Shown one piece after another: positions 1 to 63,806 of a stretch of 63,806 nt of DNA; the stretch's first letter is position 1; every line of letters starts with the position of its first letter. This DNA comes from Folioceros fuciformis (lineage: Eukaryota), in contig JBNGIO010006112.1 in assembly GCA_049999805.1 (NCBI GenBank), forward strand, positions 1 to 63,806, given 5' to 3'. Under the pieces are notes generated by a model, which saw only the letters and a program-made list of their open reading frames with translations, made no database searches and was not told where the DNA came from. The position numbers were made by a program, and so were the translations under genes.

Positions 1-403
1 GGTTTGGGGGAGTTGCTATGGGCAGCGAGCTCAAGGTAAGTTGGCAGAAGGGTGATTTCTGCTGGGGAGGGGGTTCCTGTGGGGGGGGTGCACCTTGAAG
101 GTTGGGGGGTGTATCTCAAATAGAATCTGCATCCACTAATGCTGGTGGGGGAAACATCTTGCTCATGTTCACCGTTATTGCAGCTAGATCATTACCTTTA
201 CTTTGTCACTGGCGTGAATTTCAAGGCCTTGGCAATCGCTACCTTGTTCTAAATTTGAAGGGGGTTGCTGTGAGGAGAGCGCGCGCTGAAGGTTTTTGCC
301 TTGCTCTGTGTGTAAGATGTCATTCTTCTATGCAGCAGAGTAGCCAGCTGTTGCTAGCAATGCTGGATAGTCAAATGGATGGTGAGCACTTATCACAGCT
401 TGG

Positions 404-510
404 CTGAACACTAAATCAGCCTAGTTGAACACTAAATCAGCTGAACACCATTATATCCTGATTGAACACCAAAGTAACCCAACGGAACACCAAATCAGCT
501 AAACACCATC
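404..510. repeat. Degenerate short tandem repeat (GAACAC(C/T)AAATCAGC-like units)
   Basis: CTGAACACTAAATCAGC, TTGAACACTAAATCAGCTGAACACC, TTGAACACCAAA, GGAACACCAAATCAGCTAAACACC recur at irregular spacing. Confidence 0.6.
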
Positions 511-541
511 ACACCTCGATTCTTCAGCGGACTTAGGAGCG

Positions 542-913
542 CTAGTGTTGAAGTACGTATCTACCAAAGACCAACTCGCGGCCATTCTTACCAAGCCCTT
601 GGGGAAATCAAACATGAGAGCTTCTGTTCGAAATTAAGACTTGTTGGTTTGTGATGTTTCAGATCATCTCGCTTCAAGGGGGATGTGTGAAACTGGTTCG
701 TTTCGTGAAGCTCGTTTTTCTGAATAGGCATCATCGTAAGAGACACGATCCGAACAGACCCGACTCCTCCTCGTGCAGACTTGTTTAATACCTTCGTACA
801 TGCTCATAATTAAAACACACACACTTTGCATTCTCTCCTCTCAGTTGTGTGTGCTGCTCTCCTTTACTTTGGTTCAGTCACCATGCATGAGAGTCATAAC
901 CGGCCGGTTAACA
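542..913 (+). mobile_element. Ty1/copia LTR retrotransposon 3' remnant (RNase H C-terminus, PPT, short putative 3' LTR)
   Basis: 542 onward reads LVLKYVSTKDQLAAILTKPLGK, the typical copia RNase H end. After a 1-nt frameshift it continues KHESFCSKLRLVGL*. A purine tract AAGGGGGA (676-683) is followed by TGTGA (686) ... TAACA (913), an LTR-like TG..CA segment. Confidence 0.75.
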
Positions 914-1098
914 GTGCTTCGTGGCACTGACAGCCCGGTCATAGTGTAAACCCGCCCTCCAGAGAGCTTCCCTGCTGACATAACCTGCTTACGGTTACAG
1001 CCGTAACGACGCCCATGTCGGATCCTGCCTGTCTGCCAGGCCCAGATTTACCCTGAGAGGTATATGTATTCCGGATCAGAGGGGGCACCATGGCCCAC

Positions 1099-1302
1099 CT
1101 GCATATCCAAGGAAAGGACCTGCTCGTCAACCCAAGCTGGCTTGAACACATTGTTCAGCCACAGCCCCTCGCCGGAGCCCTTACGTCGGAAGTCCAGGGA
1201 CGGTGAGCTCTTCTTATCTCGTCTGTTGTCCCACCACATGGAAAGGTCCAACAAGAACCGTTGCCACGTGTGTTGCTGCTCGTGCTTCTCCTCCTGCTCC
1301 TG
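1099..1302 (-). pseudogene. OSB (organellar ssDNA-binding protein) PDF-motif fragment; pseudogene or divergent exon
   Basis: WQRFLLDLSMWWDNRRDKKSSPSLDFRRKGSGEGLWLNNVFKPAWVDEQV resembles the OSB PDF motif (WWDNRxxKxNPxxPDFKHKDTGEALWL...PxWV), with PDF changed to LDF. No clean upstream SSB domain in the same frame. Confidence 0.6.
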
Positions 1303-1998
1303 GCGACCACCATGGCCGGTAGACGCAACTAGCGGCCGGTAGCAGGAAAACGCAGGGTGGCCGGTAGCAGTAGCTGGGGTGCGAGGTAGAGACCCAGAAG
1401 GAGTAAGGTTCCCTGCCCATGCCCGTGCTTGCCTGGTAGTTTCGGGGGTGCGTAGTTTGGTACAGTGGAACCTTAACCCCGAGCGGGTATGCCAGAGTCC
1501 AGCTACCTGAAATGTTTGCTTGCAGAGTGGTGGCGTGTGCATTCAATCAACCTGCAAACACCTTTGTGTTTTCTCCGACCGTAACAACCAGCCGGGGAAT
1601 CATGCCGTGCCGTCCTCACCCGAACAATTTTCAGGAAGTTGACGGGGGAAGTGAAGGTGCTGGGCTCCTTACACTTTGCATATCGAGGCTTGCTCGAACC
1701 GCCCTGTAGCAACTGGCCCTTATGTCTAAAATTCGTAGAAATAAACATCGTAGATACCAGGATGTGGAGCCTCCCGAAGAAGACAAAATCGAAGCATCGC
1801 AGATCCGAAGAAGGAGCCATTCGAGAGAGAGCCACCAATCCGCCCGCCAGGGAGTCCCATGCCAAATTAAGACAAGTCATGGCTGATGCGGCCGTTGGAT
1901 ACCGTCACAATACCGCCGGCAACGACAAGGCCTGGCTATCATGAAAGGCGAGCTTGCGCTGTGGCTCAGCCTTGTGTCCAGTTTGGCGAGGGACTGAC

Positions 1999-4199
1999 AT
2001 GGATTCTCTTCCTGTCCTCGCTGCGCACGCTACTAGTGCACAGCGCGTGCTAGAGGCAGTGATTTCCTGGCGATGGCCAATTGTGGCTACTCTGGTTCCC
2101 GCCATAGTCATTTACGTCTATTGGTCATGGCCCTCCTGGAAGGTGAGGCACATTCCTGGACCTCCCACAATCTTCGGCATTGGCCATCTCCATCTGCTGG
2201 ACAAGCATGGGGCAGAGTTGTTCCCGATGCTGCGAGAGAAGTACGGGAACATTTACAGGTGTTTGCTGCTTCCTGGGACTCCAGGCGCTCGTCTTTTGCA
2301 CCAGCTCTGCGTGCGGTTCCGATGTGTAGCGAAGACGTTTGTGTCTCATGTTCCCTGGCGTTGGTTGCAGATTCCACCTTGGGAGGCAACCCCTCATCAT
2401 GCTTGCCGATCCGGAGCTCTGCAGACTGTTGGCTGTGAAGAATGCTAAGCTAGCTCCCAACCGATCGACACCTCCTTACGTTACTTGCAACCCCGTTCTA
2501 CAAAGGGGTCTATTCTTCACCAGGTGTGTTTGTTTGTGAATCTCCTCATCCGCTCTCGGCATCGGTTTGAAAAATCAAGGGGCAGGGCAGCCAGCTCAAA
2601 GACAGCCTTCTGTCGCTCATGTCAGGGATGACCGATGGCGTGCCATGCGCAACATCTTCCTGCCTCTGTTCCACAAATCAAGTATCGTGAACTACCTGCC
2701 AGTGATGACAGAGCGCGCCGACAAGCTGTGCACCGTCCTGGATCACTTGGTGGAGCAGAACGCCGAGAAAGCAGATGTCAACATGTCCAAGCTGCTGCTC
2801 AGGGCGACAGTGGACGTGGTAGGTGCAACGGCCTTCGGCACCAACTTCGGGCAGCTTGACTCGACCAAGATCAAAGTGGTTTCTGATAAAAGCGAAGAAA
2901 ACGAAGATCAGGACCTCATCAACAGCATACTGACAGCTATAGAGCTGCTGAGGATGGACGGTGGAGCTTCATTGAGCATAGTCTTGGGGATCATGATGCC
3001 CATCCTACAGCATCTATTGGCATTCCTTCTCGAGAGGATTCCGGGCACCTTTGACTACACCCAGGTACTACAGAGCGACGCATACACAAGCTCCCAAACA
3101 TGTCATGCGATGAGATTCTGTGCCCCCAAATCTGCAGTCTGACTGTTGTCTGCACTTGCACTGCCTGGTCGTGGCCAGAAAAAGTTGAACGCAAGCATTT
3201 GCAAGCTTACGGACGACCTGATGGAGCGCCGTAGGCAGGAAAGCAAGGAAGTGCAGCGCAATCGCGTTGATACTCTCAGCTTGATGCTCAAAGCTATGGA
3301 TGAGGACAAAACCACCTCAAAGATACTCACCCCAGAATACGTCACTGCCCTCAGCTACGAACAGCTGCTGGCTGGCTCGGACACCACGGCCGCCGCCTTG
3401 AGCATGGTTCTCTACACCGTAGCCATGCACCCAGATGTGGAGAAGAAGCTGCTGGCTGAGATCGACGCTTTCGGCCCTCCTAGCAAGAACCCAACTGCAG
3501 AGGACCTGGATTCTAAGTTCCCTTACGTGGATCAGGTTCTGCTGCCGCAGCTGATGTGCTTGAATATCCTACTGCCTTTCCATCCCACAACTCTGCTGGG
3601 AAGGGAAATAATCATCATGTGGTGTGCCTCCCCGCAGGTGATCAAGGAAACGGAGCGGCTGCACTCAACGGCACCCCTCATCGCAAGAGAAGCCTCGGAG
3701 GCCATGGACTTGGGGGGCTACCACATCGAAAAGGTGACGACCCATGCTCTGACGCATTCCAAGCTCATGACTGTGAAATCGCCGAAGACGTATCAGCATT
3801 TCATGTCGGTCTGAGCAGCAAGAACTCACAGATGCGTATGGCCAATGGATGCATGAACAGGGAACTTGGGTGTGGATGGCTGCCAATGCAGTCCAACGAC
3901 ATCCAGACCACTTCTCCGACCCGGAAAAGTTCAGGCCAGAGAGATACGACCCCGAGAGCGAGGAGAGCAAGAAGCGGAACCCCTACACCTTCCTCGTCTT
4001 CGGAGCAGGGCCCAGAATGTGCATTGGGCACAGGTACTCGATGCAAGAGGTTCAGGTCATGCTCATCAAATTGTACCAGAAGTTCACCTTCCGCCACTCG
4101 CCGCTCATGGAGTACCCGCTCAAAATCCAGTTCGGCATCATAGCCAAGCCCAAGTATGGAGTGTTGCTGCAACCACAGCGCCGCAATCGCGCCGTGTGA
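1999..4199 (+). CDS. MAX1: Cytochrome P450 CYP711A (MAX1-like), 6 exons
   Basis: N-terminal TM helix plus IPGPP. RFHLGRQPLIMLADPELCR and SYEQLLAGSDTT are CYP711A-type signatures; ExxR (ETER), PER and heme motif FGAGPRMCIG are present. GT-AG introns join the ORF pieces. Confidence 0.9.
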
Positions 4200-5086
4200 G
4201 AGCAACTTCACAACCTATAGCCTGTTGCCGTTCTTGAATCCTACTCCAAGCTTTCCGCCGCACACACACATGGCTTCCGGTATCCCCCGGGCCCGTGGTG
4301 CCCACGCCTTCTCCCGGACCCTAGCAGGACACTGCGCTCACACAGCTTCTGTCAATAACCTTTCAACTCCATTGGAAATGAAAGTATATTTCCTTTGGCC
4401 CCTCCTTCTCCGTTACCATGTTTTCATACAGTTTTCAAGCTCTTGTTTTCAGAGTTTTTAGGGTTTTAGAATGAACAACTTTTCCTTCTATGTACATTAT
4501 CACACGTGATCTACATATTCGAGATTGTTCTCTCGCTGATGTGTTCCTCCGATCGAACACTCCTGTCGGATAAGTGCGCACCGGCATCCATTCATAAATC
4601 ATTCAATTGGGCGGGAGCCGTCTGCAGTGCCTTGGGCTTCCCAACTGACTGTTTCTCTCCTCTCCATCAAAGCCAGACAGTTGAACCATGGGTGTGCTAA
4701 ACTCTTCGTTGTGGCCACAGCATTGACGGCAGTCTGACGCTCAAAGGGAGTTACCTCGCTCCCGAGCGACGACTTCAAATGTTACAAAGTTACAAACTAT
4801 TTGAACATGTAAATATGCTGCTGAGGGAATGCACACAGGAAAAGACGATATTGCCAAAGCCACAACTAGCAAGCTAAAGCAGGCCCCGGAGTCGATCACG
4901 GTCTTCACATACGAACACCGATATTGACTTACACCACACATGCCACCACCTGTTACGCCCATCCTTTCGGCGTCACCACCCGCTGGTACAATGACCGATT
5001 CACAATCTGGTTACACGAAGCCGAGGTTAGTGGTTGAGGTCGCACTGCACTGATAAAGGCAAAACCTAAGCACAACGAACAAGGGT

Positions 5087-8000
5087 TTAACCATTGGAAC
5101 AGACCAGCAGTGTGTTAAGAGGCCCCTGCAGAGCCTCATCGTTGATAGTGATTCCAGTCAAATATATGTCCAACGCTGCCTGGAGCTGCGAATCTTCCTC
5201 CAGCAACCTGGCCTTTTCCGTCTCTATGTTGAGGTGGTCGAGTTGGACCTGGAAAATTGTACACCATCCTTAGTCAAGGGAAGTACAAAGGGCATATCCC
5301 ATACAGCAACAGAGACACGGTTGAAATTGTGACGTGATTCGGTTCCTACAATCCTGTTGACCCACCTTGTTAACACGTTGGTTGAATTTGCTCAGGTAAT
5401 CCACTTCTTCAACTTCCACCCCCGTGTCAGTAGTTACAGCATAGGAAGCAAGACGTATACCAGCTGTCGTATCCACAGGAGGAGCACGGCCCACTTCCAC
5501 TGCGTTTAGCGACAGTCTAGGAACAGGGCTGAAGCTTGCTCTAGATCCTCTTTGATTAGGTCCAGTTCCCTCTGCTTCAACAGAGCTGCTCAATGGCTGG
5601 GCAGTCCCAGCTCCAACAGAAGACTCGTAGAAGAACGACAAGTCTGGGGACGAGATTTACGACGAGTTAAATATTCATCAAACATTCAGGTGTACCTTTT
5701 CCATATTTTCACGATCCAACGCTGGACCATGAAGGAAACCACGCAAGCACCTAGTGGTTCCATATTAAAGTGAGGGAAGTACTTTTTCTCTTTTTTTGCG
5801 GCTCAGGCAAATCAGTTTCCTCATCCATTTCTACCACGGGCAGTGTTGGAATAGTTGAACAATGGAGTGGACTAAACGGAAATATTCTTTCGTGCTCTGT
5901 TTCAAACTGTCACATCCAAAAAGCAAGCACCCATCACAATTCAGAAAACAGTCCACTCGGCAAAGAATCTTTCAAGACATTCACTTACTTTGCTATTCAT
6001 AATGGCCAGCCTGATTAGCCTGTGCACCTTCTGGAGCTTGTCTTTCAAGTCCAGAGTTGTCTCTCCGCTTACAACTGAAATTGCCTGTCAGAACTGAATC
6101 GTGACAATTCTACTACGTAAACCGCATTCTACCCAGAGTCAACTTGACGGAGAAGACTTGTCAGAGAGTTGCCACCCACTTTTACCTTCAGTTTCTCGTG
6201 CTCAGAATTATGCAATTTTGTCAGGGTCTTTTTCAAATCTTGGTAATGTCCGTTTATCTCATCTTTCTCCTCGCGTAGAGCTTTGTTTGCTGCATCCCAT
6301 TCTTTGCTGAAAGATAACATGAAGTACAAGATTGTTGGCTGTCACGTTTGTCTCTTGCTTTCAAGGAATCTCTTCAGGTAAAGACAGATCAACCTGTTCG
6401 TGGTAATCTTTGCCCGCCACATTGCGAGGAGTTCATGTAGATGAATCAGCTTCCTCATCCGTTGCTCTATGAGACGAGAGTCGATAGCATCTTTAACAGA
6501 AAGCTCCTTGAAGGCTTGAGTCTTCGTCTCGGTACTGGCAAGATATTGCTGCCAGTCAGAAGACAACACGTCGTCACACATCACTCAGCGGCCATAGCTT
6601 CTCCATTCAGGTATTGCTGCATCGGTTTCCAGCAAAGTAGAGCAATGAAGGAGTGTAAGTAATGAGAGTGAACAGCTTTCAAAGACCTGATGTGCTGTTT
6701 CAATTCTGCGTTCCAGATCTTCTATCTGGCCTTCAAGGGATAGCTTCATCACATTATACTCTTCTGCCGCCTTGTTCTGGAGGTAAGCGGCTCATTGTAA
6801 GTGAGAGATACTGTCTGGGATGTTTGCATCACAGTACAACCAAGAGATTCTACATCCAAAGGCTTTGCCCTGAGACAAAGAGAGAAACTTGAGCAGCACC
6901 TTCAACTCCTCTCGATTGGACTCAAACTCCTGAGTTTGCTCTAGACGAAGCTCATTAAACTCTTCTTCCATCTTTTCCATCATATTATTCATTTCCTGTT
7001 AAAGTCGTGCCAAGTAAGAGGCTGTAGCTAACATCTCCGAAGATCAATGTAGAATGCATTGGGCACACGGCTGTTGCAAACCTCCTTGTGCCTTGCATGA
7101 TCAGCAACAATGTTATTCCTTTCAGTGTCAAACACTTTCTGCATCAACTCCAGAAGAGACTGGAAATCTTCGCCCATAGCCTGAATAAGGGACAAGAGCT
7201 TATTAGTACGGACATAAATAGCCAGCTGAAAAGAGAGGAAACCAGTAGAAGGACATCAGCACCTTAAACCGAAGATAATGAAAGTCAATCGTCCCATCGA
7301 TGTTTTGCAAATGACTGGAATAAGAAGTTCTCCGTTGTGCTTCCGACTCCTCCAAATCAGTTCTCAACGTCTGGATCATGGTATCTTGTCTTTTCACCTG
7401 CAAACGAGGCAATCATCTCACAGTTCATATCCTGCAAAGCTTGCAGTCAGTGAAGTAGGCTTCAGGTCAGTTACCTGATGCTGATGTTCCTGAGCAAGCC
7501 ATAGAATTTCCTTCCGAAGTTCAGTTACTTTGGAGCTCCGCAGCATCCTCCGCCAATGCGTTTGAATTTTCCGCAGATTATTTTTGGTTAATTCTTCCTC
7601 CCTTGCCTGGTAGCATGTGATCATATTTAACCACAATCAGTCAAGCGCAAAGCCTTCAGCATCAGAAGCAAAATGCGGCTTCTAGCAGGAATAAACGCGA
7701 AACATAGACTACTTCTCTCCTTGGCACATACTTGACTACACAAAAAGAGACGAAGGCAGTAAGTCTCCTTTGACGACATAAACCCCTCACCTGAAGCTGC
7801 TGAAGGCGAGTCATTCTTTCCTGCTCTTTCTTCTTCCTTGCTTCGTCGGCCTGACAAAGTAAGCATCTCAATCAGCGGCACCGACAATGAAAGAACATTA
7901 GACCTCGAGTGGGTCAGTGCGTGCGACTTGTAAAATAATTCGTCTCAACACACTTGTCACATCCACGGGCCATATTAAAGTACCTTCAGTGCCAGCATTT

Positions 8001-8237
8001 GGGCCTTGATTATCTTCTCCTCGTCTGTGAGAACCTTCTTTTCCTGATGTCACAGCCATTACGACGGCCATCGCAGGTAAGTGGACATGCGCAATTCACT
8101 GTTCATTACAGTCTAATCCGCATGGCAGACAAAATTCCCATTCTCTTGGAACGTCACGCCTGGAGTCAAAACTGGGAATAGTCAGCTGTGCTTACCGCTT
8201 TCCCTGTCTTCCCTTTGCCTCCTCGCTTGGGTCCCAT
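5087..8237 (-). CDS. DRC2: Dynein regulatory complex subunit 2 (CCDC65), multi-exon
   Basis: ATG at 8237 (MGPKRGGKGK). Exons KIQTHWRRMLRSSKVTELRKEILWLAQEH, DLEESEAQRRTSYSSHLQNID and last exon LDIYLTGITINDEALQGPLNTLLV* match CCDC65/DRC2 coiled-coil motifs. Confidence 0.8.
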
Positions 8238-8954
8238 TTTTGAAGCTACTCGCGATCGCTCGAGACAAAAACAAAGTAGTGCAATCGAAAAACCATCAGC
8301 CAAATGCGCATGCCCCTACAGAAATGTCTCGATGCCTTCGCCGTGAACAGGGTCGGGAGGCAACAGGTGCTACGCTAGATCCCCTCAGGAAGGGGAAACC
8401 ACGTAGCAACGGACACCACCGGATCTGCCAGCCACAGAGTACAACAGCGGGCTCCGGAAGCAAGAAATCGCCTTCCGCTGAGGACGGCGTTGCAAGGGGA
8501 GTGAGGGAGAGAAAAGATCGGGGCTGGAAGATCGAGGGCATTGTCATGTAATCGGTGATGCGGTCGGAGCGCACGTCGCAACCAGCCGCCATTTTAGCAC
8601 CAGTTAACGTGCATGTTAGGTGGACCCCTAAAACAACAACCCCCAAGACGCGAAAGAGTTCTACTCTCACTCGGATTTAGCTACCATATGTAGGTTTTTA
8701 CTGGCCCCGGTTGTGATGGAAATACTGCCATGGCGCCAACGAACCTTGAGTAGCACGCTTTCGCGCCAGGGTTTTGCGTCCATCAGTCACCTCTAAATCC
8801 TGATCCGTGCGTAAATCTTGGTTGGATGCCGAAGCGTATCTTTCGCTTTTACACTAAGAGAGGCGCCTTTCGAATTTCTCTTCGCTTGTCAGCAGGTAGA
8901 TCGTTTTTAATGTTTGAGTTGTGCATTAGTGACGAGACAGTGAAGAAAGCGAGT

Positions 8955-9145
8955 GTGCAGACATCATGATGGACGTTTACCATACAAGCTGCTGTTTCAT
9001 ATCTCGCTTTACAGACTCAAGCAAGGCATGGATGCGAGCACACCTTGCATTGCAGCTTGTCCCTGATGATGTTTGTGCTCCTTGTGTTCCATCTCACAGA
9101 GCAGGTTTCTCAAGTAGCTCCAGCGTTCGTTCCCATGAGCCAGGT
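8955..9145. repeat. Dispersed intronic element copy 1, with partial inverted duplication (hairpin 8955-9078)
   Basis: Shares GTGCAGACATCATGATGGAC (20/20) and ATACAAGCTGCTGTTTCAT (19/19) with 48206-48260. 9101-9127 is the near reverse complement of 48118-48145. Confidence 0.75.
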
Positions 9146-9569
9146 ACTACTGTGGCAGGAGTGTAGGAGTGTTTGTAGGCCGAAGGACTGTAGACTCGAT
9201 CACGACAGAGTGCCAATTTCAGATTAACAGTCTTTCCAAGGAGCGGGATTTCGACCCCTGGTTGGTGCACATCTCTGCTTCCCTGCATCTGTTTTCGTAT
9301 GGACATGCATACCTTCGGGCAGTTCTTCTTTCTGCAATCTTGAAGTTTCCTTCACCTTGGATCCGCATATGTATGTGGTTTGTGGTTGAAAAGTTTCTCG
9401 AAGTCAGATTATGCTCTTCAGGTACCCAGTCCACGTAGATGACAAGATAGATTCCCAGGTACGTTATAAAAAACAGTTCCTATATGGAATTTAGATCCTA
9501 GGGTTTTAGGGTGTAAGACTGAGCGACTAAGGTTCCTTACGCTGTCGCGACCTATGTTAGGCAGTTTCC

Positions 9570-9809
9570 ATGGCGCCAACGCAGTCTCAGCATCATGCGT
9601 CGACGCCAGCGGGGGAGACGCGACAAAGAAGGGAGCCTCCTTTCAAATTTCTTGTTCCTCTCGTCTATGCTCCGATCCTCCCCTTGATCAGAATTGGCTT
9701 CCGAAGGCAGCCGATCCTGCGAGATCGTCTATTTGGCGGAGTCCTGGCGTTTGGCCTGTTGCATGGGGGCTACTTGGTATCGCAGCTTTACGACATTGAA
9801 AGCAAATAG
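9570..9809 (+). CDS. Small conserved plant membrane protein of unknown function (79 aa), with a long 5'UTR intron (~8896-9560)
   Basis: REPPFKFLVPLVYAPILPLIRI...RDRLF...HG.YLVSQLYDIESK resembles a conserved uncharacterised small plant protein. It has two hydrophobic stretches, and an AG acceptor lies 9 nt before the ATG. Confidence 0.75.
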   Translation: MAPTQSQHHASTPAGETRQRREPPFKFLVPLVYAPILPLIRIGFRRQPILRDRLFGGVLAFGLLHGGYLVSQLYDIESK

Positions 9810-10577
9810 GAGTTTCAGGCCCAGGCACTTCCAACGTCCAGCCCATTGCTCGGAATGTAAGCTCTGCGCCACGTGGATCTCATCTCAGGTTTTGGGAGTT
9901 GAGGTCTCACAGCCCACGCATTATCAGCAGGCCGACCCTAGGAGAAGTGTACCCAGTTGCTGGTAGAATAACGGATTCTGCGGGCCTGGCTTTCTTACCC
10001 TCAATGTAGAGTCTGACATCCTGACCTTAACGTGGGCTCGTCTTCTTCCGTCGCCCTCGTATAATATCTACATGGCTCTAACAGCCTTCATCACTACATC
10101 CGCTGATCATCCACCGACAGTGCCTCCTACCGTGTGTGGCAAATACACTGTTAAGGGGCTCCAACATTAGGTTAGCTTCAATGGTTCAACAGGAATCCTA
10201 TCTTACTGCCTAAGTAAGTTCGTTGAGTTCATCACCGACGGAGCAAGAACTCACATTGTTGTCACGCTGTGCCTTGCAGCAGGCCGTCGTCTTCAGCGTT
10301 GTTTAAGGAACAGTGAAGAGGATTACATAGGTACAACGAAATAAGGCGACACCAATACCAAGAGCAGGTGGCGGGTCCTCATATGCAGCGCATGCAACAA
10401 TCGGGTTTCCTTCGAGATCTGACGCGTGCGAAGTGGAAGGGAACTACTCTCCGTGTAAAGGAGTGCCAATTTGCTGATGGCGGTCCGGTCATGGGCACGT
10501 ATCCTAACATAATCTCGGGACCGAGAAATCAAAAATTTGAGAGCCGCTCTCTTGTACCTACAATGACGTGCCGAAAC

Positions 10578-13500
10578 TCACTCCTCTTCATCTCCTCGTT
10601 CTTCCTTGAAAAGCTTGATCATGTCATCAATCCGGAGAATGGTGATGGCTGCTTCGGTAGCAAACTGGCCGCAAACATTGCTTATTGTTAACACTCGACA
10701 AGATGACAATCGGGACTACTCTCATCACATGCACAAGAGTTGAAAAGACCAAGGCGGCTAGAAGGAGATGCACCTGTATGATCTTCACTTTACTCATCAT
10801 GGGCTCGATAACGCCGGCTTCAATATTATTTCTAACAGCACCCTTCACGAGGTCCAGTCCCGTTCTGCAGTTCACAGTGCGTGGTTCACACTGGGTTAAC
10901 AGCCTGAGTGCTTTCGTACCGGCCTTGTTGTTCGCAGGCCTGGAACATAAAGTGAGGGTGTTGTTTGATACATTACCCACACAAATGATGCTTGTCAGCT
11001 TTTGTTTGTGCGTTGTGGTGGTAAGCACGCAGTCTTGCCACCAGTTCAGTAGCATCCTTTGCCGCATTCACAGCTAGTACCTGCAGCCGAAGGAACAGCA
11101 AAGTGGGTCACATCTAAAACATCCCATTTCCCTTCAAGACAGAAACGTCCTGGAAAACATTTGGCTATGTTCTTACAAACCTTTGGTATAATGAGAAGTG
11201 CCTCGGCAAATTCAGCAATGGCAAGCTGTTCTCGAGAACCCAGGGTAGTGGCCAAATTCTCAAGATAAACCGACAGAGCAGCTTCAACTGCACCGCCTCC
11301 AGCCACCACCTGCAAGCATTGAAATGAGCGTTCACATCCAGCATGCCTTTCTGCGATGACATTGAAATGTGAATCTAGTGAGACTTACCAGATTCGACTC
11401 CAATGTCCGTTTCACTATGCACACAGCATCATGGATGGAGCGCTCCATCTCATCCAGCATATGATCGTTGGCTCCCCTGAGGATAATCGAGACCTACCCA
11501 CGAGCATGCACCTGAGATAACAACAAAGTGCTCCTACCATACAGCTGCAACATGGAGATGCAGAGGAGACGAGGACTTACTGCACGCGAGCTTTTGGCCC
11601 CTTTGATTAGAAGGACATCATCATCTGCAACACGTTCCTCCACGACCTCCTCAGCTGACCCTAGGAAAGATGGATCAAATGTTTCGTCTCCCTCCATGTC
11701 CCCAAAGTTGAGAATCTGCAGGGCACGGAAAACGTTCATCACATTTTAACATCCTGAAGAAGTTCTCTCTGAAGCCACAGAATAGCTTTACCTGGGTCGC
11801 TCCAGTTGCCTTTGCAACATGCCTCAAGTCTTCTTTTTTAACCCGACGAACAGCTATGGCTCCTGCTTCCACAAAATACTGCAGATGCAACAGGGCATGG
11901 TTTATGCCATGCAACTAAGACGTCTCACACGTCTTAACACCGAAACTACCAGAGAATATGCACATACCAACCTTGAGAGCCATATCATCAATGCCCTTGG
12001 TTGTCAATATGACATTTGCACCTGCATCCAGCATTCTCTGGATGCGCTCCTTTGTAATGTCTGATTCCCTGAAAGATCCAAAAACACACCAGTAAGGATC
12101 CTGCTGGCTCAAACCGAATCTACTACTAGCAAACTTTTCAGCTCCAACCATACCTTGCTCGAATATTCTCCAGCTCACGAGGATTAGTTACAAGGACCTG
12201 CACACCCATCTGCATTTTGGTCCTTTGGAGATTCAGATCTAGGCAGGCTATCTTTGCCGACACTATGCGCTTGGGCATCTGTTGAGAAGCACGCCCTGTG
12301 TTGAGAGCATATCCGTTCAGAAGGTAACTCTCGCGTGCACTCTTTCCATGTGCCTTCAATATGTTGATAGACTGCAGGGAGACATCCAAATTCTCACCAA
12401 AGGAGCCAGCAATTGTCAACCAGCACGTAAAAGAGAAAGAAGATTCTGCAATCATGGTGAGGCCAGGCTAGATGGACATACCTTGATTGGATACTTGACT
12501 TCACCCCTGTCATTGGTTGCCTTCACAGCAAGCACTGCGTCTACAACCTGCAGATATCTTTATTTAGGTTTTCTCCGGCAATGCACCTCCTTTAAGGTAG
12601 TGTCAGACAAATACCAGTTTTGAAAAGAATTCGCTGTCTGGACCAATTATCTTGGATGACATACTGGTTTTCGCACAGTTGACCAAAGGTTCCCTCCCCA
12701 ACTTCTCAACCTGCATTAGGGATTCACGTCTGAGAGCAACATACTGTACGCTAAAAACAGAATCAAAATTTATCACACAACGGCACTTCAAAATCGTAGC
12801 AGATTGCATTCGTAGCCTTTGAGATTAGAGCATACTGGACCTTCAAGGTAAGCTTCTCTTCGATAAACTTACAGCCTTCTCGCATTGCAAGCTGTGACGC
12901 CCAGGAAATAACAATGCTCACAAGTTAATCGCAATGGTAATCGAAGACAAACGTAAGAAACTGAGACACATCAAAGACGGTGACAAAACCAACAGCAGAA
13001 AATGGGCGCCTACCCTGTACCCACTGATAATTGAAGTTGGATGAATCTTGTTCCTGACCAGATCGTTTGCTCTCTGTGATTAGACATACCGCAGTTACTA
13101 TATAGTTCAGACCTTCCAAAAACGAAGAGCTTTCTCCAGCTTTGGGATAAGAAAAGCATACCTTCAGAAGTTCAGCTGCAATAATGACGACAGATGTCGT
13201 CCCATCTCCCACCTCTCGATCTTGTAACTCGGCTAACTCAACCAAGACCTGGGCAAGTACAGTTTTGCATCATGAATAGATCCTCCAACATGTAAATGAA
13301 AAACAGCCAAAACGCCACTTACCTTAGCAGCGGGATGTTCAACTTCAAGCATTTTCAAGATAGTGGCCCCATCATTAGTGATTGTGACATCCCCAATATC
13401 ATCAACAAGCATCTGCAAGTACCCCACAAACAATCAAGCTGTGATAGTGCCACGTTCATTTCGCTTCCGAGTCAACAATCCTGCGGTACCATCTGGCATT

Positions 13501-13812
13501 TACAAGAAAAGCGCACCTTGTCCAGACCAACTGGTCCCAAGGAGCTCTTCACGATGTTGGCGATTGCTTGGCAGGCCATCACTAGATTTTTTTAAGTAAA
13601 CAAGAACGTCAATCAGGACACGAGACAATTGACTCGCTTCCACAGTCCAGGGCCACTGCCCACCAGATCATAACCAGAATCGGAACAAGACTTCACTGAA
13701 AGACGAAGTCGAGGACCACTTCACAAGAAACGAATTTGTTACCGTTCTGAGTGCGCACGTCCTGGCCAGTTTGCCGCTCTCCCATGAGCTCCAGAGACTG
13801 TCCCGTCATCAT
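10578..13812 (-). CDS. CCT1: T-complex protein 1 subunit alpha (CCT1), multi-exon
   Basis: [54 protein letters not shown] and the C-terminus [18 protein letters not shown]...EEE*. Confidence 0.95.
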
Positions 13813-14209
13813 GGCTGCAGCCTGGCTGCTCAATGGAGCAGCAGCAGTACGCTAGGTGAAGAACGCTGCTTTGGACCAAAATCCAGTGATCTCAATTCTG
13901 GCGGTCTAATGTATGGCTCTCGGGTTCAAACTTGCCAGCACGACTCTGCTTCAGGCTGGCTGGAGTCGAGTCGATCTAGCAACCCGGGCTGTGCTGGGCG
14001 GTGAATGAGCTCAACAAACCAAAATTCTGGGACCTGAATTCTGGCGGGCTACAAAGTGCTTTAGGGTTCGAACTTGGCCGCAAGACTGAGTTCCAACTTC
14101 TGGAAACCACGACAGGGTTCGAACTAAGCGAAGAAAGTCTTTTCTTGAGTGGCGTCCCGTGAGCAAATTTTTGGTATGTTTCGTGGTTAAGCTTCGCGGG
14201 CAGGAAGGG

Positions 14210-15400
14210 ATGTCGCGAAAGGCATTGGCCGCGTTCGTCAGTCGCAGTGGAGCAGGATGGCGGAGTTCGTGGAGCCCTGGCCATTCCAGACCGCAGGCCA
14301 CCGCTGCCAATGGAGCCATGGCCGCTTTCAGTAAGTGAATTCTCCCAACGAGTTCTACTGACGGTGTTCCGTTCAAGTTCGATTGCCAGTACTCTAGTCT
14401 CGTGCCGCTCGGTACTTCATCAACAGATTTGCACAACTCTGCAGATCTCGGCTGGTCTGAGTGAAATGAGCTGAATGTTTCGCCTACTAACTATTTCTCC
14501 CTATTTGCAAGGTTCCCGCACGTTTTCCGGGAACTTGGAGGTGCCGGCGTTGGCAGATCGAGACAGGGAGCCAGCCAGACTTAATGTAATCGCTTCCGAT
14601 GTATTTCTATCTGCCAATTTGTGAGTGGCGTCTGCAGAGTTGCCTTGCTGGATATGGGTCGATGTTCCAGCGTGTCTTCTTAGGTTGATCTTTTGACTCC
14701 ATACCAGAGGGGCGAGAGAGCGAAGCATATTGTTGGAGCCGCCGGTGTCTGGAAGACAGTTCTCATGACACAAGTCATGAACGACCTGTCCAGAACTCAA
14801 GGTCTGTATTCTTTTCACACAGGGGAAAGATACTGCCAGGGATACCGTAGCGTTTATAACCAACCCTGTTCTGGCCGTGCAGTGAGTTTTTCCTCACATC
14901 GGGGGACTGGTCAGCTTACTCAGGATGGGAACGCTATCTATAAAAAGATTAACGACGACAGTGATTCCTCCAAGGTTTGCAGAATATTTTCGTGTGCACA
15001 TGTCTCGTCACTTTTCAGACCAGTGGTTAACATGTTTGTTTGTGACTGACAGGGTGAGCGACAGTTTGGAACAGCAGCACCCAACATCAAAACAAATCGA
15101 CCGTTGTCGCCGCACCTGACAGTTTACGCCCCACAGAAGTCCTCCGTCACGTCCATCACAAATAGGATCACTGGGGCTCTGTTAAGCGGAATAATCCTGG
15201 GTGGTGCTTTTTTCACGAAGGTCGGTGATACTAGCCTCTCGTTTTACCCGGTGTATCAGCTGGCGTTTGCTGTGTCAAAGCTCCCTACTTGGTTGTATCT
15301 TGGCGTAGGGAATTTCGCGATTCTGGCATTGCTCTACCATGTTTTCCATTCCCTTCGTCGTGAACTGCAGCAGTGGGGTCTGTTGAAGTTTAAGGTGTAG
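14210..15400 (+). CDS. SDH3: Nuclear succinate dehydrogenase subunit 3 (SdhC) with ATP2-derived N-terminal extension; exons ~14210-14330, 14512-14585/14600, 14684-14801, 14883-14974, 15053-15400
   Basis: Last exon NRPLSPHLTVY...SSVTSITNRITG...LLYHVFHSLR is SdhC/cytochrome b560. Exon 1 is Arg/Ser/Ala-rich like a mitochondrial presequence. All GT-AG junctions are phase-compatible and give one stop-free ORF. Confidence 0.85.
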
Positions 15401-15690
15401 GTTTGTCAGTGCGCCACTTTCGAGTGGAATGGAAAACTTGGCTGTGTGTCCAAGCCCGCGCTGAGTGCTGTCGTCTCTGCCCAACTTGCTTTGTAAATAC
15501 TCACGTCGAGACAATAGCGCGCCATGGTCTACTGCTGTTTATGAATCATGCTCAATGCTAACAAATTGATGTGATAATTTGCGACGAAGGTGCCATTGTT
15601 AGATGTATTAAGTCGACATTCAAGCTTTTGATGAATGGCTAGTATTAGAAGATGGAAGAATGTACAACCAGTTGGTTATAAAATGACAAT

Positions 15691-18543
15691 TCACATCCGC
15701 CTCGTTTGCTTGGGTGGAGGCTGATAATAGCCCTGCGCCGTGCCAGGAGGCTCTCGCCGGCGAACCTGAGAAAAAAACAAAAGTGAATAACGGTGAAATC
15801 AAACTCTCCTGTTCGCAGACCACGAATGCTCATTGAAGCGGACCTGTTGTTGAGGAAGTCTGTTTCCGAAAACGTGGTTCACTCCCATGCCGGCCACACC
15901 TTGCGCGTTGACACTGAAAGCGTTGGAGTTGTGCACTCTTTGCATTCCTTGCAAGGAGTGATGAACTGAGCCAGCCGTTGCAGCAGCAGAAGCTGCAGCT
16001 GCTGAATTGGCAGCAGCCATCTGGTGATGTCATTCAAGGTTAGACTTCTACGATCGAGAACCTGCTGGCTGCTACAAGCACGGAGCAGGTGTTGAAGAGG
16101 GATACCATGCTGGGCTGTTGGTAGCTGCTTGTGCCATCAAAATCCGTGGAGTAGTCCACAGGCCGGGGGGGATAAGCCACAACTTTCTCACCTGGCTGAC
16201 CTGGAACGAGGGAACTAAAGGATACAACGTCAAGAGCTGGAACTACGACGACCGCCTGCATTTTGTGAGCAGCGTTCACACAATACAGCAATGTAAAATA
16301 CGAAGGCACGGGACTTACTTGCGACCAGGCAGTGGTTCGGTCTTGAAGTACCTGGATACGCAATTCAGCTTCCCACAATAAGCACACAACAGAAGCACCA
16401 GACAGCTTTTGATTTAAAACTACCTTCTACCTTATGCAGATTTGTTAAAGAAAGACGAGAGCACATACTCATGCTCCAATGCTTGTGCTGCGGATATTCT
16501 CTTCAGCGGATCGTATCTGTAGACATTGACACATACACGATGAGAGGCAGAGGGAGAGCATCGTAGCTCTGATCAAGGAAACTCTTGTGCGTCCTTACTC
16601 GAGCATCCTTGCAAGCAGATCATAAGCAGGGTTCTTTACTGCAGCAGTTGGTGACAGCTGCAGCACATTGTGAAGACCCGCATTTTCACTGTCCACAGAT
16701 CCAACTTGCAACATGTTAAACACTAGGGACAGAAGTGTCAGCACATTGTGAAGATCCAGATTTTCACAGTCCGCAGATCCCAGTTACGATACGTTACAAA
16801 GTGGGGACAGAACTGTCAGGTAGTGAGTGGAAGCTCGAAAGCACTTACTACTTCCGTCCTTGAATAAACTGTCGATTTGTTTGCCAGTGTGGTAGATTCA
16901 GAAGTGTTGGCCATCTGTCACCAGTTGGATGTCCTACATTTGTCAACCTGACTTGTGAGTAAACACAAATACCATCATGCCATTTTCCTGAAACTTGCCG
17001 CCCCATGCCAGGCAAGACCAAAGACTTTGTAGACTTACCCAGCACTTTGAAAATCTTCTCCAGCTGATCCAGCTGTCAGGCATAAATGGCTAGATTGGTA
17101 AGACGTCACGTAGAAATCTGCAACTCAATCTAGGTGACATTTTTAGGCCAGAAACAACCTGAAACGGATTTGGGGTACTTTTGTCTTCTATGCCTTGAAA
17201 GAGTGGCTTCAACGTGAGCAACTCCGCAAAAATGCATCCAACAGCCCAAGTGTCTGCGGATGACGGGCCGACCAAGAAATGTTCAGGTTTGTCAACACAG
17301 TGCCACTCCATGAAGCACACGCTATAAGGGTCGTACCGACAGCACTGGTGTAATGTTTGGAACCAAGAAGCAACTCAGGAGCTCTATACCATATGGTCAC
17401 AACAACCTGCGGCACGGGATATCTCACGTAGTTAGAGTGCGTCAATAAGGAATCCATGTCAGCTACAAACCCTTGACATGCCATGTGTACTAAACACTAT
17501 AAAGCCAATTGAAACTGCCTACAGCATTTTTATGACGCATGTCATGAGAGAAATTGCGATGAGACAAGAGTTTCATACCCCATTTTCGCTGAGGGGCTTG
17601 AGGGGACCTTGATATATCCGAGCAAGCCCAAAATCACCAATTTTCACAACGCCTTGTTCTTCCCCCTCACCCATCACCTGTGACCTTCGAGAGTAAGCAA
17701 CGATTACATGCACAGACACAGAAGCCCATACAAGATAACAGCTGTGATCTAGTTCCCAAGGATTTGTCTTATATCATAATTTTACCAACCAAGATATTTG
17801 ACGGCTTCAAGTCCCGATGAACAATCCAATTGCTGCACCAAAAGAAGAATGATGTGGGACCAGCACAGACACCTCACAAAAGGAGTATTCCACTCAGTAT
17901 AAGACAGCAGATAAGGCTCAACGGTAGAGCAACTGCGTCTAATAACCTGTGCAGATAATTGAGGCCATTCAGGATCTGCCAAAGCAGAGACTTTACGGTG
18001 TACTGGCTGATGGAAAAGTTCAGCTTCTCCCGATGGTGTCGGATGATTTCCTGTCGTTCAAAACTCAGGCTGATGAGGAATTCAACAATCCACGATTTCA
18101 ACAAACACAGCCCAGCCCCACTCTAGCCCCCAGCCTCAGCACTTACATAGAGGTCATGTTCTGCATAGTCAAATGCCAGGTACAAAGACATGTCCACATA
18201 ATTAATGTGGACATTCACCAGCTTCACAATGTTTTCATGGATACACTCCCTCAGCAACTGCAGCAGGTCATTTCCAAGTCAGAATCGGAAACAACACAAG
18301 AGAAGTGCAACAAGCACGAGGAGAGGAGCATGATACCATGATTTCCCGGATAGCGGTGGGGGATATGCCATCGCCCTCCTTAGACTGCTTGAACTTCTTG
18401 ATGGCAGTGCGAACAGTGTGGCCCCGGACAAGCTTGTTTTTGGCCAGATACACCAGCCCGTACGTGCCTTCGCCAATCTTGCCCACAACTTCGTATTGCA
18501 GCTGCCAGGCCGGTTTAACTCGCTTGCCATGGGTATCCACCAT
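15691..18543 (-). CDS. CDKE1: Cyclin-dependent kinase E (Mediator CDK8), multi-exon
   Basis: [11 protein letters not shown], the CDKE-diagnostic [37 protein letters not shown] and the C-terminus PPPKQTRRM*. Confidence 0.93.
16661..16819. repeat. 78-bp tandem duplication spanning a CDKE intron/exon boundary
   Basis: CAGCACATTGTGAAGA... starts at both 16661 and 16739, and the two copies align throughout. Confidence 0.8.
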
Positions 18544-19799
18544 GGCTGGTTGCCCCGCCAATCCTCACTCCATAGCGATCCGCCCGGGGCAATTGCGCAG
18601 AGTTCTAGAGAACGTGCACACTGCTACAGTTGAGAGGCGAGGAGACGGCGAGCGGGAGGAGACCACGGCGCGCTTCCCTGCAAGTGCCTACGACTCCTCT
18701 CCGGCCCTATGAGTAACCCCCTCTGCCGAATACGAAATCGCGTCGCCGTTGGATCTGAGACCAGGGCCAGCTCACAGATGCTGTGAGAGGTCTGAGTGTT
18801 ATGGTGCTGACAGTATGTCTTGATCCTCACTTTCGCATAGTACAGTCCGACCGATATCTGTGAGGAACGTGATCCAGGGCCGCCGAGACCATGCCCTTAT
18901 TTTGAAAAAAAAGGTTTCAACCCGGCACGCTTTCGTGCATCCACATGCTACTTCTCATGGCATATTGCTGGAGACGATGGATGTGTTGAGAAGGGGTGCA
19001 AATCTAGACGTTTTCACGCGGTCCGCCATCACCACAACCGATGTTAACCGCAGACGACAAAATAGGAATGCAGGCAACTACCGCATCAAACGTGTCTTGG
19101 TGGCAGGTCTGCAGCCTCGTGCCCGGGCAGCAGACCTGGAAGCTGAACCGTTTGAAAAGACACAAAACAGAGTGGGTGTGCGGCGCAGTGAGTTCTGGAC
19201 GCTGGATAGACCTCCCTGTCGCCTCGTCATGGAGAAAGAAGCACGCCAGAAAGCGGGAAAAGCCGAATAGGAAAGTGCGCCTATGCCTAACGTGGTAGGG
19301 CTGATGTAACAGCTGAAGCACAGTCTGAGTGGAGGGAATGGAGACAGTATTATAAAAATAAATAAATAATCATTCACCCCAAAAGGGAACAAAAGCGGGA
19401 AGGCACACTCGAAGGCACTAGTCTTACGAACATAGTGATGCTGATTATGAAGATGCTTTACAAGTTGCTAAAATTCTGAAATAATGAACAATCTTAACGT
19501 TAATTTGATTATAATTTAAAGATGTATAGGCAATGTTTCAGGTGAATAGAATCGTACCCTGCCTGTTAAGGTTATGACCCTAGGTCAATAGTCTTTTATT
19601 TTTTATCTTTTGACTTTTTATTTTAGTTTAAGTTTGTTTTTTTATCTTTATTTTAAAAACTTTTTTTCTTAATATGTAATATAATTATTCACTAATGAAA
19701 TAATTATTCACTTATGAGTTAATAATTATCAACATTGTCTTGAAAATCTTCACTCTATCAAAGAATTCTATATAGATTCCTCTTCCACGTATTCTAGCG

Positions 19800-20435
19800 T
19801 TCTTTCAGCAAAGGGATTCCATTGCACTACAATGCACATTGGCTAACGAGAATAACAATGGCAAAAGAGGTGGGATTAGCATAACTCTACTTGTCGATAG
19901 ACCCTTCCTCTTTCCAAATCAACAATTGTAGTTGTAGGTAAACCCTTCCTTCCTCCAAACCATGATATCTTTGGTGCTATCACCTATGACTTGGGCTGAA
20001 AAAGGCAAGCATTCATTACCCTTAGCTCTAGTAAGGCCCTAAAACCAACCCTAAACCAAATTGTTAGTTGAGTCATTGAAAGAAGCTTGAGTGGGAGAGA
20101 ACTTTTTTCTCGTGTAACATTCTTTCAGCAAGGGAATTCCATTGTACTACAATGCACATTGGCTAACAAGAATAACAATCGCAAAAGAAGTGAGTTTACG
20201 GTTTAGGGTAACTCTAGTTGTAGATAAACCCTTCCACCTTCCAAATCAACAACTCTAGTTGTAGATAAACCCTTTATCCCTCCAAACCATGATATCTTTG
20301 GTACTATCACCTATGACTTGGGCTGATAAAAGCAAGCATATGTTACTCTTAGCTCTAGTAAGGCCCTAAAACCAACCATAAACCAAATTGTTAGTTGAGT
20401 CATCGAAAGAAGTTGAGTGGGAGAGAAGTTTTTTC
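19800..20435. repeat. ~320-bp direct tandem duplication with internal sub-repeats
   Basis: TTCTTTCAGCAA...CATTGGCTAAC...GAGTGGGAGAGAA occurs at ~19800-20107 and ~20120-20434. Each copy holds two TTGTAGATAAACCCTT-like units. Confidence 0.85.
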
Positions 20436-20439
20436 AGCG

Positions 20440-23400
20440 ATCTTAATCAACCTCAGTTGCAACCTACACATATTTTCTATAACAACGTATTACCTTTAGA
20501 ATTAGTGGTGAACCCCAAGTTCCATGCTAGCTCAAAACACATTAAAGTTTAGCACCATTACATGAGAAATGTTGTTGATAGGGGTGTAACTAAGTACACA
20601 CTCAAAGCATCCATAACAACATTGTTCACATACCAATCAAGGGGCTGCTTGCTGCTGTTTTAAAAACTATGTTGGCCAATGCTCTTTGCAAAACAATGTA
20701 TACACCTTGTCAAAAGAAGGCCACTACACAGGAAAGAGATGTCATGAGAGATAACGGCAAGGAAAGTGTCTTGGGTCTTTGGGGCACTGAGATTGCTAAA
20801 GACTCTCATGGTTGGGACACTTGGGACTAATTCAGTTGAGGTTGGCTTGGCTGCCACCCTATAGAGGCATGTCGTGAGAGCTCAAAGTATTCAAGGCGCC
20901 AAGAGTGTTAGCCACCTACACATATGGGCTCGCCGGGATTGGGACATTCCTATGAGTCCCCCAATCACACACACATTCATATAGGTCTAATATTTCCAAG
21001 CTTGAACCACATACATAAGTGCTGGAAGCTGCACGAGCATGAATAGCACATTGCAAATCATCACAACACAAAGTTGCCTCATTAGTAGCGGATTTCAAAA
21101 GCATGAAATTAGCAAACTCAACGAAAACCAAATCAATGGATGCAACAACATGAATATGATGATTTGATCCACATTGCAGATTGCAGATTGCATGTTGCTA
21201 AAAAACGTGAAGAGTTAGTAGTGGAACATTACATCTATTTCCATGACACCCCAAAACTTCTTAGTGGCTTCAGCAGCTATGAGCATGCATGTCCCCTCTT
21301 GCAGCTTCTACATCCTTTGGAAGGCCATTTGAACTGTCCCCTCCTTCTTCCTCACAAAATTTGTGAGTTTGTAGATCTTCTTCGGAGTCTTAAGCAAGAA
21401 CGCCTTCTCCAAAATTGTGAGGAACTCATCCATAGGGTTGGCGTACTTTAGAGTCTGAGTGTACTCTTCGATTCCTTGTGTAGCAGTTGTTCTTTCAGTT
21501 GAAGTCAGTACCACCACCATCAGCGGTACTACCATGGCAGGCGTGGTCCCTTCTACAACTTTAGTTTGATGCGCTTGTATGGCTGCTGCGAGCTTGCCAT
21601 TGTAGGCCAACTACAAGGCATTCTAAAACGTTGGGTTGAGAGTGGTCACTATGGAAAGAAGCTTTGCTTGATGGAGGTTAAACAAATCCTCAGCTTTGTT
21701 TGACATAATTAGACATATGCCCAAACATGCAATAGTAATTGTGGCTGGCCCCATGCTTGAACTACATCCAATTGATCAGGCCCTGTATGAACAACCTGAA
21801 ATCACGCAAGGATTGTGTGCCAGGCCTGCCTGCAAAGGAGCCTTGTTGATGTGATAGCCCTCCCTCTACGGTGTCTTAGTCTCCAAGCGAATCCGGAGGG
21901 CTTGGTCCTAGATGAAACACCACACCACGAGGGATTGCCGAAGATGGTTAAGACTACTATGCTTCTATCCCGGATTGGGGTTGAGGCGTCCTTGTCCTTG
22001 AAACGGGCTATTGTGCTGTTGTCCTCGGATAGGACCTATTGCAGTGCCTTGGACTCTGAATTACTTACCATAGCTTGTGCAGTGATGTCTATTAAGGGGG
22101 ACCAGTTGGCTGTAGGCCTCATAGTCAATGGTGGAGTACCTAGCTTCCAAGTCCTCCAACAACCGCTGTTGACGTCTGTTCGCCCACCTTTGCCTTGTTT
22201 GTGCACAGTCAGAGATGACCTTGCTTGGAATGGCCCTTGTTTGGAGATTGTACCGAGGGCTTGTATCTCCCACCTCAGGGTCCATCATCCATGCAACATG
22301 CTTAGCCAAAGGTCAATCCTTCAAACAAGTTTAAGGAAATTGAACAAAGCAAGTGTAAAAATTAGTCCCAACTAGGGGACAATCACATAGTGTATTCTAA
22401 GTAAGGGTTAAGCTACATGTAATATAGGCCCTGGTCTAGGTTGCTAGTGTAACTAGCTTAGCCAGCAACATACACCTACTACTATCAATCGAAACATACA
22501 AACACAACTGCAAAATAAGTCTGTGGAAAAATCAAATCCAAGGTGTATCCCTGCTCATTATTTGCTACAGACTTGAAAAAGAACCTCAACTCTTGTGTTG
22601 CAAAAGAAGGGGTGTTGGTTGTAACCAGCCTACATTCCTTGATTGAAATGTAAACAAGCAAATCCTCAAATGCAATCAGTCCCTGGAAATGACTCTAAAT
22701 CAATCGCAAAGCATAGCAATAGCCTTGTCTTGCCAAGGCAAACATTTTTGTATGCAGTTTATAGGCAATTGACAGTATCGCAGGCACTATGTGCTTAAGA
22801 AGGATGGAGTTGCCTTAAAAATTGTTGGGTCAACACTATTGTAACTACAATGCTGCTAGCAACTCTTGGTGAGATTAGGGCGTGTTGGTGATGTTGCCTT
22901 GCTGTAATTGCGTGGCCACTTCCACCAAGCTTAGTTGCCCTCAGATCTCGTAAGCCAAGCACCAAATTGAAAAAAAGTTGTTGAAGTGATGATTTGAGCC
23001 ACATTGCAGATTGCATGATGCTAAAAAAATGTGAGGGGCCAAGTAGTTTGTCTAGCTAGGAGCTAGAAATCACGCATTCAGGTTGCGCCCATCAATCCCC
23101 ACACCCTCAAACACTCAAATTACAAAATTCCATTCAATTTTGACAATGTTCTTAAAAGGATTGTAGGAGGACTCTCTTAGACATGACGCTGCTAGGGTGC
23201 ATCTTCAACAACTGCTGTTCTCTGCCCTATCCCTCCTCTTAGTCTCACAAGCAACACCATCTCCTCCAAAGTGAAATCCGCCAATCAACCTATGAAACAA
23301 CTAATATAAGCTATTCTAAAACTAGACTTGTAGAAAGAGACTTAAGAACTTGAACTAGCAAAACCTTAGCCAGCTAGTGGTTGAGAGACTAAGTGCTAGC

Positions 23401-23850
23401 AGCCAAAACTTAGGTTGCCACAAAGGCACTCCTGGGACGCTGAAACTGGGAGAGTCCCATAGTGTCGAGACTCTGGGACTGTTGAGATTCCCCTTCATTC
23501 TAGAGTCTTCTCCTCTCCATAGCCGATGCTTTCATGACAGAGGGAAGAACACCATTCCTATTACTTTGATAAACCTGTGCGCATTTCTTGATAAACCTTG
23601 AAAAGTCCTTGCCCATAGCCCATGAGTCTCAATAGCAAGGGTGATAAAAATATATGCCTGTCTTGTAGGGAAAATACGTAGAGAATGCTTACACAATCTT
23701 CCGCCGCCCATCTAGGAGATTGAAACCCACCTACCTCTTGAAGAAAAGCAACAATCTACCACAAGGTGAGGAATAAAACTTATAACCCAAAGTAGCCACT
23801 TATGTAACAAAAACTAAAAATTTCTTTCATTCAAGGGAGAGAGAAACTCT
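20440..23850 (-). mobile_element. Degraded retrotransposon-like tract including a putative gag remnant (~21240-21610)
   Basis: Gene-free, AT-richer tract. The minus-strand peptide MDEFLTILEKAFLLKTPKKIYKLTNFVRKKEGTVQMAFQRM* resembles retrotransposon gag, and a ~50-bp segment is repeated at ~21160 and ~22990. No intact RT or integrase is visible. Confidence 0.4.
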
Positions 23851-24248
23851 TTTACACTTATTTCTTCTTGGTGTCCATCCCTCATATGACAGCTCGCTCT
23901 AGCGGATGAGCCACCGTTGGGAAAGACTCCGTCCCTACCGGGCACTCGAAGTCCTTGTGCTATGTGGCCTTCCAACATTCGAGTCGTTTTCCGTCATGAA
24001 AGGGAAAATGAGGAATTACGATGATCAGGAGGACGATGCTGGAAAGGCAAGAGACGAGGTGCAGTTGGCATGAGATCCCTAGACGAGCTACAAGAAGTGG
24101 ATAAAAGTGCCACCTGGGCAGGAGCCAGCATACAATACGATGGGGCTTCCGCAAGGCTAAGCGAGTGGTGGCTGTCACAGCTTGCTTCATCGCAATACAC
24201 TCCCCTGCCAGAAAGCCGGCGTGTTGCGTTTCCAGCACCGGTCAGGCC

Positions 24249-25567
24249 ATGGCCGCCCTCGCCTCCTTCTGCGCTGCGCGCGTAACGCCCGCAGCGGCGG
24301 GGATCACCTCTGATGTCGGCACCGCCGCCTCCTCCTCCTCGGCGCCTCTCCGCTCCACCTGGAGGATTTGCCCCGGCCTAGACCAGCTCCGGGCGTGCTC
24401 GCTCCCCGCCATCTCTGCCCCTCGGGCTTCCGTCCGCTGCGTGGCCGCCTTCGCTGCTGGTACGCCCTTGCTCGCATTGAGAGGGACTGAGAGCGTTTCG
24501 TGACGGCTGGTTTGGCTTCGCGCGGCTTCGGCGTGAGACACTGCTAGGTTTCTGACTTCGTGCAGCTGCGTTGAGGCGTGCGCAGAAGTGCCGACCGTGG
24601 CCGCCACCAAATCGGCGTTCCTGAATGCTTACAGGAAGCCTATCCCGAGCATCTACAGCAACGTTATCCAGGACTTGCTGGTGCAGCAGCACCTCATGCG
24701 CTACAACAGCACGTACCAGTATGATCCTGTGTTCGCGCTAGGATATGTGACCGTGTACGACAAGCTCATGGACGGCTACCCGGATGATCAGGATCGGGAC
24801 GCCATTTTCCGGGCTTACATTTCCGCACTCAAGGAGGATCCTGAGCAGTACAGGTAAGGGCAGCACTGAATGTGTGCTGCCGGATGATGTCCAGCATTCA
24901 TATCAGTCCTTGCCTTAGACCCGGTAGCCGCTTCGGTGCAGGAGCGACGCGAAGAAGCTGGAGGAGTGGGCGTCCGCTCAGACCTCCGCGTCACTTGTCG
25001 CGTTTGCGGAGCAGGAGGGAGAAGTCGCAGCTTCCTTGAAGGACATTTCCAACCGGGCCAGCAGCAAAGGGACCTTTCATTACAGCCGTTTTTTCGCCAT
25101 AGGCTTGTTCCGGCTGTTAGAGGTTGCGAAGGCCTCGGAGCTGTCCGTGTTGGACGAGGTGAGAAAGGAAGGTCATGGCTTGTGCTGCTGCTGTTGCTGC
25201 TGTGTTTTCCTCACGGCTTGTTGTTCTTTTTGCAGTTGTGTAGGGCTTTGAATGTGAGTAAGATTAGCGTGGGCAGAGACCTTGACGTGTACAGGAATCT
25301 TCTTTCGAAACTAGTGCAAGGGAAGGAGCTTTTGAAGGAGTACATTGACAGGTTAGTTGGCAATTCTGGTTTGTGTTTCTTTTGAGATGCACAGGCGTGT
25401 GGCCGAGTGTTCTGAAGGGTGAACCACCTGCCTGTCGCCTCAGGGAAAAGAAGAAGCAGGCAGAGCGGGCGGCGGAGAAAGCTGAGAAGGCAAATGCACC
25501 TGTGGCTCCGGCTGAAGTAAAAACTGAAGTAAAAGCCGAAGTAACCTCTGAAGTAAAGTCTGAGTAG
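24249..25567 (+). CDS. THF1: THYLAKOID FORMATION 1 (Psb29), chloroplast
   Basis: Transit-peptide-like exon 1, then PTVAATKSAFLNAYRKPIPSIYSNVIQDLLVQQHL, FHYSRFFAIGLFRLLE and RDLDVYRNLLSKLVQ. Confidence 0.95.
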
Positions 25568-26144
25568 GTAGTGTTTAGTTTTACTTCTGCAAATTTGTTC
25601 GCTCTCCGTTCCCTACAGGATCGTGAATTTTGATGATCGGAAGCCGCTTCCGGCTTCCGTCTCTAGAGCATTGTGGTGTTCGTGAAGTGTGGAGATGCCC
25701 GGCTCCAAAGAAGGATACCTGGTTGTGGGAGGGAAGAGCATTTCTACTCAACCATATTCGAAATTGACGGTGAGGGTGAGACCTGCGGGCAGGTGTCAGA
25801 GCTTGTTTTACTCTCTGTTAGTCTCGTGATCATCCCGGCGTGAAGAGGGATACTTCTTTCTCGCTCACGCCAGAGTGGTGGAGAGGTTAGCCGGCAGCCG
25901 TGGAACCCAGAGCGGACTTGACCTACCGCTGTGTTGCGAAATAGAGTGTTGGTCCATGTTGGATCTGCCCGCTGTGTTGCAATATCGGCCATTGTTCCAT
26001 TTTGGTAGATATGTTCGGAAAGTTCTGTAAGTGACTTCTCTGCCTTGTATGACCTGGGCTGAGTGCCTAACTGAAACGATGAATGGAAAACTGGCTCAAA
26101 ATATGAGCTTACTATTCATACGTCCCTGGAGTAACAGTACAAGT

Positions 26145-29100
26145 TCATGATCCTTGCATCGCCTTCACTCGGGCAGACAGTTCTCGGACTTGACTGCGCA
26201 GGCGATCTGGCGCACAGAAGAAATCCACGAAAACTTGCCTCTCCCGACCAACTTCACGAGGGTGATGTTTGACAATCTACGTGCCAAGTGACAGTCAGGA
26301 CCCAAATGAGGACAATCGATACGACACCAGGTTTCGGAGGCCTACCTCAGCTTTTTCGCGGTGCACACGAGTAACCTCCTCGATCGCTGCGGAAAGCTGG
26401 GAGTTCACCTTCTCCATTTCCATGAGCTCCTTCATCAAAGGCTGGAGATGGAATAGGGCGTTAGACATGGAGGCAAGAACAAGCTGAACGTAGAGAAAGC
26501 ATGACAGATGACCGATATCCGCACACACATACCCAAGGACTGAGAATAGGTTGCGCGGTAGCCGAGGACGCAAAAAGCAACTGTTGCATTTTTCTGATGA
26601 GGTCGTACCTGGAAGTGGACAAGGCAAACTCATGGAATGTCCGCAGGCATGCACGCAGGGCACAAGTTTTAGCTGGTGACAAGTTAGCTTACAGGTCGTT
26701 GAGACATTTAGCTTTATCTTCCGCCAGTGTGGTGCCAACTTCTAGCTGTGATGACTGCAACTGAGTGTGAAGGTTGTTGATTTGCTGAGCAAGGCCTGGT
26801 GCAGACACGTACATCGGCGAAGCGCCTTGGTCATCTACAGGACGGCGAGGGTTAGATGTCCAGTTATTTGAGAGAGTTTGCTTGGTTAGATAGGTCATGC
26901 CACACTTACAGGATTGAAGATTCAGAATGTCTCTGACACGATGGAGAAGTGTATCCCTATCATCTACAGCACCAAGCTCCTTCGCTTCAGCTGCAGAATG
27001 AATTAATGCATTGCACCTGTCCTGTGAGACACAGTGTTAAGTAGCGTAGCAGAGACTCCAGCCCTCCAGAGTGGTCTGAGAGGTGAAACAGAAATAAAGC
27101 AAGTCACAGATTTCTCTTGTGGTAACATCAGATAACTTACAATCCTTGCCAAGGTTGCCTCTGTGAAGGCATCGACCTCTGTTTCTAGAACCCTCAACAG
27201 TTCATACACTCCATTCATCTCCTTGCGCTCCACATCACATGTGGTTTTGAGAAACATGTGTCGAGCAAGCTGGTCGACCAAATGGCCTATAAACTGAAAC
27301 ATGAGCTGGAAAGTTAGCAAGCTCACTTGAAGATCCCACATCCTGACTGTAACTCGCATGCAGAGAAACCATGTGACTCAAACAGTACAAAAAGGTTGTT
27401 CACAGTCAGCACGCTACCTTTTTCTGCTGAGCAACATAGCTTTCCTGTTGTTTCACTTTGAGGTCGTAATCACCTGGCAGACAGAACAGCAGTGAGCGGC
27501 ACTCCTTCAGAAATGTCCGACACAATCTGACCTAAAATCTTCAGAAAACTGCTGAACCACACCTTGTAAAATGTATGTATCTTGGAGCTGCGCAAGCTCC
27601 CAGCAGAGTGACGGCACAACCTGTTTGCCAGACCGATGAACTGTCACTCACGGCACTAACGAATAACTTGAGCCAACGAGGTGCTCTTCACTGACAGATG
27701 AACATGATGTACTTCAGTGAGAAGCTTCTCTTCTTGTTGAGCCAGTGGGTGCAGCTCAGTCACAAGATCGGAATGCTTTTGCCTGCAGATGCATTACCCA
27801 CAAGGAGATTCTTACAGTCGCACCACAATACTTGCACCAAGAAAGCATTCACATAACATGGACCTACACCCTAGGCATGCCTTCGAAACATCACCTGAGC
27901 AAAATGTGCATGAGACTAGAATGGGATCAAACCTCTGTGGGTAGGAATCCGAAAAGGAGTCCATGCCATCTGTAGAGGCTTGCATTTTCACTGTAGCCAG
28001 CATTGCCTGTTGCTTAGCATTCTCAGCTTGTGCTTCCACCCATTGCCTTTCGCTAACCCCGAAACTGTTAAGAAGCAAGTTAGTAATTGGAACAGATACT
28101 ATGTCAGGTAAGAAACATGCAAGCAGAGAGATAAACTTAATAGGCCATCTGACATCAGCTTGTGTGACTCACATGGTGCGAAGGCGTTGAAGCTCTGAAA
28201 CTCGGATATTGTAATTTTGTTCCAATTCACCTGAGATAGCGAGAGGTCTAATCACCTTTGAACATGTTCCCCTAATTTACAGACAAGAATCTACTACAAC
28301 TAAAATCAAGGACGAAGTGGCCAAAGCTACAAAAATGGGGAAATGAGCACTCACCGAGGGGTGTGGAGATTGTAACGTCATCCACGGAGATCCATGATAG
28401 TGTTGCTTTTCCTTCCTCTGCTACAAACTGTGCTGAACCCTGACGCCAAACCCCCGTAATCATTCAGAAATTGAACCCAGTCGACCGGAGAAGACAAAGC
28501 ACAATATCTAGTAAAAATGTACTTGCCCTTGAATATGCAGACTCGCCTGGATAGGGAGACTGATGTGCTTACCATGTCAAACTGTTTCGTGAACCACTTG
28601 CTCAAGTCACTTGTGCAGACCAGCTCTTGTTGCGTGTAGGGGCTAAAATCAGAGAAGTTCAAGTACACGCCCTCCTCTGGAAGGGTCAACGGATCACTTT
28701 AGTGACAGGGGATCATTTCACACAGGCAACTGACAGAACTGCTGAGCAATCTCAGAGGAACTTCAGCACCTTGGCCTGACTGATAGTGAGCAATCTGCTG
28801 GACACAGTCCGTCAGCCGTTCCAGGACCGTGTTCATCTAACACGAGGAGGAAAAAAGACAAGGTAAGAACAATTTGACAAACAACACCAACATCAAACTT
28901 CCGAAAACCTTCCATTCATTCGCAGACGCAAAGATCACTGTACTCCACGGTCCCCTACCTCAAGATTCCTACTTGCCAACTGCTCTTCAATCATTTGCAG
29001 GTGCCTGTTCTTGCTGGATGCCACAGCTGACCTTGACCGTCTACCTTGCGTCAACGAAGTAGCCTGAGCAGAGAGGGCGTCCAGATTTGCCTGCACCTGT

Positions 29101-29772
29101 CGTATCTGCCTCTGCACAACTGCTGCCTCGGATCTGAAGGCAATTGTCGACTCCCTTCACCGTGCCAATAAACACCAACGCAAACATCAATGCCAACAGT
29201 CCCAGTATCCTAAAATGAACAACCGTGCCACACCTCTCAATCACTCACTTACTTGATCTCCGTCACAGTCTCTTCTGCACCCAAAATGTCCTCTTCACTG
29301 CACTTCCTGGCACCAAATGCGGAAATGCTCTCATATGCAGATTCCAATTCCTCCCCCTGCAGAAAACCGGCTAAACTTGAACTCCACCCCACCACATTCC
29401 AGCACAGAATCACGAATCCACCAACATCCTTGCACCCAGCGCAGCATCCCACAAACCTCCAGCATTTTTCCTTCAGCCTGCAACGCATTGTACCTGCTCA
29501 ACACAAGAAGAAAAAACCACAACAAAAAATTTCACACCTCATCGACCGATCAGAGACAGAAATCGGCACTTCCCCAAAAACAAAAAATGTTCTCACAGCA
29601 GAGCCTCCTCGGCCGTCAGTGCATTGGAGGGTCTCAAATTGACACACAACCACTCCAGCAGGGGCCGCGTTTCCTCGTACTGGTACGGCCATTCGAAGCT
29701 GTCCGCATCGAGCTCCTGCCAGCCCTCGTATCCCAGCTCTTCCAGCAGAATGCAGAGCTTGGCCCCGCTCAT
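26145..29772 (-). CDS. AUG3: Augmin subunit 3 (HAUS3), multi-exon
   Basis: [51 protein letters not shown] and the C-terminus [31 protein letters not shown]. Confidence 0.9.
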
Positions 29773-29918
29773 GGTCGCTAGCTCACGATTGGATTCCCAT
29801 ACCCACAGCGTGTCCTCCTTCCTTCGGGTCGCCCAGAGATTTGAGACGTCTGAATCTCAGGAGAATCGGCGAGTCGATCGTGAACTGGACGAGGCCCTAA
29901 AATATCCAGAGGTCGCTA

Positions 29919-30318
29919 NNNNNNNNNNNNNNNNNNNNNNNNNNNNNNNNNNNNNNNNNNNNNNNNNNNNNNNNNNNNNNNNNNNNNNNNNNNNNNNNNN
30001 NNNNNNNNNNNNNNNNNNNNNNNNNNNNNNNNNNNNNNNNNNNNNNNNNNNNNNNNNNNNNNNNNNNNNNNNNNNNNNNNNNNNNNNNNNNNNNNNNNNN
30101 NNNNNNNNNNNNNNNNNNNNNNNNNNNNNNNNNNNNNNNNNNNNNNNNNNNNNNNNNNNNNNNNNNNNNNNNNNNNNNNNNNNNNNNNNNNNNNNNNNNN
30201 NNNNNNNNNNNNNNNNNNNNNNNNNNNNNNNNNNNNNNNNNNNNNNNNNNNNNNNNNNNNNNNNNNNNNNNNNNNNNNNNNNNNNNNNNNNNNNNNNNNN
30301 NNNNNNNNNNNNNNNNNN
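29919..30318. other. Assembly gap (400 N)
   Basis: Run of N. Confidence 1.
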
Positions 30319-32572
<2,254 letters not shown>

Positions 32573-33106
32573 ATTCCCCTGTGTCTGGCACACGAACGTA
32601 CATGCCAACCACCTCCTCCTCTTGCACGAAGGGAAGTAAAGTTAGGACAATTTTGATGCAAAATGTACTGCAGCCTATGCGTGTGCTATGTAATACGAAT
32701 ACTCTACTCCTGTCATTGGTTGCCCAAGTGAGCTGCCTGATGACTTTACTTCGTTCCGTAAGCATCGCATAGCAGTATGGGGCTCCGACGTTGGTTCTGA
32801 ACTTGATTGCGGAAGAAAGGAAGTTCTCCAGGTTGGAACAGGGCTCAGAGGGCACGTCTGCGTCTCGTCCTAGTGGGACCCTGCAGGTATCTACTGTACC
32901 TACATCTCAATGTGGAGATGGTTTCAAAACTCAGCGGTCTTTTCAGAAACGAGCGATCATCGAGACACGAGTGATGGGTGCATATGTACTAGAGTGGACA
33001 TCACCTCACCGAGTCACGTGACAAACGTGGAAGACACCCATAACAAACTCAGTCTGGTCCTTCTTGTGAGATGTGAAGCATCCATCCAATGCAGCGCAGG
33101 TTCGCG

Positions 33107-35288
33107 ATGGATCGTGATGGAAACGCAGAGTTCGTCCCTTCAGCCGCACTACTCGGGTGCGGGATCTTTGCCCGAGATGGTTACGTGCCGATCATCAAGA
33201 CTCTCCATAGAGTGAACCTCGTGCTTACTTGCATCTGGAGCCGCTCGCAGGTGGGCGATTGCTGACTGCTGGGGTCGTCTTATTTACTACTACTGCATTG
33301 CACTGGATCGGTTGTTTCGGTTGGTTTTGATCTGTATGTGCGGGCAGAAGTTGAAAGCTTGTGCTATGTCTTCGATCAGCGTTCTGCAGAGCAACTGCTA
33401 GAGACTGTGAGAGACTTTGCTCCAGAGGCGGAAGCGAAATGGGGAGAGGATGGGTTGCGGGAAATTCTTTCCTCTCGCCAGGTTCACTGCTGCTTGGTGG
33501 TGCTGCCTGTGAAGGTGCAGGTAACGTGACTTCTTCTTTCGAGTGAAGTGGCACTGCAGTTAGTGTAGCAATGGAGGACAGGTAAGGTATCTCATGTTGG
33601 TCTATGCTTGTGGGTATCTCATGCTGGAAGTTTGTTTCTCTCTCAGCCTGCCATTGTGTTGCGAGCAATTGGAGCAGGCAAGCACGTTCTTCAAGGTACG
33701 AGCTGGCACGCTGCAGGATTCCTGTTCCCTTTTCTTTTGCCTGCTTCGTCTTGATCGATGTTTCTGCTTCTTCTGTTTTGCAGAGAAGCCTGTTGCGGAA
33801 AGTAAGTTGTACGGATTTGAAACTTTATTGTCAAGACAGGGATGTGAAGGCTGGAAATACTCCCGTCACCAATTCTGACTGACTCTGCTTCAAGAGCAGA
33901 TTTCACCGAGGGATCTGAGACGTGGCTAAGATACAAGACGCTGTCGGAGCAGGTCGGCCGAAGTCCCATATGGGCGGTTGGGGAAAACTATAGGTTTGAA
34001 ACCGCATTCCATGAGGTGGGAGGTTTCCCCTTGCAGCGCAGATATCGTGTTTCCTGGACTGCCACAGTGAATGATGTTCATCGACTGACAGGCTGGGAAG
34101 ATCGTAAAGGGCCTTGGGACCATGGCGGTGGTTGAGATCATTGTGGAGGTTCAGATGCTGAGCTCTAACAAGTACTTCGACAGCCAGTGGCGCCGAGATC
34201 TGAAGGTGACCACTCTTGCACGTGTTGTTTGTGTCATAAGCTCGCCATGGTTCTGCAAAAACTTTCTGACCCTATTTCGGTGTATCTGGTCGCTCAGGGC
34301 GGTTTCATAATGGATTGCGGGGTACATTTTGTGGCAGGGCTCCGTTTGGTAGGGGAGATTTGCAAAATGACGAGCTCTTCTGCTCTGTTCTGCACAACGT
34401 GGTTGATCAGCAACTCTTACAGGCTTGACATCTGGTTGTTTCTTGCGAGATGCCTCGGCTTCTCAGATGACAGAGAGCAGTCTGGTAACAGTTCGTGGTC
34501 TTGTCACCCATAGAAACAAACAGTTACCGGCCCCGGATACTCTCACTGCACTTTTGTAAGTCATGGGTTTCCTAGGCAGGATGCGTACATTTCCTGCCTC
34601 CTTTTTTTCCCAGCCAGGATTGATGCTTGAGGTATGGGCTTCTGCAGAGAGTTTCAGAATGGCTGCTCTGGAGTCATGGTAATAGCCTACGCCTCATCGA
34701 CAAACAAGGTACTAAAACCTTCAAATTCCTGCAACCTGTAAGTAATGTAATGGTTGTATGAGCATGTTGCTAACTTATTTATCTGTAGGCTATCTGGCGA
34801 GTTGTGTGTGCACAAGGGACAGTGGAAGTGGAGCGTGCAAAACGCGAAGGCAACTTTGGGTACACGGTATAGCAGTGCGTTGTCCACGTCTTGATTTTTC
34901 ACGAGAAACATTCACAGTCATCCTTCACAATTGCCAGGTGACCACGATCCCTCTGCACGGAAGTTCTGCGTCCAATTTCTTCCCTTTCGTTGGGATGCAA
35001 GAAGAAATGAAGTGTTTCGCTACTGACGTGAAAAGAAGAGTGTCTGTAAGCATCTTCCCCTACTAAGCTCTCGTTTGTCCCACAAGTGCAAGGATCCTCA
35101 GTAGGTTCTCTTTTCTGTACCAGCATAAGAGCCTCTGACACTGCGCTCCTGCATAGAATGGTGGCGTCCAAACGTCTGATTGGAGAAGCTCTCCTCAAGA
35201 AGCGTTACGAGATCTGGAAATCGTCGAAGCTGCTCTCAGGTCTAACGGAGAAACTATACAAATCGGTGATCCACACGTGATGGTGTGA
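33107..35288 (+). CDS. Gfo/Idh/MocA-family NAD(P)-dependent oxidoreductase, multi-exon
   Basis: AALLGCGIFARDGYVP (Rossmann fold), AGKHVLQEKPVA, WAVGENYRFE, GGFIMDCGVHFVAGLR and the C-terminal SPQEALRDLEIVEAAL. Confidence 0.85.
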
Positions 35289-35719
35289 ACAGCAGGCGCA
35301 GTGCCAGCCACATAAGTGTCCAATCCATTCTTGAAAATGGCCATCGACGAGTGCTTGGCGATAATAGCCCTAAACCTTTTTTGCAAGGTTGCAAGAGGTG
35401 GGCAACACTGCAGACTATGGAACACAGTAAAAGAACAGTTGTCCCCTGTAGACTTGACCTCCCTGCACCAAGAAGGGTGACAAACTCTGAGCCCGACGAG
35501 AAGAGGACAGGTTGCGAGACATAGCGTACTTGCCTCTGCATAGGTTCACTCGTGATATCAAGAACAATGACTCGGCTTCTGTCGACTACGGTGACTCTGC
35601 AGCTGTTGTGATCGGTCAGCTGTGGGACAGACAAGACATGCAATCTTGCATGCACTCACGCCGGAAGGGTTCATCTCATTCAGCCTGCCGTCGTGTCGCA
35701 GCAGACCGGCAGGCAGAGC

Positions 35720-37148
35720 CTATGGCTTCTTCTGTATACTAAGCTCGTTGTACAAGTAGCCTTTGCCGTCATGTTTCCTGGTCAATCGCAGCTGACAAAA
35801 CTCATTATAAATCAAGGAACGATAGAGAGCAGGATTGTCAGGGCCAAGCAGCTCGGGTGATGGGCCCATCGTCCACTCCAAGCTTGGACCTGTCCCGAAC
35901 GCGACGGACAGCCTCTCCCTCTCCGCATTGACTGCAGCTCTGTGCTCCACGCTCTTGTACCTCCCATTTGAGAGTATCTGTTTTCATCACGCAAGGGCAA
36001 ACCTGGTGACTTGGAGTGACACGGTGGTTTCCACACACAACTAACAGCCTAGAGCGCAAGCAAACCTCGAGGATGTCACCGGTGTTGATCACCAAGGCAC
36101 CAGGTATAGGCTCCACTGTGATCCACTTCTCGTTGTGCAGCATCTGCAGCCCCGCCACCTCCTCCTGGTACAGGATGGTGAAGGTGGACACGTCCGTGTG
36201 TGGATTGAGGCCCAGCACAGCATCAGGCCTGGGACAGGCCGGGTAGTAGTTCACTTTCAGAACCTGCGATTTGGTACAATTTTCATCCAGGTACGTTCGG
36301 GGCAGGCCAAGATCGATGCAAGCGATCTCGTGCAGCGTCGTCAACAGTTCCAATGCCTGTCTCTTGAATTTACCCTGCTTCTCCCTGCAGCAAGGAACAA
36401 AGTGACGGCAAGCACTCAGTCTCTTCGCGCCACATCAACCACCACGGAGGCGCCACGCAATTTCGTAGCCATTTCGAACTCCAGCCCGGTTGCACAAATT
36501 TCTTACGCGTAATCGGGAGGTTGATCTGGCCACTCAACCCCGCCCGGCCCGTGAAGCTCCGGGTCATAGTGGAGGAAACTGTCCTGCCACTCCAGCTCGC
36601 TGCCTCCGATCTGCACGAACCTGCCGTATCCAGACCAGTTCCTGGATGTACCACGTGGAGGCATAGCATACTTTTGCTTGACCTCGTCGGGCAAGACGAA
36701 GAACCTCTTGGCAACATCCATGCTCTCTTCCAGCACGGAGAGCTCCACTCCATGGTTCACCACCTGCCATGTTCGCACTGTAAGCTCCTCTCCTCTCCTC
36801 TCATCTCCTCTCTTCTCACATACCACTTCTACCTATACATAATTCCTGTGCATGCATGCATCCAGCACGAAAGGAGCGTGGAGGTCCCCTTGAATTAACG
36901 CGGGAATGTGTCACCTGGAAGAATCCGTTCTCCAAGCAGGCACGGGCCACCTGCTTCTGTATATCCTGTCTGGCCCCGGCGTCCGAGCCGAAGTAGCCTG
37001 AGAGGTCGATGACCGGAATCCAACCTGACTCGGGCGTGTGGGAGATGAGTGGCTTGCTCTGCAGGAAACATTGCGGCACTTCCCCTGCCTTGGAAATGAG
37101 CTGCACACGCTCTAGTTCTGCCGACAGCGTGTCCGCATTTGGCGCCAT
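35720..37148 (-). CDS. 2-oxoglutarate/Fe(II)-dependent dioxygenase (DOXC class), 4 exons
   Basis: IPVIDLS...ACLENGFFQ|VVNHGV, NYYPACPRPD, the HTD iron-binding motif, and EHRA...RLSVAF (RxS). Confidence 0.92.
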
Positions 37149-38247
37149 TGCATCGCCTACCAAATGGTTACTGACAGATTGCTTCAAGCGGCGGTCACCC
37201 AAGAACCAGATTTGACTGGTTTTGCAAGCATGTCTTTCCACGAGTGTCTTTTCAGATGCTTCCAACTTCCCAGGCAAAGGACGGAACAAACAACTCTTCG
37301 TCATTTGGTAAAGCATCTGCTTTCTGCGTCTTCCCGCCTCTCTGCGTCCTTCCTTCCTTATCCTCACCACCTCTCAGTCTGGCACACAGGTTCACCTTCA
37401 CCCGTTTAAGATTTTTTTTTTCCCTCCATCACTCAATTGCTGACGTCTTTAATCTTGTTGTTGATGGCTACCCGTCATCTGTTCACGAGATTGGACGATA
37501 CGTACGTAGGGTGGGTCGGAAAAGAAGAGGAACAGCTGTCCTGCCAGCGACCGGCGTGACACATTGTTCCCACTTCCCTAGAATTGATATACAATGGCAC
37601 TGCCATCGCAAAGAGGACAGAAGCGCCTCCCAATTGTCCCAATACTTTTTACACCGTAGCCTTCAAACTCCTAACCAAGTCAAGTCTAGTCTAAAAATGG
37701 CAACACAAGTAACGTGCAGCCGCAACCCAAGTGACGTGTAGCCTACAAAACCGAAACCCCGCAGCGAATATATACGTCCCAGCAAGCAAAGCTGTTCCTG
37801 CACTCACCACCAAGCTCTGATGTGAAGCTTCAGACCATAGAGCTCCAATGTCCAGTATCCTTCCTTCACAGTGAGGGCAGGAGATCGTCACCGGCAGGCT
37901 CCAGTGAGGGAGGAGGAGGGCCTCAGCGCGAGGCTTGAGTGGACCGAACAGCAAGCTGTTTGTTTCGTCACAAGGGGAGCGCAGCATTCAGGCACGGTGT
38001 CCACAGCGTCCGAGGGCGGCGATCATCCATGGTGCTGGGCACTGAAGCACTTGGAGTCGAAGGAACGATTAGGCAACCGGATTCAGCGCGCTGCGTGGGG
38101 GGTTCTGGGTACAAGATGTCGGTGTCGGATGTGTCCAGCGTTTCACGCAGCGCGAAGAATGTTGTCGTCTAGTCGGTCCTTGGACTCCAAGCGCTTCAGT
38201 GTCCTAATCCCACGCTTTAGAGTTACGTTTTAGGACGCAATGCTTTC

Positions 38248-38314
38248 TCTCATTCGGCCTTCATCTTGCTCTCAAACATACTATGTTTGACAGCAAGATG
38301 AAGGCCGAATGAGA
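38248..38314. repeat. Near-perfect 67-bp palindrome (33-bp arms, 1-nt spacer, 1 mismatch)
   Basis: TCTCATTCGGCCTTCATCTTGCTCTCAAACATA-C-TATGTTTGACAGCAAGATGAAGGCCGAATGAGA. Confidence 0.95.
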
Positions 38315-40749
38315 TGATTTTTTGGTGGAAGATTTTTGTATCTTTGTAGAACTTTCATGTCCGGTCTGCCTGTTCGACGGAACAAAAGCGTGCTCTTTCT
38401 ATCAAATTTATTATTATTATTTAGAAATAATCATTGTAATATTGTAAAATAAAATATATCACATAGAAAATAATTTAAATTAAAAAAAATTAAATAACTA
38501 TAAGATTATAGGAATGAAGCAATATGACAACGGCCATTCTCAATCATCTATTATATAGGAATTTGCTTTGGTATCATTCATCTATGTGCATATTTTACTA
38601 TTTTACTTTTTTCAACTTGTACCACATTCTAGGTTGTGGATGGATATGGCACACACACCCTTTTTTTTCTTCCTGTTACATTCTTGTTTCAAAATTTGAA
38701 AGATGAGGACACTAGGCGGACTTGCATATGGAGGGAAGCAAAAGAAGTGGGCTGGCTGTCATTTCCTTTTAGGGAATAGTATGAAGGACTATGCATAGGA
38801 GTTAGTGAGGCACACTCTGGTGGTAGTGGATGGTGTTCAAGAGGACATTTGTTTGAGCGTTGTGAGGTTGTGGATGGTTTGAGAGGACATGTGTCTACTT
38901 ATTGCGTGTTCCATTAGTTGTGGATGCCATTTGAGAGTACATTCGTTTGTATCCTATACGTGACTACAATGACCATGATGTGAATAGAGGTAATTGAATG
39001 TAGTCGTCGTAAAAACAGAAATTGCTTTTCCACCCATCTCGAATCGGCATGCATAGGACGTAGTCCATGGGTTGGACATTGTGGTGGAAAATGAAGAGAC
39101 TACTGGAGATTGGAATGGTGTAGAATGTGAAAAGAGATTGCGAGTTGGTGGGAAGGACTATTTGGCTGAAGTGAGACATTGTGGTGAGAAGTGGAAAGAA
39201 CACTAGAGATTAGAATGATGTAAAATGCAAAGTGGGCTTGCAAGTTGGTAGAAAGGACTATTGGATTGAAGTGAGATTTGCAACACCTCTACATGTGGAC
39301 GGGCCTTTAGACAACGTTCTACTTAGGTTGTGAGACCCTCTTCTTGACAGTGGGTGCATTGGGCATTGTGCATAGGGATGGATTACCACTACTTTCTAGT
39401 GAGACATTGCAAAGTAGTTGGTTGTCAAAAAGACTCTTCCATTTAGTGAAACATGGTGCAACATCAGTACTCTGTAGTTGAGTGAAGCATGAAGAAGAGT
39501 GCGAGATGCAAAATGCCCTAAAAAACAGGCCCTAAATTAAAGTCACTCTTCTATCTGAACACGAATCGACCAATACATCTTTCTTCTACTTCCTCAAGTC
39601 AACGTCACCTGCATGCCATACGCCCATACGGTCTCGAGTATCGATACAACGTTGCTTTGGTTATGAGGTGTGCATGATAGGTTCACTCCTGTTTGTGGTA
39701 GTATGCTTGACGGCACAAACATGCCGTCAGACAAACAAGCGAGTTGCAGGAAGCTGTAGGTGGTTGCAACGGCGTGGTGGGTGCCCGCGTTGCTGAGAAT
39801 TGGAAGGTAAAGGAGCTTCAGAGTTCATAAGGTGGAAGAGTTTGTACATGGCCACCGGGATACCACACCGATACATCTGAAAAAGGAGAACACATGTTCC
39901 TGCAGGGAGGACTAGCTATGCAGCTCTAAATCTGACCTCTGCTTTGGGGGATTGCTAATGCAGGGTACATCGCAGAGAATTGAAAGGTGAAAGTCCTCCG
40001 CATACGCTTGTCAGACGAGAGAAGCCAATTATAGCCTGGTGCTTGTGCAGGAGCATGCTCTGCTGGCTTTGCCTCGAGGTCCTGCTCTTTCCAGCCTGCA
40101 GCATCATACTCATAGAACCAAGAGGTCGGGAATTTGGAGGGTGCACTGTCCCCTTATATTCTTGCAGACGTCTGACTGAGGTGGCGAAACTGGGTCATCA
40201 TGGGGCTCATCGCCAGGAAGCCATTTAACCTCGCGAAGCAAGAGCAGCTGTGCTTCAAAACCTCAGTTAAAAGCCACCACACCTTTCTTCAAATGCCCAT
40301 GCCTACGGGAATACGTATCCCGAGTCAAGACTCGAGTCCAGCTGCATAGGGCCGCCCTTGCGAAACACTTCCACCGCTGCCACTTCTAGTCCTTCGATGC
40401 AATTCCTCCATCTCATTTTAGCTTCCCTGACGTCGCTCGTACCTGGCACCCTTCGGTGCACCTGCACTTCCACCGCGACGCGCCTGGAAACACTCCTGGT
40501 GGGACAACACAAACTACAACGATCTCCTGAAAATCTCAAGAACAGAATACTCCCACGCTCGGCCCTTCAGACTGCCAACCTTAGCTGCTGCTCCAGATCC
40601 CAACTATCAAGATGCACACCAGCACAACAACTCCGAGAGGCACGTTGGCCACACCATGCTTTCAGCCTCACAACCAGCTTGAAGATCCGAATTTCCGCCA
40701 TCACAAGCACTCCAAAAGTACTTCATCGCAGTGAGCAAAAAATAAACTC

Positions 40750-41230
40750 TCAACCTAAGGTTCTCTGCAAACGCACAAAACTACCCTGTGAAACCTGAAA
40801 CACACGACAAGCCGAGCCAAGCCATCCACGATCAAGAGAAGATACGGCATATACCCTGTTCTTAGCGAGGCAGTCCCTGAGTTTCTTCTCCAAAATCCCG
40901 CATCCTCCCGACCGTTTCTCCATGCACTCCCACAACGGCGCACAATCGCATTCCGGCTCCAATTCTGTCTCTACACAACCACCGCAGCATCAGCCAGGCA
41001 CATCTGAGAATCAGCTAGCACGTCGTCAAAACAGAAAACAAAACTTCCGTGCGGTCACCTTGAACTCCAGAGTCGGGCACCGTGGCCAGGTGCGGGGAGG
41101 AAGGCAGGGCAGCGGGGGACGCCGAGTGATGCAGCAACGACAAGGAGCCGGCCGCAGCAGCTGCTGCTGCTGCTGTGATGCCTGCCGCTGCCGCTGCTTT
41201 GATGCCGACTGAGGGCGCGCTTCCAGACAT
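40750..41230 (-). CDS. Small Ala-rich/Cys-motif protein (CHCH-like); 3' end uncertain
   Basis: Exon 1 MSGSAPSVGIKAAAAAGITAAAAAAAAGSLSLL... splices in phase 1 (CAAG|GTGACC ... GTGTAG|AG) to ETELEPECDCAPLWECMEKRSGGCGILEKKLRDCLAKNR. Confidence 0.55.
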
Positions 41231-41706
41231 TTCTGTCCTTTCCCTCTTCCTCGTCCCCTTCCTCTTCCTGTGTTCCGTAGAAAGCCGAGCAAAGCGGAGA
41301 GAAGCGAAGCGAAGCAAAGCAAAGCGCAAATTCCGTTCGTGTGCAGCCCCGCTCAAAACTCGCCTTCTGAAACAATTTGTAGTTGCCACGCCGAGAAGTC
41401 GAGAAAGGTTGTATACTTCTCGCCTCACCAACGTGGCACCCTTACCTACACATCAGCATCAACAGTAGAGTTTCTCGAGCTACACGTCTTATTTACGGTT
41501 TAGACAATTTCCTGTTTCCTCCTAAGGTAGTATGAATATAAATAGCACAAACCTAAGTACATGTACAGATTAGTCGATACTTCAAGTATATAAAGAGTCT
41601 ATGGAGCTCCTGAGACGCAGGACCGAGAACGCTCTCGTACATACTCTAGGTGGCTGTGGAGTGCAGTCTGGACGATTGAAGCTAGTCGTTCAGGCGAGTG
41701 CAATCC

Positions 41707-42210
41707 ATGGTGAAGCATCCAGCTTCTCCGGCCGAGAAGGCGCGCGGCTCCGGAAGCGGCAGCCTTTCAGTGTCGAAGAAGGGAAGCGGAGGATCAGCAT
41801 CCAAGGAAGCATCGGCGTCCGGGGCGGCAGCTGGACACCCTGAGCTTACGGACTACGATTTGATTCTGCCTCCGTCTTTGCCTTTCAAGCGCGCTCGTCA
41901 AGCTGGAGATCGACACGGCAAGGGCCAGAACAGAGGGAAGCACTGGAAGCACTTGAAGCAGATTCTGCAGGCGGAGAATTACCACTTGTATCCCGCCAAC
42001 CAGCCAAATTATGTGAACATCGAAGCTCCTCCGTCGGCCTACCCTACCAAGAAGTATTGTGACATCACGGGCTTTGAGGCGCCTTACACGGATCCCAGAA
42101 CAAAGCTCCGGTATGCTAATGTCGAAACTTTCAAGAAGATTAGGTTCATGCCCGAGAACCAGGTCCAGGGTTACCTCGCCCTCAGGAACGCGTCAGTGGT
42201 TTTGAAGTAG
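41707..42210 (+). CDS. IES6: INO80 complex subunit C (IES6, YL1_C domain), single exon
   Basis: WKHLKQILQAENY...YVNIEAPPSAYPTKKYCDITGFEAPYTDPRTKLRYA...YLALRNASVVLK*. Confidence 0.92.
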   Translation: MVKHPASPAEKARGSGSGSLSVSKKGSGGSASKEASASGAAAGHPELTDYDLILPPSLPFKRARQAGDRHGKGQNRGKHWKHLKQILQAENYHLYPANQPNYVNIEAPPSAYPTKKYCDITGFEAPYTDPRTKLRYANVETFKKIRFMPENQVQGYLALRNASVVLK

Positions 42211-42852
42211 AATCCTTCGCTGGACTCGTTTGGATTCTTTTGTAGGTTGTGGTGAGAGCACACTTGGGAGTGCGTAATTTGTCAACTAGAGAAAATGCCG
42301 TCAGAACTCAAACGGACTTGTAGAACAGGAAATGACGTCGGAACTCAAATGAACTTGTAGAACGAGAAAATGACGTGATTCAATGCAACGTGTATAAAGT
42401 ACATAGAGCTATTTGCAAATATCTAATATACCTGTGCTCCTATGCCAGGTGTCTATGTAATCTATACAGTGATTGCTAACCCGAAAATAGTCAGAAGCGC
42501 ATAGATACCTCCTCCGTTAGGAGGTAGACCGCCCTGAAATCCTCTCGGGACAAGTGTGTTACAAAGCAGTACAGAATTGTGTTACATCTCTCCTGATTCC
42601 CCTTCTGCGAGTCTGCACGCCCGAGGCCCATCAAAGTGCTACTATACACAGGTTCCGTTGGTCAGCAGAATCTCTTTCACAAGCCAAATAACTATGGACA
42701 GTGGTATTTACAGCGAGACCCTGCAAAACATGAACACATAGGGGTTGCGATGAGAGTTCCGTAAAGCAGTGAGCAGATGCGATGTGCATAGCTAAGTGCG
42801 AACGAACGAGGTGATACCTTTCAGGGGTGGAAAGAAAAACACAGCAAGAACG

Positions 42853-45800
42853 TCACTCCAACTTGAGATTGTCGCACAAATGCCCGAGCTCTGGCCGAGC
42901 CTGCATCCAAGCTGCAAAAGCGGTGTCTCCAGCAAAAGTAGTACCTTGCGATGCTACTCTGTTGTACAGGTATGACCGGTAGGCGATCAAGAAGAAGTAG
43001 CGCCTGCATTGTCACGAATAGATGATCAAGTTGACGCTTTAGGAAGCTAGAAAGCTTGGGTGCAGCGAGAGCTGCCAGCGGACGAGCCAGTGTACTGACC
43101 TTAAGGCTTTGATGCCCATGTCATGGAGGAAAGCTCTACGCTCATCATCTCCTGCCACGCAATCCTCGAGCTGCTGTTTATAGAACAATACGTCGTCTCG
43201 CAAATTCCCTGCTCCTTCACATCTGCAGTTCATTCGAACAAGATCGACAGTTCGAGTTAGACACTGCGAATGAAGATGAAGCGCATGAAATTGTACGGAC
43301 GTTTCCGATACCTGTCGATAACGGCATCCACTTCGGATTTGCTGACGGGCCCGTTGGCAATTACTCGCGTTAAGCTCAGGACATCCCTGTAATCACCTTG
43401 TCGGAAAGCCTCCTTATTCTCTATGGGCCTCACTATGACTTCCGGGAGTGACGCGAAAGCACTGATATCCACGGGTCCAGAAGATGAACTGGATGCAGCT
43501 CTCAGCTGCTCATCAGCCTGTAGTCTGAGACAAGTGATGGCCATAGCGTATGCTACACCCCCAAACCCCGTATGAGACACGAAGAAGTACTCCACCTGGC
43601 TGCCAGCCCTACAAGGACAACCACAAGAAGGTTTAGAGAGATCCAGGAAGGCGGGCATGTATAGGCCCGTCCCTGCCCATCCAACAGTTGTCTGCGCATT
43701 GCAGACCCACCACGCGCAGACCGCTGCAAAACGGACAAAAACACGCCGTGTACGTTCATCTTCCCACATAAAGTAATGGGAATACTGTAGGGCGTCAGGT
43801 AGACATACTCATCCAGTCGTCGTTGAATAGCATCCACATCAACAGCCAAAGGGGCCCTCTCTCTTGTGAGAGGAACTCTGTCATAATCGACATTATAGCC
43901 TTCTGCCTTCAGTGATGCATACACCTCGAAAGGTGTTTTAACATCTTCAGGTGTGAGAGATTCCCAGTAGCCGATGATGTCTGACTGATTCGTTACTGGA
44001 TTGAATTCTTCCCGGTGCAAAAGCATACGGCCCCCATTGCGTGCAGCCTCTACAAGGATATCTTCCTTCAACCTGCTCTCCAGCTGCACAACCTGGAAGT
44101 TCAAATGCACCACACCATGAGGTCATGATGCAGAGGACACGAAAAGCACACACAGAACTCGTAATGAGACTCACCACGGGTCCTTTGATCCCCACGTGCT
44201 TCAAGGTGCTCACAGGCTGGTCAAGTTCACGTAGGACAAACGGATTTCCATGAATATAGACAACAGCTTCCTCCCTCAGGTCTGTGACCACAGCTTTCTG
44301 GCTCCCAACACCCCCCGGCGAGGGCTTGTGCTGTAAATGAGCCAGTACGGCTTTGATGCCATCCACTGTGGGCGTTGCCATGCTGTGGACAGGAACACCG
44401 CCAACCTGACATCGTTTTCACAATTGAACACGAACTAAAAATGAGTGTGACATACACGTAAGACATCCAAGTGAAACTTGCAACAGGAAGTACCAGATAC
44501 AGGGTGGGTTGCTTTCTCAAGAAACAAACTCTTCGCAAAAGTCCAAGCTTGCACTACCTTCCAAACGTTGGGTGCCCCAGGAATGGGCACATGATCTGCC
44601 GATGTCTTTTGGCCAGGGAAGAAATACATTTTCAGAATAGCACGCTTCCCTAACACTGCTCCATTGCGAGCTTTCACAATAGCTTCCATGACCTCACCCT
44701 CATTACTCTCGCTGTAGGTTTTGAAGTCTACTTCCTGCAAGCCATTCTTGTGAGCATCTCTCGCCAGAAACAAGGCATTTAGATATGACAAATACAGATC
44801 AGAGCAGAACACAAAAATTGCTTACTGGGATTGTAAACACACGTGCCGGTCGCAACCGCATGCTCCACTTCATCTGACGGACTTCTGGCCGTTGACGAAT
44901 CCAGGCTTTGAAGGTAGAGCACGGGAGGCCAGGCTGACAGAAACCATCAAAAGCTTCACTGCCTAGATACGATGCCAATGCAATCAACATGAAGTAGCGC
45001 TCCAGATATTCAACTCCTCGATTTAGAGATGCTCTCCTTGTATGGTGCTCCAAGTTTTGCTGATTAAATGATTTTCTATAGTGCAGAACAGCTTTCCGTA
45101 AATTCTGCATTGCAGCACACCTATCGATAACAGCATCCAGGGCCTCTCTGCTTTCCGTACCATTTGCCAATAGCCTGGTTATTTTCCTGACGATGGGAAT
45201 GTCATCCATGACAAATCCAGCCAGGGATCTGCTCCGTTCCAGTCTTAAATCCTCTCGAGGTGAAATAGCATCCATGTCTGGGGTCTCATTATTGCCCTCC
45301 TCCCCACTACTAGATCCAGAATCTGCCTCTGCTGTTTCTCCCAACAGTGCTTGCATCCGCAGAGGCCTACCATAATCACAACGTAGTTTCACTAAGCATG
45401 CAATAACTGTTCCTGTGGTTGTGCGCCCACGCCCCATCTGACGAATTGCAACGAGTTGAGTTAGCACCACTCTGTATCGATGTTCTAGCAGCTCACAAAG
45501 AAGGAGAAAACAGAAGGACCTGAATACCTGGCAGTTGAATACGAATGCTGTATTTTTAGGAGCTGCCGCAATCCTTACAGAAATGCTATCAAAGTCAGAG
45601 CTCTTGGGTGCCTTTCCATCGGTTATGGGCACACGAGCATACTCAACAAGGTACCCTTCAGCTTCCAATTTCTTGTACACCTCCAGCGGTGTCATGACAG
45701 TTCCCCCGTGAACCTGTTCCCAGGCATCGAAAATCTGTCCCTCCTCCGTTTCATGGTTCACCATAATTGCTCCCCCGTACCTATCAGCCTCCCTTAAAAT

Positions 45801-48800
45801 ATCTTCCTTCAGTCGTGCCTCCATTTGTTCAACTCTTTCCCTGTCTATGCCCTGACAATAAACCAGCAACGTGATGAATAATCAGTAAACATGTCCTAAA
45901 GCGTCGTCAAAACATGAACTGGGCGTCAAGTGTAAACTCACTGTATATTCCAGCATATTCTTGTACGGTCGTTCAACTTCTCGAAGCACGAATGGTTTCC
46001 CATTGATGTAAACAACAGGTTCCTCCCTCATGTTGTGCCATAACACAGTTCGCCCCGCGTTCCCAGAAACGACTCTGTGAAGTACTGCCCGAATACCATC
46101 AATGGTTGGGTTGGCTACACCATACACAGGAAAACCTACAACCTCTCTAAAATTAGGAGCCCCTTCAACTCTCTCTGGCAGATGTAAGTTCTGGCATCCT
46201 GGACAGTGATCACTTTTCAGTACAGTCTGCCTGCCAAGGACGGCGCCATTTCTGGATCCAACAACAGTCTCCATATTAGTGGGACGTCCTCCAGTCACAG
46301 CTGTCTTTTTAATTAGTCCAGGAGGGTTGTTACCATAACCCAGAGCTCCCATAGGATCCCGCCGGAGAAGCCTGCAAATATTTCATGCCAGCAGCAGGCT
46401 GTCAGCAGCGTCCTATTCCTTCACCTGACAATTTATCCCCTACCCAACTGATGACAACTGCTCAGCACACTTTCATATTCCAATCCAGCAGTCAACATGC
46501 CACTCCCCACCGACCTATCGATCCGCCAGGTTTTTTACCTGCGAAGGACACTGTACAGTTCAGGACGCGCTGCCATCCATTGCTGAAACCCACCATGACT
46601 GGGCTGTCGACCTTTCAATAGTGCTGACTGATCAGTGTGGATGTACACTGCAAAGCAAATGAGAAAATAATAGCGTTCCAAGTACTCAACAAAGTACGAA
46701 AGGGCTGCCTCGCGCTTTTTCTCATCTGCTTGACGCTGTATACTATTACGATAATTTGCTATCGCCTCTCGAAGGTTCTGTAACGCCACAGCAACAACCA
46801 ACAGGAAGCTTACAAAGAGGTGTGGCAAGCAGTAAGAGGTGAAAGAATTTCCAACCAGAAAACAAGCATTCAAGGTACAACATCTAACCTGCATGGCAGA
46901 GCACTTGTCGATCACTTTATCAACCTGGCGCTTGCTCTCAACACTACCCTGTCCATTACAACCCAGACGTGTAAAATTTTATGTGATTCTGCTCGTGACA
47001 ACAAGACACAGGAACAAGACAGCAATATTGATTCGGACATACCTCTAAAACTCGCATGAGGCTTCGAATCACAGTGTATTCACCTCTTCTAATAGATTCC
47101 TCAGAATCTGGAACATCATATACAGCCTCGGCTACAAAGTCGTGCACCTGCCCAGCAGAACTTGTTCGTGGAATACCTGAAGCAAGAGACCAAGTGCATT
47201 CAGTCCCATCGTCATTGACGACCATTTTCCTGTCAACTGAGAGCAAGCATGACTCTGCAGCAAACTTTGTACCGCTCAAATTTAAGATTACCTGTTGACT
47301 TGGTGCGACGAAGGTGGATGAGTGTTGCGATCACCATGCCAGTTGTTGTGCGACCTCGTCCCATTTGGCAGTTAAATACCAATGCTGTCCCAACCTCAGC
47401 ATGAGAAATACGCTGAACCTGCCAAAACCCACACAGCATTCGAAGCTGACATCAAACCTAGAGACACATGAGCTGTAGAGGTTGCCAGGGGGTATGTGTG
47501 TAACTGAACAGAAGCATGCAGGCAGAGTAGTAGAAGAGACTAACCAGAAGGTCAAAATCGCGCTCCTTGGGAGACTTTTCATCTGTGATTGGCACTCTTT
47601 CGTAATCAACTTTGTAGCCTTCAGCCTGCAAACCCTCATACACCTGTGTAGCATACAACAGCGTTCGTTAGAAGGATGTCCGAGGCTTCAGACAGCCAGG
47701 TAACCCAGAATCCAGACCTGAGAGATTACCTCCAGAGGGGTGAGGACTGAGTCTGGGCCTATGGGTTCCCACTGGTCAACCATTTGGCCATCTGGTAGTT
47801 CATCAGTCACCAGTACTTTTTTCTTGTACCTATTCTTCAAATCCACAATAGACTTAGGGGAAAGCGGAATGAACTGAGCTTGAAAAGCAGACATCTGGAA
47901 GTCCAGAGCTTTTACAACTTGCCTCAAACTGAAACATACCTTGCAGCCTCCCGCAACACATCTTCCTTGAGTCGAGCTTCCATTTGCTCCACTCTTGATC
48001 TGTTAATGCCCTGCACAACACACAACACCTTTGAGAGTCTGCCCAAAGCAGTACAGTACTGGGCATAATTAGCACAGTATCCCACTCTGAAGTCTCAGCT
48101 GGCTGATGGATGCACACAACGCTGGAGCTACTTGGAAAAACCTGCTTTCAGCAATGCATCCCATAGGGGACGGTCAAGCAAGGGTGCAGAGTCAAGGAAG
48201 GATTAGTGCAGACATCATGATGGACACACATGCTGCCGTAAATACAAGCTGCTGTTTCATGCATCGTTTATAGAGTCACACGCAAGGAGAGGCATGTGGA
48301 GGGAGTGTCCAGTTCCAATGATCACCCTAAGAGCTACACTCCACCTCAGCCATCTCCAGGCGGAACCAACTTGCATGGTCGTTCCTCAGCACTCCCATGG
48401 CTGGCCTGCCACCACAGGTTCCTTTTGAGCTTATGCTCAAACACTCATTTCCCCTACACTGCATCTCTAGGTTCGCACCAATCAAGCAACAGGTAATAAG
48501 GGCAAGACACGAGTCCTGGCAGACCTGCAACATTCTCCAAACTCAAACATAGCCTCGTGAATCCAGCAACACCAGGCAAGACGAGAGGGCATCGAGAAAT
48601 CATTCAAGCTAGGTGAATTGGGTCGGTAGAGAAGAGCGCCGACCGTGTACTCCAGATTCGAAAACGGACGTTCCACCTCTCGCAGCACGTAAGGTCTCCC
48701 ATTGATGTAGATGACCTACGGACAAGGAGGCCAAGGCAACGCAATTACCGATTAGGGCGGGTGACGGCGGGCAACAGATTTTTGGACCCAGCTTATGAAA

Positions 48801-49334
48801 TTCTTAGGCCACAACGACTTGCTGAAGTCCTTACCGGTTCCTCGCGCAAATTATGCCACAGTACTTGTTTGCCACCGTATCTGGTGGCCCCGACGAGATC
48901 GAGCACCCTGCGGATTCCATCCACAGTAGGAATGGCGACTCCAAACACCGGAAACGATCCAGCCTGCTGACATCATTACACAAGCTTAGTCCAGTCCCAG
49001 GGATGCGCGCACGGCTAAATTGTGCCGTCAGCGACAGGAAGTGCCAGCGAGAAATGCGATTTGTGATACGACGGAACATCCGCCCTAGTGTCAGCTGCTT
49101 AACTAGTTGGAAACTGCCACAGCATTTGAGCAACACCTGGCAGGCCACACGATAGCAGCAAAGCTTGCTTCAAGAACGAGATACCTGGCGGTAATTTGGC
49201 GCACCATCAACGTGAGGCAGGAGGCGTTTATTCTGGCATCCGGGAAAGTGATCGCTTTTCAAGATAGTTTTCTTCCCTAAAACCGAGCCTCCTCTGGTCA
49301 TGATCACATGCTCCGGCTCCCGAGGCGATCCCAT
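42853..49334 (-). CDS. Paladin-like triple PTP-like phosphatase, multi-exon
   Basis: MGSPREPEHV...ILKSDHFPGCQ...DGAPNYRQ. Three repeated modules are present; CX5R (FNCQMGRGRTT) occurs in modules 1 and 2 and is degenerate (VSHTGFGG) in module 3. It ends ARPELGHLCDNLKLE*. Confidence 0.93.
48095..48285. repeat. Dispersed intronic element copy 2 (in the ~630-nt paladin intron)
   Basis: Exact 20-nt and 19-nt matches to 8955-9000, plus a reverse-complement match to 9101-9145. Confidence 0.75.
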
Positions 49335-50190
49335 GGCGGCACGCACCAGCGGCTTCCAAGCAGCCGCAGTCACAGCCGGTGAGCGGGGAACTGCAGCTGG
49401 CGCAGTGCGGCAGCGCAATGCGGGGGCCCTAGGATTGCGATGCGGAGCAGCAGTGGGGACAAGAAAATTTGCTGAAACAAGAAGCCGGATCGGCGAATCG
49501 CCAAAGGCGAGCGGCGGAAGGGGACCGGGGGGAAGGCGGAAAGGCAAGACAGAAGAAAGGGAAGATGGCGAGGAAGGGAGGGAGGAGAACGCCGATGCCT
49601 TACTTATGACATACAAGCGGCACAGTACGTGAGGATTGTCACGCCGAAGAGAATAGTGGTGCGACAAGGTCACACGAAGCGCATGGCGGTGGAGCGGGCG
49701 GGCTCTGCTGCTCTGCTCTGCACTGGCTCTGGTTCTGGCTCTGGCTCTGCTTTTGCTGCTGCTGGTCCTGGAAGCTGTGGTATCCAAGGGCGGGTCGGGG
49801 CCGCGGCTGGTTGGCGCGTACCCAAGGCGTTGTGCACTGTCGGGGACGGAAGGGGACGCGACTGTTGTTGCACGCAGATAGAGAAGGAGCCGACGGAGAG
49901 GCCAGACGGGCCGCGAGCCGGAAGATGAACAAAGCGCACAAAGGCCAGACCAGGCCGCGCTGGGCTGGGCTGGACTGGACTGGGCGCCAACCAAGGAGAG
50001 ATGTGTGTGAGGGATGAGACGCCGCTCCTGCTCCTGCTCGTGCTCCCGGCTAAGGTAGGTACATATGTATGTATGTAGAGAGGTAAAGGTCGGTAGGTCG
50101 GTAGGTCGGTACAGTTATTATCCCCCTCCAATAATTGGCATATTCGGATGAAATGCTACCACCGCGTCGCCTCGTGCGTGCGGCAATTCC

Positions 50191-50265
50191 TTTGCCGGAT
50201 TCGAACCTCGGCCTCCAAGCTCAGAGTCCAGGTGCTTGAGCAACGTGTTACCTCGATGCGGCAAA
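50191..50265 (-). pseudogene. Degenerate tRNA-like sequence (tRNA-Gln(CUG)-like pseudogene or SINE head)
   Basis: The minus strand has AGCACCTGGACTCTGAG (Gln-like anticodon arm) and GGTTCGAATCC (T-loop/B-box), bounded by TTTGCCG...CGGCAAA. The D-arm is poor. Confidence 0.35.
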
Positions 50266-51391
50266 CCGCACCAGCGACTGGCATTTTCCTCCCACCCGCA
50301 CCAACATGCTCGATTTAACTGTCTCGTTATTGGATGCCACTGTTCGGGCTGAGTCAGCTATGTACAACGTTTAAACCCACCCGGTTTCGCCGCACGGTTT
50401 CGCCCAGGGTGCAATGATGAGCGTTGCAGGCGCGAGTGGCAACAGCATACGACAATTACCCGGTATGTCAAGCGTTGTTTCACTCGCCACCGGCTGCACC
50501 CGGTTATCCAGGCGGGTAAAACCCTGCGTATTCCGCCGCTGCCCACTTGGTTGCAATCGCCCGGTACGCCAGCTTGTGGGGCCCGTTCAAGAAAGGCCAA
50601 GGGATTATTTGGTTCACGTTCACGTGATTTGTCAGCTGACATTCGTTGGTTGAAGGGCCTCTTCAACCGCCAAAGCAAACTGTCCTTTGGAACTACTGCT
50701 GGGCTGTTGTAGTTTGCGTGGCTCGCTGCCTGGCTGGCTACTTTTACAAGCCATTTTGCTTCTTCTCTCTTCTCCTGTTTTCGTCTTGGGGATCCATTGG
50801 TTTGCTCCGGAAATCAAGCCTATAATCTGTAAAAAACGCTTAAAATTATCACCCCAATAAAATCCTCAAGGGCTTTGGATTGATGGAAAGCTGGAAGAGG
50901 ATGTCTAGCATACTAGGTTTTCATGTGCTCTCTGACAATTCCTTCATTGGATTTGTAGTTTTGCAAGTTATATCAAGTCTTGGGACGAGCTCCATCTTCT
51001 TCTCACAACTTTGTTATGGGCTACTCTTCAACGGGCCCTTCCCACCCTCTTGAATCTAAGTTGTCTCTCTTTTGGTATCTTTTTCTTGTCTGGAATGTGG
51101 GCAAGTATGAAGAGATATGAATGTCCTCAAATCAACTATGAAAGGTTTACGAAAAGGATGGGAAGCGATGGATTAGAAGACTTCCGCTCTTAAGAACCTC
51201 AATTACAAAACCTTTGAGACACAAAACAAGATCATCTTGTTGACAAGAAAGAAAAAAAGAGAAAGTAATCGGTGAGTATTCCATGGTTTATCACTGACAT
51301 TTTGGTGTAAGAGTCCAATCTTTGGGATGAAATGATCCCGGGTGTTCTCTTCTCCTTGTACTGATTGTGCCTATTTAGATGTGCATCAGAC

Positions 51392-52991
51392 ATGAAGATC
51401 AGGGTTAATCCACCGCCCCCACCAAAATGTGCAACAAAGTCATGCCAGACAGACTACAGGGAAAATGACACCCAAACGAATATATACTTGGGTCATGAAC
51501 CTCTGGCTGATCCAGAATTTTTGAGAGCTCAACTTTGGCCTCCGAAGCAAGATGGTAGTTCAGTATTTCACAATCTAGCACTTTAGTGCTTACATGAAGA
51601 TGTGTGCTTAGGTCCTGATTCTGCTGCCCCGGCTGTTTGTAATGTAGAGGAGGAGGAATTGCTGACAGCGGAGGAACTGGAAGCTGAGCAGAGGATGCGA
51701 GATTATGATGCGTTTTGTAGATCGTTCATGTTTCGGGATCGGGCAAATGAGCACGTTGCTCGAAGGGAACTCATCTATCCGCATCGCAATCAAATTGCTC
51801 CTTACAAGCAACCTGCGAAACACAGGACGGTATGGATGCAGCAGCTGGGACGTGAAACATGTTATAACGCCTGTCTTGAATTGTGTGCTACAATTGTGGG
51901 AAGGGAAGGAATAAAGTTTGGACTTGTTTTCCTGCAGGTGGACGATTGTCATGTGTTTGAGCCTCTCAACAGCATGACTTACCAGCGTGAGTGTTGTTCT
52001 AACATTGCGCAGTGCGCAGAGTGGAGAAGGAAGAGTTGTTTACTGACAGACGAGGCTTGTGACCAATTTTTGCAGAGGTGCAAGAACTTGAGCCGATGCT
52101 CACATTCGAGGACATCCTCGGGAAGGTAGGGAAAATCGAGTCTTCCGGTGTCAGGTCCAGGGCGTTACGGTTGCTGCTAGGCCTGCCGAAGCCACCGCGC
52201 AGCAGATCTTCGCAGGACAGAACGCGGCCGACATCCACCTCATCCAGCGGCAGGGCTCATCACGCGATGCTGGTGAAGGTGATCCATCTCTACTTCGCTC
52301 TTTTCTCCTTCAGATCTTCGAGTAAGCAGTATAGAATTGCAACTTGCTTCCTCATGTCTCCGAGCACGCCATCTAGAATGGCATCCGCTGTAGCCGTGAT
52401 CCTTCTTGCTTCAGCCACAGTTCTTTCACAGCGATCCACAAATGTTTCAAAATCAAACATCAGCTTTTTCGCACTCTCCAGCTCTGGCTCTACCTCGTCC
52501 TCCTCCCCTTCTTCACGAACCCTGGCTCGCGCCTCCTGCCAGTCTGCTTCAGACACTTCTTTGCATTCGGCATCCTCGTTGGAGACCCGGTCCGGCGACT
52601 CCCTTGACATGATGACCTGATTGGTTGCTGCTGTTCTGTGCGTGCCTGTGTTTAGGGCCGGCGGCGAGTACACACTCCCCGATGCGATCCTTCCTTCCTG
52701 CCGAAAATGGACCGGACAAACGCCGTGGTGCTGCTCCAGCGCCTTCTGCGAGGACGAGCCGCGCAGGTTTCTATGTTGGCCACCATGGAGAAGTGCAGCG
52801 GCTTCTTCGAGGAGCTCAACCGCCTGCCGGCCCCGGAGAAGATGTACCGGGAGCGGGAACTGAGCACGATTGTTGAAGCGCCGGAGACGGAGGAAGAGAT
52901 TCCGCCGAGCCTCAAGGAGGTGGTAGGGGGCGAGCTGTCCGACCTCTTTGTGGAGTACAAGGACGTGAGTTACCAACGGACGGCAACCTGA
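51392..52991 (+). CDS. CFAP91: Shortened CFAP91/MAATS1-like axonemal protein; 5' end uncertain
   Basis: TKSCQTDYRENDTQT and HTP...NAVVLLQRLLRGRAAQVSM match CFAP91 motifs (QTDYR..QT; AV..LQ.LLRGR..Q..M). Phase-consistent exons lie at ~51392-51554, 51612-51829, 51938-51986, 52076-52278 and 52656-52991. Confidence 0.65.
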
Positions 52992-53227
52992 AGCAACTTT
53001 GCCTCGTCGTTTCCTGAGTTCGCAATAGCTATGGCCCATGGAAACTGCGACTCTGCGGGGCACACACATCTACTGTATGTGGATAGGGCCAGCTCCTGCA
53101 AATTCATCGTCAGGGACATCGTCACCGGCTGTGGATTCGCCACGCCACCACCTGGACTTAGGATATGCACAGACATAAATCTCTGCGACGGTGCAGCATA
53201 TGTAGCCGACTCCACGTGATTCATCAC
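52290..53227 (-). CDS. 3' exons of an unidentified gene (acidic/coiled-coil C-terminus), probably extending to ~54100
   Basis: Exon 53227-52988 (acceptor GACATAG, donor CAG|GTTGCC) joins in phase 0 to exon 52616-52290 (acceptor CAATCAG; 108 aa, VIMSRESPD...LKEKRAK*). Upstream exons are not resolved. Confidence 0.5.
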
Positions 53228-55545
53228 CTATGTCAGAAGCAACCTTGAAGGGCTAGCCGTAAAAATCAGGTGGCCATGTCTGGGCCCCACCGATCCACTC
53301 GTGGAGCACTGCCATGCTTGAAGGGGCCCGCGCCCAGCATGCGCAGCCAGGAATGGTCACCACACACAGCACCTATCTGCAACAACGTTATTGTCACTGG
53401 TTGTTTGTATTGTTGCTTTTCTTGAACGTTGTCCATGGGAGTGGACTCTGCAATGAAGTTCTGTCGTGGCGTGCACAGATCCAGTGCACACCACGCGTTG
53501 ATCCAGGTTTCGGCAGGATTGGGAAGCAGATATACATACATACTGTATAGTAATGGGAAAGTATGCACGCACTACTACTATTTGCATATACCTGGTCCAG
53601 GACTGCCACTTCTGTCCCAGCACAAGTCAACATGACCTTAGAGAAAGGAAGGGCATTGTGTAGCCATGTACATGCAGATGTGAGCCTTGAGGAAAAGGCA
53701 ACTCTGGGGTGCCCGCCTCCAGCATTGTGTGCAAGGAATATTATATGGGTGCAACCCGGAATCACAGATGCAGTCCTAGTCTGTGGGTACCAGGCGGACT
53801 GGCCCACATGCCCACGGGGTCTGCTGTCCGCACACGTTTGCAACGACACCTGCTGCAACTTTTGCTTTCGCGGGGACAAGACACATGGCGCCCACTTATG
53901 GAGTGCACACATTCTGCGTGCTTCTGCCCAAAAGATCTGCCTGCTCAGAGTGTGAGTAGCTGTCCAGTTTTGGGTGGGGTGGTCCCGAGCCGCGCATTTG
54001 CTGCACATCCGAAGTAGGACCAGGCGCATCTTGCTCGCGTCGTCTCCAAAGCTTCACAAGGGGACAACTGGCTTCTGTCCAAAGATGCCATGGTCCCCAC
54101 CATGGATTGTATCAATAATCGAGTAACGCACAGTCACCCACCCATCCACCTACCTCCTCCCATTGCCAGGAGAAACCTGCCGACTCATCAGGTATCACCG
54201 ACTTAGGCACTGGACGGGCGAGATATCCCGGGAAGAAGATTGGTCGGCGCCAGGTATTATCTGACATTGATCTGTGGAAAGAGATGTGAAGTTTGGAACA
54301 CGACGTGTAAGACGTGATGTTATGCCTTGCTCGCACCAGTGGACGAGAAGCATTAATGGTCTATTGTTATTATTTTTAGTTGTTTGTTGCACAACAAACA
54401 ACTAAAAACTATTATATCCAAAGTCCTCCCGCTTTGAATCCGTTCCCAACAGTGTTCCCGAGGGGGGATTCGTCATTAAACCTGGTCCTGGGATCCAGCA
54501 GATTCCAAGTCACGAAAGTGATTAAAAAAATGCAGATCCAGGTTCGGACCGGAGATACGAGATCATTCTAGTCACAGCACGTTGGAACTGCCGAATCCCA
54601 GGAGACCTCCAGTCTCTGAGAGGAGCGTGGGAACCAACGACACCATCCAGACAATATCGAAAGTGAACGAGCTACAGTTCGAAGAGAAACAAGACCTGCC
54701 CAGTTAGCACGAAGGAGAGTTACCAAACAGCTGATTGCGCGCGAACACGCTGAGGCCTTGAGCTCTGTGATTGAACCAGCTAAGCATGTTCTGGAAGCTT
54801 GAGACCACGTATTCCAAGCCCAGCCAACAGCTTAAGAGAAGCGTTCCTGCTAGAAATGGGGATCAGCATCCTTACACAGTGAGAGCAAGCGTGCTCCAAA
54901 ATTTCCACAGCCCGAAAGGTGGAATCCCTGGAGTAGAAAAGTCCCAAGCTCTGAAAATCCACACGGAAAGGGAGGATTAAATCCTGTGACGGAGAAGTCC
55001 CAGGAAGCAGCCTGCTTGGCCCGTGCCGAATGTTTAGCGGGCGGTATCGGTCCTCCGAGCAATGCTGAGCCGGGCTGCATACAATGCACGCATTCGTGAT
55101 CACAAACCCTACACATCCCAGACCGGCCCTCTCCAATTCTGGTTTGGACACCGGGTAATGCTGCCCCTCGCCCATCGCCCATCGCCCGCCACAATGTTGG
55201 CACCCCGGAGGTTTAACGCAACGCTGAATGCATCCCAAATGCCCCGGCAAATGGCCGATCCCGAGCGAAAACCCTAACCAGCCAAGCCCCATCGCGCTCC
55301 TCCACATCGCCCGCCTTCAGATTCACCGCGCGCTGGCAGGCAGGCAGCAAGCCATCCCAAACAGACGCGACCTTCCACGGCAGCGGTGGCAACGACACAC
55401 CAGACGCTCCCGCAAACCCTAACCCCAACGCCATGCCCTGCCGAGACCCGGAACCGGACCCGATCCCGGACCCGGCGAGCTCCGACGCCATCGACACCGC
55501 GCTGCTCTTCTTCAAGCTCTACCTACTGCTGTCCCGGCTGTGAGA

Positions 55546-56055
55546 ATGCCGAAGCAGCTGCCGCAGGATGGCTTCATCTACAGCCTGCGGCCGGACGACG
55601 ACAACGTCAAGCGCTGGTCCTTCACCATGGGCGGAGTGCGCTACTACGGCGAAGGCAACAACGTGGTGCCTCCGGCTGGCGCGCACGGCTCCCGGTGGAG
55701 CCGACAGGAGAGCGGCTTCCTCCCGCCCGAGATCAAGCCCGACAAGCGCAAGCTACATGAGATCCTGGAGGAGCTCCGTGCCTTCGGCAACATCAAAGGA
55801 GTCCGCTTCCCTGTGCGCAAGAAGCCGCCTCCCAAGGCTAGCGTGCAGTACGTGAGCGGGCTAGTGGAAGCGGCAAAGGCTCGCCTGGTCCGCCGCAACC
55901 TCCTCGAAGGCATCTGCAAGCACGGCGCCGTCTTCCCATTCCGCACCCGCGCTCCCGCCAAGCTGCCCATCCCGCTCTGTTTCATCGAAGACGACCCTAC
56001 CATTCGCGCGCTCAACTTCGACTACCAGGTGGATAGGCCCGACGGCGACTGGTAA
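55546..56055 (+). CDS. GC-rich single-exon ORF of unknown function (169 aa), preceded by a 36-aa uORF (55433-55543)
   Basis: Strong G/C bias at third codon positions, AAACCCTAA telo-boxes upstream (~55270, ~55414), and a likely 3'UTR intron (CAG|GTATCT ~56090 ... TTGCAG 56226). No family recognised. Confidence 0.6.
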   Translation: MPKQLPQDGFIYSLRPDDDNVKRWSFTMGGVRYYGEGNNVVPPAGAHGSRWSRQESGFLPPEIKPDKRKLHEILEELRAFGNIKGVRFPVRKKPPPKASVQYVSGLVEAAKARLVRRNLLEGICKHGAVFPFRTRAPAKLPIPLCFIEDDPTIRALNFDYQVDRPDGDW

Positions 56056-56623
56056 CGCGCCAACCTCTCTCGTCACCTCGCACCCGCCAGGTATCTGCCT
56101 TCCTTACCTTTATCTCCTCCTCCCCTCCAATCTCTTCGTGCGTTCCCATGCGTGCGATCCATCGTTTATTTTGGTCTTCATCTGACTGCCTTTGCTTTTC
56201 GTAGATTAGATAGATTTACTTTGCAGGTGTGAAATGGAACGTAACTCAAGGTCAACCCATAATCACCTTTGAAGTATTATAATTATTATATTATATCATA
56301 TTATATCATATTATATTGACCTTGGATTGAGTCCAGATGCAATGGCCGAGTGATTCAAAAGGCACCAAGCTTTAGTTCTAGGTAGTCTTTGGAAAGTATA
56401 TGAATTCAAATTTGAAATTGTTGCAGATGGTGTAATTTCCTCAAGAGGCCAAGCTTGTAGCTTCCTCATGAGTTCAAGATGGACAATGGTTGTTTTGACA
56501 CTCTAACATTCCTATTTGAGTAATTTTGTAATTCTCTAAGCTGGCACATGCAAGGTTGTTCAACCACTAAGATCCACAAGTACTCCTCTGCATGAAGGAC
56601 ATGCCTTCATTCCTCTTACAAGG

Positions 56624-56850
56624 TAGACACTCATTCAATCCTCTAGACACTCATTCAATCCTCTAGACACTCATTCAATCCTCTTACAAACACTTTCTTA
56701 TGCTGGCGGGCACACTTTCAGGCCTCTTGTACCCCTCTTAGAATACTTTGATTTCCATGACAGGGCATACTTTCATTATCACTTTGTTGGAGGGGCATAC
56801 TTTCATTACCACTTTGTTGGAGGGCATACTTTCATTACCACTTTGTTGGA
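56624..56850. repeat. Two minisatellites: 20-bp x3 (56624-56683) and ~30-bp x3 (56762-56850)
   Basis: TAGACACTCATTCAATCCTC x3 and AGGGCATACTTTCATTA(T/C)CACTTTGTTGG x3. Confidence 0.9.
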
Positions 56851-58104
56851 CGGATGGAGAAGATTTCTCCAAGTTTGTTAAGGCCTAAGATAGAAGGCAT
56901 GTTATTGCTACAAGAATAGAAGTAGCCTCTTATTGCTGCTTTCGGCACAGGTTTCCACGTCTCTAAAGAGGGGTGTTGGGCAGGGTTTCAAGGCTTTGCA
57001 GACAGTGTTGGTAAAGGTGTTGGCTAACCTTCCCTGTAAAAGGTTTAGAGAACGTTGATTGGCCTCTGTAGAAGGTTACGAACCCTATGTCGTCCTATGC
57101 GTCTTGTCTTGGACGACATAGGGTCCAACTTCTCCATAGGGTCTTAGCCAACGCAGTATTAAGGAGGACACCGCAGCACAGCACTCGACATGCGGCTTCA
57201 CCACTTGTAGGAAGGCCTTTTCACTCTACGCTCGCCCTGTCGTTGGTGAGTTTTGAAGTTCTGAACGCAATCCATGGTTTTTGACACATATGATTGGAGA
57301 CTTGGAGGCCTCCTCCTCATGTCCGATGCCCCTCCTTGGATGTTTCCTTTTCCTTCTCTTGTTGGTAGATGGGTTTGCATCTCAGCTCAGAATCACAGTG
57401 AACGGCAGATAGAGCTTGCGCATGGGAAAGGCTTCAGCCTGGCTCCCATACATGGGAGCGAAACTCTGAAATAAGGAGATAAGAGATGAAGCATGGGAGC
57501 TGGTTTGGCTAGGAGGATTTGCAAATCTCACTTCCCTCACGCGTTCACACTTGTTCGCCTGCTGCTGGAGCTTTGAAGTTCCAGGGCTTTGCATGTCATG
57601 AACTTCAAACCAACGGGTTGCAGGCAATGGTTGAAACTGGGTATTGAGTTGTCTGTCGAAGGACAGGATGCCAAAGAAGCGAAGTAGGCTGGAGGCGAAG
57701 CTGCGTCAAACCAGTGGTGTCGAAGAGGACAGAGCAGCACGCCGGGAATTTTCCACTTCAAATTCTGCCATCCATCCTGCTCTCAGGAAATTAGTGTCGC
57801 GTGCGCTCTGCTGTGATCTCTGATCCATGGAATTCATATCCAGTGCGCTCGCTCTGGCTTTCTCTGAAAACATGTACTCCATACACTATAGGTCAATTTT
57901 GGATAGCGAACGTAGACTGGAGATGGCCTCGACCTGGGCGCCTCCAGTCCCCCGCTTCCTGCTCCAGGCTCCCTCAACACTGCGGCTCGCTCCCCCTCGG
58001 ACCGAAACTATGCAGTCGGAGCTCCCGCTCGAGGCTAGCTTGACGGCGCAGCCCTAATTCTGGCAACAAGGAGGATGTAGGGCAGCACAGACTAGGGGCG
58101 CATT

Positions 58105-60183
58105 ATGTTCGGAGTACTGTGTCCGGGTGGCGATGGCAGCACCTGGCGCGGAGTGGCAGGGCCCGGGGTGAGAAGTCGGAGCTCTGGCAGCAGCGCCTTG
58201 CCCATGCTCCATGTCAGACGCCTGGCGGGTCTGGCCGCTGCAGCAATCGGCAGAGGGGTCTGTGGAGAGGTCCTTCGTCTCAAGGGGAGGCCGCTGAGCC
58301 ATGGTGTGTCCTTTGGCAAGCGGAAGCTCAAAGTTGTGAGTGCTTTAGAGCGGGAACCCAGCAGCACCATCGTCCAGGAGAGACTGGAGCAGCATGGCAT
58401 CGTTCTGGAGTCTTACGAGGCAGGGCAGAAGCGTGTCATCTGCCCCAAGTGCGATGGTGGCAGCACCAGGGAGGCTAGCTTGGCCATCTTGGTGGACCAG
58501 GATAGGCAAAATGCTACATGGCTTTGCCACCGGGGAACATGTGGCTTCAGAGGGGGTACTAGGAGTCCCGGTGTTAAGAGGCAGAATAATGGAGCTGCTG
58601 CTGCCACCGCTGTTGCTCCTGCAGCTGCAGCTGCAACAGAAGCACCTGTGAAGAGGGAGATGTCCTTGGATAATCTCAACCTGAAACCTGTCACTGCTCC
58701 GATTCTGTTGAACTTCTTCAGCAAGAGGAAAATCTCCAAGGCTACCGTGGACAGGAATGGCGTGATGCAGCAAGGGTCAGGGGAGTTCGTAGCTGCCGCT
58801 TTCGTGTACAGGAGGAACAAGCAGATTGTAGCTTGCAAGTTCCGGAGAGCTCAAAAGAGGTTCACGCAAGTTCCAGGGTGTGAGAGGATCCTGTACGGCT
58901 TGGATGACATCAAGGGGCAGTCGGAGATTGTGATTGTGGAGGGCGAGATGGATAAGTTAGCCATGGATGAAGCTGGCATCCGTCACTGCGTCAGTGTACC
59001 TGATGGAGCTCCCCCCAAGGTGTCCGAACAAGAAGTACCTCCGCCAATGGAGGACAGGAAGTACCAGTATCTGTGGAACTGTAAAGATTATTTTGCCAAG
59101 GCAACGAAGATCGTGCTGGCCACGGACAACGATGTGCCTGGACAGGCTCTGGCGGAGGAGCTTGCAAGGCGGCTGGGCAGGGAACGGTGCTGGAGGGTCA
59201 CATGGCCGGAGTTTGAGGGAAAGGCTTGCAAGGATGCCAATGACGTGTTGGCCAACCTTGGCAAGGACCATCTGGTGCGCATGGTGGCGGAGGCGGAGGT
59301 ATATCCTATCCGGGGACTCCTGCAATTCTCGCAATTTTTCAAGGAGATCGAGGACTACTATTACCTGCGACTTGGGGATGAGAGGGGGATCTCGACTGGT
59401 TGGCCTTGTCTGGACGAGGTATACCGGGTAGTGCCTGGGGAGCTGACGGTGGTGACAGGAGTCCCTAATTCTGGCAAGAGCGAGTGGATAGATGCGCTTC
59501 TGTGCAACCTGAACCACCAGCGGCAATGGTCTTTTGCCCTGTGCTCCATGGAGAACAAGGTGAGAGAGCATGCCAGGAAGCTTCTGGAGAAGCACATGCA
59601 GAAGCCCTTCTTCGATGCTCCCTACGCCAACTCCATGCCCAGGATGACCCCGGAGGATTTGGCTGTGGGCAAGCAATGGCTGAACGACAACTTCTATCTC
59701 ATCAGACACGAGGACGATGAGCTTCCGTCCATCAGCTGGGTGCTGGACCTGGCCAGGGCAGCTGTGATGAGGTATGGCATCAGGGGACTGGTGATAGACC
59801 CATACAACGAGCTGGACCACCAGCGACCCACCAGCCAGACTGAGACGGAGTATGTGAGCCAGATGCTAACCAAGGTGAAACGTTTTGCCCAGCACCACGA
59901 TTGCCACGTGTGGTTTGTGGCCCACCCAAAGCAGCTGCAGGTCTGGCGAGGCGAAGCTCCTGGGTTGTACGATATCAGCGGCAGTGCACATTTTGTGAAC
60001 AAGTGCGACAATGGCATTGTTATACATCGAAACCGGGATCCTGAGGCTGGGCCTCTGGACCGAGTGCAGGTGCTGGTCAGGAAGGTACGCAACAAGGCTG
60101 CTGGAACCATCGGTGACGCTTATCTGCAATATAACAAGGTCACTGGAGAGTACATAGATGCGCAGAGGGACTCAATATCTTGA
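58105..60183 (+). CDS. TWINKLE: Twinkle organellar primase-helicase (T7 gp4-like), intronless, 692 aa
   Basis: Zn-finger CPKC...CHRGTC, TOPRIM IVEGEMDKLA...ATDND, Walker A GVPNSGKS, VIDPYNEL and ISGSAHFVNKCDNG, with a transit-peptide-like N-terminus. Confidence 0.96.
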   Translation: MFGVLCPGGDGSTWRGVAGPGVRSRSSGSSALPMLHVRRLAGLAAAAIGRGVCGEVLRLKGRPLSHGVSFGKRKLKVVSALEREPSSTIVQERLEQHGIVLESYEAGQKRVICPKCDGGSTREASLAILVDQDRQNATWLCHRGTCGFRGGTRSPGVKRQNNGAAAATAVAPAAAAATEAPVKREMSLDNLNLKPVTAPILLNFFSKRKISKATVDRNGVMQQGSGEFVAAAFVYRRNKQIVACKFRRAQKRFTQVPGCERILYGLDDIKGQSEIVIVEGEMDKLAMDEAGIRHCVSVPDGAPPKVSEQEVPPPMEDRKYQYLWNCKDYFAKATKIVLATDNDVPGQALAEELARRLGRERCWRVTWPEFEGKACKDANDVLANLGKDHLVRMVAEAEVYPIRGLLQFSQFFKEIEDYYYLRLGDERGISTGWPCLDEVYRVVPGELTVVTGVPNSGKSEWIDALLCNLNHQRQWSFALCSMENKVREHARKLLEKHMQKPFFDAPYANSMPRMTPEDLAVGKQWLNDNFYLIRHEDDELPSISWVLDLARAAVMRYGIRGLVIDPYNELDHQRPTSQTETEYVSQMLTKVKRFAQHHDCHVWFVAHPKQLQVWRGEAPGLYDISGSAHFVNKCDNGIVIHRNRDPEAGPLDRVQVLVRKVRNKAAGTIGDAYLQYNKVTGEYIDAQRDSIS

Positions 60184-61663
60184 GCTTCACATTCTGGAGG
60201 TCAGGTCAAGCCAAGCCACGCCTGCCCGCGACGGAAATCTTTACCGCCACAGGTTTTCCCTACTGTCCTTGGCATACTATCATACACTAGAGTTCAATGT
60301 GCTCCATCATCCACGAGATCTGGAAATGCCTTGAAGTCTGCATTTTTTTATTGAGTGTCATAGTTTCGAGGTTCACAACTTTGCAGGCCGCTATTACAAG
60401 GAATCTAGCCTGATGGGAAAAGGGGAAATTGTGACAGCACTCTCTGACACGGACCTTTCCTATAAAGTGATATTCAGAACTAAGGGATGTAGAGGAATTG
60501 AGGAGTGGCTGTCACATTCTATCTAGGTACATGTCTATTTGCGGGCTTCACGGATTTGGTCTAAGCCATTGAAGAGCTCGGTGCCCTGAGCATGTATATT
60601 GGCCCGTGTGCTGACTTTTGCATCCCAAACTATTAAACCCAATCTTGGTGGGTGCACCCGATAGGCTAGAAAGCAGCAAGAGTTTCTACATATTCATTAA
60701 TCCCGGCATGCCCAATAGTCTCCTCTCATATTTTGGTTAGGATGGTGGATTGCTTTGCATGAGCCATGGGTGACTATAAAGAGTTGCGCTGTTACCCTTA
60801 TTTCAATTTTCCTTCTCTTCTAAGAATGAGCTATAGTACTCACAATGAACAACTCTCCATCAATGAACTTGTTTTTCATAAGATTGGAACAACTCCCCAT
60901 GCTGATAATTGCCAAGGGAAGAATAGCCTATTCAAAAAACTAGAGTAATCATAGAATGAATACAATTGTAACACACTAAATAACTCACTAACATTCCTAA
61001 TATAGCAAGAAAATAGAAAAAAAAACATTTTTTACATAGATGAAAGATTCAGTCTTCCAGCAAACAGTTCCTGGCGTTGAAAAACTTGGGAGCTTGCAGA
61101 AACTCAGGACAACTACTGAAACAAGCCCACGGAGTCCAACCCCCACGTAAAAGAAATACCTTTCAAACATCACCCAATAAGAACCACGCAGGAGGTCCCA
61201 CCTAAAACGCCTTAGAAACATTACAGAGTAGAATGCAATCAGGAGGCACTCACAGGCCACTACATAGAGGCCCCACCACAAAGCCCCAAGCAGGGCAAAA
61301 GCAGCCACCCCTGATACCTTAGAGAGCCCAAAGCTGTGGCCCATTCGTTCACGGCTTGTCCGAAGCTGCTCTATTGAAAATCAGTCCGGCGTTAGTGTTG
61401 GAGGGGAGAAGAAATTGAAGAAGGGTCAAACGGCTTAAAATACACTTGAAAGTTGAAGTAAACTGCAGCCTTTACAGAGTTGGATACCCCTCAGAAGTGA
61501 TCTACACCTTATTGCAACTTAAGAACTAGCTCTGCCATTTCCGAAAAATATTATCTCAACAAGTCTTTCCGCTAGGTAATTTGGAGTTCTTGAGGGGACG
61601 GATGTGGCACAGCAACATGGAACAAAGCTTCAAAGGACAAAAAAAAGGGCGTTCCACTTAAAG

Positions 61664-63021
61664 TTAGATTTGCATTGCCTGAGCATGGTAAGTGTCCAGC
61701 TCGGCGTCCAAAACCTCAGCACTCTTGACTACTGCTGGAGGTCTTTGGCTGCCTCCTCCTCCTCCTCCTCCTCCTCTTCCTCTACCACGTCCACGACCGA
61801 ACCGCCTTGGCTGAAAACCATTTGTAGCCCTGAAAATTTGAGACGAACAAGACATGGTTACACAACAACACTAGGATAGCCAACACACCATGAACTAGAC
61901 AAACGAGACGAGTGTCTGCCACCCTACCCAACAACATGCTTCCTCTCCATAGAGGCTGCCGCTGCTGCTCGTGCAAAACCAGGGCTGCATGACAGACAAC
62001 ATAGATGCCAAAGCCCACTGATGACAACAACGTAGATACCACCAATATACCAAAACCATCCACCCGGTGCCGTAATAGACGAAGGAAAACCAAACTATCC
62101 TTCATGCAGTTGCAAGCCTAGGGTTTAAGAGGGAGAAGGACATACGTCACCACCACCGTTCGCCCTCGTCTTCCACCCGCTGCCGCATTCCCATTCACCG
62201 CCCGTGCCTCTGACCCTACCGACGTCAGGTTTTTGCCTATGAGCTCGATGGCCATGGGCTTGCCATCAAGTTGCACATTGTTGTACCGCTTGAGCGCAGC
62301 AACAGCATCTGGTCTCCGGGCAAACACCACCTCCGCAGTGCCCTTAGAGCGGCCGCTTCTATCGTAGTGGATAGAACACCTTTTCAAATCCCCAACTTCG
62401 GAGAATAACTCCTTGATATCTTCGTTCGACACTCCAAAGTCCAAATTGGACACGTACAGCTTGGTACCCGTCTCTATACCCGCGGCTGCAGCTGCTGCCC
62501 TGCCTGCCCCCTCCTCAAATAAATCATGTCGCCACACCGCATCAGTGGCTCGCCGGACATTCTGCAATCACAAAACCCCAGCGATGAGCTTCCCCTGAGC
62601 CAGGGACGAGGGTGCCATATTAGGGCAACAGGCAGTGCCACACACAAGCAAGGCACAGGGCGGGCAAGAAGCAGGCAGGCCCAGCAGATGCCAGCAAGAG
62701 GAGTCACGAACCACACACCTTAGCCGTGAAGTAGGGCACAGCCCGTCCCGCTGCCCGATTCACTTGTCTCCTAGCAGGGCCCCCGAAGCCGCGGCCAGCG
62801 AATTTGCNNNNNNNNNNNNNNNNNNNNNNNNNNNNNNNNNNNNNNNNNNNNNNNNNNNNNNNNNNNNNNNNNNNNNNNNNNNNNNNNNNNNNNNNNNNNN
62901 NNNNNNNCCCCCCCCCACCTGCCCGGGCCCCGGCCCGCCCGCCGCCCCCGCGCCCTCCCCTCGTCTTCTTCTTGTTGTTCTTGATGATATCATCCAGGCT
63001 CATGTTGAGAGACGCCTCCAT
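61664..63021 (-). CDS. ALY: ALY/REF (THO complex subunit 4) mRNA export adaptor; exon 1 interrupted by the gap; in-frame upstream ATG at 63063 possible
   Basis: LNMSLDDII, RRM TKLYVSNLDFGVSNEDIKELF...YDRSGRSKGTAEV, and C-terminal KSAEVLDAELDTYH. Confidence 0.93.
62808..62907. other. Assembly gap (100 N) within the GC-rich RGG-coding region of ALY
   Basis: Run of N. Confidence 1.
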
Positions 63022-63481
63022 GGGGTCTTCCGCCTTCGTGGAAAGAGATGCCGTAGGCTCCATTCTGGCCGACGAGATGAATGAAGAGCGCAATCAGGAT
63101 GGAGCAAACTCCGGAGGTGCTCCGCCCTTTTATTACCTCCTCCTCTTTTCTCTGTTTTCCTCTCTGCTTATTTATTTTTTCAGCCTATTTTACTTCCCCT
63201 TAAACCCCACCATAATCTCCTCTGTTACGTTAACACCCTTCTGTCGTTACTTCAGGGACCCACGGATTTTAACGCCGTCTCTCCTCCATCTTCCGCTACC
63301 CACGTAAATGAACAGCTCACGTTGCACCTACCTATTATTAAGTTACATTAACATAGATCTCACATTCTAATCATGGTTTAAGATTACCTTTAACTTTCGA
63401 TTGATTTGAGTTGAGTTCAATACCTTATTACAATAATTTTTTTTTTCCGTAGAATTATCTATAGGATACATACAAGAGTAG

Positions 63482-63790
63482 ATGGAACTTTTCATCTCTT
63501 TTTCAATAATAGAAAATAACATTGTTCCTCCTTTAGGGACTCCATGGGACTTTTCATCTCTTTTTCAATAATAGAAAATAACATTGTTTCTCTTACGGAC
63601 TCCATGGGACTTTTTATCTCTTTTTCAATAATAGAAAATAACCAATAATAGAAAATAACATTGTTCCTCTTTAGGGACTCCATGGGACTTTTTATCTTTT
63701 TTTAATAATAGAAAATAACATTGTTCCTCTTGACGATACAAGGACTAGATGATATTTTTTATCTCTTTTTCAATAATAAAAAATAACATT
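63482..63790. repeat. AT-rich ~60-bp tandem repeat, ~5 copies
   Basis: ATGGGACTTTT(C/T)ATCTCTTTTTCAATAATAGAAAATAACATTGTTCCTCTTTAGGGACTCC units start at ~63482, 63544, 63604 and 63682, followed by a degraded copy. Confidence 0.9.
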
Positions 63791-63806
63791 CTCATGTATA
63801 AAACAT

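Follow-up and report, generated by a model that had tools for sequence, protein, structure and literature searches.

The DNA analysed here, a stretch of 63,806 nucleotides from Folioceros fuciformis (contig JBNGIO010006112.1; hereafter the window), raises the question of how a nuclear gene for the SdhC subunit of complex II (SDH3) came to carry, in front of its membrane domain, exons that resemble those of ATP2, the nuclear gene for the beta subunit of the mitochondrial F1-ATPase. The transfer of a mitochondrial gene into the nuclear genome needs both a promoter and a targeting signal, and the borrowing of these elements from genes for other mitochondrial proteins is a textbook route; among seed plants, no gene illustrates it more often than sdh3. 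A sequence-only reading of the locus had proposed that an sdh3 copy came to lie behind a duplicate of ATP2 whose exons and introns have since decayed. Here, we examine the structure of the gene, the ancestry of each of its parts, and the order of events that would best account for them.

Structure and Transcription of the SDH3 Gene

Positions 14210-15400 of the forward strand contain a gene with five exons (Table 1). An ORF-preserving model of this gene (14210-14330, 14512-14585, 14684-14801, 14883-14974, and 15053-15400) encodes 250 amino acids, and its frame is open through all ATP2-like exons. A contig of 3079 nucleotides assembled from run X1, which is RNA-like in character, matches the locus in five pieces with 0 mismatches and connects all exons through four GT..AG joints. 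This evidence for splicing comes from one contig of one run, the labelling of which as RNA is a guess, with positions 14210-14251 uncovered; the contig itself is well covered, and run X1 contained 0.53 of the words searched. In the remaining two runs of that study, almost none of the words occurred, and nothing aligned at 85% likeness.

Most of the exon joins that had been read from the genomic DNA recur in the X1 contig (14330>14512, 14801>14883, and 14974>15053). The exception is the acceptor of exon 3, which lies at 14708 (joint 14585>14708) and not at 14684; the spliced transcript is consequently devoid of the codons for VDLLTPYQ and encodes 242 amino acids in a frame that is uninterrupted over the four splice joints. 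The contig also joins the ATP2-like exons in frame to the SdhC exon, the arrangement for which the sequence-only reading had sought confirmation at the RNA level.

The gene is arranged head to head with a gene for a CCT chaperonin, and the CCT transcript contig ends at 14096, 114 nucleotides away from the ATG. A search of the whole window with Rfam gave no match. As to taxon, the Twinkle ORF points no further than to Streptophyta, a wider group than the seed-free plants named in the sequence-only reading.

Table 1. Features of the SDH3 locus (positions are those of the window).
Feature	Position	Strand	Description
Exon 1	14210-14330	+	First in-frame ATG, 40 codons + 1 nt; X1 contig covers 14252-14330
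Intron 1	14331-14511	+	181 nt, GT..AG, phase 1; X1 joint 14330>14512
Exon 2	14512-14585	+	74 nt, phase 1 in, phase 0 out; X1 joints
Intron 2, as spliced in the X1 contig	14586-14707	+	122 nt, GT..AG; joint 14585>14708
Relict beginning of the ATP2 P-loop exon (VDLLTPYQ)	14684-14707	+	Ancestral-type acceptor tag/GTT; intronic in the X1 transcript
Exon 3, as transcribed	14708-14801	+	94 nt, decayed ATP2 P-loop exon
Degenerate Walker A motif	14735-14758	+	GAAGVWKT, GGAGVGKT in ATP2; Trp for the last Gly
Intron 3	14802-14882	+	81 nt, phase 1; same position and phase as the intron that splits the Gly codon following AKAH in ATP2
Exon 4	14883-14974	+	92 nt, decayed ATP2 exon (region of a 19-residue ATP2 segment), ends in phase 0
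Intron 4	14975-15052	+	78 nt, phase 0; X1 joint 14974>15053
Exon 5	15053-15400	+	11-codon linker (15053-15085), SdhC domain (15086-15397), stop; single exon
3' UTR	15401-15768	+	Same X1 contig, which then continues into the convergent downstream gene

The Last Exon Encodes a Two-Helix SdhC Domain

The last exon had been described as an intronless SdhC exon joined in frame to those preceding it, and this description proved accurate. Its product matches the Pfam profile PF01127 (Sdh_cyt) with an E-value of 8.5e-14 and 52.1 bits (cutoff 25.8), with exon residues 14-110 placed on positions 3-97 of the 122 profile positions. Nine columns are invariant among 13 aligned SdhC sequences, and the window protein has kept all of them (S19, P20, H21, Y25, S34, R38, G41, Y95, and H96). 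The residues of the S-x-x-x-R and Y-H motifs (S34, R38, Y95, and H96) are among these, being present in 13 out of 13 sequences, the window protein included; in E. coli SdhC, the Ser and Arg of the former and the His of the latter have roles at the quinone site and in ligating the haem.

The organelle-derived block is uninterrupted and begins in the region of the old start codon, where IKTNRPLSPHL aligns with MKINRPLSPHL, the start of mitochondrial-type sdh3 (P0002 and P0003). Towards its other end, hydropathy analysis predicts transmembrane helices at residues 166-184 and at about 204-228, but not the third helix into which mitochondrial-type sdh3 extends beyond the point where this protein stops. 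The same end after the second helix is found in the closest relative (P0001) and in seed-plant nuclear SDH3 proteins of alignment A1, with Vigna, Arachis, Gypsophila, and Welwitschia as examples. According to the portion of the literature account that deals with it, plant SDH3 is shortened and its missing segment is supplied by SDH6 (PMC5855863); the window protein likewise has a two-helix ending. Since P0001 shares this derived C-terminal end at 68% identity, the SdhC domain has persisted while the two sequences diverged. Among relatives with a name, nuclear SDH3 proteins from seed plants come closest. A word search for longer relatives of the SdhC exon yielded none, which is weak evidence, and a phmmer search with the 135-residue leader of the long gene model against 180 proteins gave a best E-value of 3.1 and no shared leader.

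Exons 3 and 4 Are Decayed Relatives of ATP2

The segment between 14684 and 14974 resembles the F1-beta subunit by several measures. In a phmmer search of the PDB, beta subunits of ATP synthase fill the leading 56 of the 60 listed rows (best E-value 9.7e-7), and the last four are CFTR. The best NCBIfam model is atpD, with E-values of 1.1e-6 for the entire segment and of 3.9e-5 for 14684-14801 alone, the score of the remnant being 27.7 bits against a cutoff of 462.85. BLASTP against a full-length ATP2 ORF gave an E-value of 2e-11 with 28 of 89 residues identical and a gap of 27-28 amino acids that falls exactly over the 81-nt intron 3, and tblastn with five ATP2 ORFs against the whole window found a single place (E-values 6e-8 to 1.8e-7). 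Exon 4 aligns with the beta segment that follows the P-loop exon; the scores were 52-54 for the five ATP2 ORFs and 46 for a bacterial beta subunit; none of 3000 and none of 5000 shuffled sequences, respectively, scored as high. The bacterial reference was the canonical atpD of Priestia (P0182); a plasmid-borne atpD (L001, P0181) was rejected as a reference because it sits in an alternate-type operon. Hence, the proposals that exons 3 and 4 derive from consecutive F1-beta segments, that the Walker A motif has decayed to GAAGVWKT, and that removal of 14802-14882 produces a colinear alignment with ATP2 have all withstood scrutiny.

The remnant corresponds to the P-loop region of ATP2 (residues about 209-280 of about 550). 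It lacks an intact Walker A motif (GxxxxGK[ST]), and neither the full nucleotide-binding domain nor the N-terminal beta-barrel or the C-terminal domain is present, with profile scores below the thresholds. For ATP-synt_ab (PF00006), the E-value is 0.014 with 15.5 bits against 29.5, covering positions 5-40 of 213; a true ATP2 ORF (L044) scores 230.5 bits with this profile and has both flanking domains. NB-ARC scores slightly better than ATP-synt_ab (E-value 0.0026 vs. 0.014), and AAA_16 and RNA_helicase score similarly. The eight codons for VDLLTPYQ are the best-conserved ones of the remnant (7 of 8 residues identical to ATP2). As only about 60 of the roughly 550 residues are left, with 27 of 74 identical to ATP2 and a broken Walker A motif, the ATP2 part is a remnant, and not an enzyme or a member of the F1-beta family. 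A word search with the ATP2-like stretch for longer proteins found none at E-values up to 10.

Two further readings were discarded. Intron 3 appeared to be read through in alignments to ATP2 (by phmmer, and by tblastn with three of five references), but the intron peptide is not significantly ATP2-like (p 0.15 and 0.5-0.8); an origin of intron 3 plus exon 4 by tandem duplication was also rejected (DNA local score 14 vs. a shuffle mean of 12.9; peptide p 0.13).

The Intron Positions of ATP2 Genes Are Preserved

In intron-bearing ATP2 loci, the P-loop exon is 118 nucleotides long and has a phase-0 acceptor and a phase-1 donor, precisely the properties of 14684-14801. All 33 matches from 32 ATP2 loci have an AG 3 nucleotides ahead of the VDLL codons, and 29 of 31 loci possess an intron, 51-567 nucleotides long, after the P-loop exon at the same codon and in the same phase as intron 3. 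The acceptor of exon 4 is in the register of the ATP2 loci, and this exon shares its phase-0 end with the ATP2 exon of the land-plant type, which measures roughly 104 nt; intron 4 would presumably be the ATP2 intron that received sdh3. The loci used for this comparison are metagenome contigs in which the splice sites were inferred from the sequence and not from RNA. With this proviso, the comparison of intron positions and phases that had been suggested as a check gave agreement at 14683/14684, 14801/14802, and 14882/14883. Because exon length and two intron positions together with their phases match those of ATP2 genes, the gene architecture indicates that the ATP2 part entered as genomic DNA. 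DNA identity of the 118-nt exon ranged from 65 to 79 of 118 positions over 119 ATP2 loci and provided no informative nearest neighbour.

The 5' Exons and Candidate Processing Sites

Residues 1-45 of the precursor contain six basic residues, nine Ser, ten Ala, and no acidic residue, and none of the latter occurs before position 50; exon 1 thus looks like a mitochondrial presequence in its composition. Its N-terminus resembles that of ATP2 proteins of the non-angiosperm type, MS(G)R(K/R)AL.., above 98.5% of shuffled sequences. The score against the N-terminus of the ATP2 ORF L044 is 46 (p 0.015, taking the highest score among 10 references), and BLASTP gives an E-value of 0.065. On these figures, the resemblance to a presequence stands, and the further claim that the presequence was kept from ATP2 and reused is only suggestive; since the likeness is weak, the 5' end of the gene could have a non-ATP2 origin.

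Exon 2 had also been regarded as ATP2-like, an assignment that we could not confirm; this exon has no significant ATP2 likeness on its own. Searched alone, it found no match among the Pfam and NCBIfam profiles. Read in frame, it shows a weak likeness to an 89-nt ATP2 exon, and the alignment proposed earlier has p-values of 0.12 against bacterial beta and of 0.016 against 19 ATP2 exon peptides. An out-of-frame, Walker-A-like GGAGVGRS at 14537-14560 (p 0.003) is as good as the in-frame alignment, and the three weak alignments of exon 2 are mutually exclusive. GC-rich, GNN-periodic sequence yields spurious matches, as it does in this exon. In its phases, exon 2 agrees with the exon lying before the P-loop exon in ATP2.

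The mitochondrial processing peptidase (MPP) cuts at a −3R motif, given as RX(F/Y/L)/(A/S)X in the relevant part of PMC4986872. Within the leader, R43-T-F/S46, encoded by exon 2 at 14517-14528, is the only exact fit to this pattern. The site favoured in the sequence-only reading, R130-Q-F/G133, is located in the linker of exon 5 (15059-15070) and has a Gly at position +1. Judged by the motif, the candidate site at R43-T-F/S46, far upstream of the latter, would be the better MPP-type site.

Discussion

Taken together, the homologies, the intron positions and phases, and the spliced contig bear out the core of the earlier proposal. We consider it probable that the locus is an expressed nuclear SDH3 (SdhC) gene of a streptophyte, in which a single organelle-derived exon came to be placed, by capture, after a portion of a duplicated genomic ATP2 copy. 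In the course of events that we envisage, the nuclear ATP2 gene would have been duplicated at the genomic level, and sdh3 (15086-15397) would then, by the most likely route, have been inserted into the ATP2 intron that follows the exon with the 19-residue segment. Transcription would start upstream of the ATP2-like presequence exon; splicing then fuses this exon, in frame, with the short exon 2, the pair of decayed ATP2 exons, and the exon for sdh3, which gives the 242-residue precursor. Its N-terminal 45 residues or so would act as the matrix-targeting presequence, while the ATP2 remnant, as a soluble spacer or a long leader, may aid the import of the hydrophobic two-helix SdhC domain. The remnant might subsequently be either removed or retained as a matrix-side tail, and the SdhC domain would assemble into complex II.

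Permanent retention of the ATP2 remnant as an N-terminal, matrix-side domain of mature SDH3, with MPP cutting at R43-T-F/S46, is a fate that we entertain as possible though somewhat unlikely. It would agree with the position of the sole exact MPP motif, with the Gly at +1 of the downstream site, and with a frame that is still open through all ATP2-like exons; moreover, residues 46-127 contain 10 acidic residues, unlike a presequence. However, residues 46-127 show no sign of conservation, the leader having no counterpart among the 180 proteins compared, the identity to ATP2 is down to 27 of 74 residues with a broken P-loop, and the RNA omits just those eight codons that are best conserved.

The reverse order of events, in which an existing nuclear SDH3 gene with its own presequence exon(s) later gained a two-exon ATP2 fragment and its intron by exon shuffling into the 5' region, is improbable in our estimation. 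Under such a course, only 14684-14974 would be ATP2-derived, and it is indeed only this segment that is significantly ATP2-like, exons 1 and 2 not being convincingly so. The divergent CCT transcript nearby likewise fits a promoter that was not brought along from ATP2; a bidirectional promoter shared with the CCT gene is at least as likely as one retained from ATP2. Against this order speak the likeness of exon 1 to non-angiosperm-type ATP2 N-termini, which exceeds 98.5% of shuffles, the phases of exon 2, which are those of the ATP2 exon before the P-loop exon, and the published cases, which the pertinent passages of PMC4045975 read as organelle genes inserted into host genes.

That the locus might be a non-functional mosaic, an ATP2 pseudogene beside a NUMT that is incidentally transcribed and spliced, is very improbable: the ATP2 part is clearly decayed, but the 242-codon frame stays open over four joints, all nine invariant SdhC columns are kept, a 68%-identical relative has the same derived C-terminal end, and the contig is well covered and free of mismatches. 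It is hardly conceivable that the ATP2 likeness is a chance or generic P-loop match in an unrelated leader, as the weak ATP-synt_ab score (E-value 0.014), the similar scores of NB-ARC, AAA_16, and RNA_helicase, and the spurious matches of GC-rich, GNN-periodic sequence might suggest, given that beta subunits occupy the first 56 of the 60 listed PDB rows, that atpD is the best NCBIfam model, that the beta-specific VDLLxPYQRG lies outside the P-loop, that exon 4 matches the next beta segment with a score attained by none of 3000 shuffles, and that ATP2 genes have the identical exon length and intron phases.

The capture of sdh3 behind a piece of ATP2 is a new example of a known transfer route; sdh3-hsp70, sdh3-hsp22, and the rice rps11-atp2 combination have already been published. 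As described in the sections of these accounts that concern sdh3, angiosperm copies carry remnants of hsp70, hsp22, and other host genes (PMC4045975), with sdh3-hsp70 in Arabidopsis and sdh3-hsp22 in Rhazya and Gossypium (PMC4045975, PMC2631504). These genes share with the window gene an sdh3 block behind a presequence and a host-gene leftover, with intron(s) in the borrowed part. They differ from it, as far as their descriptions extend, in that the donor here is ATP2, that the leftover comes from deep within the mature protein and not from just after the presequence, and that two donor exons together with their intron are still recognisable. The same pattern was apparent among the proteins that we compared, where an HSP70 fragment is found in Cryptomeria SDH3 (P0037) and a 2-oxoacid_dh fragment in Euphorbia SDH3 (P0062).

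The presequence of rice rps11-1 is said to have been copied from atp2 (PMC2631504). Thus, ATP2 has served there, too, as the front-end donor for a transferred mitochondrial gene; the recipient, however, is a gene for a ribosomal protein and, in that portion of the account, copying is stated for the presequence alone, whereas the window gene has internal ATP2 exons and its link to the ATP2 presequence is the weakest one. Outside the angiosperms, the sdh3 genes of Cupressaceae and Cephalotaxaceae are reported with the leader of a heat-shock chaperonin, and intron gain in the transferred sdh3 is described; the C-to-T patterns at editing sites were taken to argue for an RNA-mediated transfer (PMC8317393). 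On the evidence of the part of that report dealing with them, these cases represent the same gene and mechanism with a donor different from ATP2. Elsewhere among land plants, the mitochondrial DNA of Selaginella is described as free of sdh genes, while Isoetes retains sdh3, according to the relevant lines of PMC5654404. The ATP2-sdh3 pair of donor and recipient was not found in the full-text literature, a corpus outside of which most subscription journals fall, so that its absence from print is unproven.

One aspect of the locus could represent an intermediate stage of decay. Together with eight codons that are still ATP2-like, the ancestral acceptor of ATP2 (14683/14684) is removed by splicing to a presumably newer acceptor at 14708. 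From this one might suppose that borrowed donor exons are being turned into an intron, with the rest kept in frame by the need for an import leader, a view that we advance speculatively and deem unlikely. If true, selection would act on the length and solubility of the remnant and not on its sequence, and relatives would be expected that have the same exon skeleton, a drifting sequence, and shifting splice sites.

The general picture of mitochondrial gene transfer is left unchanged by this locus. Its genomic entry, nevertheless, is unusually clear for the donor part, in which exon length, two intron positions, and their phases match those of living ATP2 genes at an identity of 27 out of 74 residues. 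The gene hence offers a testable case of how much of a decayed host protein fits between a presequence and a hydrophobic membrane subunit.

Gene model and transcript

By reading positions 13200-16400 and listing the stop-to-stop frames, we derived a five-exon gene in which every intron is of the GT..AG type and whose product comprises 250 amino acids. Its ATG at 14210 is the first in-frame start codon of a frame that is open from 14090.

Exons of the SDH3 gene, matches of the 3079-nt X1 contig, and other features of the window
Feature	Position	Strand	Basis or description	X1 contig match
Exon 1	14210-14330	+	in-frame ORF model	14252-14330
Exon 2	14512-14585	+	in-frame ORF model	14512-14585
Exon 3, long form	14684-14801	+	in-frame ORF model	14708-14799(+2)
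Exon 4	14883-14974	+	in-frame ORF model	14881(+2)-14972(+2)
Exon 5	15053-15400	+	in-frame ORF model	15051(+2)-15768
CCT/TCP-1 chaperonin gene	13693-14096	-	head to head with SDH3	
Twinkle-type primase-helicase (Toprim + DnaB-like)	58096-60183	+	intronless 695-codon frame	
Assembly gap	29919-30318		N run, 400 bases	
Assembly gap	62808-62907		N run, 100 bases	

The sole sequencing run matching the locus, X1 (labeled 'RNA? (a guess)'), did so with 0.53 of the sampled words; two further runs from its study contained almost none of them. When runs were aligned to 13900-15800, a 3079-nt X1 contig covered the gene with no differing letter and four GT..AG joints, leaving 14210-14251 outside its cover. 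Since the contig lacks the four canonical introns, it derives from spliced RNA, and at least one transcript thus links the ATP2-like exons to the SdhC exon, as documented by a single contig from a single run. Three of the four exon joints proposed in the sequence-only reading recur in this contig; the proposed start of exon 3 does not, the acceptor in the RNA being 14708 rather than 14684. This site lies 24 nt (eight codons, in frame) further downstream, and the corresponding transcript model encodes 242 amino acids. Because contigs drop rare variants, the 14684 acceptor may still be used in a minor isoform.

Similarity of exons 3 and 4 to ATP2

Taken by itself, the Pfam evidence for ATP2 is not convincing (ATP-synt_ab, E 0.014, under the cutoff; NB-ARC, E 0.0026). 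A phmmer comparison of the in-frame read-through of 14684-14974 with PDB sequences is convincing with regard to homology: ATP synthase beta accounts for the best 56 of the 60 listed rows (top E 9.7e-7), and CFTR occupies only the last four. The top NCBIfam model was atpD (E 1.1e-6; E 3.9e-5 for 14684-14801 alone). BLASTP against the full-length ORF of L044, a cDNA-like ATP2 locus on a metagenome contig whose product carries PF00006 (230.5 bits) and both flanking domains, gave E 2e-11 with 28 of 89 residues identical, and the 27-28-residue gap in this alignment falls exactly on the 81-nt intron. Across HMMER-type and BLAST searches, the ATP2 similarity is significant (E 1e-6 to 2e-11). The long form of exon 3 and exon 4 together share 27 of 74 residues with land-plant-type ATP2, and the decayed Walker A motif noticed earlier, GAAGVWKT, was confirmed.

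Exon 4 alone matched no family. Scored against the 45 residues following the P-loop exon in ATP2, it reached 46 with bacterial beta (attained by none of 5000 shuffles) and 52-54 with five ATP2 ORFs (none of 3000 shuffles). An extension of the ATP2 alignment into the 81-nt intron, returned by phmmer and by tblastn with three of five references, was not significant (p 0.15; p 0.5-0.8). Given these scores and the non-significant read-through, the alignment of exon 4 with ATP2 made from the DNA alone is right.

Intron positions shared with ATP2 genes

A degenerate pattern for a 16-residue mitochondrial beta motif retrieved at least 120 loci from metagenome contigs. In around 45 of them, the open frame surrounding the match was short, which is expected of intron-bearing eukaryotic genes, and 31-32 of these were examined after near-duplicates and very short loci had been dropped; five cDNA-like loci contained ORFs of 550-575 amino acids with presequences. 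The intron-bearing genes (L005, L011, L029, L082, and others) show at least two kinds of exon structure downstream of the P-loop exon, the following exon ending in ..GEKQ in one group versus ..EMIES in the other.

With splice sites in these loci deduced from sequence and tblastn boundaries rather than RNA, an AG preceded the VDLL codons by 3 nt in all 33 matches from 32 loci (ag|GTN GTN GAY..), and the ATP2 P-loop exon extends for 118 nt to CAY G|GT, with phase 0 in and phase 1 out. Window positions 14684-14801 likewise form a 118-nt exon of phases 0 and 1 (tag|GTT GAT.. and ..CAAG|GT), in which the loss of a codon close to the start is balanced by one gained ahead of the P-loop. An intron (51-567 nt, often 76-91 nt) is found at exactly the same place after the P-loop exon in 29 of 31 ATP2 loci and is missing from the other two. 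The next ATP2 exon opens with ag|GT GGN TTY.., in the register of exon 4; in land-plant-type loci it is about 104 nt long, with ..GEKQ as its last residues and a phase-0 end. At 92 nt, exon 4 shares this phase-0 end, is four codons shorter than its land-plant-type counterpart, and extends beyond the exon end of the second locus group. The matches in exon length, intron place, and phase show that the ATP2 part arrived as genomic DNA, introns included.

Exons 1 and 2

In composition, exon 1 is presequence-like: six basic and no acidic residues occur in positions 1-45, the first acidic one being at position 50. Among ten ATP2 N-termini, it is closest to that of L044 (MSGRKALAAALR.. versus MSRKALAAFVSR..), with a score of 46 that 1.5% of composition-preserving shuffles attained (maximum over all references) and a composition-corrected BLASTP E of only 0.065 for a colinear piece; the likeness is suggestive of an ATP2 presequence. 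Another frame of intron 1 (14343-14393) contains the presequence-like SQRVLLTVFRSSS, whose match to an angiosperm-type ATP2 N-terminus is not significant (tblastn, E 0.23).

Exon 2 shares its phases (1 in, 0 out) with the 89-nt exon located before the P-loop exon in ATP2; 28 of the 29 loci inspected for this exon had a GIK|GT donor together with an AG lying 89 nt upstream of it. The in-frame alignment with this exon is weak (p 0.016, local alignment, maximum over 19 peptides; p 0.0002 in a register picked after the fact; p 0.045 at the DNA level). In a frame unused by the mRNA, 14537-14560 encodes GGAGVGRS, resembling the ATP2 Walker A motif GGAGVGKT (amino-acid p 0.003), and the DNA of this region shares 18 of 19 bases with one GC-rich ATP2 locus (0 of 400 shuffles). 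The motif probably reflects chance in GC-rich periodic sequence; it may instead be a copy of the P-loop exon in a shifted frame. A third, non-significant alignment involves FLPI at 14494-14505 in intron 1, comparable to ..FLPIHREAP.. of ATP2 and just ahead of the exon-2 acceptor. These three alignments are mutually exclusive, and all of them come from GC-rich, GNN-periodic sequence unmodelled by simple shuffles.

The SdhC exon

Exon 5 encodes an Sdh_cyt domain (PF01127, E 8.5e-14, Pfam), and 364 proteins at E <= 0.001 emerged from a full HMMER scan covering 1.84 billion representatives. The top one, P0001, is a 98-residue ORF with 68% identity; next come proteins of 185-340 residues with C-terminal SdhC domains, several of which were identified by exact look-ups as seed-plant nuclear proteins (Welwitschia, Gypsophila, Cryptomeria, Vigna, Euphorbia, Arachis). 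All nine invariant columns of a 13-sequence alignment (S19, P20, H21, Y25, S34, R38, G41, Y95, H96) are present in the window protein, whose IKTNRPLSPHL aligns with the MKINRPLSPHL start of mitochondrial-type sdh3 proteins (128-131 residues). Its end, after the second hydrophobic helix, coincides exactly with that of P0001; a truncated SDH3 complemented by SDH6 is described for flowering plants (PMC5855863). In the whole window, SdhC occurs once, and likeness to ATP2 is confined to a single place. A word search for longer SdhC relatives and a phmmer comparison of the leader with 180 proteins found no relative sharing the leader.

Protein layout and probable capture of sdh3

The 242-residue protein encoded by the spliced mRNA consists of a presequence-like N-terminus, about 80 largely ATP2-derived, non-catalytic residues, an 11-residue linker, and a two-helix SdhC domain that keeps its conserved residues. 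The N-terminus would target the precursor to mitochondria, where the ATP2 remnant would be either removed or kept as a matrix-side tail. Import of a hydrophobic transferred protein may be helped by a long soluble stretch in front of it, an idea that stems from work on algal nuclear-encoded respiratory subunits. R43-T-F/S46 matches the -3R MPP motif RX(F/Y/L)/(A/S)X, as given in PMC4986872; the processing-like site proposed earlier, R130-Q-F/G133, fits less well because of the Gly at +1.

Intron 4 has phase 0, the phase of the ATP2 intron following the GFSVF.. exon, and it was most likely in this intron that sdh3 was captured. The SDH3 feature with its ATP2-derived part is real, and homology, shared intron positions, and the spliced contig support the core of the sequence-only reading, namely that sdh3 sits behind decayed ATP2 exons.

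Neighboring features

The divergent CCT gene is represented by a second X1 contig, which differs from the window by one T>C at 14006. With its end at 14096, this contig stops 114 nt short of the SDH3 ATG, making a shared bidirectional promoter plausible. The SDH3 contig continues beyond 15768, its loose end matching near ~15846 with ~77 nt skipped; this continuation into a convergent downstream gene points either to an overlap of 3' ends or to an intron of the downstream gene. The nearest atlas clusters of the Twinkle-type frame are streptophyte, pointing to Streptophyta as the source of the window, and the nearest named SDH3 proteins belong to seed plants.

Comparison with known sdh3 transfers

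In angiosperms, 14 independent sdh3 transfers are reported, their presequences taken from nuclear genes already in place, and the leftover host-gene parts listed include hsp70 in Arabidopsis and hsp22 in Rhazya and Gossypium (PMC4045975); sdh3 of Cupressaceae and Cephalotaxaceae has a heat-shock protein leader (PMC8317393); and sdh genes are absent from Selaginella mtDNA, with sdh3 kept in Isoetes (PMC5654404). Among the proteins recovered here, the N-extension of Cryptomeria SDH3 (P0037) contains an HSP70 fragment (E 1.7e-12), that of Euphorbia peplus (P0062) a 2-oxoacid_dh acyltransferase fragment (E 7.8e-10), and that of Vigna (P0052) an Aconitase_C match just below the cutoff (E 2e-4); the accessible portions of published accounts mention neither of the latter two families as an sdh3 leader donor.

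Both halves of the ATP2-SDH3 pair thus have precedents: the hsp70 and hsp22 cases for sdh3 as recipient of a borrowed leader (PMC4045975), and rice rps11-1, whose presequence is described as a copy from atp2, for ATP2 as donor (PMC2631504). The pairing itself was not found in a full-text literature search whose coverage excludes most subscription journals. The locus is a fresh example of a known transfer route, and its particular value lies in the clean intron-position evidence and in an intronised eight-codon fossil.
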